Source: an uncultured Acidobacteriota bacterium (GTDB lineage: Bacteria; Acidobacteriota; Terriglobia; Acidiferrales; UBA7541). From it: a DNA stretch of 64,000 bases. The DNA lies in assembly GCA_963736725.1 (NCBI GenBank), contig CAVTPW010000007.1:83387-147386 (forward strand), read 5' to 3'. Under the pieces are notes generated by a model. It worked only from the letters and a program-made list of their open reading frames with translations. It searched no databases and was not told where the DNA came from. Below are positions 1 through 64,000 of this stretch, piece after piece. Within the stretch, counting starts at the first letter, position 1, and every line of letters starts with the position of its first letter. The position numbers were made by a program, and so were the translations under genes.

Positions 1-854
1 CGCTGACTTGGATGAGCGACGAAACCAAGCAAAAAGCGCTGGTAAAACTCTCGACGTTTAATCCCAAGGTCGGTTACCCGGACAAGTGGAAGGATTACAG
101 CAGCGTCGAGATTACCCGGAACCATTATTGGAATGACGTGGTCGAGTCGCGGAGGTTTGCCGTTCGCGACGACGCGGAACTGATTGGCAAGCCGGTGGAC
201 CGACTACGGTGGGGCATGACCACGCCGACTTCCAACGCTTATTACAATCCGCTGCTGAACGAAATCGTATTCCCGGCGGGAATTCTGCTACCGCCGATGT
301 TCGATGTCCATGCCACAGATGCGGCCAACTACGGCGGCATTGGGCCGGTGATCGGCCACGAAATCTCGCACGGGTTTGACGATCAAGGCGCGCAGTATGA
401 CGCCACCGGCGAACTGAAGAACTGGTGGACTCCCGCGGACTACAAGGACTTTCAGAACCGAGGACAATGTGTTGTCGACCAGTTTTCCGCGTACACCGTG
501 GATGGCGGCTTGCACGAAAATGGGAAGCTGGTACTCGGCGAGAGCATCGGTGATCTGGGCGGTGTAAAGCTGGCGTATCTCGCGTTCCAGAAGTCCATGC
601 AAGGCAAGCCGCGGCCGGCCGACCAGGATGGCTTCACACCGGAGCAACAGTTTTTTGTCGCGTGGGGGCAAGCGCGTGGAGACGCGATTCGTCCCGACGC
701 GCAACGCCAGTTTGTGCTCACCAATCCGCATCCGGTAAGCAAATATCGGGTTATAGGCCCTCTTGGCAACTTGCCTGAGTTCCAGAAGGCGTTCCGTTGC
801 AAAGCGGGTGATGCGATGGTGCGCCCGGCAGAACATCGATGCGTGATCTGGTAA
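1..854 (+). CDS. M13 family (neprilysin/PepO-like) zinc metallopeptidase, 5' part outside window
   Basis: NAYY motif, GHEISHGFDDQG (HExxH), GESIGDLGG, and NPHP...RV C-terminal motif. The frame is open back to the window edge (LTW-MSDETK). Confidence 0.93.
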   Translation, partial: LTWMSDETKQKALVKLSTFNPKVGYPDKWKDYSSVEITRNHYWNDVVESRRFAVRDDAELIGKPVDRLRWGMTTPTSNAYYNPLLNEIVFPAGILLPPMFDVHATDAANYGGIGPVIGHEISHGFDDQGAQYDATGELKNWWTPADYKDFQNRGQCVVDQFSAYTVDGGLHENGKLVLGESIGDLGGVKLAYLAFQKSMQGKPRPADQDGFTPEQQFFVAWGQARGDAIRPDAQRQFVLTNPHPVSKYRVIGPLGNLPEFQKAFRCKAGDAMVRPAEHRCVIW

Positions 855-1112
855 AGCCGGTCGGCGACCAGATTCATGGAACTCGCGTAATGCAGCGCCG
901 GTTTATCAACTCTCTTTCTCAGCGCATACGTCCCGGTCCTTGATGAATGAATTGGCCTCAGATTTTGTGCGGTTATTGTCGCGGATGAATTCACCGTGTT
1001 GGGGCTCTCTCAACGAAGGCAGCGCGCTCCGAGCGTTGGTGTGACGGTGCAAGCGCGCTTTCTTCTGTAGGCAGACGTTTGGACCTTCGGCGTATCGGCG
1101 AGGAGGCTGTCG

Positions 1113-3425
1113 GTGAAGATGAAAAGCAGGTTTGGTCGAATCGGAACATTCGCGCGAACAGTTTTGGTCCCCTTGGCCGCAGCCGTGAGCGCGCCTCTCG
1201 CGTTCGCGCAGACGCCGCCGGGTGTGCCTCCCGAGGACCAGGCCGTGCGCCAGCGAGTGGATGCACTGCTGAAAGAAATGACGCTGGACGAAAAAATCGG
1301 GCAGCTGAGCCAGCTTTTTGCGTTCGGCCCGGCGCAGCCGCTTGAAGACGCCGTGGCAAAGGGGCAGCTGGGGTCGCTGCTGTTTGTCACCGATCCGGCG
1401 GTGCTCAACCGCTACCAGCATCTTGCCGTCGAGAAGACTCGTTTGCATATTCCGCTGATCTTTGGGTTCGATGTCATCCATGGATTTCGCACGATCTTTC
1501 CTGTACCGATCGCCATGGCCGCTTCGTGGGACCCGGCGGTTGCCACCGAGGCGCAGAGCGTCGCGGCCCGAGAGGCGCGTTCGGTGGGCATCGCCTGGGC
1601 GTTTGCGCCAATGCTGGACATTGCTCGCGATCCGCGCTGGGGGCGCATCGTGGAAGGGGCGGGGGAAGATCCCTATCTTGGCTCCGCGATGGCGGCGGCG
1701 CAGGTGCGGGGATTTCAAGGCGACTACATCGGCTCGCCCGATCACGTTTTGGCGTGCATGAAACATTTTGCCGGGTACGGAGCGGCCGAAGGGGGCCGCG
1801 ACTACGACGCTTCGTATATTTCGGATAGCCAGCTCTACAACGTGTACCTGCCGCCGTTTCATGCGGCCGTGAAAGCCGGAGTGGGTTCTGTCATGAGTGC
1901 TTACATGGACTTGAACGATATGCCTGCCACGGGTAATTCCTGGCTGTTGCAGGACGTGCTTCGTCAAGACTGGAAGTTCACCGGGTTTGTGGTAAGCGAC
2001 GCGGACGCCGTGAAGAGCCTGGAAAAACATGGTTATGCCAAAGACCTCTTGGAAGCTGCGCTGGATGCCTTCAAGGCCGGAGTGAACATGGAGATGGCGC
2101 TTGATTTCACCGCTTATTCGAAAGGTCTCCCGGCCGCCGTGCAAAACGGGCAGATCACGGTGGACCAGATCGAAGCGGCGGTTCGTCCTATTCTTGAAAT
2201 GAAGGTTCGGCTTGGACTGTTTGAGAATCCGTACGTGGACGAGGCGCGTGCGCAGCAGGTGCTTGCTGCACCGGAGCATCGCACTGCGGCGCGCCTTGCG
2301 GCCGAACGGTCGGCGGTGCTGCTGCGCGACCAAGGGAAGCTGCTGCCGCTCCGCCAGAACGCGTATAAGAGCGTCGCGGTGGTTGGTCCGCTGGCGGATT
2401 CGCAAGTGGACACCCTGGGATCGTGGGCGTTTCAGGAGGACTTGAACGAGACGGTCACAGTGCTCAGCGGCTTGCGTGACAAATTCGGAGCTGGGGCACG
2501 CGTCAGCTATGCACAGGGAGTGCAGCTGCGCCGCAGGTTCCCGTCCTTTTTCGATGAGATTTTTCACCTCAAGCCGGAGCCGGTTTGGTCCCCGGATCAA
2601 GCCAGGAACGAAATGTCCAGGGCGGTCAACCTTGCCAAGTCGTCCGATCTCACCATCCTCGTGCTGGGGGAGGCGCAGAACATGAGCGGCGAAGCGGCGT
2701 CTCGCGAATCGTTCGCGCTGCCTGGAGAGCAAGAGCAACTGCTCGAAGCGGTGTCGGCGACCGGCAAACCTGTCGTGCTGGTGTTGCTGAACGGGCGTCC
2801 GCTGGACATCAAGTGGGCTGCCCAGCATGTTCCCGCAATCCTGGAAGCGTGGTATCCCGGAACGCAAGGGGGCCACGCGGTTGCGAATCTCCTGTGGGGC
2901 GATGCCGTGCCCGGCGGCAAGCTGCCTGTCACGTGGCCGCGAGATGTGGGACAGGTGCCGATCTACTACGCGCACAACGCCACGCAGTCGCCGGAAAACC
3001 AGGGCAAGCGCTACTGGGACGAAGAGAGTACGCCGCTTTTTCCGTTTGGTTACGGACTCAGTTATTCCAGCTTCATTTTCTCGGACCTGAAGCTCAGCCG
3101 GACGCAGATCAAGCCGGGCGAGACGGTCGAGGTCCGCTTCGATGTAGAAAACACGGGGGCCGCTGCCGCCGACCAAGTCGCCCAACTCTACATTCATCAG
3201 CGATCCGGGAGCGTGTCACGTCCGGTCCGGGAGCTGAAAGGATTTGAGCGCGTCACCTTGCCGGCGCATGGGAAGAAAACCGTGCGTATGTCGCTTGGGA
3301 CCCAGGAGCTGAGCTATTGGAGTTCGGCGAAGAAAGACTGGGTGGAAGAACCCGCGGCCTTCGATGTGTGGGTCGGCGGAGATTCCGAGGCTTCGCTGCA
3401 CACTGGCTTCGAGATCACGAAGTAA
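1113..3425 (+). CDS. bglX: GH3 beta-glucosidase (periplasmic BglX-like) with Fn3-like C-terminus
   Basis: Signal peptide; RDPRWGR, KHFAG, GFVVSD (nucleophile Asp), LGEAQNMSGEAASR, PLFPFGYGLSY and ELKGF motifs. Confidence 0.93.
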   Translation: MKMKSRFGRIGTFARTVLVPLAAAVSAPLAFAQTPPGVPPEDQAVRQRVDALLKEMTLDEKIGQLSQLFAFGPAQPLEDAVAKGQLGSLLFVTDPAVLNRYQHLAVEKTRLHIPLIFGFDVIHGFRTIFPVPIAMAASWDPAVATEAQSVAAREARSVGIAWAFAPMLDIARDPRWGRIVEGAGEDPYLGSAMAAAQVRGFQGDYIGSPDHVLACMKHFAGYGAAEGGRDYDASYISDSQLYNVYLPPFHAAVKAGVGSVMSAYMDLNDMPATGNSWLLQDVLRQDWKFTGFVVSDADAVKSLEKHGYAKDLLEAALDAFKAGVNMEMALDFTAYSKGLPAAVQNGQITVDQIEAAVRPILEMKVRLGLFENPYVDEARAQQVLAAPEHRTAARLAAERSAVLLRDQGKLLPLRQNAYKSVAVVGPLADSQVDTLGSWAFQEDLNETVTVLSGLRDKFGAGARVSYAQGVQLRRRFPSFFDEIFHLKPEPVWSPDQARNEMSRAVNLAKSSDLTILVLGEAQNMSGEAASRESFALPGEQEQLLEAVSATGKPVVLVLLNGRPLDIKWAAQHVPAILEAWYPGTQGGHAVANLLWGDAVPGGKLPVTWPRDVGQVPIYYAHNATQSPENQGKRYWDEESTPLFPFGYGLSYSSFIFSDLKLSRTQIKPGETVEVRFDVENTGAAAADQVAQLYIHQRSGSVSRPVRELKGFERVTLPAHGKKTVRMSLGTQELSYWSSAKKDWVEEPAAFDVWVGGDSEASLHTGFEITK

Positions 3426-3469
3426 ATTTGTCAGTGACGAGGGAACGGAAACAGCGCCGGGGAAGTTCG

Positions 3470-4339
3470 TCAAGGATGCGGAGCGGCTTGCGTAGGAAGC
3501 AAGCGAATCGAGACGACGAAGCTGCCGCGCTGTTTCCCGGTCAGTTGAAACTGTGCGGTGTTATCCGCGCCGCCGCTGCTGGACGTGCGTGCGGAACTTC
3601 CGCCGGCGAGTTCGGCAATATCCGGGGCCAGATTGTGGGCTTCAAGACCAATCTTGGCGGTCGTGCCGTGGATGCGGACAATGAGCGTGCGGTGGTCGCC
3701 GGTTACGAGCGGCGAAGAATTAGCTTCCAGCGTCAACTCCACAAAGCGGATCGAAAAACGCTCGGAATCCTGCTTGCCGCAGGTGACCACGACCGAAGCG
3801 TTGCCGGAGTCGAGTTCGGAGGGCGGAAGAACGACCAGCGAGGTTGGCGAGGATGCGAGGACCAGGGCGGGCAGGCCGGCAATGGTGACTTTGTTGGCGT
3901 CGGCATCGCCGCAGAACGAGCGGCCGGAGAGTTCGAAGCGATCGCTCAGGGATGCGACACGAGGCGCGGCGGAAATTTCGATGGAAGGCGAGGCGGCTTC
4001 GGTGGGGCTGAGGATGGTGGTATAGACGCGCCCGGGATGGCTGGCGAGAACCGCGGAGATCACGCCGGGATTCAACGGAGCTACAAACAGAGCGCGCCCG
4101 GTCGCGTCGGTCGTGACGCGATCGCCGTTGGAGAAATCCACGCGCACGCCAGGAGTCAGGCGGCCGTTCACGTCGAGCACCGCGAGGGTGGAGTGTTCGC
4201 CGGAGACGATTTTGCGGGGGAGCAACAGAATTCGGGCGGCGGAGGCAGGCGGCGGTTGCTGCGCGGGAGCGGACCGGCTCAGGGTCAGCGTGACCACGCA
4301 AAGAAAGGCGAGCACAGCGGGAATGCGGCGCCGGGGCAT
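3470..4339 (-). CDS. Secreted hypothetical protein with beta-sandwich (Ig/IPT-like) segments
   Basis: ATG at 4339 gives MPRRRIPAVLAFLCVVTLTLS (signal peptide). Beta-rich body includes TTDATGRALF and NKVTIAGLPALVLASSPTSLVVLPP. Confidence 0.7.
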   Translation of the reverse strand: MPRRRIPAVLAFLCVVTLTLSRSAPAQQPPPASAARILLLPRKIVSGEHSTLAVLDVNGRLTPGVRVDFSNGDRVTTDATGRALFVAPLNPGVISAVLASHPGRVYTTILSPTEAASPSIEISAAPRVASLSDRFELSGRSFCGDADANKVTIAGLPALVLASSPTSLVVLPPSELDSGNASVVVTCGKQDSERFSIRFVELTLEANSSPLVTGDHRTLIVRIHGTTAKIGLEAHNLAPDIAELAGGSSARTSSSGGADNTAQFQLTGKQRGSFVVSIRLLPTQAAPHP

Positions 4340-4406
4340 GTTTGGATTGTAGCGAAAAACGGAACGTATTACGTCAGGGGCTATTTCCCATCGGTTCGGG
4401 CGAACC

Positions 4407-4432
4407 GGGGCGCAGGAACCCTGCGCCCCTAC
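4407..4432 (-). repeat. GTAG-tagged REP-like palindrome
   Basis: Minus strand reads GTAGGGGCGCAGG-GTT-CCTGCGCCCC: perfect 10-bp stem with a 5' GTAG tag. Confidence 0.75.
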
Positions 4433-4613
4433 TAGGTAAGACACCAATGCCGTGCGCGAGGTCGCAGGACATCGGTGTAGCGAAACGGTGAGTAATTAGT
4501 AGGGTTCAACGCCTACCGCAGGGTTGCCGGGTCTGCTAGCGTGAGAGCAGGTTGCCAGGCATGGGTGTGGGCAGGGTGTGGCGTGGGCCCACCAGAAAGC
4601 CGGAGGAGCCTCA

Positions 4614-5453
4614 GTGGAAATTGTAAGCGGCGGCGTGACGAACGTGGGACGCGTCCGCACCAACAATGAGGATTGCTTCCGGATCGTGGAGCCGCTGAAT
4701 CTGTACGTCCTGTCCGACGGCATGGGCGGCGAGGCCCACGGGGAGATCGCCAGCGCGCTGGCGGTGGAGACGGTAGTAAAGCATTGCCAGGAGACCGAGA
4801 TCGATCCGGCGATGACCGTTTTCGGCGACATGCCAGCGACTTGGAGCGAGAAAACCAAACGGCTGTCGAGCGCGGTACACCTGGCGAACAAGAGTATTTA
4901 CGACTCGGCACAAGCCAATCCCGGGCAACACGGGATGGGGGCAACGGTTACGGCGGCGTGGATTGACGGGACCAGGCTCAGCATCGCGCATGTAGGCGAC
5001 AGCCGCGCGTACCTTCTGCGCAGCGGCACTCTGCAGCAGCTTACCAGCGACCACTCCCTGGTGGCCGAGCAGGTGCGCCGCGGCATCCTGACGCCGGCCG
5101 AAGCCGAGCGCAGCGAAATGCAAAGCGTGTTGTTGCGGGCGCTGGGGGCGCACCTAGAGATTGAAGTGGATTCCGAGGAGCACTCGCTGTTTGGCAATGA
5201 TGTGTTGCTGCTGTGCTCGGATGGATTGACGCGCATGGTCACCGAGCCGGAGATCGCGGGTACGCTGCAGGCCGAACCCGATCCGATCAGAGCCTCGGAA
5301 AGACTCGTGGAGCTGGCAAACGAACAAGGCGGCGCGGACAACGTAACGGCGGTGGTCGTGCGGATCGGCGGCGAAGCAAAGGGATGGTTCTCTTGGCTGC
5401 TCCGCGGGTCCCGGAACAAGGCGCAGAAGAACGGCTCGGCAGGAGGAAAGTAA
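4614..5453 (+). CDS. PP2C/PPM-family Ser/Thr protein phosphatase (Stp1/PrpC-like)
   Basis: GRVRTNNED, LSDGMGG, AHVGDSRAY, LCSDGL and GGADNVT motifs. GTG at 4614 follows GGAGG at 4602-4606, so it is preferred over the ORF-track start at 4578. Confidence 0.92.
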   Translation: MEIVSGGVTNVGRVRTNNEDCFRIVEPLNLYVLSDGMGGEAHGEIASALAVETVVKHCQETEIDPAMTVFGDMPATWSEKTKRLSSAVHLANKSIYDSAQANPGQHGMGATVTAAWIDGTRLSIAHVGDSRAYLLRSGTLQQLTSDHSLVAEQVRRGILTPAEAERSEMQSVLLRALGAHLEIEVDSEEHSLFGNDVLLLCSDGLTRMVTEPEIAGTLQAEPDPIRASERLVELANEQGGADNVTAVVVRIGGEAKGWFSWLLRGSRNKAQKNGSAGGK

Positions 5454-5454
5454 A

Positions 5455-6183
5455 ATGGCGAAGCTCACGCTGATGTTTGAGAACAAGCTGGTGAAGGAAG
5501 TGCCCATCGGCAGCCGCCCACTGGGCATTGGGCGCTCGCCGGACAACGATCTGCCGGTCGACAACCTGGCGGTATCGAACTATCACGCGCGCGTGTATGT
5601 GGAGGCTGGGCGCCTGGTCGTGGAAGACCTGGACAGCCTGAACGGGACCTTTGTGAACGACCTGCGCGTCGAGCGCGCCACGTTGCACGACGGCGATTCG
5701 ATCTGGGTGGGAAAGCACCACATCAAGGTGGACGCCTCGGGCGACACGACCGCGCTTGGAGACACCGGGAAAAAGGGGGCCGTTGCGCCGCGCATCAATG
5801 AAACGATGGTGCTGGACACGAAAGCCCGGCGGGACATGCTGCAACAAGCGGCGGCGATGGGTGAGCGGACGCAGTTTGCGGCGAGCCGGCTGAAAGTGCC
5901 GACTTTGGTAATCCTGAGCGGGAAGACGGACCAGAAGGAATATATGCTGACCAACAAGCTCACCGTGATCGGCAAATCCAAGATGGCAACGGTGAAATTG
6001 CGGGGCTGGTTCAAGCCGCAGCTGGCGGCGCAGGTGAATCAACGCGACGACGGCTATTACGTCGGGCCGGGCGACAAGGTGCCGGTGGTGAATGGCGCGC
6101 CCATCTCCGGGCCGGTGCGTTTGAACGATGGAGACATGATCGAAGTGTGCGGCTTGCGCATGAACTTTATTTTCCGGGACTAG
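5455..6183 (+). CDS. Protein with two FHA domains (first canonical, second degenerate)
   Basis: IGRSPDN...VSNYHA...DLDSLNGTFVN is a canonical FHA. IGKSK...PVVNGAPISGPVRLNDGDMIEVCG is FHA-like. Starts 1 nt after the phosphatase stop. Confidence 0.88.
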   Translation: MAKLTLMFENKLVKEVPIGSRPLGIGRSPDNDLPVDNLAVSNYHARVYVEAGRLVVEDLDSLNGTFVNDLRVERATLHDGDSIWVGKHHIKVDASGDTTALGDTGKKGAVAPRINETMVLDTKARRDMLQQAAAMGERTQFAASRLKVPTLVILSGKTDQKEYMLTNKLTVIGKSKMATVKLRGWFKPQLAAQVNQRDDGYYVGPGDKVPVVNGAPISGPVRLNDGDMIEVCGLRMNFIFRD

Positions 6184-6477
6184 CCAAGTTGGGTTCGGCC
6201 AGCCGCGGGAGGCCGCACCGGTTGCCATTCGGCGATACATCTCTTTTGTACTTGAATCAGCAAGGTCTCTCTCCCTTCGCAGATAAGGGCGTTATTCGGC
6301 TGTTTGGACCGTGCCGATGGCCGGGCTGCCAAAATAGCCACACGCCCGCCCACCATGTAACAAGCGTCGAAATGTGGGCATCCAATTTGGCGAGCAAGAC
6401 CCAACGCCCATGGCAGCGTTTCCTCCGCAAAGACCTGGTAGCATGAGGGTTGCCAGAACCTACGGGTGGCATCCCAT

Positions 6478-6492
6478 TGGCAGCGCGATTGC
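6478..6492 (+). promoter_or_regulatory. Candidate sigma54 -24/-12 promoter for the RND operon
   Basis: TGGCAGCGCGATTGC has GG-N10-GC spacing and is close to TGGCAC-N5-TTGC. It lies ~195 nt upstream of ATG 6686. Confidence 0.45.
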
Positions 6493-6685
6493 CAAAGGGC
6501 ACAAGGGGATACCCTGGCTCGGGAACGCGGCGCCGTCGAAATCAGAAGTTCGCACATCAAAAAGGGCAGCGTACCCAAAGAAATGAGCCGGCGAATCTAA
6601 CCAAACAGGTATCCGGTCAAATTGACGGGGATCGTACCTTTGGGTGGCGCCTGCAAGTCGTGTCACTGGAACTGATAAGACATCC

Positions 6686-9600
6686 ATGTGGATAGTCCGA
6701 TTAGCGCTCGCTAGACCGTACACGTTTATCGTGATGGCGATGGTCATTGTTCTGCTGACCCCGGTGGTGCTGCTGCGCACCCCAACCGACATTTTTCCGG
6801 ACATCAACATTCCGGTTATCAGCCTGGTTTGGAGATATCAGGGACTCGAGCCGCAAGAGATGGAGCAGCGCATCACTTCCAACTCCGAACGCGCGGTGAC
6901 CACGTTGGTCAACGACGTCGAGCACATTGAATCGCAGTCGCTGAACGGCACGTCGATCGTGAAGATTTTCTTCCAGCCGACGGCGAACATCCAGACGGCG
7001 CTGGCGCAAACGACGGCAATCGTGCAAACGATTCTGTTCACCCTGCCGCCGGGAACGACTCCGCCGCTGGTGGCGATCTTTTCCGCGTCCACCGTGCCGG
7101 TCATCCAGATCGGGCTGACCAGCGACACCCTCAGTGAACAGGCGATTTTCGACTATGGAAACAATTTCATCCGCACTCAACTCGCAACCGTGCAAGGCGC
7201 GGCGCTTCCCTTTCCGTACGGCGGGAAACAACGGCTGGTCTCGGTCGATATCGATTCCCAAGCGCTGCAATCCAAGGGTCTTTCGCCAGTGGATATCGTC
7301 AACGCCGTCAATTCCCAGAACCTGATTTTGCCCACCGGCACGGCAAAGCTGGGGACGCTGGAGTACACGGTCGAGATGAACGGCAGCCCGCAAACCATCG
7401 CCGGACTCAACGATCTGCCTATCAAGACTGTAAACGGTGCGACCATCTACATGCGCGAGGTCGCCCACGTTCGAGACGGCTTCTCTCCCCAAACAAACAC
7501 CGTTCTCGTGAACGGGCAGCGCGGCGTGTTGATGTCCACGTACAAGACCGGAAGCGCCTCGACGCTGGACATCGTAACGCGCGTCAAGCAAACGCTGCAG
7601 GACTACTCCGGATCGTTGCCGCCAGGCTTACATATCACCATGTTCTTCGATCAATCCCTGTATGTGCGGGCCTCCATTCAGGGCGTGATCCGCGAAGCTT
7701 TGATCGCGGCGTGCCTCACGGCGATCATGATCTTGCTCTTCCTCGGAAACTGGAAGAGCACGCTGATTATCGCTACGTCGATTCCCCTTTCCATCCTGGT
7801 CAGCATTCTGTTGCTGAGCGCGCTGCACGAGACCATCAACATCATGACGCTCGGCGGTCTGGCGCTAGCCGTCGGCATCCTGGTGGACGACGCTACGGTC
7901 GAGATTGAAAACATCAATCGCAACTTGGCCATGGGCAAGGAAACCGTTCAAGCGATTCTGGATGGCGCGCAACAAATCGCCGTTCCTGCCCTGGTCTCCA
8001 CGCTGTGCATCTGCATCGTGTTCCTGCCGATGTTTTTCTTGTCAGGTGTCGCCCGGTATCTGTTCGTGCCGCTCGCCGAAGCGGTGTCGTTCGCGATGCT
8101 GGCTTCGTACATGTGGTCGCGGACGATCGTGCCGACCATGGCGATGTATCTTTTGAGCTCGGAGGACGAATACATTCCCGAGGAGCATCGGGGCGAGAAA
8201 CAGGGATTTTTCCGCCGCTATCAGCAGATGTTCGAGCGCAACTTCGAGAGATTCCGGGAGGGCTACCGGCACGCGCTGGGCTTCGCGCTCGAAAAGTCCA
8301 TTGTGTTTTCCGCTTGTTTTCTGACGTTCTGCGTCTTGTCGGGTGGCCTGATTTTCGTGTTGGGCAGGGACTTTTTTCCTAAAGTGGACGCGGGTCAGAT
8401 CCGCCTCCATTTTCGGGCGCGCACTGGCCTAAGAATCGAAGAAACGGCTCGCCTCGCCGACCAGATCGACGGCGTGATCCGGCAAACCATTCCTGCCGCC
8501 GAGCTGGATACGATCTTAGACAATCTCGGTGTACCCTACAGCGGAATCAACCTGAGTTACAGCAATTCCGGCACCTATGGAACCGCGGACGGCGAAATCC
8601 TCGTTCAGCTCAACGAAAAGCGTGGGCGCCCGACCGCCGAGTACATCAACGAATTCCGCGAGAAGCTCCCGCAAGAGTTTCCCGGCGTCCAGTTTTTCTT
8701 TCAGCCGGCCGATATCGTCACGCAGATTCTGAACTTTGGCTCGCCGGCGCCGATTGACGTGGCGTTGATGGGAAGCAATCAGGTCGGGAATTTCGCGGTA
8801 GCCCAGAAGCTGGCAGGGCGGATGCGGCATATTCCCGGAGCAGTGGACGTGCACGTCCAGCAAGCGTTTGACGAGCCGACGCTGCGCATGGACATGGACC
8901 GGACGCGCCTGCAGTCGGTGGGCCTGCAGGCGAGGGACGTTGCCTCGAACCTACTTGTCTCGCTCAGTTCGAGCTTCCAGACCGCGCCGGCTTTCTGGCT
9001 CGATCCCAAGAACGGGGTGAGCTACAACGTAGCAGTGCAAACGCCGCAATACCGCGTGGACAGCTGGCAGGCGTTGCAGAATACGCCGGTTAACGGGACC
9101 GTCGCGGGGAGCGCTTCACAGATTGTCGGCAATCTGACGACCACCACCACGACGACGCGTCCGGCGGTGGTTTCCCATTACAACGTGCAGCCGATGATCA
9201 ACGTGTATGCCGCGGTCAATGGCCGCGACCTCGGTGGGGTTTCCGACGACGTTGCGAAGCTGGTGAAAGACGTTGAACCGAAGTTGCCAAGGGGTAGCCA
9301 CATCGTAATCCGCGGTCAGGTACAAACGATGAAGAGTTCGTTTCAAGGGTTGGCGTTCGGACTGGTTGGGGCGATCGTGCTGGTGTATTTGCTGATCGTC
9401 GTGAATTTTCAGTCCTGGCTGGATCCCTTCATCATCATCACGGCGCTGCCCGGAGCTTTGGCGGGAATTTGCTGGATGTTGCTGATGACCCGTACGACGC
9501 TTAGCGTCCCCTCGTTGACGGGCGCGATCATGAGCGTAGGCGTGGCGACGTCGAACAGCATTCTGATGGTGTCGTTCGCGCGCGAGCAATTGAACGAAGG

Positions 9601-9883
9601 AAAGAGCGCTCGGGACGCGGCCCTGGAGGCCGGCTTCGTGCGCATGCGTCCCGTGGTCATGACGGCGCTGGCCATGATCATCGGCATGGTGCCGATGGCC
9701 ATCGGATTGGGCGAAGGCGGCGAGCAGAACGCGCCGCTCGGGCGCGCGGTAATCGGCGGGCTATTGTTTGCCACGTTCGCGACTCTTTTCTTCGTGCCTT
9801 GCGTTTTCTCGATCATTCACGGACGGCGGGAACGCAAGCACTCCCACGGCGGGGGCTCGGGGATATCGCCGGCCACCGCTTGA
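6686..9883 (+). CDS. RND efflux permease (AcrB/CzcA superfamily)
   Basis: ~1065 aa with RND topology. Motifs: TLGGLALAVGILVDDA, AGFVRMRPVVMTALAMIIGMVPMA, APLGRAVIGGL. ATG at 6686 (MWIVRLAL). Confidence 0.95.
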   Translation: MWIVRLALARPYTFIVMAMVIVLLTPVVLLRTPTDIFPDINIPVISLVWRYQGLEPQEMEQRITSNSERAVTTLVNDVEHIESQSLNGTSIVKIFFQPTANIQTALAQTTAIVQTILFTLPPGTTPPLVAIFSASTVPVIQIGLTSDTLSEQAIFDYGNNFIRTQLATVQGAALPFPYGGKQRLVSVDIDSQALQSKGLSPVDIVNAVNSQNLILPTGTAKLGTLEYTVEMNGSPQTIAGLNDLPIKTVNGATIYMREVAHVRDGFSPQTNTVLVNGQRGVLMSTYKTGSASTLDIVTRVKQTLQDYSGSLPPGLHITMFFDQSLYVRASIQGVIREALIAACLTAIMILLFLGNWKSTLIIATSIPLSILVSILLLSALHETINIMTLGGLALAVGILVDDATVEIENINRNLAMGKETVQAILDGAQQIAVPALVSTLCICIVFLPMFFLSGVARYLFVPLAEAVSFAMLASYMWSRTIVPTMAMYLLSSEDEYIPEEHRGEKQGFFRRYQQMFERNFERFREGYRHALGFALEKSIVFSACFLTFCVLSGGLIFVLGRDFFPKVDAGQIRLHFRARTGLRIEETARLADQIDGVIRQTIPAAELDTILDNLGVPYSGINLSYSNSGTYGTADGEILVQLNEKRGRPTAEYINEFREKLPQEFPGVQFFFQPADIVTQILNFGSPAPIDVALMGSNQVGNFAVAQKLAGRMRHIPGAVDVHVQQAFDEPTLRMDMDRTRLQSVGLQARDVASNLLVSLSSSFQTAPAFWLDPKNGVSYNVAVQTPQYRVDSWQALQNTPVNGTVAGSASQIVGNLTTTTTTTRPAVVSHYNVQPMINVYAAVNGRDLGGVSDDVAKLVKDVEPKLPRGSHIVIRGQVQTMKSSFQGLAFGLVGAIVLVYLLIVVNFQSWLDPFIIITALPGALAGICWMLLMTRTTLSVPSLTGAIMSVGVATSNSILMVSFAREQLNEGKSARDAALEAGFVRMRPVVMTALAMIIGMVPMAIGLGEGGEQNAPLGRAVIGGLLFATFATLFFVPCVFSIIHGRRERKHSHGGGSGISPATA

Positions 9884-9917
9884 ATGCGAAAAGATTTATA
9901 GTAGTGCGGAGCAACGA

Positions 9918-11243
9918 ATGACGACGACGGAAATCAGGACCCAGGTGGAACCAACGTACGAAGAACAAGCGCCCGAAACAAGGCCGGAGAAAAAGAGCCG
10001 CTTATTCTTGTTCCTGATCGTGTGCGTGCTCGCTTTGTTGATTCTAGGTGGCTTCACGCTGCTGCAGCGGCGAACGCAGTACCAGGCCCTGGCCAACGAA
10101 ACCGAGAAAATGGCGGTCCCCACGGTTTCCGTGGTTCACGCCACTCCCGAGTCCGGACAGGAAGATTTGACCCTGCCGTCAACGACCCAGGCGTACGTGG
10201 AGTCGCCGATTTACGCGCGAACCAATGGATACCTGAAGAAGTGGTACCACGACATTGGCAGCCGCGTGCGCCAGGGCGAATTGCTTGCCGACATTGACAC
10301 GCCCGAAGTCGATCAACAGCTTTCGCAAGCGCGTGCCGATCTCCAGACATCAAAGGCGAATGAAAACCTCTCTCAGATTACGGCGGCCCGCTATCAAGAG
10401 CTGATCAAGACCGATGGCGTATCGAAACAGGAAGTAGACAACGCGGTGGGCGATTACGCGGCGAAGAAGGCCACCACGCAATCCGCCGAGGCCAATGTAC
10501 GGCGGCTCGAAGAGCTCGAATCGTTCAAACACGTTTACGCGCCTTTCAGCGGAGTGATCACCCGCCGCAATGTAGACATCGGAAATTTGATCAATGCCGG
10601 AAACGGCGGCGCCGCGCAGGAGCTTTTTTTCCTGGCGCAAACCGACCCGATCCGCGCCTACGTCAGCGTGCCGGAGGTTTACTCGGCGACGATTCACGCC
10701 GGCTTGGGCGCATATCTTGAGTTGTCGCAGTTTCCCGGACAGGACTTTCAGGGCAAAGTCGTGCGCACCGCCGATGCCATCGACCTGGCCAGCCGAACGT
10801 TGAACACCGAAGTGGACGTGCCGAACAAGGCTGGGCAATTGCTGCCCGGCGGCTATGCGCAGGTCCACTTGCTGGTGAAGGTGAGCGGTCAGCGTTTGCA
10901 GGTTCCGGTGAACGCGTTGCTTTTCCGCTCGGAAGGATTGCGCGCGGTGCTGGTCGATGAAAATCACAAAACCCACCTGCAGCCGTTGACGGTCGGGCGT
11001 GATTACGGCACGGCGCTGGAAGTGTTGCAAGGACTCAAAGCCAGCGATTGGATCGTGCTGAATCCTCCGGACTCTCTCGAGGAAGGGATTCAGGTCCACG
11101 TGAAAGAGATACCGGTCAGCGCCCCGCTTGTCGGCGCGAGCCAGCAGCCGGCCCGCGGCGGCGACGCGCAAGGCAGCGGAGCGCCGAGCAACAATGCCAG
11201 CCCCTCGAACGGGACCCCAGCGCCCAGCGGAAACAAGCCGTAA
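9918..11243 (+). CDS. RND periplasmic adaptor (membrane fusion protein)
   Basis: N-terminal TM helix, IYARTNGYL, DIGSRVRQGELLA, YAPFSGVIT and SRTLNTEVDV motifs. ATG at 9918. Confidence 0.93.
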   Translation: MTTTEIRTQVEPTYEEQAPETRPEKKSRLFLFLIVCVLALLILGGFTLLQRRTQYQALANETEKMAVPTVSVVHATPESGQEDLTLPSTTQAYVESPIYARTNGYLKKWYHDIGSRVRQGELLADIDTPEVDQQLSQARADLQTSKANENLSQITAARYQELIKTDGVSKQEVDNAVGDYAAKKATTQSAEANVRRLEELESFKHVYAPFSGVITRRNVDIGNLINAGNGGAAQELFFLAQTDPIRAYVSVPEVYSATIHAGLGAYLELSQFPGQDFQGKVVRTADAIDLASRTLNTEVDVPNKAGQLLPGGYAQVHLLVKVSGQRLQVPVNALLFRSEGLRAVLVDENHKTHLQPLTVGRDYGTALEVLQGLKASDWIVLNPPDSLEEGIQVHVKEIPVSAPLVGASQQPARGGDAQGSGAPSNNASPSNGTPAPSGNKP

Positions 11244-12763
11244 TGCGACGAAGCAACCAATCCTGCCGCCGATTGCGGTTCGTGCAGGCGTTTGCGCGAA
11301 CTACGCTGGCGCCCGCTTTGCTTTTGTGCGCCGCGCTGCTGAGCGGCTGCACGGTCGGGCCAAACTACAAGCGTCCGGCCGCCACCGTGCCGGCGAAATG
11401 GGACGTCGCCGAACCCTGGCGTGAGAGCGCACCCAAGGACAGCGTCGCAAAAGGCGAGTGGTGGGCTGTATTCAGTGATGACGATCTAAGCAGTCTCGAA
11501 AAACAGGCGCTCGCGGAAAATCAGACCATCAAAATCTCCATCGCGCACCTGGAACAGGCCCGCGCTACCGCGGCCATTCAAGTCGCTACACTTTTCCCGA
11601 CGCTTTCCACTGCGCCCAGTATTGAACGCGAACGGCTCTCTGGGAACCGGCCGCCTAACAGCTCCATTCCCGTGACCGGCGCGGTCACGCAAAACATTTA
11701 CCAGCTTCCCTTCACCGTAAGTTATGAGGTGGACATTTTCGGCCGCAGGCGGCGAAGTATCGAAGCAGCGGAAGCAAGCTATCAAGCCAACGCTGCTGAC
11801 CTGGAAAATGTCCGGCTACTGGTTACTTCGCAACTTGCCGGCGATTATTTCAATCTGCGGCAACTGGATTCCGAGATCGGAATTTTGCGCCGCACCGTGG
11901 AATCGCTGCAAAGGGGCCTGGATCTGGTGAATTCCCGCCACAAAGGCGGCGTTGCTTCTGGCCTTGACGTAGCCCAGGAAGAAACGCTCCTGAACGCCAC
12001 GCGCACGCAGGCAACTTTGCTCCTGCAACAGCGCAAGCAGTTCGAAGATGCGATCGCCGTTCTGGCGGGCCGCGCGGCGCCCGATTTCCACGTCGCACTC
12101 AGGGAACTCAAAAGTGAGCCGCCGCCGCTCAATGCCGGAATTCCTTCCGACGTGCTCGAACGACGTCCCGATGTCGCCGAAGCGGAGCGTCTGATGGCGT
12201 CGGCCAACGCGCAAATCGGAATCGCGAAAGCGGCGTACTACCCTTCGCTGGATCTGTTCGGTCAAACCGGGTGGCAAACCGCCGCGATCACCTCGTTGGT
12301 GAACACCCAGAGTATATTTTGGGCCTTGGGCGCCAACGTGGCCGAGGATATTTTCACAGGCGGGGCGCGCCGCGCGCAGGTGCAGTACGCGCGGGCTGGA
12401 TATGACGCCAACGTGGCCAGCTACCGGCAAACGGTGTTGAGCGCGTTTCAGGAAGTGCAGGATGAACTCACCGCGCTCGGCGTCTTAAGCGAAGCGCAAC
12501 AAGAGCAGCAGCAAACCGTCGACGCCGCGCGGCGCGCGCTGGACATCTCCACCGACCGGTACTCAGGCGGTTTGGTGAATTATCTCGACGTGGTCACCGC
12601 GCAACAAAACCTGCTGTCGAACCAACAGCAGCTTGCGGTGATTCAAGGCCAGCGGCTGGTCGCCAGCGTGCTCCTGGTAAAGGCGCTGGGCGGCGGGTGG
12701 GACGCGTCGAGCCTCGCGGCCGTACAAGTCAAGCCGCGACGAAAAGACATCATCACTCCCTGA
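11243..12763 (+). CDS. Outer membrane factor lipoprotein (NodT/OprM/TolC family)
   Basis: ATG overlaps the adaptor stop (TAATG). Lipobox LSGC followed by TVGPNYKRP; SYEVDIFG and ERRPDVAEAE motifs; VLLVKALGGGW. Confidence 0.93.
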   Translation: MRRSNQSCRRLRFVQAFARTTLAPALLLCAALLSGCTVGPNYKRPAATVPAKWDVAEPWRESAPKDSVAKGEWWAVFSDDDLSSLEKQALAENQTIKISIAHLEQARATAAIQVATLFPTLSTAPSIERERLSGNRPPNSSIPVTGAVTQNIYQLPFTVSYEVDIFGRRRRSIEAAEASYQANAADLENVRLLVTSQLAGDYFNLRQLDSEIGILRRTVESLQRGLDLVNSRHKGGVASGLDVAQEETLLNATRTQATLLLQQRKQFEDAIAVLAGRAAPDFHVALRELKSEPPPLNAGIPSDVLERRPDVAEAERLMASANAQIGIAKAAYYPSLDLFGQTGWQTAAITSLVNTQSIFWALGANVAEDIFTGGARRAQVQYARAGYDANVASYRQTVLSAFQEVQDELTALGVLSEAQQEQQQTVDAARRALDISTDRYSGGLVNYLDVVTAQQNLLSNQQQLAVIQGQRLVASVLLVKALGGGWDASSLAAVQVKPRRKDIITP

Positions 12764-12939
12764 CGTTTCTTCCGACCTAAAATTCGTGCGAGCGCCAAAT
12801 CCGACGGATTTGCGTTCACCCCGTGCGCGTCGAAGCGAAAATATTCGCACGACCGTTTGTAGTAGGGGATATACCTCACAAGCATCAGTGTTTCCCCGTA
12901 TACCCAGCGACGCCCGAAGACGGTATCCTCAGTCCTATT

Positions 12940-14037
12940 ATGTCGATACGTCCTAGAGCCCAGCTGCGGATCGCCCAGGTTTCACCCCTGTATGAAAGCG
13001 TCCCTCCCAAGCTCTACGGCGGCACCGAACGCGTGGTGTCGTACCTGACCGAGGAATTGGTCGAACTCGGTCACGATGTCACGTTGTTCGCCAGCGGTGA
13101 TTCGAAAACCAAAGCGCGACTTGTTCCCTGCTGCCCGAAGGCCCTGCGCCTGAACCCGGATTGTATCGACCAGCTCGCGCACCACTACGTAATGCTCGAG
13201 GAAATTTTCGCGCGCGCCGAACAGTTCGACATCATCCATTTCCACATCGACTATCTCCATTTTCCCATTTCGCGCGTAACGGGGATCCCCCAACTCACAA
13301 CCCTGCACGGACGGCTGGACCTTAGCGATCTCCCTCCGCTGTATCACAAATACCCTGATATGCCGGTGGTTTCCATCTCGCGAGCGCAACGCAAACCATT
13401 GCCCTTTGCGAACTGGGTAGGCAACATTTATCACGGCTTGCCAGCGGGTCACCTGTCGTTGGGAGACGGGAGCGGAAAATACCTGGCGTTTCTCGGCCGC
13501 ATTTCACCAGAGAAGCGCGTCGACCGAGCCATTGAGATCGCGCTGAAAGTTGGCATGCCCCTGAAGATTGCCGCGAAGATCGACCGAGTCGACCGCGAAT
13601 ACTTCGAATCGCGAATCAAGCCCATGCTGGACAATCCCAACATCGAATACATCGGCGAGATCAGCGAAGACCAGAAGTCCGATTTTCTCGGCAACGCCTA
13701 TGCCTATCTATTTCCCATCGATTGGCCAGAGCCGTTCGGCTTGACGGTGATCGAATCGATGGCCTGCGGCACTCCCACGATCGCTTTCCCTTGCGGATCG
13801 GTGCCGGAACTGATCACTCACGGCACTAGCGGCTTCATCGTCGATAACATCGAGGATGCCGTCAAGGCCGTGGTTCGCGCGGGAGATCTGGACCGTGCCG
13901 CCTGCCGGCAATCCTTCGAGATGCGCTTTACCGGGTCGAGAATGGCCAAGGACTACGTTAAGCTGTACGAGTCCATGTTGAGCATCCGCTCTCTCTCCGT
14001 GGAAACGCCCGAGGTCGACTCGTTTCTCACGCAATAG
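12940..14037 (+). CDS. GT4 family glycosyltransferase
   Basis: PPKLYGGTERVV, YLAFLGRISPEK, and EPFGLTVIESMACGTP (E-x7-E). Start placed at ATG 12940. Confidence 0.92.
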   Translation: MSIRPRAQLRIAQVSPLYESVPPKLYGGTERVVSYLTEELVELGHDVTLFASGDSKTKARLVPCCPKALRLNPDCIDQLAHHYVMLEEIFARAEQFDIIHFHIDYLHFPISRVTGIPQLTTLHGRLDLSDLPPLYHKYPDMPVVSISRAQRKPLPFANWVGNIYHGLPAGHLSLGDGSGKYLAFLGRISPEKRVDRAIEIALKVGMPLKIAAKIDRVDREYFESRIKPMLDNPNIEYIGEISEDQKSDFLGNAYAYLFPIDWPEPFGLTVIESMACGTPTIAFPCGSVPELITHGTSGFIVDNIEDAVKAVVRAGDLDRAACRQSFEMRFTGSRMAKDYVKLYESMLSIRSLSVETPEVDSFLTQ

Positions 14038-14051
14038 GAAGGTCTCCCGTA

Positions 14052-16220
14052 TTGACGGACATTGTCCGGGTTGCCGACGAGTATTACGTCCGCGCATCCT
14101 CTGCATTAGTGGACGACCGCACCCGTGTGCTCAAATGCGGCGACACGTTTGCCGTTCTCAATCGCTATGGGGACATCGAAGATCTGGGATTCTCCCAGTT
14201 CGGACTCTTCCACGCCGAGAGCCGCCATCTCTCGCGTTTCACGTTGCGCCTGAACCAGCATCAGCCGCTCCTTCTCGGCTCGACCGTTCGCGAAGACAAC
14301 GCCTTTCTGTCGGTCGACGTAACCAACGTTGACACCGCGCTGAACACGGACGACAGCTTGCCGCGCGGCACGGTTCACATTTTCCGTTCGCAGTTTCTAG
14401 GCCCAGCCACCCACTACGAACACCTGCGCATCTTGAACTACGGCTTGGTGCCCGTGCGGCTCGCTCTGCTCTTTCAATTCGACGCGGACTTCGCCGACAT
14501 TTTCGAAGTGCGGGGCACAAAGCGGCAGCGCAAAGGCGAGCGCCTGCCAGATCATGTCGACGGAAGCGCGGCGATACTGGGGTACAAGGGCCTGGATGGA
14601 GTATTCCGCCGCACGCACCTCGAATTCTCTCCGCCTCCGACGTCTCTCACCTCGCGCGAGGCCCTGTTTCGCATTACGCTGGAACCCAAGCAGGAAACCT
14701 CCATCTACAGCACCGTTGCCTGTCAGCGCGACGCCAGCACCAATGGCGTCGTTTCCTTCCAGACCGCGTACCGGTCGCTCACCCGAGAATCGGAGCGCGC
14801 CCGCAGCGAAGAGTGCCACATCACGACTTCCAGCGAAAGTTTTAACGCTTGGCTCAATCGCTCTTCCGCCGATTTGCGGATGCTTATCGAAAACAATCCC
14901 GAAGGCCCGTATCCGTATGCGGGAGTGCCCTGGTTCAGCACGGTGTTCGGCCGCGACGGAATCATCACTGCGCTGGAATGCCTCTGGACTTCGCCGCGCA
15001 TGGCCGAAAGCGTCCTGAAATATCTGGCGGAAACACAAGCGACTCAGGAACTGCCCGAGCAGGACGCCGAGCCGGGCAAAATTCTGCACGAGATGCGCCG
15101 CGGCGAAATGGCCGCGACCAAAGAAGTTCCCTTTGGGCGGTATTACGGCAGCGTCGATTCCACGCCGCTCTTTGTCATGCTGGCTGGCGCGTATGTTCAG
15201 CGCACCGGCAACGTGTCGCTGGTGAAGGAGATTTGGCAGCACGTCAAAAGCGCTTTGCAGTGGATCGATACGTACGGCGACTCGGACGGAACCGGATTTG
15301 TGCAGTACAAACAGCAATCGTCCAAGGGATTAGTCCAGCAAGGCTGGAAAGATTCGAATGATTCCGTCTTCCATGCAGACGGAACCCTGGCTGAACCGCC
15401 TATAGCACTGTGCGAAGTGCAAGGCTACGCGTACGCAGCCAAGCGGGCCGGCGCATTGCTTGCTCGCGCTTTGCACGAGCCGGAGTTCGCAGACAGCCTG
15501 GACGCCGCCGCGGAAAAATTACGCCACAAATTCGAGGAAGCGTTTTGGTGCGAAGAGCTGGGCATGTACGCGCTGGCCCTTGACGGCCACCAAAAACAAT
15601 GCCAGGTGCGCGCTTCCAACGCCGGACACGCGCTGTTCTGCAAGATCGCCAGCCGCGATCATGCGCAAGCCACGGCGGCTTCGCTGATGAGCGAGCATTC
15701 CTTCTGCGGATGGGGTGTTCGCACCGTCGCGGCTTGCGAGTCGCGCTACAACCCGATGTCCTACCACAACGGTTCGGTGTGGCCGCACGACAATGCGCTG
15801 ATCGCTGCGGGATTTTCCTCGTACGGCTTGCAAGAGCATGTGGCCAAAATCGTGGAAGGCATGCATGAGGCCAGCCACCAGGTCGAGTTGCATCGCCTGC
15901 CGGAACTATTCTGCGGTTTTCACAAGCGGCCCGACACCAGCGGCCCCACCCTGTACCCGGTCGCTTGTTCGCCGCAGGCGTGGGCTGCCGGATCGGTGTA
16001 CATGCTTCTGCAAGCGTGCTTGGGCTTGAGCGTGCGCGGTCCGGAGCACCAGATTTGCTTCACCAAACCGAGCTTGCCTTCGAACTTGACCGAAGTGCGC
16101 GTAGAGAATCTGCGCGTAGGCGATGCCACCGCTGATTTCCTGATTCACCGGGACGGACCCGACGTCAAAGTGGAAATCCTCCGCAAGGCCGGCAACGTCG
16201 AGATCGTCGAGTCGGTCTAG
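14052..16220 (+). CDS. Amylo-alpha-1,6-glucosidase / glycogen-debranching-enzyme-like (alpha/alpha)6 hydrolase with N-terminal domain
   Basis: YAGVPWFSTVFGRD, AEPGKILHE, YYGSVDSTPLF, QGWKDS, YHNGSVWPHDN, LPELFCG and CSPQAWAA motifs. TTG start. Confidence 0.88.
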   Translation: MTDIVRVADEYYVRASSALVDDRTRVLKCGDTFAVLNRYGDIEDLGFSQFGLFHAESRHLSRFTLRLNQHQPLLLGSTVREDNAFLSVDVTNVDTALNTDDSLPRGTVHIFRSQFLGPATHYEHLRILNYGLVPVRLALLFQFDADFADIFEVRGTKRQRKGERLPDHVDGSAAILGYKGLDGVFRRTHLEFSPPPTSLTSREALFRITLEPKQETSIYSTVACQRDASTNGVVSFQTAYRSLTRESERARSEECHITTSSESFNAWLNRSSADLRMLIENNPEGPYPYAGVPWFSTVFGRDGIITALECLWTSPRMAESVLKYLAETQATQELPEQDAEPGKILHEMRRGEMAATKEVPFGRYYGSVDSTPLFVMLAGAYVQRTGNVSLVKEIWQHVKSALQWIDTYGDSDGTGFVQYKQQSSKGLVQQGWKDSNDSVFHADGTLAEPPIALCEVQGYAYAAKRAGALLARALHEPEFADSLDAAAEKLRHKFEEAFWCEELGMYALALDGHQKQCQVRASNAGHALFCKIASRDHAQATAASLMSEHSFCGWGVRTVAACESRYNPMSYHNGSVWPHDNALIAAGFSSYGLQEHVAKIVEGMHEASHQVELHRLPELFCGFHKRPDTSGPTLYPVACSPQAWAAGSVYMLLQACLGLSVRGPEHQICFTKPSLPSNLTEVRVENLRVGDATADFLIHRDGPDVKVEILRKAGNVEIVESV

Positions 16221-16303
16221 CTCTCATTGCTCTCTCGCAGTGGAGTCCACCGCAGTAACGCGCGACCCTGGGCTTCGCCCGGATGCCCCACAGGCAACCC
16301 CGG

Positions 16304-16312
16304 TGCTATCAT
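16304..16312 (+). promoter_or_regulatory. Candidate extended -10 element
   Basis: TG-C-TATCAT about 45 nt upstream of ATG 16357. Confidence 0.35.
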
Positions 16313-16356
16313 AAAGGTCCAATCACAAGAACCGGTACCCGCGAGGAGACGATTCC

Positions 16357-17247
16357 ATGTCAAATCTCATCTCTAGGAAAATGGCCACACTTCACAAGAA
16401 AACCATTTTCTCCGCGCTGATCCTCACCACTCCGCTCGCGTGTTTGCCGCTCGCGGCACAATTCCCGCAGCAGACCGTGAACACTGCGCCGGCGGCCGCT
16501 CCCAAGAGCGACCCGTCCAATATCTCTACAAAACCACCCGATCTTCCGGTGGAGCAGATCATTAAGAAATTCGGCGACCGCGAGCTGGAGTTCAAAAAGG
16601 AACGCGACAACTATACCTACACGCAAACCTTCGTCGTCCAGACCATCGACTACGACAACCGGCCCGACGGCGAGTACCGCATGACCAGCGATATTTTATT
16701 TACTCCTGAAGGTAAGCGCTACGAAAAGGTCGTCTCCGCGCCACCACCCACATTGCAGCGCATCTCGCTCTCACAACAAGATCTCGACGACCTCGAGCAC
16801 GTCCAGCCTTTCGTGCTCACGTCGGACGAGTTGCCGAAATATGACGTCAACTATATCGGTCGCGAGAACCTGGACGAACTCAGCACCTACGTTTTCGACG
16901 TGAAGCCCAAGAAAATCGAGAAAAATCAGCGCTACTTCCAGGGCCGCATCTGGGTGGACGACAAGGACCTGAACATTGTGAAGTCCGACGGAAAAGCGGT
17001 GCCGGACATCATCAAAAGAGGCAACGAGAACATCTTCCCGCGTTTTGAAACCTTCCGAGAAAACATCGAGGGCCACTACTGGTTCCCGACCTACACGCGC
17101 TCGGACGACGAACTTCACTTCAGCACCGGCGCCATCCACATGCGTATGACGGTGCGCTACGCCAATTACAAACGGTTCGGCGCTTCGATCAAGATCGGCC
17201 CAGCTACCGAGACCAAGGACCCGGACAAGGACAAACCCAAGAACTAG
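16357..17247 (+). CDS. Secreted/periplasmic hypothetical protein (beta-rich)
   Basis: Signal peptide ending PLAA-Q; preceded by GAGGAG; codon usage typical of neighbours; contains YFQGRIWVDDKDLNIVK. Confidence 0.8.
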   Translation: MSNLISRKMATLHKKTIFSALILTTPLACLPLAAQFPQQTVNTAPAAAPKSDPSNISTKPPDLPVEQIIKKFGDRELEFKKERDNYTYTQTFVVQTIDYDNRPDGEYRMTSDILFTPEGKRYEKVVSAPPPTLQRISLSQQDLDDLEHVQPFVLTSDELPKYDVNYIGRENLDELSTYVFDVKPKKIEKNQRYFQGRIWVDDKDLNIVKSDGKAVPDIIKRGNENIFPRFETFRENIEGHYWFPTYTRSDDELHFSTGAIHMRMTVRYANYKRFGASIKIGPATETKDPDKDKPKN

Positions 17248-17579
17248 ATTTCTTCGAAGATCGGCGCAATGTTCTCGTGCGCGCCACCCAGGTTTGACGT
17301 TGTAGCGACGATTGCCGTCCGCCCGCTGTTTGGAGGCGCTGAGTTCATTACCAGTTTTCGGCGCACGCTTCGAACGTATTGGTCTGCGCGGCGGTCAGAC
17401 GATCGTCCGTACCCGATCCGCGCAGCGCCAAGGAGCGAATCGTCGTGTCTGGTTGCGGGCGGGCGTTTCGCAACCGCGTCCTGATTCAGCGTCCGAGGGA
17501 ACAACGGACCGACAGGCCTTTTTCAGGGCCGAGATTATTTCGCGTCACTTCGTTCCTGCCGTAGTAGCCCGTGATGGCC

Positions 17580-19838
17580 CTACAGGTTGTCCAGAAAAAA
17601 CTGCGTCACTCGGTTCATCAACACGCGCCGCGCAGCCGGATCGCTCGCACCGTGCCCGCGGCCCGGGAAGGCCATCACCTCGACGTATTTCCCGGCTTCG
17701 ATCATCTCGTTAATGAGCGATAGGGTGTTCGCGTAATGCACGTTGTCGTCGCCGGTTCCGTGCGCGATGAGCAGCTTGCCCTGGAGTTTTGCCGCGTTGG
17801 CGATGGGCGAGGATTCCTGGTAGCTCTCTTCATTTTGCGGCAGCAACCCGATGTATCGCTCCGTGTAGATCGAGTCGTAGTAGTGCCAATCGGTCACCGG
17901 TCCGCCCGCAAAACCCACTTTGAAATCCTGCGGGTCTTCAAAGACGGCATGCAGCGTCATGTGCCCGCCATAGCTCCATCCCCAAATTCCGATGCGATGG
18001 GCATCCACGAAGGGCAGCGATTTCAGATAGGCAGCCCCGTCGCGCTGATCGGACAGTTCCTGCGCTCCAAAGCGGAAATGAATGGGCTCCTCGAATAGGT
18101 GGCCTCGGCCTGCCGATCCCCGGTTGTCTAGTGCGAAAATGATGTAGCCTTTCCGCGCCATCAGTTGGTGCCACAAAAATGTCGACCCTTCCCACGCATT
18201 CAACACTACCTGCACGTGGGGTCCCCCATAGGTGTAAACGAGCACCGGATATTTTTTCGTGGCGTCAAAGTCCGGCGGCTTGATCATCATGGCGTTCAGC
18301 TGGATGCCGTCATGCGATCGCACGGAAAGAAACTCCACCGGCGACAAGTGCAAATCCGCGAGCTCCGCCACTTTATTTTCATTCAGCGCGGCAATGCGCG
18401 ATCCGTCGATCCGCACCAGGTCCTGCCGCGGCGGGTTCATGCTGTTGGAATACGTATCCACAAATGCGGAGGCGTCGGGCGCGAAATTGACGCCGTGCGT
18501 GCCATCCTCCTTCGTGATGCGCGCAAATCCGGAACCATCGAGCGCCGCGCGATACAAATGCCGTTCGAGCGGTGATTTTTCCGCCGCCGTGAAGTAAACC
18601 AGCCCCTTTGCCTCATCCACGCCATCCACCGCGAAAACTTCCCAGTTCCCTTTCGTCACCTGTGCCAGTTGTTTCCCGTCCAGGTCATACAAATAAATGT
18701 GCCGGTAACCCGAACGCTCGCTCGACCACAGCAAGCGCTTGCCATCGTGCAGAAACCTCAGATCGTCGCTGACATTGATCCAATACAAATCCTTGTCGGT
18801 CAAAATCACTCGAGACTTGCCCGAATTCGCTTCGGCCACCAACAGCTCGATGACCGTTTGTGATCGGTTCAGCCGCTGTATTGCCACGTGCTTGGAGTCG
18901 ACCAGCCAATTCACGCGCGGAATGTAGACATCCGTATTCGTGCCGGTGTCCATAACCAGCGGCTCGCCGGCGTCCACATTTCCCACGAAGACCCGCACGA
19001 TCGGATTATTTCCCCCGGCAACCGGATAGCGTTCGTCCTCGGCTGCTCCGCTGTACGAGGCGAAGTCCACCAACGGATATTGCGTCACCTTCCGTTCATC
19101 CATCTCCAGGTAGGCAATCGCCGACGAATCCGGCGCCCACCAGTACGCCGTGGTGATGTCCAGTTCTTCCGGGTACACCCAATCGAGCTCGCCCTCCCGA
19201 ATTTCTTCGGTGCCTCCTCGTGTGAACGCGCGCTCCTTGCCGTCGGCCACGCCAACCAGCCAAATATTGTGATCACGCACAAAGCTCACGTACCGTCCAT
19301 TGGGCGAGATTTTCGGATCGGCGATTGCTTCCTTACCGGACACCAACGGACGCGCGGTCTGCGTTTTCAAATCAAACCAGGCGAGTGAGCTGGGCCCCTG
19401 GAACAGCAGCGCACCTCCCTCCGGCGCCCACTGATATTGCGCGGGAGCATGGCGTCCCAGTCCGGTCGCCTGGGTCACGTTCTGCGCCTCCGCGGGAAGC
19501 GCGTTCTCCAGTCTCTCTGCGGAAACCAGCAAGCGGGTCTCGCCAGAGGCCGCGTCCATCAACCAAAGCTCCTTCTTGTCGCCTTTGCCCCCAGCCAATT
19601 CTTTGAAAAAGCTTAGGTGTTTACCGTCCGGAGCCCAAGCGAGTCCAGGCGTCGGGTGACCGCTCAAGCTCGGCTCGCTGTAGATTCGGTCCACGCTGAG
19701 ACCTTTATCCCCTGTTTGCTGCATGGCCGCCGGGCGCGCTCCCGCGGGCGCCTGCCCCCCGGCCGCCGCCGGGGGAACCGCGCCAAGGTAAAATCCAAGA
19801 ACGCCCAGCAAAATCAACCCACCATTCGATTGCCGCAT
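17580..19838 (-). CDS. S9B dipeptidyl peptidase IV-like protein
   Basis: GWSYGG nucleophile elbow, HGTGDDNVH, FPGRGHG; propeller motif DWVYPEE; signal peptide from ATG 19838. Confidence 0.93.
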   Translation of the reverse strand: MRQSNGGLILLGVLGFYLGAVPPAAAGGQAPAGARPAAMQQTGDKGLSVDRIYSEPSLSGHPTPGLAWAPDGKHLSFFKELAGGKGDKKELWLMDAASGETRLLVSAERLENALPAEAQNVTQATGLGRHAPAQYQWAPEGGALLFQGPSSLAWFDLKTQTARPLVSGKEAIADPKISPNGRYVSFVRDHNIWLVGVADGKERAFTRGGTEEIREGELDWVYPEELDITTAYWWAPDSSAIAYLEMDERKVTQYPLVDFASYSGAAEDERYPVAGGNNPIVRVFVGNVDAGEPLVMDTGTNTDVYIPRVNWLVDSKHVAIQRLNRSQTVIELLVAEANSGKSRVILTDKDLYWINVSDDLRFLHDGKRLLWSSERSGYRHIYLYDLDGKQLAQVTKGNWEVFAVDGVDEAKGLVYFTAAEKSPLERHLYRAALDGSGFARITKEDGTHGVNFAPDASAFVDTYSNSMNPPRQDLVRIDGSRIAALNENKVAELADLHLSPVEFLSVRSHDGIQLNAMMIKPPDFDATKKYPVLVYTYGGPHVQVVLNAWEGSTFLWHQLMARKGYIIFALDNRGSAGRGHLFEEPIHFRFGAQELSDQRDGAAYLKSLPFVDAHRIGIWGWSYGGHMTLHAVFEDPQDFKVGFAGGPVTDWHYYDSIYTERYIGLLPQNEESYQESSPIANAAKLQGKLLIAHGTGDDNVHYANTLSLINEMIEAGKYVEVMAFPGRGHGASDPAARRVLMNRVTQFFLDNL

Positions 19839-19996
19839 TCCGCCTCCGCAAAACCGCCCCACATCTTAGCCTGAGCAGTACGATCGGCAAAACCAGCCAA
19901 TCGCGTCGCCCCGATGCGGCACGAATCGCTACGCGTTCAAGTTGGCATGAGACGTGTACTGTAGATACCGTAGCTCCGGCCCTCATTCTTTGGGTC

Positions 19997-20025
19997 TTGA
20001 GTGCGGTAGAAACCGTCTATATAAT
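19997..20025 (+). promoter_or_regulatory. sigma70-type promoter for the large secreted lectin gene
   Basis: TTGAGT (19997-20002), 17-nt spacer, TATAAT (20020-20025). Confidence 0.6.
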
Positions 20026-20255
20026 CCTGCGCACTGTCGCGGATCGACGAGACCGATTGCCCAACGTCGCGCCTGGTCCCAGCCCCGCCGAAAGGTTAGT
20101 GGAAACAACCGAGTGGCTGCGTGGTTTTCCGTGTCCGTCCCCGACACTAACGAAAAGTTGGTCGGTTCAGAATTTAGGGGGGTAGTCCGGTCATGTTCCA
20201 TTTTCCGCACGTGTGTGTCGAGGTTCGCGGCGGCTTCTCAGAAAGCCGGCGGGGA

Positions 20256-23200
20256 ATGCGTTTCGCGCGCAGGGCTCTCCTTGCGTGCATCTCGCTGTGG
20301 CTCTGCCCTGGCGGCGCGTCAGCGCAAAACGTAACGACCCAGCACTACGACAACTCGCGATCCGGCTCCAACACCGCCGAAACCATCCTCAACACCGCGA
20401 ACGTAAACACGACCTCGTTCGGCAAACTTTTCTCGCAGTCCGTTGACGCGCAAATTTATACCCAGCCGCTTTACATGTCGGGCATCACGATATCCGGCAA
20501 AGGCACGCACAACGTTATCTTCGTCGCCACGGAAAACGACAGCGTCTACGCTTTCGACGCCGACAACAACGGCGGCGCCAACGCCACTCCGTTGTGGCAG
20601 ATCTCCCTGCTCACCTCGGCCCACGGCGCAGGTAGCGGCGCGACCGCAATTCCCAATGGCGACCTGAGCACCACCGACATCAATCCCCTGGTCGGCGTCA
20701 CCGGAACCCCGGTCATCGACACATCCACAAACACCATGTACCTGGTCAGCGCCAGCCTGGAAAGTGGCAACTACATCCAACGCCTTCACGCCCTCGACAT
20801 CGCCAGCGGCAACGAAAAGTTCGGCGGCCCGGTACCGCTTTCAGGAACCGTCTCTGGCAACGGTAACGGCAGTTCGGGCGGCACTCTCAAATTCGACACC
20901 AAGTGGCACAACAACCGCGCCGGCTTGCTCTTGCTGAACGGCATGGTCTACCTGGGATTCGGATCCCACGGAGACAACGGCCCCTGGCACGGCTGGATTT
21001 TGGCGTACAACGCCGCGACTCTCGAGCAAACCAGCGTGTGGTGCGCGTCGGCAAACGGCATCGGCGCCGGCATCTGGATGGGCGGCTCCGGTCTGGCCGC
21101 CGACGCCGACAACCCCACCGGTTCGAGCCCCGGCGGACGTCTTTTCGTGGCCACCGGCAATGGCACCTTTGACGCCACCACGCCGTACACGAACACCATG
21201 GATTACGGCGACAGCATCGTTCGCCTGAACCTGAACAACGGCGTGATGACCGTCGCCGACGATTTCACTCCCCTCAACCAGGCGACGCTCAACTCCGGGG
21301 ATCGCGACGTTGCCGCCGGCGGCGTCCTCCTCCTTCCGGACCAAACCACCGGCGGGCACACCCATTTGCTCGTGCAATTGGGCAAAGAAGGAAGGATCTC
21401 CGTCGTAGACCGCGACTCCATGGGCGGATACAGCACCTCAACCGACAACATCGTCGAGGAAATCCCGGTCAACAATTCCGGCCAAACCAACCAGACCTTC
21501 GAAGTGGGCGGCGTCTGGGGCATGCCGGGCTACGGCAACAACACCGTTTATATTTGGGGCACTTCCGACAATCTCAAATCGTTCCCGCTAAGTGCCGGGA
21601 AAATCTCCACGACACCATCCAAGACCGGTGCGCAGGAAGCCGGCTTCCCCAGCCCGACGCCCGTCATCTCCTCGAACGGCACTTCCAGTCCCATTGTCTG
21701 GACCGTCCAGTCCGACGCCTATTCCTCCGGCGGTTCCGAGTACCTGCGCGCCTACGACGCCACCAACGTCTCCACCACTCTCTACAACTCGCAAACCAAC
21801 TCCTCCCGCGACAATCCCGGAGGCGCGGTCAAGTTCGTCGTTCCCACCGTTATCAACGGTAAAGTCTACGTCGGCGCCACCAACCAGTTGAGCGTCTTCG
21901 GCCTGCTCAACGGGTCTTCGCAAGCCACGGCTCCCAGCATCACGCCCGGCGCCGAAACCTTCACCGGCACTCTCTCGGTCACCATCACCGACAGCACTCC
22001 GGGCTCGTCCATCTTCTATTCCACGACCGGCACTGCCACCACCAGCTCCACTCCTTACACCGGCCCTATTTCCGTCAGCACCACGGAAACCATTTCCGCC
22101 ATCGCCAGCGCTCCGGGATACCTGCAAAGTACCGCCACCAGCGAAACCTACACGCTACAAACGCAAACCCTCATGCCCACGTTCTCGCCGGTGCCCAGCT
22201 CGTACGCTTCCACGCAAACCGTGACCATCTCCGACGCCTCCAAGAGTCCGACGATCTACTACTCGATCAACGCGCCCGCCACCACCTCGTCCACTCCCTT
22301 CTCCGGAACCGCTACGGTCACGGTCGCTCAGTCGGAAACACTCAACGCCATCGCCACCTCTCCAGGTCTCAGCACCAGCCCGCAAGCCAGCGGCACCTAC
22401 GCCATCGGCTCCGGAACCGGCATCAGCTTCCCGGACGGCTTCAGCACCGCGGCGACTTCGATGACCTTCAACGGCAGCACGGACCTGGATGACGAGCGTT
22501 TGCAGCTCACCGACGGCCTCACAAACGAAGCCGGCAGTGCCTGGTACAACGCCCCTGTGAACATCCAGAACTTCACCAACAATTTCACCTTCCAGTTAAG
22601 CAATGCCGAAGCCGACGGCTTCACTTTCACGATCCAGAATTCCGGCCTCACCGCTCTTGGACCCGCTGGCGGCGGCTTGGGTTACGGGCCGGACTCCCCT
22701 GGCGGTACCGGCGGCATTCCAACCAGCGTCGCCATCAAGTTCGATCTCTACAGCAACAACGGCGAAGGCGACGATTCCACCGGTCTGTACACCGATGGTG
22801 CTTCCCCAACCACTCCCTTCACCGACCTGAGCACCACCGGCATCGACCTACACAGCGGCGACACCTTCTCCGTGCAAATGGTCTACAACGGCACCACCCT
22901 GACCATGACCATCACCGACGGTGTCACCAACGCGACCTTCACCACCAATTGGACCGTCAACATTCCTTCACTCGTTGGCGGCAACACCGCCTTGGTCGGG
23001 TTTACCGGTGGCACCGGCGGCGAAACCGCCAGCCAGAAGATCGAGACCTGGAACTTTGTCAGCACCGGCACCGCACCCCAGCCCGCCACCGCACCGATTT
23101 TCAGCCCCGTCGCCGGCACCTATACTGCGGCTCAGTCCGTCACCATTACCGACACCACCCCCAGCAGCTCCATTTTCTACACGCTGAACAACACCACGCC

Positions 23201-25881
23201 CACGACAACAGCCGGTGGCAACACCTTCCAATACTCCACTCCGGTCTCGGTCGCCTCTTCGGAAACTATCACCGCTCTCGCCACGGCTCCGGGCTTCACG
23301 ACGAGCCCCACCAGCAGCGCCGCCTACGTCATCCATACCACCTTGCCGGTCGCGCCCACTCCGATAATCACTCCGGCCACGGGCGCCTACACGTCGGCGC
23401 AAACGGTTAGCATTTCCGATCCCGGAACCACAATCTTCTACACCACCAACGGCATCGCTCCGACTACGGGTTCCACTCAATACACCGCGCCATTCATCGT
23501 CAGTACCACAAGCACCGTACAGGCCATCGCCACCGAGACAGGCTTCAGCACCAGCGCCCCGGCGCAGTCGGTCATCACCATCAACACCGGCGGCGGTTCC
23601 TCCAGCGCGATCAACTTCGCCTCCGGATTCTCCGCCGCGGGTTTGCAGTTCAACGGGCACACCAAGCTCGACGGAACGCATCTGCAGTTGACCGATACCA
23701 GCACGACTTACGAGAGCGCCAGCGCCTTCTGGACCACGCCAGTCAACGTCCAAACGTTCACGAACGATTTCACCTTCCAGCTGACCAACGCGAACGCCGA
23801 CGGTTTCACCTTTACCATTCAGAATGCCGGCATCACCGCCCTGGGACCAGACGGCGGAGGTCTGGGCTACGGTCCGGATGCCCCTGGGGGCACGCCCGGC
23901 ATCGCTCAAGAGCGTAGCCATCAAGTTCGACCTCTACAGCAACGACGGGGAAGGCATCAACTCCACCGGCTTGTACACTGACGGCGCTTCCCCCACCATG
24001 CCAGCCACCACTCTGGGTGGCGGCGTCAACCTCCACAGTGGCGACGTCCTGCACGCCCACATGACCTATGACGGCACTACGCTAACGTTGACGATTACCG
24101 ACACCACTACTCCCGCCGACACTTTTACCACCTCATGGCCCATCAACATCCCATCCACGGTCGGCGGCAACACCGCTTTTGTCGGCTTCACTGGCGGCAC
24201 CGGCGGCGAAACCGCTCAACAAGAAATCATCACTTGGACCTACGGCACCTCCGGCACCTCGATCCAGCCCGCCGCCGCGCCACTGTTCAGCCTTGCTGCA
24301 GGCACCTACTCGGGAACGCAGACCGTGTCGCTTACCGATTCCACGCCGGGTTCCACCATTTTCTATACGCTAAACAACACCACGCCCGCGACCACCGCTG
24401 GTGGCAGCACCTTCCAATATTCTTCCGCAACTCCGATTTCGGTCGCCTCCAGCGAGACCATCACTGCTCTCGCCACGGCTTCTGGCTTTTCGACGAGTCC
24501 AACCAGTACCGCCGCTTACGTGATCTCCGCGCTTTCACCAACGCCAACGCCCGTTATCACTCCCGGCAGCGGTACCTATACCTCCGCGCAAACCGTCACC
24601 ATCTCCGATCCCGGCGCCGCAATCTTCTACACCACCAACGGCACCGCTCCGACTACGACCGGTTCGACGCAGTACACCGCGCCATTCGTAGTCAGCGCCA
24701 CAACCACCGTGCAGGCCGTCGCCACCGAAACCGGCTTCAGTACCAGCGCTCCGGCGCAGTCGGTCATTACCATCAATACCGGCGGCGGCTCTACCGGCGG
24801 AGTTAACTTCGGCTCGGGCTTCTCCACCACCGGCCTGCAATTCAACGGACACACCAAGCTCGACGGAACGCACTTGCAACTCACCGACACCACTGCGGAA
24901 AATGAATCTGCCAGCGCTTTCTGGACCGCTCCGGTCAACATCCAAACGTTCACCAACGACTTCACCTTCCAGCTGACCAACCCGAACGCCGACGGTTTCA
25001 CGTTCACGATTCAGAATGCAGGCGTCACCGCTCTCGGTCCCGCCGGTGGCGGCCTTGGTTATGGTCCAGATGCGCCTGGGGGCACACCCGGCATCGCCAC
25101 CAGCGTCGCCATCAAGTTCGACGTCTACAACAACGACGGCGAGGGCACTAACTCCACCGGTTTATATACCGACGGCGCATCCCCCACCATGCCCGCCACC
25201 ACTCTCGGCGGCGGCGTCAACCTTCACAGTGGCGACATCCTACACGCTCACATGAACTATGACGGCACCACCCTGACGCTGACCATCACCGACACCGCCA
25301 CGCCGGCCGACACCTTCACCACCTCGTGGCCCATCAACATTCCGTCTACGGTTGGCGGCAACACCGCCTTCGTCGGCTTCACCGCTGGCACCGGCGGTGA
25401 AACCGCTCAACAAGAAATCATCACCTGGACGTACAACAATTCGTTCACCGCATCGAAGAATCCGGTGGTCTATGAAACGGCCAACTTGCCGGCCGTCAGT
25501 TCTGGCCCCACCTTCCGCACCTTCACGTTTGCGAGCTTCCCAGACAGTACCGGCACGATTCTCGACGCCACCGCCGTCGGAGACAATGTCACCCTCACCG
25601 TCAACGTGGCGACCGCGGGAACGTACGATGTGCAGGTTTCGGTAAAGGACCTCAACACCCGAGGCATCTGGCAGCTCACCATCAATGGTGCCGCCGCAGG
25701 CTCGCCTCAAGACGAATACCAGAACACCAGCTCCGGCACCTACGTTGTCCTCGACCTGGGCAACTTCAACTTTGCCGCAGCCGGCAACTACGCCTTCAAG
25801 TTCACCGTGACCGGCAAGGACGCCGCCAGCTCCGGCTACTCCATCTGCTTCGACGACATAACCCTGACGCCGCAGCAGTAG
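20256..25881 (+). pseudogene. ~1870-aa secreted protein (PQQ-like beta-propeller, Fn3/CHB-like spacers, three L-type lectin-like domains, CBM-like C-terminus), interrupted by one extra base at ~23907; real lesion or assembly error
   Basis: ORFs 20193-23981 and 23824-25881 join by a +1 shift. Copy A reads ATC GCT C AAG AGC GTA GCC ATC AAG, while the intact repeat copy reads ATC GCC ACC AGC GTC GCC ATC AAG. Signal peptide from ATG 20256. Confidence 0.85.
23080..25435 (+). repeat. Intragenic tandem duplication, ~1.19-kb unit (two spacer domains plus one lectin-like domain)
   Basis: CAACGGxCACACCAAGCTCGACGGAACGCA occurs at 23651 and 24843. The 1192-nt offset equals 3n+1, matching the frameshift. 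Confidence 0.9.
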
Positions 25882-26419
25882 CACAGCCACTCCCGGCGGC
25901 GCTCTGCAGTTGCCAGGCACCAGTCTCAGCGAGTTTGCTCCGACGCACGCCTGCCGTATCCGGGCGTTGCTATGCTGAGATCCTCCTCCTCAAAGCGACC
26001 CTCTAATGGTCCCGGAAAACACCTCTCCGGCGCCATCCCCAGCAAGAAATTGCCCGGCGGAGAAGGCTTTGTTTCTCCTTCGTTCATGGCCGCACGTACC
26101 CCGGGGCTCAGGACCCATAGGACCGCTCGCGATGCGTTAGCCAACGGAAAACTTAGCGGCCCCATCCCACTTGCTTACGGACATGCCGGTTTGAAAGGTG
26201 AGAACTACGTTCGTGGTTTGCTACCTGTTTCAGAGCACTCCACGCCCGATGGGAATGGAGTTTCTATCTTCTGGCGGTAAAGCTTTAATTTTGGGCTCTG
26301 GCGGGGTCATCAGGAATGAGAAGGATCTTCTGGAGAGTATGCCGCTGGTGGCCAAAGGCGAAGCCGAGCCAGCCGCGAAACGGAACCAGAGGTAATTCTC
26401 GACGCGTGCTTTGTTGACC

Positions 26420-26764
26420 CTAGCCCGGCGGCCACTGGAATTCTCGTCCCCCTAACAGATGCAAATGCAAGTGAAACACGGTTTGCCCCGCTCCGCGTCC
26501 ATTATTCGCCACCGTGCGGTATCCATTCAGCAGTTTCAACTTGCGGGCTAGTTCCGCTGCCACCAGATGCATTTTCCCAATCACCGCGGCATCTTCGTTC
26601 GTCGCCTCATTCAGCGACGCAAAGTGTTTGCGCGGGACAATGAGAATATGCGTCGGTGCTTGTGGCCCGATATCTTCAAATGCAAAAACATCGTCGTCTT
26701 CGTAAACAACCTTCGATGGAATCTTCTTCGCCGCGATTTTGCAAAACAAGCAATCCTCGCTCAC
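26420..26764 (-). CDS. hinT: Histidine triad (HIT/HinT) nucleotide-binding protein
   Basis: CLFCKI, AFEDIGPQAPTHILIVPRKH, GQTVFHLHLHLLGGR. Confidence 0.93.
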   Translation of the reverse strand: MSEDCLFCKIAAKKIPSKVVYEDDDVFAFEDIGPQAPTHILIVPRKHFASLNEATNEDAAVIGKMHLVAAELARKLKLLNGYRTVANNGRGAGQTVFHLHLHLLGGREFQWPPG

Positions 26765-27648
26765 GGATTCGCTCCCTCCGCCGCACTCGTGTCCACACGG
26801 AAGATCAACGGCGTGACGCCTTCGCGCTCATGCAACTCCGCCCCCAGCTTCTTGGCTGCATCCTCGCCCGAAACCTTGCCCACGTGCACACGATAGTAGG
26901 ACCCGCTGGCTGATTCGAACGATTGAATGGCGACCGGAGAATAGCTAGCACGCAAACGGTCCCGCAACCGCTCGGCATTTCCGCGATCGCGAAATGCCCC
27001 GATCTGCACGGTGAAGAATCCTGCCGCAGGATCGATCGCCGACAAAATCTCAAGCCGCACGGGAACTACGCCGGGCCCGATTGAACCGATTTCCTTGGCA
27101 GCCGCATACGACAAATCGATGATGCGATTGTCCACAAACGGGCCGCGGTCGGTGATGCGCACGGTCGTCGATTTTCCGTTCGCGGTGTTCGTCACGCGCA
27201 CCATGGTATTGAACGGCAGCGTGCGATGCGCCGCCGTCAGCTTGTTCATGTCGTAGATCTCGCCGTCCGACGCTCGGCGTCCGTGAAATGGCGCGCCGTA
27301 CCACGAAGCTTTCCCCTCTTCGAAGGCTACGCCTTCGTGCGGATTCACGGGCGCTGCGCCGGCGTCGCTCTTCGCCGTTTCCGCCGGAGACTCCGGGCCG
27401 GGCTGGACGGTTGGCGCGGGCGATCGATTCGCAGCTGGCTGCCGCGCCGCGCACCCGGTCAGAAAGATCGCTGCCAGAAACATCGATGCGAACCCAAAAA
27501 CGTAAGATCCGACTTGCGCCCGTCTGGCGGAGGGAAATGTGTCGCGCGAGTTAGGCAATTGTAGCGATTGCAGCGCAGGGCAGAGTCCGACCAGCCCTGG
27601 CAACCCCGAGCTTCGAAGGGCGGCTATTCCCCGTGAACCAAGCCGCAT
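26761..27648 (-). CDS. rlpA: Septal ring lytic transglycosylase RlpA (DPBB plus SPOR lipoprotein)
   Basis: Lipobox LTGC; GKASWYG, TAAHRTLPF and DRGPFVDNRIIDLS motifs; SPOR VQIGAF. Start uncertain (27648 or 27483). Confidence 0.9.
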   Translation of the reverse strand: MRLGSRGIAALRSSGLPGLVGLCPALQSLQLPNSRDTFPSARRAQVGSYVFGFASMFLAAIFLTGCAARQPAANRSPAPTVQPGPESPAETAKSDAGAAPVNPHEGVAFEEGKASWYGAPFHGRRASDGEIYDMNKLTAAHRTLPFNTMVRVTNTANGKSTTVRITDRGPFVDNRIIDLSYAAAKEIGSIGPGVVPVRLEILSAIDPAAGFFTVQIGAFRDRGNAERLRDRLRASYSPVAIQSFESASGSYYRVHVGKVSGEDAAKKLGAELHEREGVTPLIFRVDTSAAEGANP

Positions 27649-27712
27649 GCATGCGCCGCGTACGATAGTCCCGGTTATTTTCACCCGCGACCCGCGCTCA
27701 TGCCCGCTTTCA

Positions 27713-27922
27713 TCATTGCGGATTCTGCGGAGGCGGCGGTGGAGTTCGCCGCGACAGACGGGCCTCAAGCTTCGCGGCAAACTCATCGAGCTTCCCGGAA
27801 ACGTCGCGCAGAAACGACGCGGTCCGCCGCTCGGTCTCCGGCGCTATCTCCTCGTCCACATACCGCCGAAGCCGTTCCATCTCTGCATCGATGCGCTTGC
27901 CGATCTCTTCGAATTTGTCCAT
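27713..27922 (-). CDS. Small helical hypothetical protein (69 aa)
   Basis: ATG start, amphipathic helical pattern (MDKFEEIGKRIDAEMERLRRY), co-oriented with rlpA. Confidence 0.65.
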   Translation of the reverse strand: MDKFEEIGKRIDAEMERLRRYVDEEIAPETERRTASFLRDVSGKLDEFAAKLEARLSRRTPPPPPQNPQ

Positions 27923-28019
27923 TTTTTGCCTGTAATGTGAGCCCGCTGCCGGTTTGCCGTCGATTTGTGCAACCGCCGGAAGTATGAGCGGTATTTCTGT
28001 ATTATAGAGCGCTGCGTGA

Positions 28020-28961
28020 ATGCTGCAAGGAGGACTGTTGGCGCTTCCCTATCAATGGCAATACCGCCTGGAGCGATGGAAAAACTCCCTGCGCGGGCTT
28101 TTCGGCGGTGGCGGCAACCAGCAGCCTCGCCCCAAGATTTGCCCGGCCTGCGGCTCGCTGGTGGGGATCAACGCAACGCGCTGCCATCAGTGCGGCACCA
28201 ATCTGAAGTTTTCCATGGCCGCGGTCAGCAAGGGACTCTCCGGCATCTTCGGCGGGCACGCTCCGGTTACCACGGGCTTGCTGATCGTGAATCTTCTGAT
28301 GTTCGGCGTGGAGTTTATGGCCATGGCCGCAGCGGGCCAGGGCGGTGGCCTCGCCATTTTGTGGGGCATGGGTGGCGAAGCGATCTATCGGCTGGGCGCC
28401 AGCAATCCGTATTCCATTTTCATCATGCACGAATGGTATCGCCTCGTGACCGCCATGTATCTCCACGGCGGGTTGATTCACATCGGCTTCAACATGATGG
28501 TGCTGATGGACATCGGGCCGGTCGTCGAAGAATTGTATGGCTCGGCGAGATATTTTTTCTTGTATACCGCGACCGGCTTGGTCGGATTTCTGTTCAGTGC
28601 ATATTTCGGCGGACGCAGCGCGCTGGGCGCGAGTGCGCCGATTCTGGGATTGATCGGCGTGATGATCGCCATCACCACGAAACGCAGCGGCTCGCAGATG
28701 CAGCAACTGCGGTCGCGGCTTATTTCCTGGGTCGTCTCGATTTTTGTTTTCGGCCTGCTGATGTCCGGGATCGACAACTGGGCGCACGGCGGAGGACTGG
28801 TATCGGGCTTCTTGCTGGGGCGGGTACTTGCGGATCGCGAGCCGATGAACGAACGGGAACGGCGCACGGCATACGCGCTCGGATGGATCGCGGCGGTGGT
28901 CGTGGTCTCGTCTTTCGTGTTGATGATTCTCCATTATCGAGATCCGTTGCCGGGCTCTTAA
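28020..28961 (+). CDS. Rhomboid intramembrane serine protease with N-terminal zinc ribbon
   Basis: CPACG...CHQCG; YRLVTAMYLH, HIGFNM, GASA (catalytic Ser) and AHGGG (catalytic His); multiple TM helices. Confidence 0.9.
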   Translation: MLQGGLLALPYQWQYRLERWKNSLRGLFGGGGNQQPRPKICPACGSLVGINATRCHQCGTNLKFSMAAVSKGLSGIFGGHAPVTTGLLIVNLLMFGVEFMAMAAAGQGGGLAILWGMGGEAIYRLGASNPYSIFIMHEWYRLVTAMYLHGGLIHIGFNMMVLMDIGPVVEELYGSARYFFLYTATGLVGFLFSAYFGGRSALGASAPILGLIGVMIAITTKRSGSQMQQLRSRLISWVVSIFVFGLLMSGIDNWAHGGGLVSGFLLGRVLADREPMNERERRTAYALGWIAAVVVVSSFVLMILHYRDPLPGS

Positions 28962-29084
28962 TCGCTTGCGAGCAGCCGGCGTGACGCTGTCAACTCTTTC
29001 CGCACGGTCCCGCACGCCGTATTTGTCGCGTCTGTGGAATGCGGTATTCTGGTCGTTGGGGAAAAAACAGAACAGTATCCGCTT

Positions 29085-29393
29085 ATGGAACCGCACTCGA
29101 TCATCGTGGTCAGCTTGCACACGCCCAAGGAAAAAATCTGGGGCGAACTGCTGGCGCTCAATACGGCGGGGATTACCATCCGCGGCATCGATCTGAACTC
29201 CTTCGATCATTTCATCCGGCAAATCAATGAGCCGGACACCGAACGCGTCGGAGTGCCAACGCTGTTTTTCCCAATGACGCGCATCGAACGCATCACCCTC
29301 GATGAACCTTCCGGCTCGATTCCGTCGATGGACGAACTCTTCAACCGCAAGATTGGCCGAACATTGATCGACTATCTGGCCCAATTCGCCTGA
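29085..29393 (+). CDS. Hypothetical protein, possible Sm-like fold
   Basis: ATG 29085; KIWGELLALNTAGITIRG...LFFPMTRIERI beta pattern. Confidence 0.7.
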   Translation: MEPHSIIVVSLHTPKEKIWGELLALNTAGITIRGIDLNSFDHFIRQINEPDTERVGVPTLFFPMTRIERITLDEPSGSIPSMDELFNRKIGRTLIDYLAQFA

Positions 29394-29415
29394 ACTGCGC
29401 TATCCTCAATTTCCA

Positions 29416-29967
29416 ATGCAAGGGCGGATTCTTACTGTACCCAATCAAATCACGCTGCTGCGTCTCGGCTTTCTGCCGATTTTCCTCGCGCTCATTTCGT
29501 ATGAACGCTACCGATGGGCTCTGCTGGTGCTGGTTGTCGCGGGCCTGAGTGACGGGATCGACGGCTTGCTGGCGCGCAAACTCAACCAGCGTTCCTCATT
29601 GGGCGCTTATCTGGATCCCATCGCCGACAAACTACTGCTTTCTTCTTCGTTCGTAATTCTCGCGTACAAGACCAGGCTTGCGTGGTGGCTGACCATCATC
29701 GTCTTGAGCCGCGACATTTTGATTTTGATCGTCGCCGTCGTGATTCTCCTGATTTCCGGCTACCGTCCTTTTCCGCCAAGCATCTTCGGCAAGCTGACCA
29801 CGTTTTTCGAGATCACCCTGGTGTTTACGGTGGTGCTGAGCGCGGCCTATCCAGCCTTTCATTCACGATTGCTTCACAACGTGCTGGTCGATATCGTCAC
29901 CGGGTTTGCCATCGGCTCCGCCGTACACTATTCATTTACAATCACGCGTCATCCGGCTGCGCCGTAA
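29416..29967 (+). CDS. CDP-alcohol phosphatidyltransferase (PgsA-like)
   Basis: PNQITLLR and SDGIDGLLARKLNQRSSLGAYLDPIADK (D-x2-DG-x2-AR-x8-G-x3-D-x3-D). Confidence 0.92.
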   Translation: MQGRILTVPNQITLLRLGFLPIFLALISYERYRWALLVLVVAGLSDGIDGLLARKLNQRSSLGAYLDPIADKLLLSSSFVILAYKTRLAWWLTIIVLSRDILILIVAVVILLISGYRPFPPSIFGKLTTFFEITLVFTVVLSAAYPAFHSRLLHNVLVDIVTGFAIGSAVHYSFTITRHPAAP

Positions 29968-29983
29968 GCGAAACGACGCGATA

Positions 29984-30370
29984 TTATTTCGCCACTTCGT
30001 AGGCCTGGCTCAACCACCACAGCGCGTCCCGCAGATCCTCCGCCGAATGAACGTCAAAGGAGTGCCAGCCCTTGGCGCGGAACGTTCTGCCGATACCCAC
30101 GCGCGGTTCCTGATCCATGCGACGCAACAATTCCGGCGGCACGGATTTCATTTTGAAAATGATCGCATTGGACGCGCCGATTCCCCGCGTAGCCGGCAGC
30201 AACGCGAAAACCTTCGCCTTTCGATAGAAGCCGACCATTCCGAACATGGGCCGCGATTTGACGTGGGGCCAACCATGCAACTCTTGCCCCATCATGGCGC
30301 ACCACTGCTTCATTTCGTCGGTGACGCGCGGAAGTGCCGGACGACGCGAGGTTTTTATCTTGGCTTTCAT
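29984..30370 (-). CDS. Hypothetical protein, TfoX-N/YjbR-like
   Basis: KSRPMFGMVGFYRKAKVFALL and C-terminal DALWWLSQAYE resemble TfoX/YjbR-type proteins. Start uncertain. Confidence 0.55.
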   Translation of the reverse strand: MKAKIKTSRRPALPRVTDEMKQWCAMMGQELHGWPHVKSRPMFGMVGFYRKAKVFALLPATRGIGASNAIIFKMKSVPPELLRRMDQEPRVGIGRTFRAKGWHSFDVHSAEDLRDALWWLSQAYEVAK

Positions 30371-30449
30371 AATTCTTTGGTGGCGCAACCATTTCTGCTT
30401 ACCCTGCGGTGCGAAGGGCTAGCAACCTCAACAACACCCTCGCAAATCG

Positions 30450-31118
30450 TCAAATCCGCATGACCACCGGACCTGAAGGCGGTAGCAGGAGCTGCGGTTC
30501 GGTGAGGGACTGCACCTGCTCAAGCGTGGCGTCCGGCGCGAGTTCGCGGAGGACAAGGCCTTCGGACGTGACGTCGATCAGGGCCAGCTCGGTGACGATG
30601 TGATCGACGACTTCCACGCCAGTCAGCGGGAGCGAGCATTTCTTCAGAATCTTGGGTTTATTGTCGCGAGTCGCATGCTCCATGGTGACGAAGACGCGCT
30701 TTGCGCCTGCGACAAGATCCATCGCGCCGCCCATGCCTTTCAGCATTTTCCCGGGGATCGCCCAATTTGCGAGGGTTCCCTTTTCGTCGACTTGCAGCGC
30801 GCCGAGCACGGTGAGATCGACGTGGCCGCCGCGAATCATCGCGAACGAATCGGCGGAGGAGAAATAAGAGGTGCCGGCGAGTTCGCTGACGGTTTCCTTT
30901 CCGGCGTTGATCAGGTCAGGATCGACTTCGGCGTCGAGCGGATATGGTCCGACGCCGAGCATGCCATTTTCCGATTGCAGAATCACTTCCATGCCTTTGG
31001 GGACATAGTTGGCGACCAGCGTCGGCATGCCGATGCCGAGGTTGACGTAGTACCCGTCGCGCAACTCCAGAGCAATGCGGCGGGCGATTCGTTCGCGTTT
31101 CTGTTCGTCGGTTAGCAT
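30450..31118 (-). CDS. scoB: 3-oxoacid CoA-transferase subunit B
   Basis: [15 protein letters not shown] (catalytic Glu), [12 protein letters not shown]. Confidence 0.93.
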
Positions 31119-31139
31119 AGATGGATGGGCACTTTCTGG

Positions 31140-31379
31140 TTACCAAAGGTCGGGAACAGGGTGATAGATCGCGTTGTACGGTAACAAAAGGGCGATCACG
31201 ATCTTCGCCAGAACGTAGGACCAAAACCTCTCTCGATTGGTTTGGCGCGTGCGGCGAGAAGGCATAAAGTTCTGCGCAATTCGTTTTCCCCTCCACACCT
31301 CATATGCGGCGAGCGCGAGACACAAGACAAGGATACCCACGCTGATGCCCTGACTCCTGCTCGATGCTGGCCACCACAT
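31140..31379 (-). CDS. Small two-TM hypothetical protein (79 aa) between scoA and scoB
   Basis: ATG overlaps the scoA stop (TAATG). Two hydrophobic stretches are separated by an Arg-rich loop. Confidence 0.45.
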   Translation of the reverse strand: MWWPASSRSQGISVGILVLCLALAAYEVWRGKRIAQNFMPSRRTRQTNRERFWSYVLAKIVIALLLPYNAIYHPVPDLW

Positions 31380-32074
31380 TAGGTCCTCGCCGTCGTTCGG
31401 CGCTCGATCCGCTTTGCGTATTCTTCGCCTTGGAATATTGCGTTTACGTAAATGCCGGGCGTGTGGATGTTGTCGGGATCGAGTTCACCGAGTTCAACGA
31501 GCTCCTCGACTTCGGCGATGACGTAGTCGGCGGCGGTGGCCATCATGGGATTGAAGTTGCGTGCGGTCTTGCGATAGATGAGATTGCCCCAGCGATCGCC
31601 TTTCCAGGCTTTAACGAAGGCGAAGTTGCCGCGGATGCCGCGCTCGAGCACGTACTGGCGGCCGTCAAACTCGCGGGTTTCTTTTCCTTCGGCGACCATG
31701 GTGCCGTAGCCGGTGGGAGTGTAGAACGCAGGGATGCCAGCCCCGCCGGCGCGGATGCGTTCGGCGAGTGTGCCCTGCGGATTCAACTCCAACTGCAATT
31801 CTCCGGTGACGACCAACTGCTCAAACAACTTGTTTTCACCGACGTAGGTCGACACCATCTTCTTGACCTGGCGTTGCTGGAGCAGGAGGCCAATCCCAAA
31901 GTCATCGACGCCGGCGTTGTTGCTGACGATGGTGAGGTCCTTGGTGCCTTTGCGGCGGACGGCGGCGATCAGATTTTCCGGGATGCCGCAGAGGCCGAAA
32001 CCGCCCATGAGGATGGTCGCGCCGTCGCGGAGGCCGTCGATGGCGGCGTCGGCTGACGAGATACGTTTGTCCAC
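31379..32074 (-). CDS. scoA: 3-oxoacid CoA-transferase subunit A
   Basis: [48 protein letters not shown] start. Confidence 0.93.
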
Positions 32075-32135
32075 GAAGCACTCCGAGAATGCTTGGAGAA
32101 GTCTACTTCAAGCAGCAGCGCTGCGGACAGTGGGC

Positions 32136-32163
32136 GAGGAACGGCCAAAGGCCTGGAATGACG
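32136..32163 (-). repeat. Degenerate CGTC-tagged palindromic repeat
   Basis: Plus strand GGCC-AAA-GGCC-TGGAATGACG; minus strand begins CGTCATTCC. Confidence 0.4.
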
Positions 32164-32197
32164 AAGACCGTCCGGCGTGAGCGCCAGGCATCACTCA

Positions 32198-32716
32198 TCA
32201 CTGCACCACCAGCGTCAGCGTGACGCCGTGGGTTACACCTGGAGATGTGGCGACGACGTTTACCGCGTAGGTGCCCGCTGGAGTGTTGAGCAACGTTGGG
32301 GTTGAAGGTGGCGGCGTGGGAGCCGAGCCGGAACCTCCTCCGCCGCAACCGGCGATGGAGGTCGAGATGACGGCGAGGGAGAGGACCAGCAGGAACACTG
32401 AGGCTTTGGTTCGCAGGCCGGCGAGAGCGCGGCGCAGAGGCCAAAATGGAAGGAAGGCGAGCAAACCGAACCAGGAGAGACCAGCGCAAACGGCGTGCGC
32501 GTTCAGCAAGAACTCCTCGTTCCCGGGCACCTCACGGCGCACGGTGGTTTGTGCCTGCGAGGTGGCTATCGCGACTGTTACGTTGGTGGCCGCGGTCGAG
32601 AGATTTGCGCTTGGCGGGGTGATGGCGCAGCTCGCGTATTGTGGCAGGTTCGTGCACGCAAATGTGACTGGCCCTGTGAATCCCCTGGCGGGGGTGACGG
32701 TGAGCGTGTAAGTACC
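32198..32716 (-). pseudogene. 5'-truncated C-terminal remnant of a large surface protein (split Ig-like domain, TM hairpin, internal lipobox)
   Basis: Frame is open 32767 to 32198 with no upstream ATG. It reads GTYTLTVTPARGFTGPVTFACTNLPQYASCAITPPS...GLSWFGLLAFLPFWPLRR...LLVLSLAVISTSIAGCGGGGS...TPAGTYAVNVVATSPGVTHGVTLTLVVQ. Resemblance ends abruptly at ~32717. Confidence 0.75.
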
Positions 32717-32775
32717 GTCGGGACATAGGGATCGGTCGGAAAGGGGGGCCGTACGACAACTAATCCCTTAACACC

Positions 32776-32976
32776 TCAATGCCTGGGCTTATAAAACATC
32801 AAGAATGTAAGGCCGCCAATCAAGATCCCACCCAGGAGGAAAATAACGCGCGTGCTTCGACGCATTGGCGAGCCAACATCTCGATCACGATCGTGACGAC
32901 CTATCGACGCAGGCACGGTGCCGCGGCCGGCGTAGTACAGCAACCATACCGTGACGAACAGGAAGAAAAATTTCAC
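32776..32976 (-). CDS. Possible small two-TM protein (66 aa) in a lower-GC islet
   Basis: GTG start; two hydrophobic segments (KFFFLFVTVWLLYY and VIFLLGGILIGGLTFLMF). Confidence 0.35.
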   Translation of the reverse strand: MKFFFLFVTVWLLYYAGRGTVPASIGRHDRDRDVGSPMRRSTRVIFLLGGILIGGLTFLMFYKPRH

Positions 32977-33186
32977 ATCGATATTCTATCTCCCCACAAC
33001 CAGTTGGATTGTAGATTTCTAAGTAAACAGGAGAAGTGAAATCTCGACTTAGGCGACCAGACGGTTCCGAGCGGGATTTCGAGGTACGACAATCCGCGAA
33101 AGGTTTGTTCAGGCTAATCAACAGACCGAATCGAAATAACCTAACGAATTCCGACTTGGCGGGGTACGCTATCCTCAGCTCTTGCC

Positions 33187-34044
33187 ATGAATTATGTACA
33201 AATCAGGCCGCACGCTGCCGCCGCTCGATTCGTGCAGTGCTATTGGATGTTGGAAGATGCCGCCGATAGCGGCGGTATGCAGCGCATTGTGCCGGATGGC
33301 CGGCCCGCACTGATTTTGAATTGGGGGCGGCCATTTGAGAGTTATGCAGATGGAGTTTGGACGCGACAGCCTGGATGCTTCTTCGTCGGGCAGATTACCG
33401 GTCCGCTCGTGCTGCGGCCTTCCGGGCCCACCGCCATGTTGGGGATTTCGTTTCATCCGTATGGAGCGGCTCAACTCTTGCGTGTGCCGATGTGCGAATT
33501 GACGGACTCGGTCGTGGACCTGGCGGATTTGGCTTTCTTAGGGGCTCGACGTTTGCAGTTGGCGCTGGAGACCTTCCGGCAAAGGTATTCGCTGCGAGCG
33601 GGATTGGCCGCGTTGGACGGCGTTTTACAGGCGTTCGCACAGCGGAGTTTGGTCGGCGATGATCCGGTCGCGCACGCGGTGCTCGAAATGGAGCGTTCCG
33701 GTGGACTGGTTCGTATTCGCGGCTTGGCCGACCGCGTGAGTTGGAGTTCGCGACAATTGCAGCGGCGGTTTCGAGATGCGGTCGGGATCTCGCCGAAATT
33801 GTTTTGCCGGATGCTGAGGTTTCAGCGCGTTTTCGCGGCGATGGATCGCCCGGATTCAAATTGGGTGAGTGCCGCTGTGGATTGCGGATATTACGACCAA
33901 GCGCATCTGGTCCGTGACTATCGCGAATTTTCCGGGAAGACGCCGACTTCCCTGCCGGCGCAGGAGATGGATTTGTCGCGGCGCTTTGTGCACGCGGACG
34001 CCATGTCGCATTTTTCCAAGACTCCCGGGAGCCTTTCCCACTAG
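33187..34044 (+). CDS. AraC/XylS-family transcriptional regulator
   Basis: N-terminal RIVPDGRPALILN; C-terminal SSRQLQRRFRDAVGISPK...AAVDCGYYDQAHLVRDYREFSGKTP double HTH. Confidence 0.92.
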   Translation: MNYVQIRPHAAAARFVQCYWMLEDAADSGGMQRIVPDGRPALILNWGRPFESYADGVWTRQPGCFFVGQITGPLVLRPSGPTAMLGISFHPYGAAQLLRVPMCELTDSVVDLADLAFLGARRLQLALETFRQRYSLRAGLAALDGVLQAFAQRSLVGDDPVAHAVLEMERSGGLVRIRGLADRVSWSSRQLQRRFRDAVGISPKLFCRMLRFQRVFAAMDRPDSNWVSAAVDCGYYDQAHLVRDYREFSGKTPTSLPAQEMDLSRRFVHADAMSHFSKTPGSLSH

Positions 34045-34094
34045 AGTGCCTTAACGCGAGCCGTGGCGGCGACTCGCGCATTCCTGGAGGAAAT

Positions 34095-34607
34095 ATGAAG
34101 GCAGCAATTGTGGTGATGGCGATGTTCGCGTGCGGCGCTTTTCTGCTGGCTCGACCGAAGAGTTCTACGGGCGCTTCGGAAGCCGTTGCGTCGCGCGGAG
34201 CAGTGTCGTCTCGAGAGGCGGACGCGGGCGCAATGAAGCAGCAGATCGTCGCGAATGAACGTGAGGGATTGGAAGCGCTCAAGAGCGGCAAGCTGGAGCT
34301 GTTTGGCGATCTAACCGCAGAGGACGCGGTGTTTGTGGACGCGGCGGGTCCGGCGACCAAGGCTCAGGTGATGAGCAACGTTGCGGGATTTCAACTCACG
34401 GAATACACCATGGATGATGTGCGCTTCGTGGCGATTTCGGAGAAAGCTGGGTTGATCAGCTACACGATCACGGAAAAGGGGGTTTCGCACGGACACGAGT
34501 TTGCGGCCCACGTTTATGTTTCGTCGGTGTGGGCGGAGCGCGGTGGAAAGTGGGTTTGTTTGTTCAGTCAGGAGACGGCGGCGCGGCCTGCTCGAGCCGG
34601 GAGTTGA
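34095..34607 (+). CDS. Exported NTF2-like (DUF4440-type) protein
   Basis: GGAGG RBS, signal peptide, LTAEDAVFVDAAG, and YVSSVWAERGGKWVCLFSQET. Confidence 0.8.
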   Translation: MKAAIVVMAMFACGAFLLARPKSSTGASEAVASRGAVSSREADAGAMKQQIVANEREGLEALKSGKLELFGDLTAEDAVFVDAAGPATKAQVMSNVAGFQLTEYTMDDVRFVAISEKAGLISYTITEKGVSHGHEFAAHVYVSSVWAERGGKWVCLFSQETAARPARAGS

Positions 34608-34615
34608 AGGGGCGT

Positions 34616-34887
34616 TTATCCATTCAACCAAAGGTGTCCGGCAACCAACAACACGACTCCGATCATTACCCAATAGTGCCAACCGCGTATAGTTCGGCGT
34701 TCCGGCAAGGCCTTGTCTCGCAACGCCAACCCCAGCACGATCTAAAGCAACAACAACAACAACGCCGCCGTCGCCGTCCATAGTCCCACCGTATTCGCTC
34801 GTCGTATGTGCCCAGATTGCATCGGCACCCAGGCGTGCAAGAACGACAAACCCGCCACCATATACCCCAGCCAATATGAGGTCGCAG
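34616..34887 (-). pseudogene. Decayed cytochrome b / ferric-reductase-like TM protein remnant
   Basis: Manual translation: LRPH/(1-nt deletion)YWLGYMVAGLSFLHAW...GLWTATAALLLLLL*(TAG 34742-34744)IVLGLALRD...RGWHYWVMIGVVLLVAGHLWLNG*. Two H-x13-H helices; 5' end missing. Confidence 0.65.
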
Positions 34888-34893
34888 GCAAAG

Positions 34894-35766
34894 TCAAAGG
34901 CTGCGGAGGAGTTTGTAGAGTTCGTTGGCGGAGTCGAAGTCGGCTTCCAGTTCGCGAGAGGCTAGTCGCTCGCGGATGTCGTCCAGGCGTTGGGCCAGCA
35001 GATCGAGGGCGGCGGAGAGGACTTCGTGGTTGGTCAGGACGATGTCGCGCCAGGTGGAGTAGGGGCTGCCCGCCAGTCGTAGGGAGTCGCGCAGGCCGGG
35101 GCCGGCTACCGTGATCGGCAGGCCGTTTTCATCAAGGCGATCGTAGAGGAACGAGCCTAGAGCTACGGCTACCAACTGTGGCAGGTGCGAGGCCAGGCCC
35201 ACGGCGTAGTCGTGCTGCTGGGCGCCCAGCCAAAGGGGGCGGGCGCCGATTTTCTCTACTAGCTTCAAGAAGGCAGCAACGCGCGGTTCGCGAGGGGCGG
35301 TGGATTCGCCAATGACGGCGTAGACGGCGTCGCGGAACAGGTCGGCGTCGGCGTGCACAAAGCCGGACAGTTCGCGGCCGGCCATGGGATGGCCGGGAAG
35401 GAACAGCGGGGCGGGTGGCTGGCTGAAGAGTTTCTCGGCGGCTTGGGAGATGCGGAGCTTCGTGCTGCAGGCATCGGTGATGAGCGCGCGACGGGGAGCG
35501 GAGCGGGCCAGCTCGGGAAGCAGATCCATGGTCACGCCGATGGGTAGAGCGATGTAGATCAGATCGGCGGTGCGGAGGGCAGGGGCGAGGTCGCCGCTGA
35601 ACGTTTCGTCAAAGGCGCCGCTGGAGTGGACAGCGCGGGCAACGGCGGGGCGGTCCCAACCGGTGATGTGGAGGCCGGTGGCGTGTTTGCGAAGGGCGAG
35701 AGCGAAGGAGCCGCCGATCAGGCCGGTGCCCAGGATGGTGACGCGGTTGATGAGGTGAGCAGTCAT
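34894..35766 (-). CDS. tyrA: Prephenate/arogenate dehydrogenase
   Basis: GTGLIGGS Rossmann motif, DACSTK, GHPMAGRE, HDYAVGLASHLPQ, GLRDSLRLAGS. Confidence 0.92.
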   Translation of the reverse strand: MTAHLINRVTILGTGLIGGSFALALRKHATGLHITGWDRPAVARAVHSSGAFDETFSGDLAPALRTADLIYIALPIGVTMDLLPELARSAPRRALITDACSTKLRISQAAEKLFSQPPAPLFLPGHPMAGRELSGFVHADADLFRDAVYAVIGESTAPREPRVAAFLKLVEKIGARPLWLGAQQHDYAVGLASHLPQLVAVALGSFLYDRLDENGLPITVAGPGLRDSLRLAGSPYSTWRDIVLTNHEVLSAALDLLAQRLDDIRERLASRELEADFDSANELYKLLRSL

Positions 35767-36045
35767 TGGGGAAGATCGGACCTTCGCGCCTCAGGGCAAG
35801 CAATCGAGAGTTTCGAGTCAAAAGCGCGGGAAAACCGCAGGAAGGAGATAACGCTGGAACGCACAGATGGCGTTGAGGGGCGCGCGGGAGGATTGGTCTG
35901 GGCGTTCGGGATACACCCTTCGAGGCTCGTGGTAAAGCGGTGCTGTGCCCCTTCCAAGGTGGTTGATGAGGTCAGTGCATTCGGGCGGGAGGTTTGCCGG
36001 GCTGAAGCGCGGCACCTAGATAGGTTGGTGGTAGTGGTCATAGGG

Positions 36046-37065
36046 TTAGGCAATGCGGCGGCCGATGGCAGGGGCGATTATGCGAAGTTCGTGCATTAGT
36101 TGAGCGAATTGGCTGGGGTCTAAGGATTGGGCACCGTCGGAGAGGGCGTGGTCTGGGTCGTTGTGGACTTCGATAAGGAGGCCGTCGGCACCCGCGGCTA
36201 CAGCGGCGCGGGCCATGGGGGGAACTTTGTCGCGGCGGCCGGTGCCGTGACTGGGGTCGCCGAACATGGGGAGATGCGAAAGTTTTTTGATTACGGGGAT
36301 GGCGGCGATGTCGAAGGTGTTGCGGGTGTAGGTCTCGAAGGTGCGGATGCCGCGTTCACAGAGGATTACGTCATAGTTGCCGCCGGCCAGAATGTACTCG
36401 GCGCTCAGGAGAAGTTCTTCCATGGTGGCGGACATGCCGCGCTTCAGCAGGACCGGCTTGCGGACTTCCCCCAGGGCGCGGAGGAGGTGGTAGTTCTGCA
36501 TGTTGCGGGCGCCGACCTGGAAAATGTCCACGTAGCCACCCATCATCTGGACTTGGGATGGGTCCATGACCTCGCTGACGGTGAAGAGCTGGAATTTCTC
36601 AGCGGCTTCCTTCATGAGCTTCAGGCCCTCTTCGCCCATGCCTTGGAAAGCGTAAGGCGAGGTGCGTGGTTTGAAGGCGCCTCCCCGCAGGATTTTTGCG
36701 CCAGCTTTGGCTACGCTTTCGGCCACCGAGAGGATTTGGTCGCGGGATTCGACCGAGCAGGGACCTGCGGCGATGACCACGTCGTTGCCGCCGATCGAGA
36801 CGCCTCTTCCTAGATGGATGACGGTGCCTTCGGGTTTGAATTCGCGGCTGGCCAGTTTGAAGGGTTGCGTGATGCGCATGACTTCGCGGACACCGTCGAG
36901 GAGTTCGAAGTCGCGGTGATCGAAGTCGCGGTGGACGCCTACCGCGCCCAGCACCGTGTGGGATTCGCCGGTGGAGCGGTGGACGTTGAAGCCGCTGGCG
37001 ATCAGGCGATCGATGACGTTTTGGATTTGGGCGTCTGATGCGCCTTCTTGCATTACGATGACCAT
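36046..37065 (-). CDS. aroF: DAHP synthase (type I-beta) with N-terminal ACT-like regulatory domain
   Basis: [52 protein letters not shown] 37065. Confidence 0.94.
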
Positions 37066-37210
37066 GGCGTTCGGTGGTTCCCTTCGTTTCCGGTTCGCGG
37101 AAGAAAAAGCAAAGATTACTGAAATCAAAGTTCGTGGTGCTTGGCGCTTCCGATTCCTGCGCTCCTACAAATTTCTCTTCGAAGCGCTTGGCACCATTTG
37201 CATCTAAACC

Positions 37211-37269
37211 CCCGCCCTCTTGAAGAAGGCGGCTACCGCGTTTTCGCCGGGCAAAAGCCCGGCGCCTAC
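37211..37269 (-). repeat. Pair of GTAG-tagged REP-like palindromes
   Basis: Minus strand: GTAGGCGCCGGGC-TTTT-GCCCGGCG (37269-37245; its GTAG contains the chorismate mutase TAG stop) and GTAGCCGCC-TTCTTCAAGAG-GGCGGG (37236-37211). Confidence 0.7.
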
Positions 37270-37577
37270 CTATCCTTGGGCGAGGGATTTCGCCTTGGTG
37301 AATCCTCGCCGGAATGCATGGCTTCGCGCTCGGCGCTGCGGGCTTCGTCGATGATGCGTTCGAAGAGGCGGCGGATGGCGGCGTCGGAAAGCGGGCCGGG
37401 ATTGGCGCGCTCGGCATTTTCCAGGACTTCGCGCTCGCGATCGGGTTGATAGAGCGGGAGGTTTTGCACTTGCTTGAGCTTGCCGATTTCAAGGGCGCAG
37501 TGAGAGCGCTCGTTGAGGAGTTCGACGAGTTTGCGGTCGATTTCATCGATGCGGCGGCGCCAGTCACTCAGGGTCAT
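37266..37577 (-). CDS. Monofunctional AroQ-type chorismate mutase
   Basis: LSDWRRRIDEIDRKLVELLNER...IGKLK...YQPDRE...LFERII. Confidence 0.9.
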   Translation of the reverse strand: MTLSDWRRRIDEIDRKLVELLNERSHCALEIGKLKQVQNLPLYQPDREREVLENAERANPGPLSDAAIRRLFERIIDEARSAEREAMHSGEDSPRRNPSPKDR

Positions 37578-37624
37578 CGGGTACCTCGCGTGGCGAGAGT
37601 AGCCGGGGTTGAACTGTGGGTCGC

Positions 37625-37660
37625 GCTAAAGCCCGCCCCTACATGGCCCGCCCCTATATG
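37625..37660 (-). repeat. GTAG REP half-site plus 15-bp tandem duplication
   Basis: GCCCGCCCCTACATG followed by GCCCGCCCCTATATG (37631-37660); minus strand contains GTAGGGGCGGGCTTTAGC. Confidence 0.6.
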
Positions 37661-37746
37661 GATGGAGCGGCGCGAAGAGCCGAAGCAGCAGCCGGCAGGG
37701 ATACCGGCTGTACCCGTGCGTGGGCGATTTTTGCGAGCAGGCAAAA

Positions 37747-38598
37747 TCATTGGGTCACCTCGCGGCGGGAGAGGCCGAGGCGGGCGGCTTGTTTTAACGG
37801 GCGGATGCGGGCGGCTAGGGCTGCGGCTGCGGCATCGACGGAGTTTGCGTTTTCGATTTCGGTGACCAGGGCGGAGCCGATTGCGGCAGCGTCGGCCAAG
37901 CCGCCTAGCACGGACACGTGGCCGGGTAGAGAGATGCCGAAACCCACCGCGATGGGGAGATTTGTTGTGGCGCGGGCGCGGCGGACTAGTGCCGGGAGTT
38001 CGGCGGGGAGAGTGTCTTTTGCTCCGGTGACGCCGGTGCGCGAGATTAAGTAGAGAAAGCCGGACGTCACTGCTGCGATTGTGGTAAGGCGCTCGTCGGT
38101 GGACGTGGGGGCGCCGAGAAAAACGGTGTCGAGATTGTGGGCGGACAGGATGCGGCGGTAGTCGGCGGACTCTTCGGGGGTGAGGTCAGTAACCAGCACG
38201 CCGTCGGCTCCGGCCGAGGATGCGGCGGCGGCGAATTTTTCGACGCCCATTTGGAAGATCGGATTGTAGTAGCCGAACAGGACTAGCGGAACCTGGCTGG
38301 CGGGGGACTTCGATTCGCGGATGCGGCGGACTAGATCGATGACGCCGGCCAGCGTTGTGCCTGCTTTCAGGGCGCGTTCGGAGGCGCGTTGGATTGTCGG
38401 GCCGTCGGCTAGCGGGTCGCTGAACGGGATTCCAAGTTCGATGATGTCGGCGCCCGCTTCGGCTAGCGCGAGGACGAATTTCAGAGTGGCATCGAGGGAC
38501 GGATCGCCCGCGGTGATGTAGGCGATGATGCCCAGTTCGCCGGAGGCACGGAGTTCGGCGAAGCGCTTGGAAATGCGGGTGGCGTCCACGAATGTCAT
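37747..38598 (-). CDS. trpA: Tryptophan synthase alpha subunit
   Basis: YITAGDP, ELGIPFSDPLADGPTIQ, YYNPI, SRTGVTG, VGFGIS. Confidence 0.95.
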   Translation of the reverse strand: MTFVDATRISKRFAELRASGELGIIAYITAGDPSLDATLKFVLALAEAGADIIELGIPFSDPLADGPTIQRASERALKAGTTLAGVIDLVRRIRESKSPASQVPLVLFGYYNPIFQMGVEKFAAAASSAGADGVLVTDLTPEESADYRRILSAHNLDTVFLGAPTSTDERLTTIAAVTSGFLYLISRTGVTGAKDTLPAELPALVRRARATTNLPIAVGFGISLPGHVSVLGGLADAAAIGSALVTEIENANSVDAAAAALAARIRPLKQAARLGLSRREVTQ

Positions 38599-38621
38599 TT
38601 CAGCACAAAAAATCGAAGAGC

Positions 38622-38696
38622 GATTCCTCCACCGCGCGCCCCGGCGCCCAGGAACCGGGCGCTCGAGAAAGCCGGGCTGTTTCGGTCGGAATGACG
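38622..38696 (-). repeat. CGTC-tagged palindromic intergenic element
   Basis: Plus strand GATTCCTCCACCG...CGGTCGGAATGACG with internal hairpin GCGCCC-AGGAACC-GGGCGC; minus strand begins CGTCATTCCG. Confidence 0.55.
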
Positions 38697-38757
38697 GTAA
38701 CTAACTTTTGCGAGTGCTGACAGCATACAGAAAATTCCTCGAAAAGAAGATAGCGCA

Positions 38758-39972
38758 TCAGCGGAGCAGGCGCGAGTAGGTGTCCATGTCCTTGTCGCCG
38801 CGACCCGAGAGGTTGACGATGACGAGATCGTCTTTGGTCATGCGCGGCGCGCGCTCGACCAGGCCGGCGATGGCGTGGGCGGATTCGAGGGCGGGGATGA
38901 TCCCTTCGGTGCGCGCGAGCAGTTTGGCGGCGGCCAGGGCGGCTTCGTCGGAGACCGCGGCGTATTCGGCGCGATGCTCATCGGCGAGCCAGGCGTGTTC
39001 GGGGCCGATGGCAGGATAGTCGAGACCGGCGGAGACCGAATGCGTAGCGGCGATCTGGCCGTCGGCGTTTTGCAGAACGTAGGTGTAGGTGCCTTGGAGG
39101 ACGCCGGGGCGGGCACCGGTGTAGCCTTGCATGGCTCCTAAGCGCGCGGCGTGTTCGCCGAGTTCGGTGCCGCGGCCGCCGGCTTCGATGCCGACCATTT
39201 TCACGGACGAGTCACGGAGGAAAGGGTGGAACAGGCCGATGGCGTTCGAACCGCCGCCTACGCAAGCATAAAGATGCGTCGGGAGGCAGCGTTCCGTGGC
39301 GAGAATTTGCTCGCGGGCTTCGCGCCCGATGACCGATTGAAAGTCGCGGACCATGGTCGGATAGGGATGCGCGCCGAGGACCGAGCCGAGAAGATAGTGG
39401 GTAGTGCGAACGTTGGTTACCCAATCGCGCATGGCTTCGTTGATGGCGTCTTTCAGCGTGCGGCTGCCGGCTTCGACACCGACCACCTGCGTGCCAAGCA
39501 TGCGCATACGTGAGACGTTGAGGGCCTGGCGGGCCATGTCTTCGGTGCCCATGTAGACGACGCATTCCAGACCGAGATGCGCGGCGATGGTGGCGGAGGC
39601 CACGCCATGCTGGCCTGCGCCGGTTTCGGCGATGACGCGAGGCTTGCCCATTTTTACGGCGAGCAGGCCTTGGCCGATGGCGTTGTTGATTTTGTGGGCG
39701 CCGGTGTGGAGCAGGTCTTCGCGCTTGAGATAGATACGCGGACCGCCGAGATGCTCGGTGAGGCGCGATGCGAATTGCAGCGGCGTGGGGCGGCCGGCGA
39801 AATTTTTGAGCAGGCTTTGGAATTGTGCCTGGAATACGGCGTCGGATTTCGCGAGTTCGTAGGCGCGCTCTAGTTCGAACAGGGGGACCATGAGCGTTTC
39901 CGGGACGTAGCGGCCGCCGTAGGGGCCGAAGCGTCCGGGGACCGCGGCGGGATTGACGATTTGTGAGCTCAT
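38758..39972 (-). CDS. trpB: Tryptophan synthase beta subunit
   Basis: [15 protein letters not shown] (PLP Lys), [35 protein letters not shown]. Confidence 0.96.
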
Positions 39973-39975
39973 CGA

Positions 39976-40656
39976 TTAGGGCCTTTTTTCGCGTACGACC
40001 GACCGCTCTAAAGATCGGCTACTACCTAGTTCGCGATTGGCGCGCTCCACTTCTGCGAAAAATTTGCGGAGCTTGCCGGGATCTTTTTTGCCGGGGCGCG
40101 ATTCTACGCCGCTGGCTACGTCCACGGCGTACGGCTGAACGAAGCGAATCGCGTCGGCCACGTTTTCCGGCTTCAGGCCGCCTGCGAGAATAATACGGTG
40201 CGATTTTGCGGCGCGACGGGCGATGGCCCAATCGCTGCGTTTGCCGGTACCGCCATATTGGCCTGTTCCGGCGGCGTCGAACAAGTAAGCGAAGACTTGG
40301 GCGTAGGGGCGCAGCTTGCGGAGCTGGAAATGAGCGCCCACCTGCAATGCTTTCGTAACTGCGAAATGCCTGGCGCAGCCTTGTACCACGGCGGGAGGCT
40401 CGTCGCCGTGCAACTGGACAGCGTCGAGGCCGATGGCGCGGCCCAAAGCGATGATCGCTTCCGCGGACCAATTCACAAAGACTCCGACCGATTCGACGGC
40501 CTTCGGCAGTCGAGAAATAATCTTCCAGGCGTCCGCCGGCGAGATGGCGCGCGGACTTTTTTGGTAAAAGTTAAAGCCAAGTGCTGCGGCTCCGAAATCA
40601 CAAGCGGTTTTTGCGTCTCGCCAGTTGGTGATGCCACAGATTTTTACGCGGACCAT
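39976..40656 (-). CDS. trpF: Phosphoribosylanthranilate isomerase
   Basis: VKICGIT, QLHGDE, GGTGKRSDW, LAGGLKPENV, VDVASGVE. Confidence 0.95.
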   Translation of the reverse strand: MVRVKICGITNWRDAKTACDFGAAALGFNFYQKSPRAISPADAWKIISRLPKAVESVGVFVNWSAEAIIALGRAIGLDAVQLHGDEPPAVVQGCARHFAVTKALQVGAHFQLRKLRPYAQVFAYLFDAAGTGQYGGTGKRSDWAIARRAAKSHRIILAGGLKPENVADAIRFVQPYAVDVASGVESRPGKKDPGKLRKFFAEVERANRELGSSRSLERSVVREKRP

Positions 40657-40661
40657 GTCAC

Positions 40662-41474
<813 letters not shown>

Positions 41475-41488
41475 TCGCGTAAGTTTGT

Positions 41489-41517
41489 ATGCTAGGGGTC
41501 GCGGGTTTGCGTGTCAA
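41489..41517 (-). promoter_or_regulatory. sigma70-type promoter of the trpC operon
   Basis: Minus strand TTGACA-N17-TAGCAT, with the -10 ending 14 nt before the trpC ATG. Confidence 0.65.
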
Positions 41518-41526
41518 ATGAGCGGA

Positions 41527-41554
41527 AGTGAGCAGTGGGCAGTGAGTCGTGAGT
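41527..41554 (+). repeat. Four imperfect heptamer tandem repeats
   Basis: AGTGAGC AGTGGGC AGTGAGT CGTGAGT. Confidence 0.5.
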
Positions 41555-41599
41555 AATCGCAGCGGAGTGATTTGTTGTCTACGGGAGGCAGTTCGGGGA

Positions 41600-42382
41600 A
41601 TGGTCAGCTACCGAAAACAGTATGGGGCGTTGCTGGAAGCGATTGCGAACGAAGCAGATGCCATGGCGATGGGATATTTTCGAGCTTTGGGCATGCGCGT
41701 CGAGAGGAAGGACGACGGAACGGCGTTGACCCAAGCCGATGGGGCGATTGAGGCTATGGCGCGGGCGAAGGTTGCCACGATCGGCGTGGCCCTGGATGTA
41801 CTTGGGGAAGAGATGGGTACCGGCGATGGAAAGTCGAAATCCTCGGGACGCGCGCGGTTGATCATCGACCCGATTGACGGCACCGAAGAATTCTCGCGGG
41901 GTATTCCCACCTTCGGAACGCTGCTGGGAATCGAGCGCGACAGAGAAATTGTCGCCGGAATGGTCAGCGCGCCTGCGCTGGGAACGCGTTGGTGGGCGTA
42001 TGGCGGCGAGGGAGCGTATCGGAACGGGCAGAGGATTCATGTGTCCAAGGTAAAATCGCTCGGCGAAGCCATGGTCTTTACTACCGGGACCGGGCCAAGC
42101 AAGGGGAAAGAAGCGAGAGAGAAAATCCGGCGATTGGCGGACGCGGCGCGCAATGGGCGAGCGCTCGGCGGATTCTGGCAGCATATGCTGGTGGCCGAAG
42201 GGGCCATTGATGCGGCGCTGGACTGGACGTCGAAGCCCTGGGATTTGGCGGCGCTGGGCATTATCGTTGAGGAGGCTGGTGGGCGATCGACGAATTTGCG
42301 CGGGGAACGGACAATCTATACGGGAGATTTTCTGAGTACGAATGGATTGATCCACGAGGAAGCGCTGGCATTGTTGCAGTGA
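41600..42382 (+). CDS. Inositol monophosphatase family protein (HisN-like)
   Basis: LGEE, IIDPIDGT, and PWDLAA metal-binding motifs. ATG 41600 follows a GGAGG RBS. Confidence 0.88.
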   Translation: MVSYRKQYGALLEAIANEADAMAMGYFRALGMRVERKDDGTALTQADGAIEAMARAKVATIGVALDVLGEEMGTGDGKSKSSGRARLIIDPIDGTEEFSRGIPTFGTLLGIERDREIVAGMVSAPALGTRWWAYGGEGAYRNGQRIHVSKVKSLGEAMVFTTGTGPSKGKEAREKIRRLADAARNGRALGGFWQHMLVAEGAIDAALDWTSKPWDLAALGIIVEEAGGRSTNLRGERTIYTGDFLSTNGLIHEEALALLQ

Positions 42383-42448
42383 GTCGCTTGATTGGATTCG
42401 TCTACGGAGCTGGCGGAGCACAATACGTTGCGGGTGATTGGCGCCGAG

Positions 42449-42488
42449 GTTCTTCGGGCATCCTCGTCGGATGCCCTCACGAATGACA
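42449..42488 (-). repeat. TGTC-tagged palindromic intergenic element
   Basis: Plus strand TTCTTC-GGGCATCC-TCGTC-GGATGCCC-TCACGAATGACA (8-bp perfect stem). Confidence 0.6.
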
Positions 42489-42516
42489 GTGGGGCAAGGT
42501 GGCGGCTGAGGAGATA

Positions 42517-43368
42517 ATGATGAATACACAAGCGCTAGCACGCAAAGCGGAACAGTTGCGGAAGCTGCATGGCGGGCCGCGGATTCTGGTGCTTCCGAAT
42601 GCCTGGGATGTGGCCAGCGCACGGATTGTCGAAGAGTTAGGATTCCCGGCGATCGCCACCACGAGCGCCGGAATTGCTGCTTCTCTCGGGTATCCGGATG
42701 GGCAGAAGATTTCTCGCGACGAGATGCTGGGGATGGTGGGACGAATCGCGCGAGCTGTGCGCGTGCCGGTGACCGCCGATCTGGAAGCGGGCTACGGCGT
42801 GACCGCTAAGGACATGATCGACACGGTGAAGGCGATGGTGGAGGCGGGTGCCGTCGGCATGAATCTCGAGGATGTGACCGGAAGCGACGAAAGCACGCAG
42901 GTGGAATTGAAGTTCCAGGTGGAAAAAATTCGCGCGATTCGCACAGTGGGCGAGTCGCTGGGCGTGCCCGTGGTATTGAATGCGCGGACCGACATTTACC
43001 TGATGCCGATTGGGCCCGTGGAAACGCGCTTCGATCGAACCGTGCAGCGGCTTCGCGCTTATCACGAGGCTGGAGCGGATTGCTTGTTTGTGCCGGGGCT
43101 AAGTAATGCCGAAACGATTGCGAAGTTGGTTCGAGCGTTGGGGGCGCCTTTGAACATTCTGTTGACGGCGGGTTCGCCCTCGCTGCCCGACCTGGAGAAA
43201 ATGGGGGTGGCGCGTGCGAGCACGGGTTCCGGCGTCATGCGGGCGACGCTGGGGTTGACGCGGCGCATCGCGAAGGAATTAAAGGAAACGGGAACATACA
43301 CGTCGATGCTTGAGGGAGCGGTGCCGTTCGCGGAAATGTGCGCCATGCTGGCTCGCGAGAAGCCCTAG
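42517..43368 (+). CDS. Isocitrate lyase/PEP phosphonomutase family protein
   Basis: PNAWDVASAR, ATTSAG, GYPDG, PVTADLEAGYG, GMNLED, LNARTD, GADCLFVPG. Confidence 0.9.
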   Translation: MMNTQALARKAEQLRKLHGGPRILVLPNAWDVASARIVEELGFPAIATTSAGIAASLGYPDGQKISRDEMLGMVGRIARAVRVPVTADLEAGYGVTAKDMIDTVKAMVEAGAVGMNLEDVTGSDESTQVELKFQVEKIRAIRTVGESLGVPVVLNARTDIYLMPIGPVETRFDRTVQRLRAYHEAGADCLFVPGLSNAETIAKLVRALGAPLNILLTAGSPSLPDLEKMGVARASTGSGVMRATLGLTRRIAKELKETGTYTSMLEGAVPFAEMCAMLAREKP

Positions 43369-43372
43369 CGCG

Positions 43373-44068
43373 ATGCCGGACGCCGCCGAGCTGCTGCAGG
43401 TATTGGACGAAGAAATCACCGCATGCCGGAAATGTCCGCGGCTGGTGGCCTACCGGGAATTGGTTTCGCGGGAGAAGCGGCGGGCGTATCGCGACTGGAC
43501 TTATTGGGGCAAGGGGGTGCCGGGGTTCGGAGACCCGCAGGCACAGCTGATGCTGGTCGGCCTCGCGCCCGGCGCGCACGGCTCAAATCGCACCGGGCGT
43601 CCATTCACTGGCGACAAATCCGGCGAGTTCTTGTACCAGGCGCTGTACGACGCGGGCTTCGCGAATCGGCCGGTGGCGGTAAACCGGGGCGACGGTTTGC
43701 AACTGCAAAATGCATACATCACGGCGGCGGCACGATGTGCACCTCCGGACAACAAACCGCTGCCGCAAGAACTCCTCAACTGTCGGCCCTACCTTGAGCG
43801 CGAACTGGAAATCCTGAAGCCGCGCGCAGTGCTCGCGCTTGGGAAAATCGGCTGGGACGTGTACCTCGGGATTCTCAAGCACCAGGGCTTGCTCCTTTCC
43901 CGAGCAACGTATCGGTTCGCGCACGGCGCGGAGGCAGATATTCCGGGAGCGGGGGCGCGGTTGTTTGGCGTCTATCACCCCAGCCAGCAAAACACCCAAA
44001 CCGGCAAGGTCACGCTCGCCATGTACGCCCAAGTCCTGCGCCGCATCCAGCGGTTCCTCGAAAAGTAG
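43373..44068 (+). CDS. Family 5 uracil-DNA glycosylase (Fe-S cluster, UDGb-like)
   Basis: CRKCPRL, GLAPGAHGSNRTGRPFTGD, RCAPPDNKP, NC, YHPSQQNT. ATG 43373. Confidence 0.92.
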   Translation: MPDAAELLQVLDEEITACRKCPRLVAYRELVSREKRRAYRDWTYWGKGVPGFGDPQAQLMLVGLAPGAHGSNRTGRPFTGDKSGEFLYQALYDAGFANRPVAVNRGDGLQLQNAYITAAARCAPPDNKPLPQELLNCRPYLERELEILKPRAVLALGKIGWDVYLGILKHQGLLLSRATYRFAHGAEADIPGAGARLFGVYHPSQQNTQTGKVTLAMYAQVLRRIQRFLEK

Positions 44069-44283
44069 GCAGAGCGGTTCTGTTGATGAAAGTGTCGGGA
44101 TCGGCTGGCGAGTGGTGTCAACGACCGACAGGGCGATTGTCCGGCTGTTTTCTTGGGGAGCGGGCCCGGTCTGACAACTGGCTGAATCCATTGCGTTTAT
44201 GTACCGCAAGAAAAAGGCGACGGTGGCGGCTGGAATGCTCCTGTCCAGGGTGTGGTCGTTGCCGATTACGCAAGGAGAGTCGC

Positions 44284-45048
44284 ATGACTGGCCCCAGGAT
44301 TAGATCACTTGCACGAAGCGCTGCAGCCGCGGCGGCATTGGCGTGGGGATTCGCGCTGCCAGCGCAAGAGCCTCCCCAACAGCGGGAACCCGCGGCGCCT
44401 ACCGATCCCAGTCAGCCAGCGACGCAATCGCAGGATCGCGTCGTCGCCAAAGCAGCCGATGGGCGGCGCAGCGCTGACCTGCCCGTAGAGGCGTACGCGG
44501 TGGTGCCGGGAACAAAGTTTCTGGTGCGGCTCGAAGAGGAACTCGATACCGGCGAGACGCGGCAAAACAGGGAATTCAAGGTGCGCACCTTGGAGCCGTT
44601 AGAAGCGGGCAGCGGGATTTATTTGCCGGCCGGAGCGGAGATTGCTGGCCATGTAAGCCGCGTGCAATCCGCGGGTATCACGGGGCGCGCGCGCATCTGG
44701 CTGACCTTTGACGACATTCACACCAGGTTTGGGAAACTGCCCATCGTGGCAGAGGTTGTCGGCGTACCCGGCGACCACAGCGTGAAGGCTGGGACCACGC
44801 AAGAGGGCCTGATCGAGGGACGCACCAGCACTCAGGAAGCTGCGGCTGAAGCGGCGGCAGCAGCTGCGGCGATCGGCGCCGCGAAGGGTGTGAAGGACAA
44901 AGACAAGAAGGAAGCCGCGGAGGGAGCCGCCGCGGCGGCCATCGCCGCGTACCTGTTGGAATCCGGCCGCGGCCACGAATTGGATTTGCCAAAGGGCGCG
45001 AAGCTGGAAGTGGAACTAGAGCGCGCGCTGTACCTAGTCAGAGAATGA
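44284..45048 (+). CDS. Secreted hypothetical protein, TrbI/VirB10-like beta domain
   Basis: AGGAG RBS and signal peptide; VVPGTKFLVRLEEELDT...ELDLPKGAKLEVELER. Paralog of 50710-51493. Confidence 0.7.
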   Translation: MTGPRIRSLARSAAAAAALAWGFALPAQEPPQQREPAAPTDPSQPATQSQDRVVAKAADGRRSADLPVEAYAVVPGTKFLVRLEEELDTGETRQNREFKVRTLEPLEAGSGIYLPAGAEIAGHVSRVQSAGITGRARIWLTFDDIHTRFGKLPIVAEVVGVPGDHSVKAGTTQEGLIEGRTSTQEAAAEAAAAAAAIGAAKGVKDKDKKEAAEGAAAAAIAAYLLESGRGHELDLPKGAKLEVELERALYLVRE

Positions 45049-45080
45049 TCCCGCCATTTTCGTGAAGTGCCAGACGTTGC

Positions 45081-45338
45081 AGGCATTTGGGCGATGTTTA
45101 TTGAGCAAGGACGCCCTGATTTGGCGGAGCCTTGTTGCCATGAGTCGCTTGGAATTTATCGTGCGCATGGTGACGGTCCCTCGCTCGATTTGGCCAACGC
45201 CGGTCGCAGCCTCGCGGTTCTCCGATGGAGCAAAACAGAACTCTGTGGGAAAAAGCGCGAGACCTCTGTACGACTTTGCGCATCGAGCCGGGAATTAAGG
45301 GAACCACCGGCCGGGTTATTGCCCTTTCGATAGCCTAA
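45081..45338 (+). pseudogene. Decayed TPR-protein remnant with two frame breaks
   Basis: RHLGDVY (45081-45101), shift, EQGRPDLAEPCCHESLGIYRAH...LDLANAGRSLAVL, shift, LWEKARDLCTTLRIEPGI...TAA 45336-45338. Helical TPR pattern; no start codon. Confidence 0.6.
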
Positions 45339-45492
45339 TGCGGCGACGATGGCTTTCTCCACGTACAGAAATAAAGCTGACCTAGCTGAAATTCCATCTG
45401 CTTGGCAAGTGGGACTGGGCTTGTTAGAGTCGAATGTCCGGCTTGCACGAAGTTTTGATCATGCAGGCCATCACGGGGAGAGGTTGAGCCGC

Positions 45493-46917
45493 ATGGGCGA
45501 AGAGACAAAAACGGCGGTGCGCGCGGTGGAAACCGGCGAGCGGAAGGACCGTGTTCTGATTGTCGAGGACGAAGACAACGCGCGGAAAGGCTACGAGCAA
45601 CTGCTGCAAAAGTGGGGATATGAAGTGCTCGGCGTTGCGGCCGCCGAGGAGGCGCTGGCGAAATTCGGAAATTTCCAGCCGGACACGCTGATTGCCGACG
45701 TCGAACTGCCGGGCATGAACGGGCTCGACCTGCTGAAGCAACTGGGCTCGGACCTGAACAACGTTCCGGCCATCATCATCACCGGCAAAGGAAGCGACGA
45801 ACGCGCGGTGGCGGCCATCGAAGCGGGGGCCTTCTGGTACATCGAAAAGCCGATGAAGGCGCCGGTGCTGAGGGCGCTGTTGGATCGTTGCCTGGAAAAG
45901 GCCCGTGACACTCGGCAACTCGCTGTGTTGCAGAGGCAATTGCGCGAAACCGGGCGGCTCGGCGACCTGGTGGGTGCGTCGAAGGGCATGCAGGAAGTGA
46001 TGCGCATTGTGGAGATGGCCGCGCCGAGCTCGGCGTCGGTGCTGATCACCGGCGAAACAGGATCCGGAAAAGAAATTGTGGCGCGCAGTATTCACAAATT
46101 GTCGCCGCGGGCGTCGGGGCCGTTTATAGCGATCAATTGCTCGGCGATTCCGGAAACTTTGATGGAGAGCGAGATTTTCGGGCACGAACGCGGGGCGTTC
46201 ACGGGCGCTGCGGAGCGGCGCATCGGCTGCTTCGAGCTGGCGGATGGCGGGACACTGTTGTTGGACGAAATCGGAGAGATGCCCGCGCCGACGCAGGCGA
46301 AACTACTGCGCGTGCTGGAAGACCGCAAAGTCCGGCGGCTGGGCAGCAAAAGTGAAACACCGGTGGATGTGCGGGTGCTGGCGGCGACGAACAAAGACCC
46401 GGAACAAGCGGTGGGAAACGGGCAGTTGCGCCAGGATCTGTTCTTCCGGCTGAACGTGTTTCACATTCACCTACCGCCGCTGCGGGATCACAAGGACGAT
46501 ATTCCGTTACTGGTGGAATACATCCTGCGGGATGTGAACGCCAAGCACGGCAAGCACGTAAGGGGCATTGGCACTGAGGTGGCCGACATTTTCATGAGCC
46601 ACACGTGGCCGGGGAACGTGCGCGAGCTGCGGAACGTGCTCGAGCGCTCCACGATCATGTGCGAGAAAGACCTGATCACTCGAAGCTGCTTGCCAGACGA
46701 GTTCGGCAAATCGCAGGCGAAGGGTCCAAGCGATTTGTCGACGATCAAGTTCCCCGTGGGCACGACGGTGGACGCGATGGAGCGTGAACTCATCCTGCAG
46801 ACCCTCAATGCCACTGGCAACAACAAAACACGCGCCGCAGATCTGTTGGGAATCAGCCTGAAAACATTGCACAATAAGTTGAAAGAATACGGTGGAGCGA
46901 ACGCCGAGGCGGAGTAG
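45493..46917 (+). CDS. sigma54-dependent response regulator (NtrC/AtoC family)
   Basis: Receiver VLIVEDE...LIADVELP; GETGSGKE; GAFTGA; LLLDEIG; WPGNVRELRN; Fis-type HTH. ATG 45493. Confidence 0.94.
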   Translation: MGEETKTAVRAVETGERKDRVLIVEDEDNARKGYEQLLQKWGYEVLGVAAAEEALAKFGNFQPDTLIADVELPGMNGLDLLKQLGSDLNNVPAIIITGKGSDERAVAAIEAGAFWYIEKPMKAPVLRALLDRCLEKARDTRQLAVLQRQLRETGRLGDLVGASKGMQEVMRIVEMAAPSSASVLITGETGSGKEIVARSIHKLSPRASGPFIAINCSAIPETLMESEIFGHERGAFTGAAERRIGCFELADGGTLLLDEIGEMPAPTQAKLLRVLEDRKVRRLGSKSETPVDVRVLAATNKDPEQAVGNGQLRQDLFFRLNVFHIHLPPLRDHKDDIPLLVEYILRDVNAKHGKHVRGIGTEVADIFMSHTWPGNVRELRNVLERSTIMCEKDLITRSCLPDEFGKSQAKGPSDLSTIKFPVGTTVDAMERELILQTLNATGNNKTRAADLLGISLKTLHNKLKEYGGANAEAE

Positions 46918-46926
46918 AGAGCCACA

Positions 46927-48783
46927 ATGCAGCTACGGCTGCGCACAAAACTTACGCTGGTGATGACCGGGCTGGTGCTCCTGGTCGTCGTCGTACTATC
47001 CGGGGTGTTCGTCGCGCAGCTCCTCGATCAAGTCCTGCAGCAAACCGACAAGCGAACCAATGAAATTGCCCATCAAGTATTTGACCAGGCACACCGTGCG
47101 CTCAACGACGCGGCCAACGAAGGACTGCGGCCCATCTCCGACAGCACCGAAGACATCCACGAATACGTCTGGCAGGCTTTCAAGATCGATGAAGGACTGC
47201 GCGCTCAATTGAAGGCGGCGAAGGATATACCTTCGATTTATGAGGTTTCGATCACCGACCGCGACGGTATGGTCCTGATTTCGACCGACGAGTCTCTGCA
47301 GGGAAAATTTCTTCCGCGGCGAACGCCACTCTCGCAGTTGACGCAGCGCGGATCCTTGCATCAAGTGAAAGTGCTGACCGGGCTGCCGAAGATTTACGAA
47401 CTGGATTTTCCGTTTACAAAGAGCGGGCAGCCGTTCGGCGAGGTTCGCGTGTCGGTGTCTTCGGCCCTTTTGCTGGCGGATATTTTGCCGAGCGTGCGGA
47501 AATTCGGAACCATCGTGCTGCTGGCATTGATCATCTCGACAGGACTCGCAGCGGTGGTGAGCGGGGCGACGCTGGCGCCTTTGCGCGGGATCTCCGATCA
47601 ACTCGACCGCATCTCCGCGGGACAATTTGACATGCCGGCGCCGGAAGTGCGCGGATTCGTGGGGGGCACCGACGAACTCGGTCAGGTGAGCCGCAAGATC
47701 ACGCAGGTGGGGCAGCAATTGCGCGGAGTACACGAAATTTTCAGCACCATGCGCGAGAACATGAATTCGGTGATGGCTGGAATGGAAGACGGCTTGCTGC
47801 TGTTCACTCGCGAAGCGCGCGCGGTGATGGTGAGTCCGGCGGCGGAGAAATTTCTGGGTGCGCCCGCCGGCGCTTTCCTGGGGCGCCGCATAAACGAAAT
47901 TTTCCCGGTAGGGCACCCGCTGCACGAAGTGCTGCAAGTACACGGCGACGAGTTGAGCGAGATCGCGGCGGAAACTGATTTGCAGACCATCGAAGGACCC
48001 AGGCGCGTCAGCGTCAGCGTGCAAGCCATCCAAGAAGACGGCGAACGCATGGGCGCACTGGTCACTTTGCGCGACCTCGACTCCATCGAAAGCATCAACA
48101 CGCAGTTGCAAGTAAGCGAGCGGCTGGCCGCGCTGGGCCGCATTACGGCAGGCGTCGCGCACGAGGTCAAAAACCCCCTGAACTCCATGCGGTTGTGGCT
48201 GGAAAATTTGAAGGAGTCCTTGCCGCCGGAGATGGACAGCAACGCGCAGCAAGCAGTCCAGGTACTCGACAAAGAGATCGACCGGCTGGACGCGGTGGTG
48301 AAGAGGTTCCTCGATTTCACGCGGCCGATGGAAGTGCGGCTGGAGGCTACGCAACTTGCCGACGTCTTGCGAGAAGTGATGGAGGTGGCGCAACCGCAGT
48401 TGCGCAAATCGAAAGTGGAAGTGGCGCAGCTTTTGCCGATCGATGTGCCGGAAGTTTACGTGGACCGCGGCTTGTTGAAGCAGGCGGTGCTGAATCTGGT
48501 ATTGAATGCGCTCGAGGCCATGCCCAGCGGCGGCCGATTGCATCTGATATTAAGCAGGCGAGGAGAAATGGCGGAAATCAGCGTGGGCGACACCGGAAAA
48601 GGAATTCCGCCAGAGAACAAGCAGAAGATTTTTCAGCTGTTTTTCACCACCCGGCCCGGAGGGAGCGGAATCGGGCTTGCAAGTACGTTCCGAATTGTAC
48701 AGCTCCACAACGGTTCGATAGACTTTACGTCGGAGGTCGGCCGCGGAACGACGTTTCGGATTGAATTACCGCTCGCGGCCTGA
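46927..48783 (+). CDS. Membrane sensor histidine kinase (periplasmic domain, HAMP, PAS, HisKA, HATPase)
   Basis: Two TM helices, VAHEVKNPL H-box, NLVLNA, DTGKGI, FFTTRPGGSGIGL. Confidence 0.94.
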   Translation: MQLRLRTKLTLVMTGLVLLVVVVLSGVFVAQLLDQVLQQTDKRTNEIAHQVFDQAHRALNDAANEGLRPISDSTEDIHEYVWQAFKIDEGLRAQLKAAKDIPSIYEVSITDRDGMVLISTDESLQGKFLPRRTPLSQLTQRGSLHQVKVLTGLPKIYELDFPFTKSGQPFGEVRVSVSSALLLADILPSVRKFGTIVLLALIISTGLAAVVSGATLAPLRGISDQLDRISAGQFDMPAPEVRGFVGGTDELGQVSRKITQVGQQLRGVHEIFSTMRENMNSVMAGMEDGLLLFTREARAVMVSPAAEKFLGAPAGAFLGRRINEIFPVGHPLHEVLQVHGDELSEIAAETDLQTIEGPRRVSVSVQAIQEDGERMGALVTLRDLDSIESINTQLQVSERLAALGRITAGVAHEVKNPLNSMRLWLENLKESLPPEMDSNAQQAVQVLDKEIDRLDAVVKRFLDFTRPMEVRLEATQLADVLREVMEVAQPQLRKSKVEVAQLLPIDVPEVYVDRGLLKQAVLNLVLNALEAMPSGGRLHLILSRRGEMAEISVGDTGKGIPPENKQKIFQLFFTTRPGGSGIGLASTFRIVQLHNGSIDFTSEVGRGTTFRIELPLAA

Positions 48784-48789
48784 TCATTG

Positions 48790-49393
48790 ATGACGCAGAG
48801 ATCGACCAAGTCCCGTGCCGGCTCGCGTTGGGCTCTCGCGCGCTTTTGGTACCTTGGGTTGTGCGCGTTGGGGGTGGTTTTCACTGGATGCGCGGCCCAG
48901 CAGCCGCCCAGAGCAAAAACGTTTCCGTGGGCTACCGTGAAATCGGTGCGACCCGTGCTGCCGAACCTTGCCGCGTCGTCTTCGGATGTCGTCGTGGTGG
49001 ATACCCTTGTGGAAGTTGAACTCGACGTGCCCCCGCCGCCGTCCCCGCTGGCAGGACAGTCAGAGCACGCCGCAACGGCCGCGCATGCCGGCCATTCCGC
49101 CGGGACCGAGCGCTTCCTCGCGCCCCGAACCGCCGCAGATCACGCCTCAATTGACGGCGGAAGAAACCGCGGCAGCACAGCAGCAAACAAATTTGAGTTT
49201 GAGTATTGCGGAACGAAACATCACGGCTTCGCAAGGCAGGGCGCTGAATGCCGCGCAATCGGATCTGGCTTCCAAGGTGCGCAGCTTTGTCACCGAGGCA
49301 CACGACGCAGCGCATGTCGGCGATTGGACACGCGCGAGCAATGCCGCCAAGAAAGCGCAAGTGCTTTCTGAAGAGCTGGCGCGCACGTTGTGA
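48790..49393 (+). pseudogene. Lipoprotein with +1 frameshift near 49050-49063 (real lesion or assembly error)
   Basis: Lipobox FTGC and Pro-rich linker lie in the 48787 frame. The helical C-terminus (PQITPQLTAEE...AKKAQVLSEELARTL) lies in the 48968 frame. Confidence 0.65.
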
Positions 49394-49496
49394 CGTCCTT
49401 CCATCTCGGAGCGATTGCCGAACCCAACTCGAAGGTTCCTTCGGCGTCCTGGCGCTCCCGGCGAGAACGAATACGTAAATGCGTTAGAATGCAATC

Positions 49497-50624
49497 ATGA
49501 AAATGTTTGACGTGCTGATCGCCGGCGGCGGGCTGATCGGCGGCGCGATCGCCCTGGAACTGGCGCAAGCCGGTTTTCGAGTCGGTGTGTATGAACGGGG
49601 CGAGCCGGGGCGCGAAGCATCCTGGGCAAGCGCGGGGATTTTATCGCCCGCGCCCGAAAGCCCGGGAATGATTCCGATTGTCCCGTTGGCGAAAGCCAGC
49701 ATGAGCCTTTACCCTGGTTTTGTTGCGAATGTAGAAGAACTTTCGGGCCAGCGCGTGGGTTTTCGACCTCTCGGAACGATGGACGCGCTATTTTCCCGTG
49801 AGGCTACCCGCGATTTGAGCACGTTAATCGCGCTGCATCACGGCCTGGGACTGAAAGCCGAGCCGCTGCGGCCCGAAGATGCACGCGAACTGGAACCGGC
49901 CCTCAGCCCCGACCTGGAAGCTGCGGCTTTGCGGCCGGAGGAAGCGTCCATCGACAATCGCGCCTTGACGCAGGCGGTGTTGCACGCGGCGCGGAAAAGT
50001 GGCGCGGAAATTTTCGCGGATCATGCGGTAGAGGCAATCTGCCGTGAAGGTGGGCGCTGTGCTGGCTTGAAGGTGCGCGGCGAAAATATCTTGGCGAAGT
50101 GGACGGTCATCGCCGCCGGGTGCTTTTCGGCGAATATTGGAGGAGCGGAAGCCTACGCTCCGGTGCGTCCGGCGAAGGGCCAAATGATTTCACTACGCGC
50201 GGATGCATTGAAAATAGAACGGGTGCTGTGGTCCGACAAGGTTTATTTGGTGCCGAGAAATGACGGACGAATTTTGGCGGGCGCCACGGTCGAGTACGTG
50301 GGCTTCGATAAGCATGTTACCGCCGGGGCCATGGAAAAAATTCTGTGCGCCGCCATCGAACTGGCGCCGGGCCTTGCGAACGCCCGAATCGAACAGACTT
50401 GGGCAGGCTTGCGTCCGGACTCTCCGGACCATTTGCCGATTTTGGGTTCAACCGATCTTGACGGCCTGTTGATGGCGACGGGCCATTTTCGCAGCGGCGT
50501 GTTACTTGCGCCGATCACGGCGAGGCGGATCCGCGAGTGGATTACAGAGCAACGCGTGAGCGTCGATTGCGAACGGTTGAGTCCGATGCGTTTTGCGACG
50601 GCGCGAAGAGAAACATCGGCTTAG
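49497..50624 (+). CDS. thiO: Glycine oxidase ThiO / DAO-family FAD oxidoreductase
   Basis: GGGLIG, ASWASAGILSP, PAKGQMI, YLVPRNDG, WAGLRP, GHFRSGVLLAP. Confidence 0.88.
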   Translation: MKMFDVLIAGGGLIGGAIALELAQAGFRVGVYERGEPGREASWASAGILSPAPESPGMIPIVPLAKASMSLYPGFVANVEELSGQRVGFRPLGTMDALFSREATRDLSTLIALHHGLGLKAEPLRPEDARELEPALSPDLEAAALRPEEASIDNRALTQAVLHAARKSGAEIFADHAVEAICREGGRCAGLKVRGENILAKWTVIAAGCFSANIGGAEAYAPVRPAKGQMISLRADALKIERVLWSDKVYLVPRNDGRILAGATVEYVGFDKHVTAGAMEKILCAAIELAPGLANARIEQTWAGLRPDSPDHLPILGSTDLDGLLMATGHFRSGVLLAPITARRIREWITEQRVSVDCERLSPMRFATARRETSA

Positions 50625-50709
50625 AGACCGCTACTGCAACCTGCCTTGCCTTGATCTTGCCGGCGTTTGCCTTGGGAGCGAGAGGCAACAAGGGTAACCG
50701 CCACTTCCG

Positions 50710-51493
50710 TTAGCGAGAGGGTGGCGGCGTGATGGGCGACGCCTGACCTACGTTGCTGTAGTGAATTTGGCTGCCGTCCAGCGCCAAGTCGTGCTCGAGC
50801 ACAACGTCGAGGGTTGAGCCGCGTGGCAACTCCGCTTCCGGGCCCCGCGTCAGAAGCACCGCGCCAAGTCCCACCAAACCGCCGGCTCCGGCGCCAATTC
50901 CGGCGCCCTTTGCTCCGGCGGCAATTGCGCCGATTCCTGCGCCCGTGGCCGTCGTGGTGGCTACGGTGCCCACGTCTTTGCCCTTGCCGCCGGGGCCGGT
51001 CATCTTTCCTTCCGAATCCATGGTTCCTTTACCGCCGCTGTCCGCGCTGCGGGGATCGGCATTCAAGTCGACGGTGTAGCCATTCGGGAAAATCAAGGTG
51101 TTGAGTTTCATGCGGAATTCGCCGCGGCCCTTGATGCGGCCAGGACGCTTGGATTCGATGAGTTCGCCGCGAAGGTAAGATCCGACGGGGATAACGATAT
51201 GGTTGTTCTGGGTGATCGGGAACGACGTACGGAAATAGACAGAATCGCCGGGTTTTGCGCCGCGGGTGGAGATGCCGTTCTCCAGGACAACGGCGAATCG
51301 CGTACCAGCGGGAACATTGATGGGTTGCGGCGGGGAGGCGTTGCGTGCGGCAGCAGGTTGCGTGGAGCGCGCCGCGGCGAGCGGGAGCGGAGGTTTGCGG
51401 GCCATCCGGTTCTTGCGATCGAGCAATACCGCCGGATGCGTCGCTGATCAACAATGCGGCCGATACGAGAAGGAGCGTGCGGGTGAGGTGCAT
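50710..51493 (-). pseudogene. Secreted TrbI/VirB10-like protein with +1 frameshift near 51379 (real lesion or assembly error)
   Basis: Signal peptide MHLTRTLLLVSAALLISDASGGIARSQ (ATG 51493) is in one frame. The body VPAGTRFAVVLENGIS...AELPRGSTLDVVLEH is in the frame of ORF 50710-51426. Confidence 0.65.
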
Positions 51494-51725
51494 TTCAGTT
51501 CTCCGTGCTGGTTGTGCGATGCCTGCGTGAAAGTTACCGATGCCCGTAGTATACGCGCCAACCTTAGCTGAATGGGATGCGGAAAATAAGGAGGGCGTTT
51601 TCCAGGCTTGCTCTTACCGAAGTACGTGCTTTTCTACAGCATCCCGTAGCTACGTTCCCAGGAGTTGAGGTTTGACCGTCGAATATGGCGGAGCTACGCT
51701 AGTTAGCGGCAAACAGGAGGAATGC

Positions 51726-51926
51726 ATGGCGAAGCTGGCGCTGATCTACGGAATGAGGTTGCTGCCGGAGGAGGACCTCGGCGAAGTAAAGGATGCGACC
51801 GTGGTGCTGAAAAACGGCCGCACGGCGCGAGTGACCATGCACTTGATAGAAGGAACCAAGGAAGAGATCGAAGCAACATTTCGCGAGTCGATTGAAGCGT
51901 TTTTTGAGATGTATCCGGAGATTTGA
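51726..51926 (+). CDS. Small acidic hypothetical protein (66 aa)
   Basis: AGGAGG RBS before ATG 51726; MAKLALIYGMRLL...IEAFFEMYPEI. Confidence 0.7.
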   Translation: MAKLALIYGMRLLPEEDLGEVKDATVVLKNGRTARVTMHLIEGTKEEIEATFRESIEAFFEMYPEI

Positions 51927-52078
51927 GGTTGGCGCGATCCGCGACAGGGTTGCCCGGTGAAGCCGCTCCAGCCACGGAGTGAGGCACAAGCGGAAACCCC
52001 TGTACCAAGTGGTTCGTTTTACGGCTGGGCGCTTCGGGGCACAGCAGTGCTGTTCCTCCAACAACCGCGCAGCATTGT

Positions 52079-52399
52079 TTATCGATTGCCGAAATTTTCC
52101 GGGTCGGTGTTGGGATCTCCCACGGTATCAGAGATTAGTACCGTGGATTGACCGGTCAGCTCGAAACGCTTCCTGCACTTGTAGCAGGCGACCAAGTCGT
52201 CTAAACGCACCATGTAGGAAGAGGCCTTGGCGAAGCGTTTCTTGTCTTCCTCACCGGCGCCCCGCGGCAGCTCTTTCTTCTTCCGAGAAACCTTCCAGCG
52301 CACGGGGCACTCAAATTCGCCACGGCAACTGGGGCAAACCAGCTTGATCTTCCGGACTTCTTCGCGTTCGGTGTAAAAGGCTCGCTCGTCCATAGTCAT
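52079..52399 (-). CDS. Small putative zinc-binding protein (two CxxC)
   Basis: ATG overlaps the deacetylase stop (ATGA); CPSC...CYKC. Confidence 0.7.
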   Translation of the reverse strand: MTMDERAFYTEREEVRKIKLVCPSCRGEFECPVRWKVSRKKKELPRGAGEEDKKRFAKASSYMVRLDDLVACYKCRKRFELTGQSTVLISDTVGDPNTDPENFGNR

Positions 52400-53145
52400 T
52401 GCGCGGGTGTGCGCACCGCTTGGTCGATTGTAGCAAATCTGAGCCCCAGATCGCGCCAACGCGGCAGCCAATACTCAAGGGCGGCCAGAGTATGAGTGCG
52501 GTCCGCGCTCTGGGCGCGATGACTGCCGTCGTGGAGGCAGAGAAGGTCGCCCGTGCCTGTGGCGTTTGGGGGGTTTGCCGCGGCACGTTTGGCGATCGGC
52601 TGCATGCGGTCGATCAGCCAAGCAGCTGAGGGCGCACGCCAGTCGCTTGGCAGCACGGTCCACATCACGACACGGAGATCGAGTTCGCGTGCCGCGCCCG
52701 CCAGCCAAGGATTGCGCAAACCCCATGGCGGGCGGAACCACTTCGGCAGGGTGCCGACAGCCCGGGCAATGGAATCAGAGCCACGAAACAATTCGTTATG
52801 AATTTGCAGAGGGCCAGCCCAAAACAGGTTCGTATGCGTGTCCGTGTGACATCCGATGGCGTGCCCGTGGGCGACAATTTCTCGAACCAGATCCGGGCAC
52901 TCGCGAACATAGCGTCCGATCAGAAAGAAGGTTGCGCGGGCTTCAAATCGTTGCAAGAGATCCAGCAGTTTTGGTGTGATCGTGGGATTTGGGCCGTCGT
53001 CGAACGTGATGGCAAGGTCGTGGGGCGACGAAGTATGGCAGATTGTCGGTCCAAACAATTGAGAGCGCGGGTGGCGAGCACCATAGGCGGTCAGCGCTGC
53101 AGCGGCGGCGACGACAGCAGGGCCCGCGATCATCCAGGGATTCAC
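52396..53145 (-). CDS. Polysaccharide deacetylase (CE4/NodB homology)
   Basis: TFDDGP, ATFFLIG, HAIGCHTDTH, FRPPWG, LCLHDG. Confidence 0.92.
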   Translation of the reverse strand: MNPWMIAGPAVVAAAAALTAYGARHPRSQLFGPTICHTSSPHDLAITFDDGPNPTITPKLLDLLQRFEARATFFLIGRYVRECPDLVREIVAHGHAIGCHTDTHTNLFWAGPLQIHNELFRGSDSIARAVGTLPKWFRPPWGLRNPWLAGAARELDLRVVMWTVLPSDWRAPSAAWLIDRMQPIAKRAAANPPNATGTGDLLCLHDGSHRAQSADRTHTLAALEYWLPRWRDLGLRFATIDQAVRTPAQ

Positions 53146-53336
53146 GCGGCTATTCTCGCACGAGGCGTGCTTTGCGCAAGCATCTCTACCGGGAGCAAAC
53201 TGCTTGGTTCGTCAAGTAAGGTCGGGTTTCCAAATTTGGCCGATAGATCGAAGGCCTTGCCCAGGCTGGTCGGGTCTCTGTCAGGATGCTGCTCACAAGC
53301 CACATCATCTCGACGGAAACCATCAAAGGGGGATCC

Positions 53337-54260
53337 ATGGCAGGGTTCTGTAGGAATTGCGGAAGTCCGCTGGCTGACGGGCAGGGATTTTGCGTCAAGT
53401 GCGGGACGCGCGTTGGTGACGCCGCACAACCAGCTGCAGCGGCGCCACCGCCTACTCCAGCGTCCACTCAACCGCCGCTTCCGGCATCGCCGCAGCCGCC
53501 ATTTCAAGCGAACCCGGCCGCTTACTCGGCGACGGTACCTGGCGTTCCGCCAGCCAAGACAGGCATGAGCCCGCTGGTAAAGATTCTGATCGCCGTGGTG
53601 ATGCTGTTTGTCGTGTTTGGCGTGTTTGCCGCGGCGGCGATGATGTACATCGGCCACCGCATCCATCAGAAGGCCCAGGAATTCGGGCTCACACGATCAC
53701 CCGAAGAAATGAGAGAGAGCCGTGAGGCGCTGCGCCGCATTGATGGCTGCTCGCTGCTGTCCAAGGCGGACGTCAGCCAGGCCGTCAAAATGGACGTGGT
53801 GCGCGCGGAATCGGGCCAGAGCGACAGTCCCGGATGCACGTATAGCGTCATGGGAGATGCGGCGGACCTGACGTCGAAACATCTCTCGGCTTTACGCCGG
53901 AACGAGCTCAACAAATCTCAGCAAGACATGGTTGAAAATTTCGGCAAGACGATTCTTCACGGCACGAATTCGGAATCGAACGGCAGCGTCAGCGAGCACC
54001 CCGGGGAAGCGCCCGTTTTCGTTTTCAACATCGACGACAACGCTCTGCTTCAAATGCGCTTGAGCAAAGCGACGCTGGGCAACATGCCCGGAGCAGGGAG
54101 CGCAACGATACCGGGCCTTGGCGACGAAGCGTTTGACGCGGCGGGTGCGATGATGTTCATTCGCAAAGGCGACAAGCTCGTCCGCATCCTGTACATGACT
54201 TGCCCTTGCAATCGCGACGACATATTGCCTTTGGCGCGGACGATCGTCGGGAACCTGTGA
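53337..54260 (+). CDS. Zinc-ribbon / Pro-rich / single-TM protein with Cys-containing external domain
   Basis: CRNCG...CVKCG, Pro-rich linker, TM helix ILIAVVMLFVVFGVFAAAAMMY, then DGCSLLSKADV. ATG 53337. Confidence 0.75.
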   Translation: MAGFCRNCGSPLADGQGFCVKCGTRVGDAAQPAAAAPPPTPASTQPPLPASPQPPFQANPAAYSATVPGVPPAKTGMSPLVKILIAVVMLFVVFGVFAAAAMMYIGHRIHQKAQEFGLTRSPEEMRESREALRRIDGCSLLSKADVSQAVKMDVVRAESGQSDSPGCTYSVMGDAADLTSKHLSALRRNELNKSQQDMVENFGKTILHGTNSESNGSVSEHPGEAPVFVFNIDDNALLQMRLSKATLGNMPGAGSATIPGLGDEAFDAAGAMMFIRKGDKLVRILYMTCPCNRDDILPLARTIVGNL

Positions 54261-54340
54261 CGCTGAGGGTGGCCGGCTTGGGCTTGGAACGCGCGTGAAT
54301 TGCGTAGAGCGGGGGCTTGGTTTGCGAGCAATCGGCTGAA

Positions 54341-54379
54341 ATCCTGAGGCTGCCCTCGTCGGGTTGCCTCAGGATGACA
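54341..54379 (-). repeat. TGTC-tagged palindromic element between convergent genes (may also terminate transcription)
   Basis: ATCCTGAGGC (54341-54350) pairs with GCCTCAGGAT (54366-54375), followed by GACA. Confidence 0.6.
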
Positions 54380-54426
54380 GGGTGGTGGCAAGTGCGGCGG
54401 CACAATGGTCGTGTCGCAGCTCGGAA

Positions 54427-55092
54427 TCAGCCGGGGAGAAGGCGGCGCGATTTCAGGTCTTGCAAGAGGCGCTCGACTTCGGTTTCGCGGTCGATGCGCG
54501 TCAGGCGCTCGGCGAGGTCATCGGTGGCTAGTTCTACCTCCGCGCTGGCGACTGCTTCGGTGCGATTTACGCGATCCTTAAGGCGGTCGAAGGTGGCGCT
54601 CTTGGCGTTGTCGCCGAGCGCAGTTTGTGCGCGGGCGGCTTTGCCCAGGGCAATGCTGCGGCGGTGACGCGCTAGCAATAGTTCGCGCTTGGATTTCGCT
54701 TCGTCGAGCTTTTGTTCGAGTTTCATCAGCGCTGCTTTGAGGGCTTCGACCTGGGCCTTTTGATCGTCCACTTGTTCGCGGTAGCTCAGCGCCAGGCGTT
54801 GCGACGTGTGGTAGCGATCGAGGGCTGCGCGGGCCAGGTCGTCCTGGCCTTTGTCCACCGAGCGTTCGGCTTTACGCATCCAGTCGCTGCCTGCGTCTTC
54901 GTTCTCCTTCAGTTTTTTCTCGAGCATGTGCTGGTCGGCGATGGACACCGCGACCTGCGTTTTGAGCTGCATGTATTGATTCTCCATGTCCAGAATCACT
55001 TGCTTGATCATTTTTTCCGGATCTTCGGCGCGATCGATCGCGTCGTTGATGTTTGCGCGAATTAAGGTGCTTACACGTTCCAAAAGTCCCAT
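54427..55092 (-). CDS. pspA: PspA/IM30 (ESCRT-III-like) protein
   Basis: MGLLERVSTLIRANINDAIDRAEDPEKMIKQVILDM, long coiled coil, AALDRY, FDRLKDRV. Confidence 0.92.
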   Translation of the reverse strand: MGLLERVSTLIRANINDAIDRAEDPEKMIKQVILDMENQYMQLKTQVAVSIADQHMLEKKLKENEDAGSDWMRKAERSVDKGQDDLARAALDRYHTSQRLALSYREQVDDQKAQVEALKAALMKLEQKLDEAKSKRELLLARHRRSIALGKAARAQTALGDNAKSATFDRLKDRVNRTEAVASAEVELATDDLAERLTRIDRETEVERLLQDLKSRRLLPG

Positions 55093-55117
55093 GGCAATTC
55101 CCCTTTCTATGCTCCCC

Positions 55118-55137
55118 CGAAGCCAAGAACGGCTTCG
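55118..55137 (-). other. Stable hairpin in the pspA 5' region
   Basis: CGAAGCC-6 nt-GGCTTCG perfect 7-bp stem between the small-ORF stop and the pspA RBS. Confidence 0.5.
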
Positions 55138-55143
55138 ATGTCT

Positions 55144-55296
55144 CTACTGGGCCGCAAAATACCCGAGGCTCGTTGCCACACACTTTTCCAGCATCATGAC
55201 GGCGTTGCCCGAAAAGTGGATAGCGAGAAACAAGCCGAGCGCCACTGCCAATATCCCCAAAACAAAAGCGATCTTCTTCGCATTGCTGACGGCCAT
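55144..55296 (-). CDS. Unannotated 50-aa single-TM peptide
   Basis: GGGAGG RBS, ATG 55296, TAG 55146-55144. Sequence MAVSNAKKIAFVLGILAVALGLFLAIHFSGNAVMMLEKCVATSLGYFAAQ. Confidence 0.6.
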   Translation of the reverse strand: MAVSNAKKIAFVLGILAVALGLFLAIHFSGNAVMMLEKCVATSLGYFAAQ

Positions 55297-55320
55297 GACC
55301 TTCCCTCCCGGGCCAACCTT

Positions 55321-55361
55321 AAAAAAAGAGCGCCGGGGCAGATTCCCAATCCGCCCCGGCG
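55321..55361 (-). terminator. Intrinsic terminator after the flotillin gene
   Basis: Minus strand CGCCGGGGCGGAT-TGGGA-ATCTGCCCCGGCG (13-bp stem, one G-U) followed by CTC-TTTTTTT. Confidence 0.75.
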
Positions 55362-55371
55362 GAAGCGATCG

Positions 55372-56811
55372 TTATGAATTGCTGCCCGGCAGCGGCGGCG
55401 CCGACTTGGGCGCTTTGTCGCCGATCAATCGTACCTTGGAGAGCAGGTCCGACATCTGCATGCCGGAGAGGGCTTCGAACAGCGCAGGCACTTGCGCTGC
55501 GATCTTGGTGACGTCGCCGGTCAGCTTGTACGCACCGGCGGCGTCGCCGTTGCCCGTGGAGACGATGGTCACCTTGTCGATTTTGCTGAGCGGCTCTGCG
55601 AGCGCGCGGACTACTTCCGGCAAACCGGTGATCAGCTTGTCGACGACGGCAGCCTGGTTGTACTCCTGGAAGGCTTCCGCCTTGATGTTCATGGCCCGAG
55701 CTTCAGACTCGCCTTTCTTGAAGATGATCTCGGCGTCAGCTTCACCTTGCGCGCGGGTCGCCGAGGCGCGGCCTTCGGCTTCCTTGATCAAGCGCTGTCG
55801 CTCGGCTTCGGCGAGCGTCTCGATGCGTTGCCGCTCGATCTCCGCCGGTTTCAGCACGGTGGCGATCAGTTCGCGTTCGCGGCGCGCAATTTCGGCGTCT
55901 TGCACCTTTACTTGCGCTTCGCGTTCCGCTTGCTGGACGCGGACGGCTTGCAGGATTACCTGTTGTTGCTGGACGTTGGTTTCGATTTCATAGGCTTTGT
56001 CGGCCTGCGCTTGGGCGCGCTTGGTGGTTTCCAGGTATTGAGCTTTCTTGATGTCGAGGTCGCGCTCCGCTTCCGCTTGCTTGGTCAGCGAAGCGGTCTC
56101 GGCAGCGACGCGCTCCTGATCGGCTTGGGCTTTCGCGACGGCTGCGGCGCGTTGCGATTCGGCGCGCTTGATGGCGATGTCGCGATCGGCTTCGGCCGCG
56201 GCTACTTCCGCGTCGCGCTTGATGCGCGCGATGTCCGGCCGGCCCATGTTGGTGATGTATTCGTTCTTGTCGCGCACTTCCTTCAAGGTGAAGCTGATCA
56301 CTTCCAGCCCCATCTTGTTCATGTCGTCGGCGCAGGTGGAGCGCATACGATCGGCAACCATTTCGGGTTCCTTCACGATCTGTTCGACCGTGAGCTGCCC
56401 GATAATCCCGCGGAGATGGCCTTCCATGACCAGGCGAATTAAACCTTCGCGCTGCTCGGGGCGCTTGGTTAAGAATTGTTCCGCGCCGGTGCGAATCGAT
56501 TCCGGATCGGATTTCACTTTGATCTGGGCGACCGCTTCAATCGTGACCGCGACGCCCTGCTTGGTGTACAGGCTCTGCTGCGGCGCGACGTCGAACGACA
56601 TCAGCTCCAGCGACAGCTCGCGGCATTGCTCGATCATCGGATAGATGATCGTGCCGCCGCCTTTCACGATGCGGGTGCCGCGGAGGCCGTAGATGATCAA
56701 TGCCTCGTGCGGGCCCGCTTTACGAAACAACTTCGCCAGCACCGCCATGATGAAAAGCAAACCCAACACGGCGAGTCCGGCGATCACCGGTACCGTCATT
56801 TGATCGAACAT
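55372..56811 (-). CDS. Flotillin-like SPFH-domain protein (FloT/YuaG type)
   Basis: N-terminal TM helix, SPFH core (GHLRGIIGQLTVE, MGLEVISFTLKEV), AEA-rich coiled coil, KAEAFQEYNQAAV. GGAGG RBS. Confidence 0.93.
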   Translation of the reverse strand: MFDQMTVPVIAGLAVLGLLFIMAVLAKLFRKAGPHEALIIYGLRGTRIVKGGGTIIYPMIEQCRELSLELMSFDVAPQQSLYTKQGVAVTIEAVAQIKVKSDPESIRTGAEQFLTKRPEQREGLIRLVMEGHLRGIIGQLTVEQIVKEPEMVADRMRSTCADDMNKMGLEVISFTLKEVRDKNEYITNMGRPDIARIKRDAEVAAAEADRDIAIKRAESQRAAAVAKAQADQERVAAETASLTKQAEAERDLDIKKAQYLETTKRAQAQADKAYEIETNVQQQQVILQAVRVQQAEREAQVKVQDAEIARRERELIATVLKPAEIERQRIETLAEAERQRLIKEAEGRASATRAQGEADAEIIFKKGESEARAMNIKAEAFQEYNQAAVVDKLITGLPEVVRALAEPLSKIDKVTIVSTGNGDAAGAYKLTGDVTKIAAQVPALFEALSGMQMSDLLSKVRLIGDKAPKSAPPLPGSNS

Positions 56812-56887
56812 ATAGTCCTCCCTTTAACCAACTCGCTCGGACCGCTTGCGGGGCATCTGGTCCGAGGAAACTTTTCGCCGCCGGAGC

Positions 56888-56912
56888 GGGCACGGCGGTG
56901 TCGGGCCCCTAC
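56888..56912 (-). repeat. GTAG-tagged REP-like palindrome
   Basis: Minus strand GTAGGGGCCCGAC-ACC-GCCGTGCCC (imperfect stem). Confidence 0.55.
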
Positions 56913-56922
56913 GGGGCGATGA

Positions 56923-57528
56923 TTACTTCGTGAAATCGTCCCAGCGCTTCACGTACGCGATTCCCTTCTCGTAGCGCTCGATCACGACTTCTGCGCCTTT
57001 CTCGACAAGCTCGCCCGCTTCGCTGCGCGCGCCTGCGCAGCGGCGCACACCGCCGAGCGAAAAGATCACTTCGCCGGTTCCTGTTTCGCGGATCGGCATA
57101 CTGAGCGTGCCGACGCAACCCTCGATGCGGTAATCGGCGTCGAGCATTTGCGAGTCGCTGGCGCGCGTCAGTTTGAGCATGAAGCGGTAGACGATCATTC
57201 CCGCCACGAGGCCAGCCAGCGCCGCGAGCGCCAGGCACGCCGCCGCCACCAGGTGCGAGGCGCGCGTGAGGATGTATCCCGCGCCGCCAAACCAAGCCAG
57301 AAACGCCATCATCGTCGAGGCGTTGAACCAGGAAATGTGGTTGCCCGCGCGGCCGCCGGCGCCCTTTGCTGCCACGCCTCCGTGGCCGCCCGACGCCGCG
57401 TGACCGCCATGCGCGGGCCAGTGCAGACGAAACGGCAGGTGGATGTGAACTGCTCCCGCGAGGAACGTGAGCGTGCTGAACGCAAAACCGAAGAGGAAAC
57501 AGAAAAGATAAAAGTCAGACCACGTCAT
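56923..57528 (-). CDS. Short NfeD-like protein (YuaF/NfeD2 type: TM region plus OB fold)
   Basis: TM helices with a His/Gly-rich loop; C-terminal G-x-VGTLSMPIRETGTGEV...ARS...VEKGAEVVIERYEKGIAYV. ATG 57528. Confidence 0.85.
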   Translation of the reverse strand: MTWSDFYLFCFLFGFAFSTLTFLAGAVHIHLPFRLHWPAHGGHAASGGHGGVAAKGAGGRAGNHISWFNASTMMAFLAWFGGAGYILTRASHLVAAACLALAALAGLVAGMIVYRFMLKLTRASDSQMLDADYRIEGCVGTLSMPIRETGTGEVIFSLGGVRRCAGARSEAGELVEKGAEVVIERYEKGIAYVKRWDDFTK

Positions 57529-57584
57529 AGAGCACCTCGAGCGCACTTACGGTGCGGAAGCCGGGATTCGAGACGCGAACTCGG

Positions 57585-58106
57585 TTAGTTCCGGAAAGAA
57601 CTGGAGCTGGACGGCGGTGGATGGCCGCTGCCCTGTATGCGCGGGGGGCGCAAAACCTCACTGAGTCTGTCGGCAAGTCCCGGGGTACGAAGAATTTCGG
57701 CGAGGAGCAAAAGCGCCTGCCGTGAATCCGGAACTTCGGCGATCGTTAGTAGCGCTTCGCTCAGTTCGGGGTCGGCCGGGAACTCTTGGACTCCGGCGTA
57801 GAGCCAGCGATCCACTTTCGCGTCGGTGGCTCGCAGGTCGGACTGCAGACCGAGCGAATATCCTTCCGGGTCGTCCACAAGAAAGCCCGGGTAGACGCGG
57901 AAGAAGCGCGCTAGCAGCTCGCGGGTTGCCTGCGTCAGATGCGGCCGGGAGCCGCCCTCGATCTGCGAGAGATAAGCCTGGCTCAAGCCCCGGCCGACTT
58001 CGCGTTTCATGGCGCTTCTCAATTCGAGCTGGGTCATTGGGCGGCCCAAGCCACGAAGCGAGCCTTCTACTGCGCGTAGGGATCGGAGTTTGTCGCCGAG
58101 GGTCAT
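57585..58106 (-). CDS. XRE-family HTH transcriptional regulator
   Basis: MTLGDKLRSLR...MTQLEL...LSQAYLSQIEGG...HLT. ATG 58106. Confidence 0.85.
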   Translation of the reverse strand: MTLGDKLRSLRAVEGSLRGLGRPMTQLELRSAMKREVGRGLSQAYLSQIEGGSRPHLTQATRELLARFFRVYPGFLVDDPEGYSLGLQSDLRATDAKVDRWLYAGVQEFPADPELSEALLTIAEVPDSRQALLLLAEILRTPGLADRLSEVLRPPRIQGSGHPPPSSSSSFRN

Positions 58107-58122
58107 GAGCGCACCGCCTGTT

Positions 58123-58168
58123 ATTGCAATATGCAAATCTTATATCGCAATCAGCGATCTGCTGTCAA
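58123..58168 (-). promoter_or_regulatory. sigma70-type promoter with two overlapping palindromic operator candidates
   Basis: Minus strand TTGACA (58168-58163)-N18-TATAAG (58144-58139). Palindromes TTGCA-N3-TGCAA (58124-58136) and ATCGC-N5-GCGAT (58144-58158). Confidence 0.6.
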
Positions 58169-58272
58169 GCACAGAATATGGCTTGTTTTCAATGACTTAG
58201 GGACTGGATGAGGAGACGGGACTCTACGGGGGTCCGTTGAAGCACTTGCGATCGCGGTTATGCGCGAACGAA

Positions 58273-58320
58273 AAGCAGATCATCCCTTCTCCCGCCAAAA
58301 CCGCGGGGATTGGGAATGAC
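58273..58320 (-). repeat. Palindromic intergenic element ending GGAATGAC (same family as 38622, 42449, 54341)
   Basis: AGCAGATCATCCC...CCCGC-CAAAACC-GCGGG...GGGAATGAC. Confidence 0.45.
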
Positions 58321-58373
58321 CGTTGTGAGCGAGCGCTTTGTCTGAGAAGCGGGAATTACTCGCTATTCCAGAA

Positions 58374-59756
58374 TTACTCTGGCTTGCGGATCGACTGCAA
58401 ATCGATCCCCAGTTGCTGACATTTTTTATAAAGATGACTGCGTTCCAACCCCATCGCGCGCGCCACATTCGTCATGTGAAAATTTTGGCGGTGAATTTCG
58501 GCCAGTAACACTTCCCTTTCGAACTGCTCGGTCCGCTCCGCAAGTGTTCCGGTTGCGGGGCCACTGTCTGCGACGGTTGATTTCCCATGGGACGCAGGTA
58601 AGACCAACCTCACGTCAGCAGCCGCCACCGAGTCTTCGCCCGCCAGGAGCACCAGCCTTTCGACCACGTTGCGCAGTTCGCGAAGGTTGCCCGGCCAGCC
58701 GTAGCGCCGCAGCTCGTCAATCGCATCGTTTGCGAACACTTTTTCTTTCCAGGCGTTCTGCGTCGCCACCTGTCGCGCAAAATGCTCAACCAGCGCCGGA
58801 AAGTCTTCGAGACGCTCGCGCAACGGCGGCAACGCCAGCGGAAAAACGTAAATGCGATGAAACAGATCGCGCCGAAATGTGTTCTGCTTCACGAGCTCTT
58901 CCAGGTTGCGATGCGTTGCGACGACTACGCGAACATTCACACGGATGGGCTTGTCGCCACCAACGCGCTCGACCTCGCCTTCCTCGAGTACGCGCAGGAG
59001 CTTTGCCTGCATCGCCACCGGCATGTCGCCGATCTCGTCCAGGAACAAGGTGCCGCCGTCGGCTTGTTCGAATTTTCCGAGGTGTTTGGCAGCGGCGCCC
59101 GTGAACGCTCCTTTCTCGTGGCCGAAAAGCTCGGACTCAATAAGTTCGGCCGGGACCGCCGCGCAGTTCAAGGTCACGAACGCGTTTTCGCGCCGTGCCG
59201 ACTTTTCGTGGATCGCGCGCGCGACCAGCTCCTTGCCAGTGCCGGTTTCACCGAGGATGCACACGCGCGTTTCACTCGCGGCAACGCGATCGACCTGGGC
59301 TAGGAGTTTCGTCATCGGCGAGCTTCGGCCCACGAGTTCGTGCTTTCCCAGGCGGTCACGCAGCTGCCGATTTTCTTCCTGCAAGCGCGACAGCCTCATG
59401 GCATTTTCCAGCGTCACGAGCAGTTTGTCGGTAGAAAGAGGCTTCTCGAGGAAGTCCATCGCGCCCAGCTTCGTCGCCTGGACGGCCATTTCAATGTTCG
59501 CTTCCCCAGAAATCAGGACGATGGGGACTTTCACGCCAGCTTTTTTCAGATCTTCAAGGAACTCGATACCGTTTTTACCAGGCATGACGACGTCGGACAG
59601 GATGAGGTCAAACGCCTCGCCGCGAACCAGGTCCAGCGCCCGCGACGCATTATCACAAACCGTTGCTTCGTGGCCAGCCAAGCGGAAGGCACGAGAAAGT
59701 GAGGCCAGCGTGCTGGGATCATCGTCAACCAACAGAAGGTGGGCTTTGCGCGGCAA
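58374..59756 (-). CDS. sigma54-dependent response regulator (NtrC/NtrX-like)
   Basis: [57 protein letters not shown]. Confidence 0.94.
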
Positions 59757-59806
59757 GCATCCGTCCTTTGTTTCGAAAATTCTTTCCAGGAGCGTTAAGC
59801 GCCGCG

Positions 59807-61699
59807 TCAGTCCGATGCCGCGGCAAATGTCGGAGGAACGTCTTTGTCGCTGGCTTTCCTTTTGGATTCTTTCGGTCCAGCGAACTCGTCACTCCGTGCT
59901 ACCGCCGTGCTCGCCTGACGCTTGGGCAGTTCGATACGGAATGTTGTGCCATGCCCTTCTTCGCTGGACACGCCGATCGTGCCGTGGTGATCGCTGATGA
60001 TCGATTGCACGATCGCAAGACCCAAACCTGTGCCTTGCTGCTTGGTCGTATAGTACGGGGTGAAAAGCCGCGCGCACTCTTCGGGCGTGAGGCCTTCGCC
60101 GGAATCGGAAATCTCGATCAAGACGTTCGGTCCGCGCTCGATGGTTCGTAGGGTAAGCGTGCCGCCTGCAGGCATGACGTCCAGCGCATTCAGCACCAAG
60201 TTTTGAAACGCGCGATGCAGGAGCACCGGGTCGGCATCGATTTCCGGCAGCGCCTCGGTTAGGGCATATTCCGCTGTGATTGCCGGTTTGCCCACGACAT
60301 TAAATTGTGGTTCGAACAAGCGGATAATATTACGTAGCGCTTCGTTCACATCCATGCGCGTGAATTGCGGGACCTGCATTTTCGAAAAATCGCTGAAGCG
60401 GCCCACGATGGCGTTGAGATTGGCAAGCTCGACCTTCAGCGTCGCCGTCGATTCGTTGAAAACTTCCAAGAACTGTTTCGCATCCAGCTGCTTGGCGCGC
60501 TGCAAGTTTTCCACCGTGATTTGCAGCGGAAACAGCGGATTGCGCAATTCGTGCGCCAGCCGACGCGCCAGTTCGCGCCACGCCGCCACGCGTTCGGTTT
60601 GCAGCAAGCGGTCGCGCTGGATCGCCAGCGTCCTGGTCATATCGTTGAAAGCAATGCCCAATTGCCCGATCTCGTCGAGCCCGCGCACGTCAATCCGCGT
60701 GTCCCAACGTCCGGCCGCCACTTCGCGGGAACCTTCGGCAAGCTCCCTCACCGGGCGGGTAATACGCGCGGCAACCCACAAACTCACCAGCAAGCCGATC
60801 AGCAGCGCCCCGGCCGCAACCGCCGCCGAGGTCATCACGATGCGGTTGGTTAGCAGCACCAATTGCCTGCGCGAGCTTCCCACCAAGAGTACGCCGAGCA
60901 GTTCGTTGTTCCGTCCCGACAGCGGCATGGCGTGGAAGGTCTCTGCCGACGCGGCGTCGGAGTTCCAGTTGATGGTGCGCACCAGAGTTTGCGGTTGTTT
61001 CCGAATTTGGTCGATCAGGGGTTGCAGCAGCTCAGGTTGCTCGATGCCCTCTTTCACTCCGCTCAGAAGGGCGGCGGGACTGAAACCGGGATCGAGGTTA
61101 AGATACAAAAACGCGCGCATCCCGGAAGGCAATACCAGGGTCGAAAGAAAATTCAGGTCCAGGCGGCGCCCGCCAATAATATAGAGACTCTTTTCGTTGC
61201 CCCCGGCCACCGAACGCACTGCCGTCAAAGAGAGTGCAGCACTATCGGCAAGCTCTTCTTTCTTCAAGAACGCCAGCGTCGAGTTCCAATCCTTGGTTGC
61301 CTTTACCCAATCATTTTTATAACCGACGTGCGCTGGATTCTGCGCGGAAGAAATTATCGTTCCGTCCCAGCCCACAAGTTCGACAAAGTCCAGCTGGTGG
61401 TCCTGTGCCGCGCCGGTCGCGTCGTGAACATACAAGGATTGGTCCGCGCTCGGTCGCGCCAAATCGATCGCTACGCGCAACGTAATGTCCGCATCGGCAA
61501 TGTTCTTCACCTGCTGGGCGATCCCCATGCCGGCCTGCGTATACTCCTGTCTAAATTGTGCGACGATAGCCTCGGTGCGCTCCCGATCCATTTCTTCGAA
61601 AGTCGCGCGAGCGTACCGCGCCACGCCATACGCGACGATGGAAACCGAGCCGAGGACGGTAAACACGAAGACCAGGAACAGTTTGGTGCGGAAGCTCAC
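59807..61699 (-). CDS. Membrane sensor histidine kinase with HAMP (NtrY-like)
   Basis: Two TM helices, HAMP (DEIGQLGIAFNDM), LAHELRNPL, NLVLNA, DSGEG, YYTTKQQGTGLGL. GTG start. Confidence 0.93.
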   Translation of the reverse strand: MSFRTKLFLVFVFTVLGSVSIVAYGVARYARATFEEMDRERTEAIVAQFRQEYTQAGMGIAQQVKNIADADITLRVAIDLARPSADQSLYVHDATGAAQDHQLDFVELVGWDGTIISSAQNPAHVGYKNDWVKATKDWNSTLAFLKKEELADSAALSLTAVRSVAGGNEKSLYIIGGRRLDLNFLSTLVLPSGMRAFLYLNLDPGFSPAALLSGVKEGIEQPELLQPLIDQIRKQPQTLVRTINWNSDAASAETFHAMPLSGRNNELLGVLLVGSSRRQLVLLTNRIVMTSAAVAAGALLIGLLVSLWVAARITRPVRELAEGSREVAAGRWDTRIDVRGLDEIGQLGIAFNDMTRTLAIQRDRLLQTERVAAWRELARRLAHELRNPLFPLQITVENLQRAKQLDAKQFLEVFNESTATLKVELANLNAIVGRFSDFSKMQVPQFTRMDVNEALRNIIRLFEPQFNVVGKPAITAEYALTEALPEIDADPVLLHRAFQNLVLNALDVMPAGGTLTLRTIERGPNVLIEISDSGEGLTPEECARLFTPYYTTKQQGTGLGLAIVQSIISDHHGTIGVSSEEGHGTTFRIELPKRQASTAVARSDEFAGPKESKRKASDKDVPPTFAAASD

Positions 61700-62156
61700 C
61701 GGCGCGCTCCGCGAGACGCGATCGGCGACTCTACCGGTTGCGGAGCCGATTTAGGCCACGGCGACGCGCAAGGCCCGTCGTCGCAGACTTCGCCTCCAGG
61801 CGCCACGCCGTGATGTTTCAAGAGGTGGGAGTTTTTATTCACGTCCAAACAGAAAGCATATCCTGATAGGCGTCACGACAAAAGCCCCACGACGCGCTCC
61901 CCTGCTTCGCCAGCAACACCGCAACCCGATGGGGACTTCCCGGTGCCGGAAGATCGACAAACATTTTACTTGGCAGGCAACAGCGACAGGGCCGATGATA
62001 ACCCGGCTCTGAAACCGGACTGGCAACCTGCAAGACCTCACTTTTCGCGAAACTATTTCGGAGAAAACAACGTCTCTACTGAAGTGGCATACCGGGTAGC
62101 GTAACTTTCTGTCTAGCTATCAAGTAAACGAGTAGCTCAGCGATACGGGAGAGCCA

Positions 62157-64000
62157 ATGACCAAGCTGCGTCTTCGAGCAGGCGCCTGCGCTTCAATATT
62201 CTTTGCCCTGTTGTTCTGTGCCCATCCGGCAATGATGGGAAAAGCCTCCGCAGCCGCCGACCAAGCGCCTGCCGGACCTACGAAGCTTTTGCGCTACGCG
62301 GATGTCTCCAAAGATTCCGTGGTGTTTTCTTACGCGGGTGATCTGTGGCTGGCCTCCCGCCAGGGTGGCGCGGCCCACCGCCTGACCTCCGGCCCCGGCG
62401 AAAAGCTTTATCCTAAATTCTCTCCGGACGGAAAGTGGATCGCTTTCACCGCCGCGTACGATGGCAACCCGGATGTCTACTTAATTCCGGCTGGTGGCGG
62501 CGAGCCCAAGCGTCTGACATTTCACCCTGCCAACGACATCGTGCTTGGCTGGACGCCCGACGGCCAAAATATATTGTTCCGGTCGGACCGGATCACCGCG
62601 CCGCCGAAACGGACCACGCGACTGTTCCTGGTTTCCACGCAAGGAGGCCTCCCCAAGGCGTTACCCTTGCCGCGGGGGGACCTGACCAGCTTCTCTCCGG
62701 ACGGAAACAAAATCGCCTACCTCGAAACGTCCCAGGAAAACCGCACGTGGAAGCGTTATCACGGCGGCTGGAGCCTCCCGATCGCGATTTACGACCTGCA
62801 AAAGAACACCTACCAAGAACTGCCCAAATCGAGCGGCATGGACCTGTTTCCCATGTGGCACGGGAACACGATCTATTTCATCAGCGATCGCGACGGTGTG
62901 ATGAATCTGTTCGCCTACGATCTGGGAACCAAGCAGACCAAGAAGCTTACCGACTACAAGGAGTACGACGTCAAGTGGCCCAGTCTCGGGCCGGACGCTA
63001 TCGTGTATGAAAACGGTGGCCTGCTCTATGAATTGAGCCTTCCGGACGGCACCTCACGGAACATTCCGATCGAAGTGCACGCCGAAGATTTGGAAGCACG
63101 CCCCGAGTTTAAAAATGTAGCGCAAAATGTCGGAACCTTCGGACTTTCTCCGTCCGGCGCCCGCGCGGTTCTCGAAGCCCGCGGAAATGTTTTCACGGTG
63201 CCCGCCGAGCACGGCAGCATCCGCACGCTCACTGTCGACAATTCCAGCGTGCACGAACTCAATCCGGCGTGGTCCCCGGATGGAAAGTGGATCGCCTATT
63301 TGTCCGATAAAACCGGCGAATACGAGCTTTATCTGAGGCCGCAGATGGGCGGCGAAGATCTTCGCGTCACCACCGACGGTGCGGTTTATCGCTACGGGCC
63401 GGTTTGGTCGCCGGACAGCAAGAAACTGCTCTACTGGGACAAGCTACACAAGCTTTGGTGGATCAACGTCGATGAAAAGAAACCCGTGCAGGTAGATCAA
63501 GGCGACTATGGCGACATCGTCGACGGCAGTTGGTCCCCAGACAGCATGTGGATCGCATATTCCAAAATCGACCGGCGCGGTGCAGGCCAGATGTACCTGT
63601 ATTCACTCGATCCAAAAAAAACCAGCAAAATCTCCGACGGATTTTACAACGACACCAATCCAGTCTTCGATCCCGCCGGCAAATACATTTTCTTTCTGTC
63701 ACAACGCTACTTCTTTCCCAGCTTAGGCCAACTCGACCAGCGCTTCAATTATTACACCACCGATGGAGTCTTCGCGTTGACGCTCACAAACGACGAAGCC
63801 TCGCCGTTCACTCCGCAAAGCGATGAAGAAAAAGCCGCCGCCGATAAGGACAAGGATGCCAAGGACGCGAAGGGCAAGCGCGACGAGGCGAAGGGCACCG
63901 GCAAAGACAACAAGGAAGAACCCAAAAAGGACGAGAAAAAAGAAGAAGCTCCCAAGCCTATTAAGGTCGATCTAGCCGGGATCGCAACCCGGGTCGCGCC
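62157..64000 (+). CDS. Tricorn protease-like S41 peptidase, N-terminal beta-propellers; runs off the window
   Basis: Absent from the ORF track because there is no stop. ATG 62157 gives a signal peptide, then LLRYADV...VFSYAGDLW, PKFSPDGKWIAF, KRLTFHP and later WSPDG repeats. Confidence 0.9.
   Translation, partial: MTKLRLRAGACASIFFALLFCAHPAMMGKASAAADQAPAGPTKLLRYADVSKDSVVFSYAGDLWLASRQGGAAHRLTSGPGEKLYPKFSPDGKWIAFTAAYDGNPDVYLIPAGGGEPKRLTFHPANDIVLGWTPDGQNILFRSDRITAPPKRTTRLFLVSTQGGLPKALPLPRGDLTSFSPDGNKIAYLETSQENRTWKRYHGGWSLPIAIYDLQKNTYQELPKSSGMDLFPMWHGNTIYFISDRDGVMNLFAYDLGTKQTKKLTDYKEYDVKWPSLGPDAIVYENGGLLYELSLPDGTSRNIPIEVHAEDLEARPEFKNVAQNVGTFGLSPSGARAVLEARGNVFTVPAEHGSIRTLTVDNSSVHELNPAWSPDGKWIAYLSDKTGEYELYLRPQMGGEDLRVTTDGAVYRYGPVWSPDSKKLLYWDKLHKLWWINVDEKKPVQVDQGDYGDIVDGSWSPDSMWIAYSKIDRRGAGQMYLYSLDPKKTSKISDGFYNDTNPVFDPAGKYIFFLSQRYFFPSLGQLDQRFNYYTTDGVFALTLTNDEASPFTPQSDEEKAAADKDKDAKDAKGKRDEAKGTGKDNKEEPKKDEKKEEAPKPIKVDLAGIATRVA

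Follow-up and report, generated by a model that had tools for sequence, protein, structure and literature searches.

A predicted pseudogene remnant bearing a lipo-invert putative anchor tail in an uncultured acidobacterium

The locus described here raises the question of why the last Ig-like repeat of a protein should be interrupted by two hydrophobic helices, the second of which ends in a lipobox, and whether such an arrangement could hold large secreted proteins at the membrane. The reading frame concerned lies in a stretch of 64,000 nucleotides from an uncultured Acidobacteriota bacterium, hereafter referred to at its full length as the window. The initial annotation had described it as a 5'-truncated copy of an Ig-like domain split by a transmembrane hairpin with an internal lipobox, and as a candidate for an undescribed mechanism of surface anchoring. 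The best explanation of the locus and its family, to which a probability of roughly 0.8 is assigned, is that the frame represents the pseudogene end of an Ig-repeat protein with a lipo-invert membrane anchor tail.

The remnant frame and its closest relative

The open frame is found on the minus strand at 32767-32201 (189 codons), with a stop codon at 32198-32200 and an in-frame upstream stop at 32768-32770. Its translation agrees exactly with the order of elements first read at the locus, i.e. Ig strands, helix 1, basic loop, helix 2 with IAG-C, linker and two strands, and the features are collected in Table 1. The Ig part runs from the middle of strand B to the strand preceding the insertion and includes the conserved Cys pair C38/C47. 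Helix 2 occupies 32404-32348 and is followed by Cys141 (32347-32345) and then by GGGG; the match to the lipobox pattern is LAVISTSIAGC, and IAG-C is preceded by 19 uncharged residues and RR..R.K.

Table 1. Features of the remnant frame in the window
Feature	Position	Strand	Basis
Remnant frame, full extent; no ATG	32198..32767	-	185-bit match to homolog profile
18 read-in codons GISCRTAPLSDRSLCPDG, outside the domain	32714..32767	-	Alignment to relative L001
Deletion junction ...GACGGTACT|TACACGCTC...	32709..32713		Alignment to L001; soil-metagenome contigs
Terminal Ig-like repeat, N-terminal part, TYTLTVTPARGFTGPVTFACTNLPQYASCAITP...NVTVAIATS	32558..32713	-	Translation, profile, homolog alignment
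Variable linker from Ig part to helix 1; contains GTG 32542	32483..32557	-	Translation, alignment
Hydrophobic helix 1 GLSWFGLLAFLPFW, predicted stop-transfer	32441..32482	-	Helices predicted at the equivalent position in homologs
Basic loop PLRRALAGLRTK, net charge +4, predicted cytoplasmic	32405..32440	-	Family loop charge average +3.9
Hydrophobic helix 2 ASVFLLVLSLAVISTSIAG and lipobox IAG-C	32345..32404	-	Cys in 162/162 tails
Gly/Pro-rich linker GGGGSGSAPTPPPSTPTLLN after Cys	32285..32344	-	GGG after Cys in 136/161 tails
Final two beta strands of the Ig-like repeat, TPAGTYAVNVVATSPGVTHGVTLTLVVQ, stop directly after	32201..32284	-	Homolog strands, pLDDT 82-98

The protein closest to the frame, P0001, is 93% identical and is encoded on two soil-metagenome contigs (L001 and L002), which are 97% identical to the window over the neighbouring prephenate dehydrogenase, DUF4440 and AraC-type regulator genes and a 66-aa ORF. 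The alignment to L001 stops at its position 3799 and restarts at 4382; 582 bp (L001 3800-4381) are thus missing from the window at about 32711, and the junction shows 1-nt microhomology. Lost with these 582 bp are the beginning of the coding region, as seen in the relative, and the first strands of the split repeat, which are gone from the window copy, and the 18 codons at 32767-32714 are, according to the same alignment, former upstream non-coding DNA joined to the domain by the loss of the 582 bp. The truncation noted at the outset is therefore confirmed by comparison with a nearly identical chromosome segment. The copy of the relative is itself already dead, being spread over three reading frames, lacking a signal peptide and carrying a frameshift inside the last two strands. 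An assembly artefact at the window junction was considered and ruled out, as contigs from independent soil metagenomes span the same junction.

The window copy has no ATG and no passenger, and a stop codon ends its frame 18 codons ahead of the domain. Positions 32198-32767 are, from the sequence evidence, a pseudogene remnant of the C-terminal end of a secreted acidobacterial Ig-repeat protein, and the gene is taken to have lost its signal peptide and passenger before the 582-bp deletion. With its 5' part deleted, and the signal peptide and the passenger lost earlier, the window copy cannot serve as an anchor. The remnant is surrounded by ordinary chromosomal genes, with CoA-transferase subunits downstream.

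Several other features of the region were recorded. Long ORFs overlapping the remnant in other frames, at 32271-32711 (plus) and 32103-32489 (minus), are by-products of high GC, and one ORF overlapping the remnant is what the frameshifted P0001 of the relative runs into. Just upstream of the frame, at 32764, contigs of two soil metagenome runs show a one-base insertion polymorphism (an extra C). A lower-GC island extends over 32760-33180 (0.47-0.53, against about 0.60-0.65 around it) and contains the 66-aa ORF at 32776-32976 (minus), which has two hydrophobic segments, is conserved, is called as a gene in L002 and gave no Pfam match. A second strain-variable spot occurs 2 kb from the remnant, at 34616-34897 (minus), where L001 encodes a 118-aa 'MerR' call consisting of an HTH part and a hydrophobic C-terminal part. 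The window shares just the last 34 residues of this call; it has a different segment of 104 bp against 267 bp in L001, and a stop where L001 reads Gln, by which the frame is split into ORFs of 51 and 40 aa.

The tail family, its split repeat and its conserved cysteine

A search of the NCBIfam models assigned the window frame to NF058595.1 ('invert_tail') with 59.7 bits against a cutoff of 37 (E 3.1e-16), the match covering profile positions 2-113 of 113 and window residues 62-189. The model is described as 'lipo-invert putative C-terminal anchoring domain-containing protein' and was matched by all 25 homologs of the first search, seven of which also matched choice-of-anchor D. In keeping with membership, the frame scores above the curated cutoff, lies at the extreme C-terminus and shows the succession of helix, basic loop, helix and lipobox Cys; the intact gene with signal peptide and passenger that function, though not homology, would require is lacking in the window copy. 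The frame is, on this match, a decayed member of a catalogued and uncharacterised family. Our own homolog profile found the remnant as its sole match in the six-frame translation of the window (the 185-bit match of Table 1), i.e. there is no second copy. Both scores are far above what would arise by chance.

The module had earlier been called undescribed, which holds only in part: NCBI already has a curated model that expresses the same anchoring idea, worded as 'putative'. The tail has thus been recognised by the NCBI curators as a putative anchor, apparently without publication as far as could be found. No paper on 'lipo-invert' or on a comparable internal or C-terminal lipobox was found in the literature searched, Pfam has no model covering the tail region, and the PDB, when searched by sequence, yielded nothing beyond spurious matches of low complexity to RAD23B, with no related solved structure by sequence. 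NF058595 begins with the strand that directly precedes helix 1 (window residue 62), and its profile therefore leaves out the first two thirds of the split Ig-like repeat. The recognition of the tail as an insertion into a repeat unit comes from the present analysis and goes beyond the span of the model; the tail should carry the annotation NF058595, with its upstream boundary extended to the whole split repeat.

The interruption of the repeat can be followed in members that contain several repeats. Upstream uninterrupted repeats (in P0036, P0082 and P0100) match profile positions 2-73 and then directly ~148-188. The terminal repeat matches 2-188 in one piece and is the sole one with positions 74-147, which correspond to the hairpin. 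In P0036, the loop of an ordinary repeat, '...TLTVQTASGTPAGTY...', gives way in the terminal repeat to '...TLTVTTTAPTT[helix-RRRR-helix]AACGGGNNNNTGTTTPGTPAGAY...'. The hairpin is, by this comparison of repeats, an insertion ahead of the final two strands of the terminal repeat, and the proposal of an Ig-like repeat split by a hairpin is upheld.

Structure prediction for two divergent members points to one fold for the two parts. In the AlphaFold2 model of the split domain of P0004 (mean pLDDT 86.3), six strands before the insert are predicted at ~95-98, the two helices at ~63-84 and the two strands after the insert at 94-98. The model of P0002, which belongs to the subfamily nearest the window (mean pLDDT 81.4), gives 86-96 for the strands before the insert, ~67-76 for the two helices and 82-97 for the two strands after it. 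Foldseek matches are single Ig-like or Fn3-like domains, such as a sialidase linker domain, a subtilase C-terminal domain and the S-layer protein SbsC, and the alignments span about 189 of 193 columns and therefore cover both halves. Thus, the view that both parts belong to one repeat unit and one beta sandwich agrees with the predicted strands on either side of the insert and with the structural matches across both, and a single predicted fold is supported.

The Cys at the end of helix 2 is kept in all 162 unique tails, where it should be noted that the metagenome members were ranked by a profile containing the CGGGG motif and that the 80 genome loci, which represent one subfamily, were found by patterns without the motif. 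Position -3 is mostly L/M, position -2 mostly A, and position -1 is G/A/S in the great majority of these tails. The conserved Cys agrees with a PROSITE-type lipobox pattern in 146 of 162 tails as compared with 12.7% of the other Cys residues of the same proteins, an enrichment of about 7-fold. The Cys is retained also in divergent subfamilies without GGGG (P0067, P0075, P0086, P0104), while GGG follows it in 136 of 161 tails. Among ordinary N-terminal lipoproteins of the same genomes, CGGG was seen in three of 14 candidates, and those three are mutual orthologs, a sample too small to show whether the motif is typical of such lipoproteins.

The environment of the Cys is similarly regular. Ahead of it come an uncharged stretch (median length 18 residues, IQR 17-19) and, before that, a loop whose median length is 11 residues and whose net charge averages +3.9; the mean charge is +1.7 over the 15 residues before helix 1 and 0.0 over the 15 residues that follow the Cys. 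The part after the Cys has a median length of 46 residues (IQR 44-47), and the Cys lies 33-52 residues from the C-terminus (up to 66 among 161 tails) in proteins of 400-2400 residues. Of the 162 tails, 160 have a pair of Cys residues in the Ig part, as would suit an oxidising location outside the cytoplasm.

The C-termini of P0049, P0067 and P0075 keep the helix, the Arg cluster, the second helix and S-C and have no GGGG. Their final strands differ (...TLQGQSGT...LSITVP), and by these features they appear to form a subfamily of their own within the module.

The size of the family was assessed by searching 1.84 billion cluster representatives with the profile of alignment A2, which comprises the split domain and the tail in 188 positions. 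The search gave 26,982 matches at E<=1e-3, 14,697 at E<=1e-10 and 1,626 at E<=1e-30, counts that include repeat proteins, as many of the top matches are multi-repeat Ig proteins without a tail. A complete split domain, one in each, was found in 84 of 174 collected proteins, always as the last domain; 80 of the 84 end within 3 residues past the domain, and the exceptions include the frameshifted P0001. A genome scan with the subfamily alignment A3 and with peptide patterns without the lipobox yielded 182 confirmed stretches. In the best 80 of these 182 loci, the stop codon lies 0-2 residues after the end of the domain in 80 of 80, so that the C-terminal position holds for metagenome and genome members alike. 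All of the best 80 loci belong to Acidobacteriota, as Terriglobia or Acidobacteriaceae MAGs, a taxonomic result biased towards one subfamily because the scan used the alignment of that subfamily.

Several paralogs per genome are common among the best 80 of the 182 loci, at times in tandem. Three tail-bearing paralogs are arranged head to tail in L026 (1-3174, 3334-7251, 7406-11941) and two in L031 (2-1837, 1918-6942), from which it follows that the family expands by tandem duplication. In L041 (6860-7318), and in short frames in L072, L067 and L055, the tail is out of frame with an upstream tblastn match; these cases may be frameshifts or assembly errors, and decay may be common in the family.

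A signal-peptide-like N-terminus was found in 51 of 60 complete frames, P0082 being a clear example, and the passengers are varied, including FG-GAP/VCBS repeats, SBBP propeller repeats, ASH/Cep192-type Ig domains and chitobiase C-terminal domains. Together with the genome scan (best 80 of 182 loci), the signal-peptide-like N-termini support a recurrence of the tail on secreted proteins of acidobacteria, in line with the initial annotation, which spoke of surface proteins. Within 6 kb on either side of the best 80 of the 182 loci, no recurrent gene family was found besides paralogs, and this lack of a dedicated partner gene nearby fits the use of the housekeeping enzymes Lgt and LspA.

Proposed anchoring and alternative explanations

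An intact member comprises an N-terminal Sec signal peptide, a varied passenger, tandem Ig-like repeats and a last repeat with an insert of ~75 residues in the loop ahead of its final beta hairpin. The signal peptide would direct the passenger through Sec, hydrophobic helix 1 would act as a stop-transfer segment, the Arg/Lys-rich loop would remain cytoplasmic, and helix 2, oriented like a lipoprotein signal peptide, would re-export the last ~46 residues, consisting of a Gly-rich tether and the two strands that complete the Ig sandwich. The hairpin would then hold the last Ig domain at the outer face of the inner membrane, and diacylglycerol attached to the Cys by Lgt would most likely provide a further hold. 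This membrane topology of the tail is likely.

The individual steps involving the lipoprotein pathway differ in how well they can be argued. The Cys is located where Lgt acts on ordinary prolipoproteins and lipidation is therefore plausible; the curated NCBI name also hints at lipid anchoring, and modification of the internal Cys by Lgt is believed to be somewhat probable. More doubtful is a subsequent cut by LspA at this site, after which the passenger would be held, through strand complementation, by the lipidated two-strand peptide that remains, as had been suggested. The passenger would keep the two-helix hairpin after such a cut, and the lipid would therefore not obviously, or not solely, be the tether. 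That Lgt and LspA together would produce a last Ig-like domain made of two polypeptides, namely the passenger and a ~46-residue, N-terminally lipidated two-strand peptide, is a rather unlikely outcome, and no publication on the split-domain or strand-complementation aspect was found in the literature. A version split between two genes is absent from the best 80 of the 182 genome loci, where the sole tail-only frame is a frameshifted gene. If the two-polypeptide reading were true, a lipid anchor of the lipoprotein pathway would be found at the C-terminal end of a large secreted protein; the hairpin may then be removed and the protein sorted to the outer membrane.

The same helices may instead represent a plain two-helix inner-membrane anchor within the last Ig domain, with no role for Lgt or LspA; the Cys would then owe its conservation to something else, such as helix packing, a disulfide or acylation that is not followed by cleavage. 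AlphaFold2 predicts two helices, each 15-23 residues long, and the hairpin alone would be sufficient to anchor the protein. The median of 18 uncharged residues before the Cys would suffice to span the membrane stably; for a lipoprotein signal this is rather long, and the stretch could equally be a stable membrane helix. However, such an anchor has no need for an invariant Cys exactly at the end of a helix, whereas the residue is found in 162 of 162 tails behind a preferred L/M, A and G/A/S, with the lipobox pattern about 7-fold enriched over other Cys residues in the same proteins and with a Gly-rich tether after it, as in ordinary lipoproteins. An anchor of this plain kind is thus considered unlikely as compared with the lipo-invert tail.

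A further proposal takes helix 1 and the basic cluster as a sorting signal of the PEP-CTERM or GlyGly-CTERM type that is cut by a dedicated sortase-like enzyme, by which the passenger would be freed from the hairpin and the lipidated two-strand peptide would become the only tether. The succession of helix 1 and the Arg cluster does resemble the transmembrane segment and basic cluster of such signals, and choice-of-anchor D, whose name refers to its occurrence in proteins with different anchors, is present in some members. Nevertheless, no conserved motif or column is seen between the Ig part and helix 1 in the alignments A1, A2 and A4, the putative signal is not at the extreme C-terminus, as about 65 residues come after the basic cluster, and no conserved enzyme gene occurs within 6 kb on either side of the best 80 of the 182 loci. 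Sorting of this type therefore appears improbable.

Concerning the window copy itself, a functional product could be imagined to start at GTG 32542, the sole in-frame start codon, and to yield a membrane lipoprotein of 114 aa, made up of both helices with the loop between them, the Cys and the two strands. The frame from this GTG to the stop is intact in the window and frameshifted in the relative. Since the ortholog of the relative is frameshifted in the same part, the product does not seem to be under selection; moreover, no Shine-Dalgarno sequence was found upstream of the GTG, a promoter scan of the remnant gave no promoter-like site, and no RNA run is listed. The two strands without the rest of the sandwich would have nothing to fold onto, and among the best 80 of the 182 genome loci the one frame with a tail alone is a frameshifted gene. 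A working 114-aa protein is hence very improbable, and the pseudogene reading of the window copy is preferred.

Finally, a chance gene fusion or an error of assembly, by which one gene's end would have been linked to the lipoprotein signal of the gene after it, suggested by the fact that the loop, helix 2 and Cys look exactly like the N-terminus of a lipoprotein gene, is already refuted by the occurrence of the same one-frame arrangement in >160 distinct sequences from many genomes and metagenomes, by the presence of just two strands, never a whole domain, after the Cys and by the match of the flanking halves to one repeat unit.

Significance and relation to known systems

As a dead gene fragment of a soil acidobacterium, the locus itself is unimportant; it is a pointer to an abundant and uncharacterised anchoring module. 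The family is very large, with thousands of cluster representatives, though many of these are tail-less repeat proteins, and it is concentrated in the Acidobacteriota, which are among the most abundant soil phyla. The tail sits on big, repeat-rich secreted proteins whose anchoring is poorly understood. Processing of the internal lipobox, if true, would be the first case of a signal near the C-terminus being used by the general lipoprotein pathway, and would provide a natural domain that is held together across a cleavage site.

The tail resembles the classical SPII signals of lipoproteins, processed by Lgt, LspA and Lnt, in its positive stretch, its hydrophobic stretch, the L-A-G/A/S-C sequence and the Gly-rich tether, and the predicted orientation of helix 2 is that of a signal peptide. 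A lipobox of the form [LVI][ASTVI][GAS]C, an uncharged stretch and positive charges are all present in the tail. Unlike the SPII signals, which are N-terminal, it lies hundreds to thousands of residues from the N-terminus, past a stop-transfer helix, and merely ~46 residues come after its Cys.

C-terminal sorting systems include PEP-CTERM/exosortase, GlyGly-CTERM/rhombosortase, PGF-CTERM/archaeosortase and LPXTG/sortase. The likeness to these systems consists in a C-terminal module on varied secreted passengers, in a membrane helix followed by a basic cluster and in the presence of several paralogs per genome. Sortase-type signals carry a signature motif directly before the helix and end the protein; the tail, in contrast, shows no such motif before helix 1 and runs on for about 65 residues past the basic cluster, no dedicated enzyme gene is found near the tail loci (6 kb, best 80 of 182), and its lipid would come from the general lipoprotein pathway.

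The tail also recalls the donor-strand complementation of chaperone-usher pilins, which appear among the weak matches of Foldseek. In both systems, the last strand or strands of an Ig-like fold are supplied by a separate part of the chain. Unlike in the pilins, the completing strands of the tail are part of the same translation product, and complementation would take place in trans only if LspA cuts.
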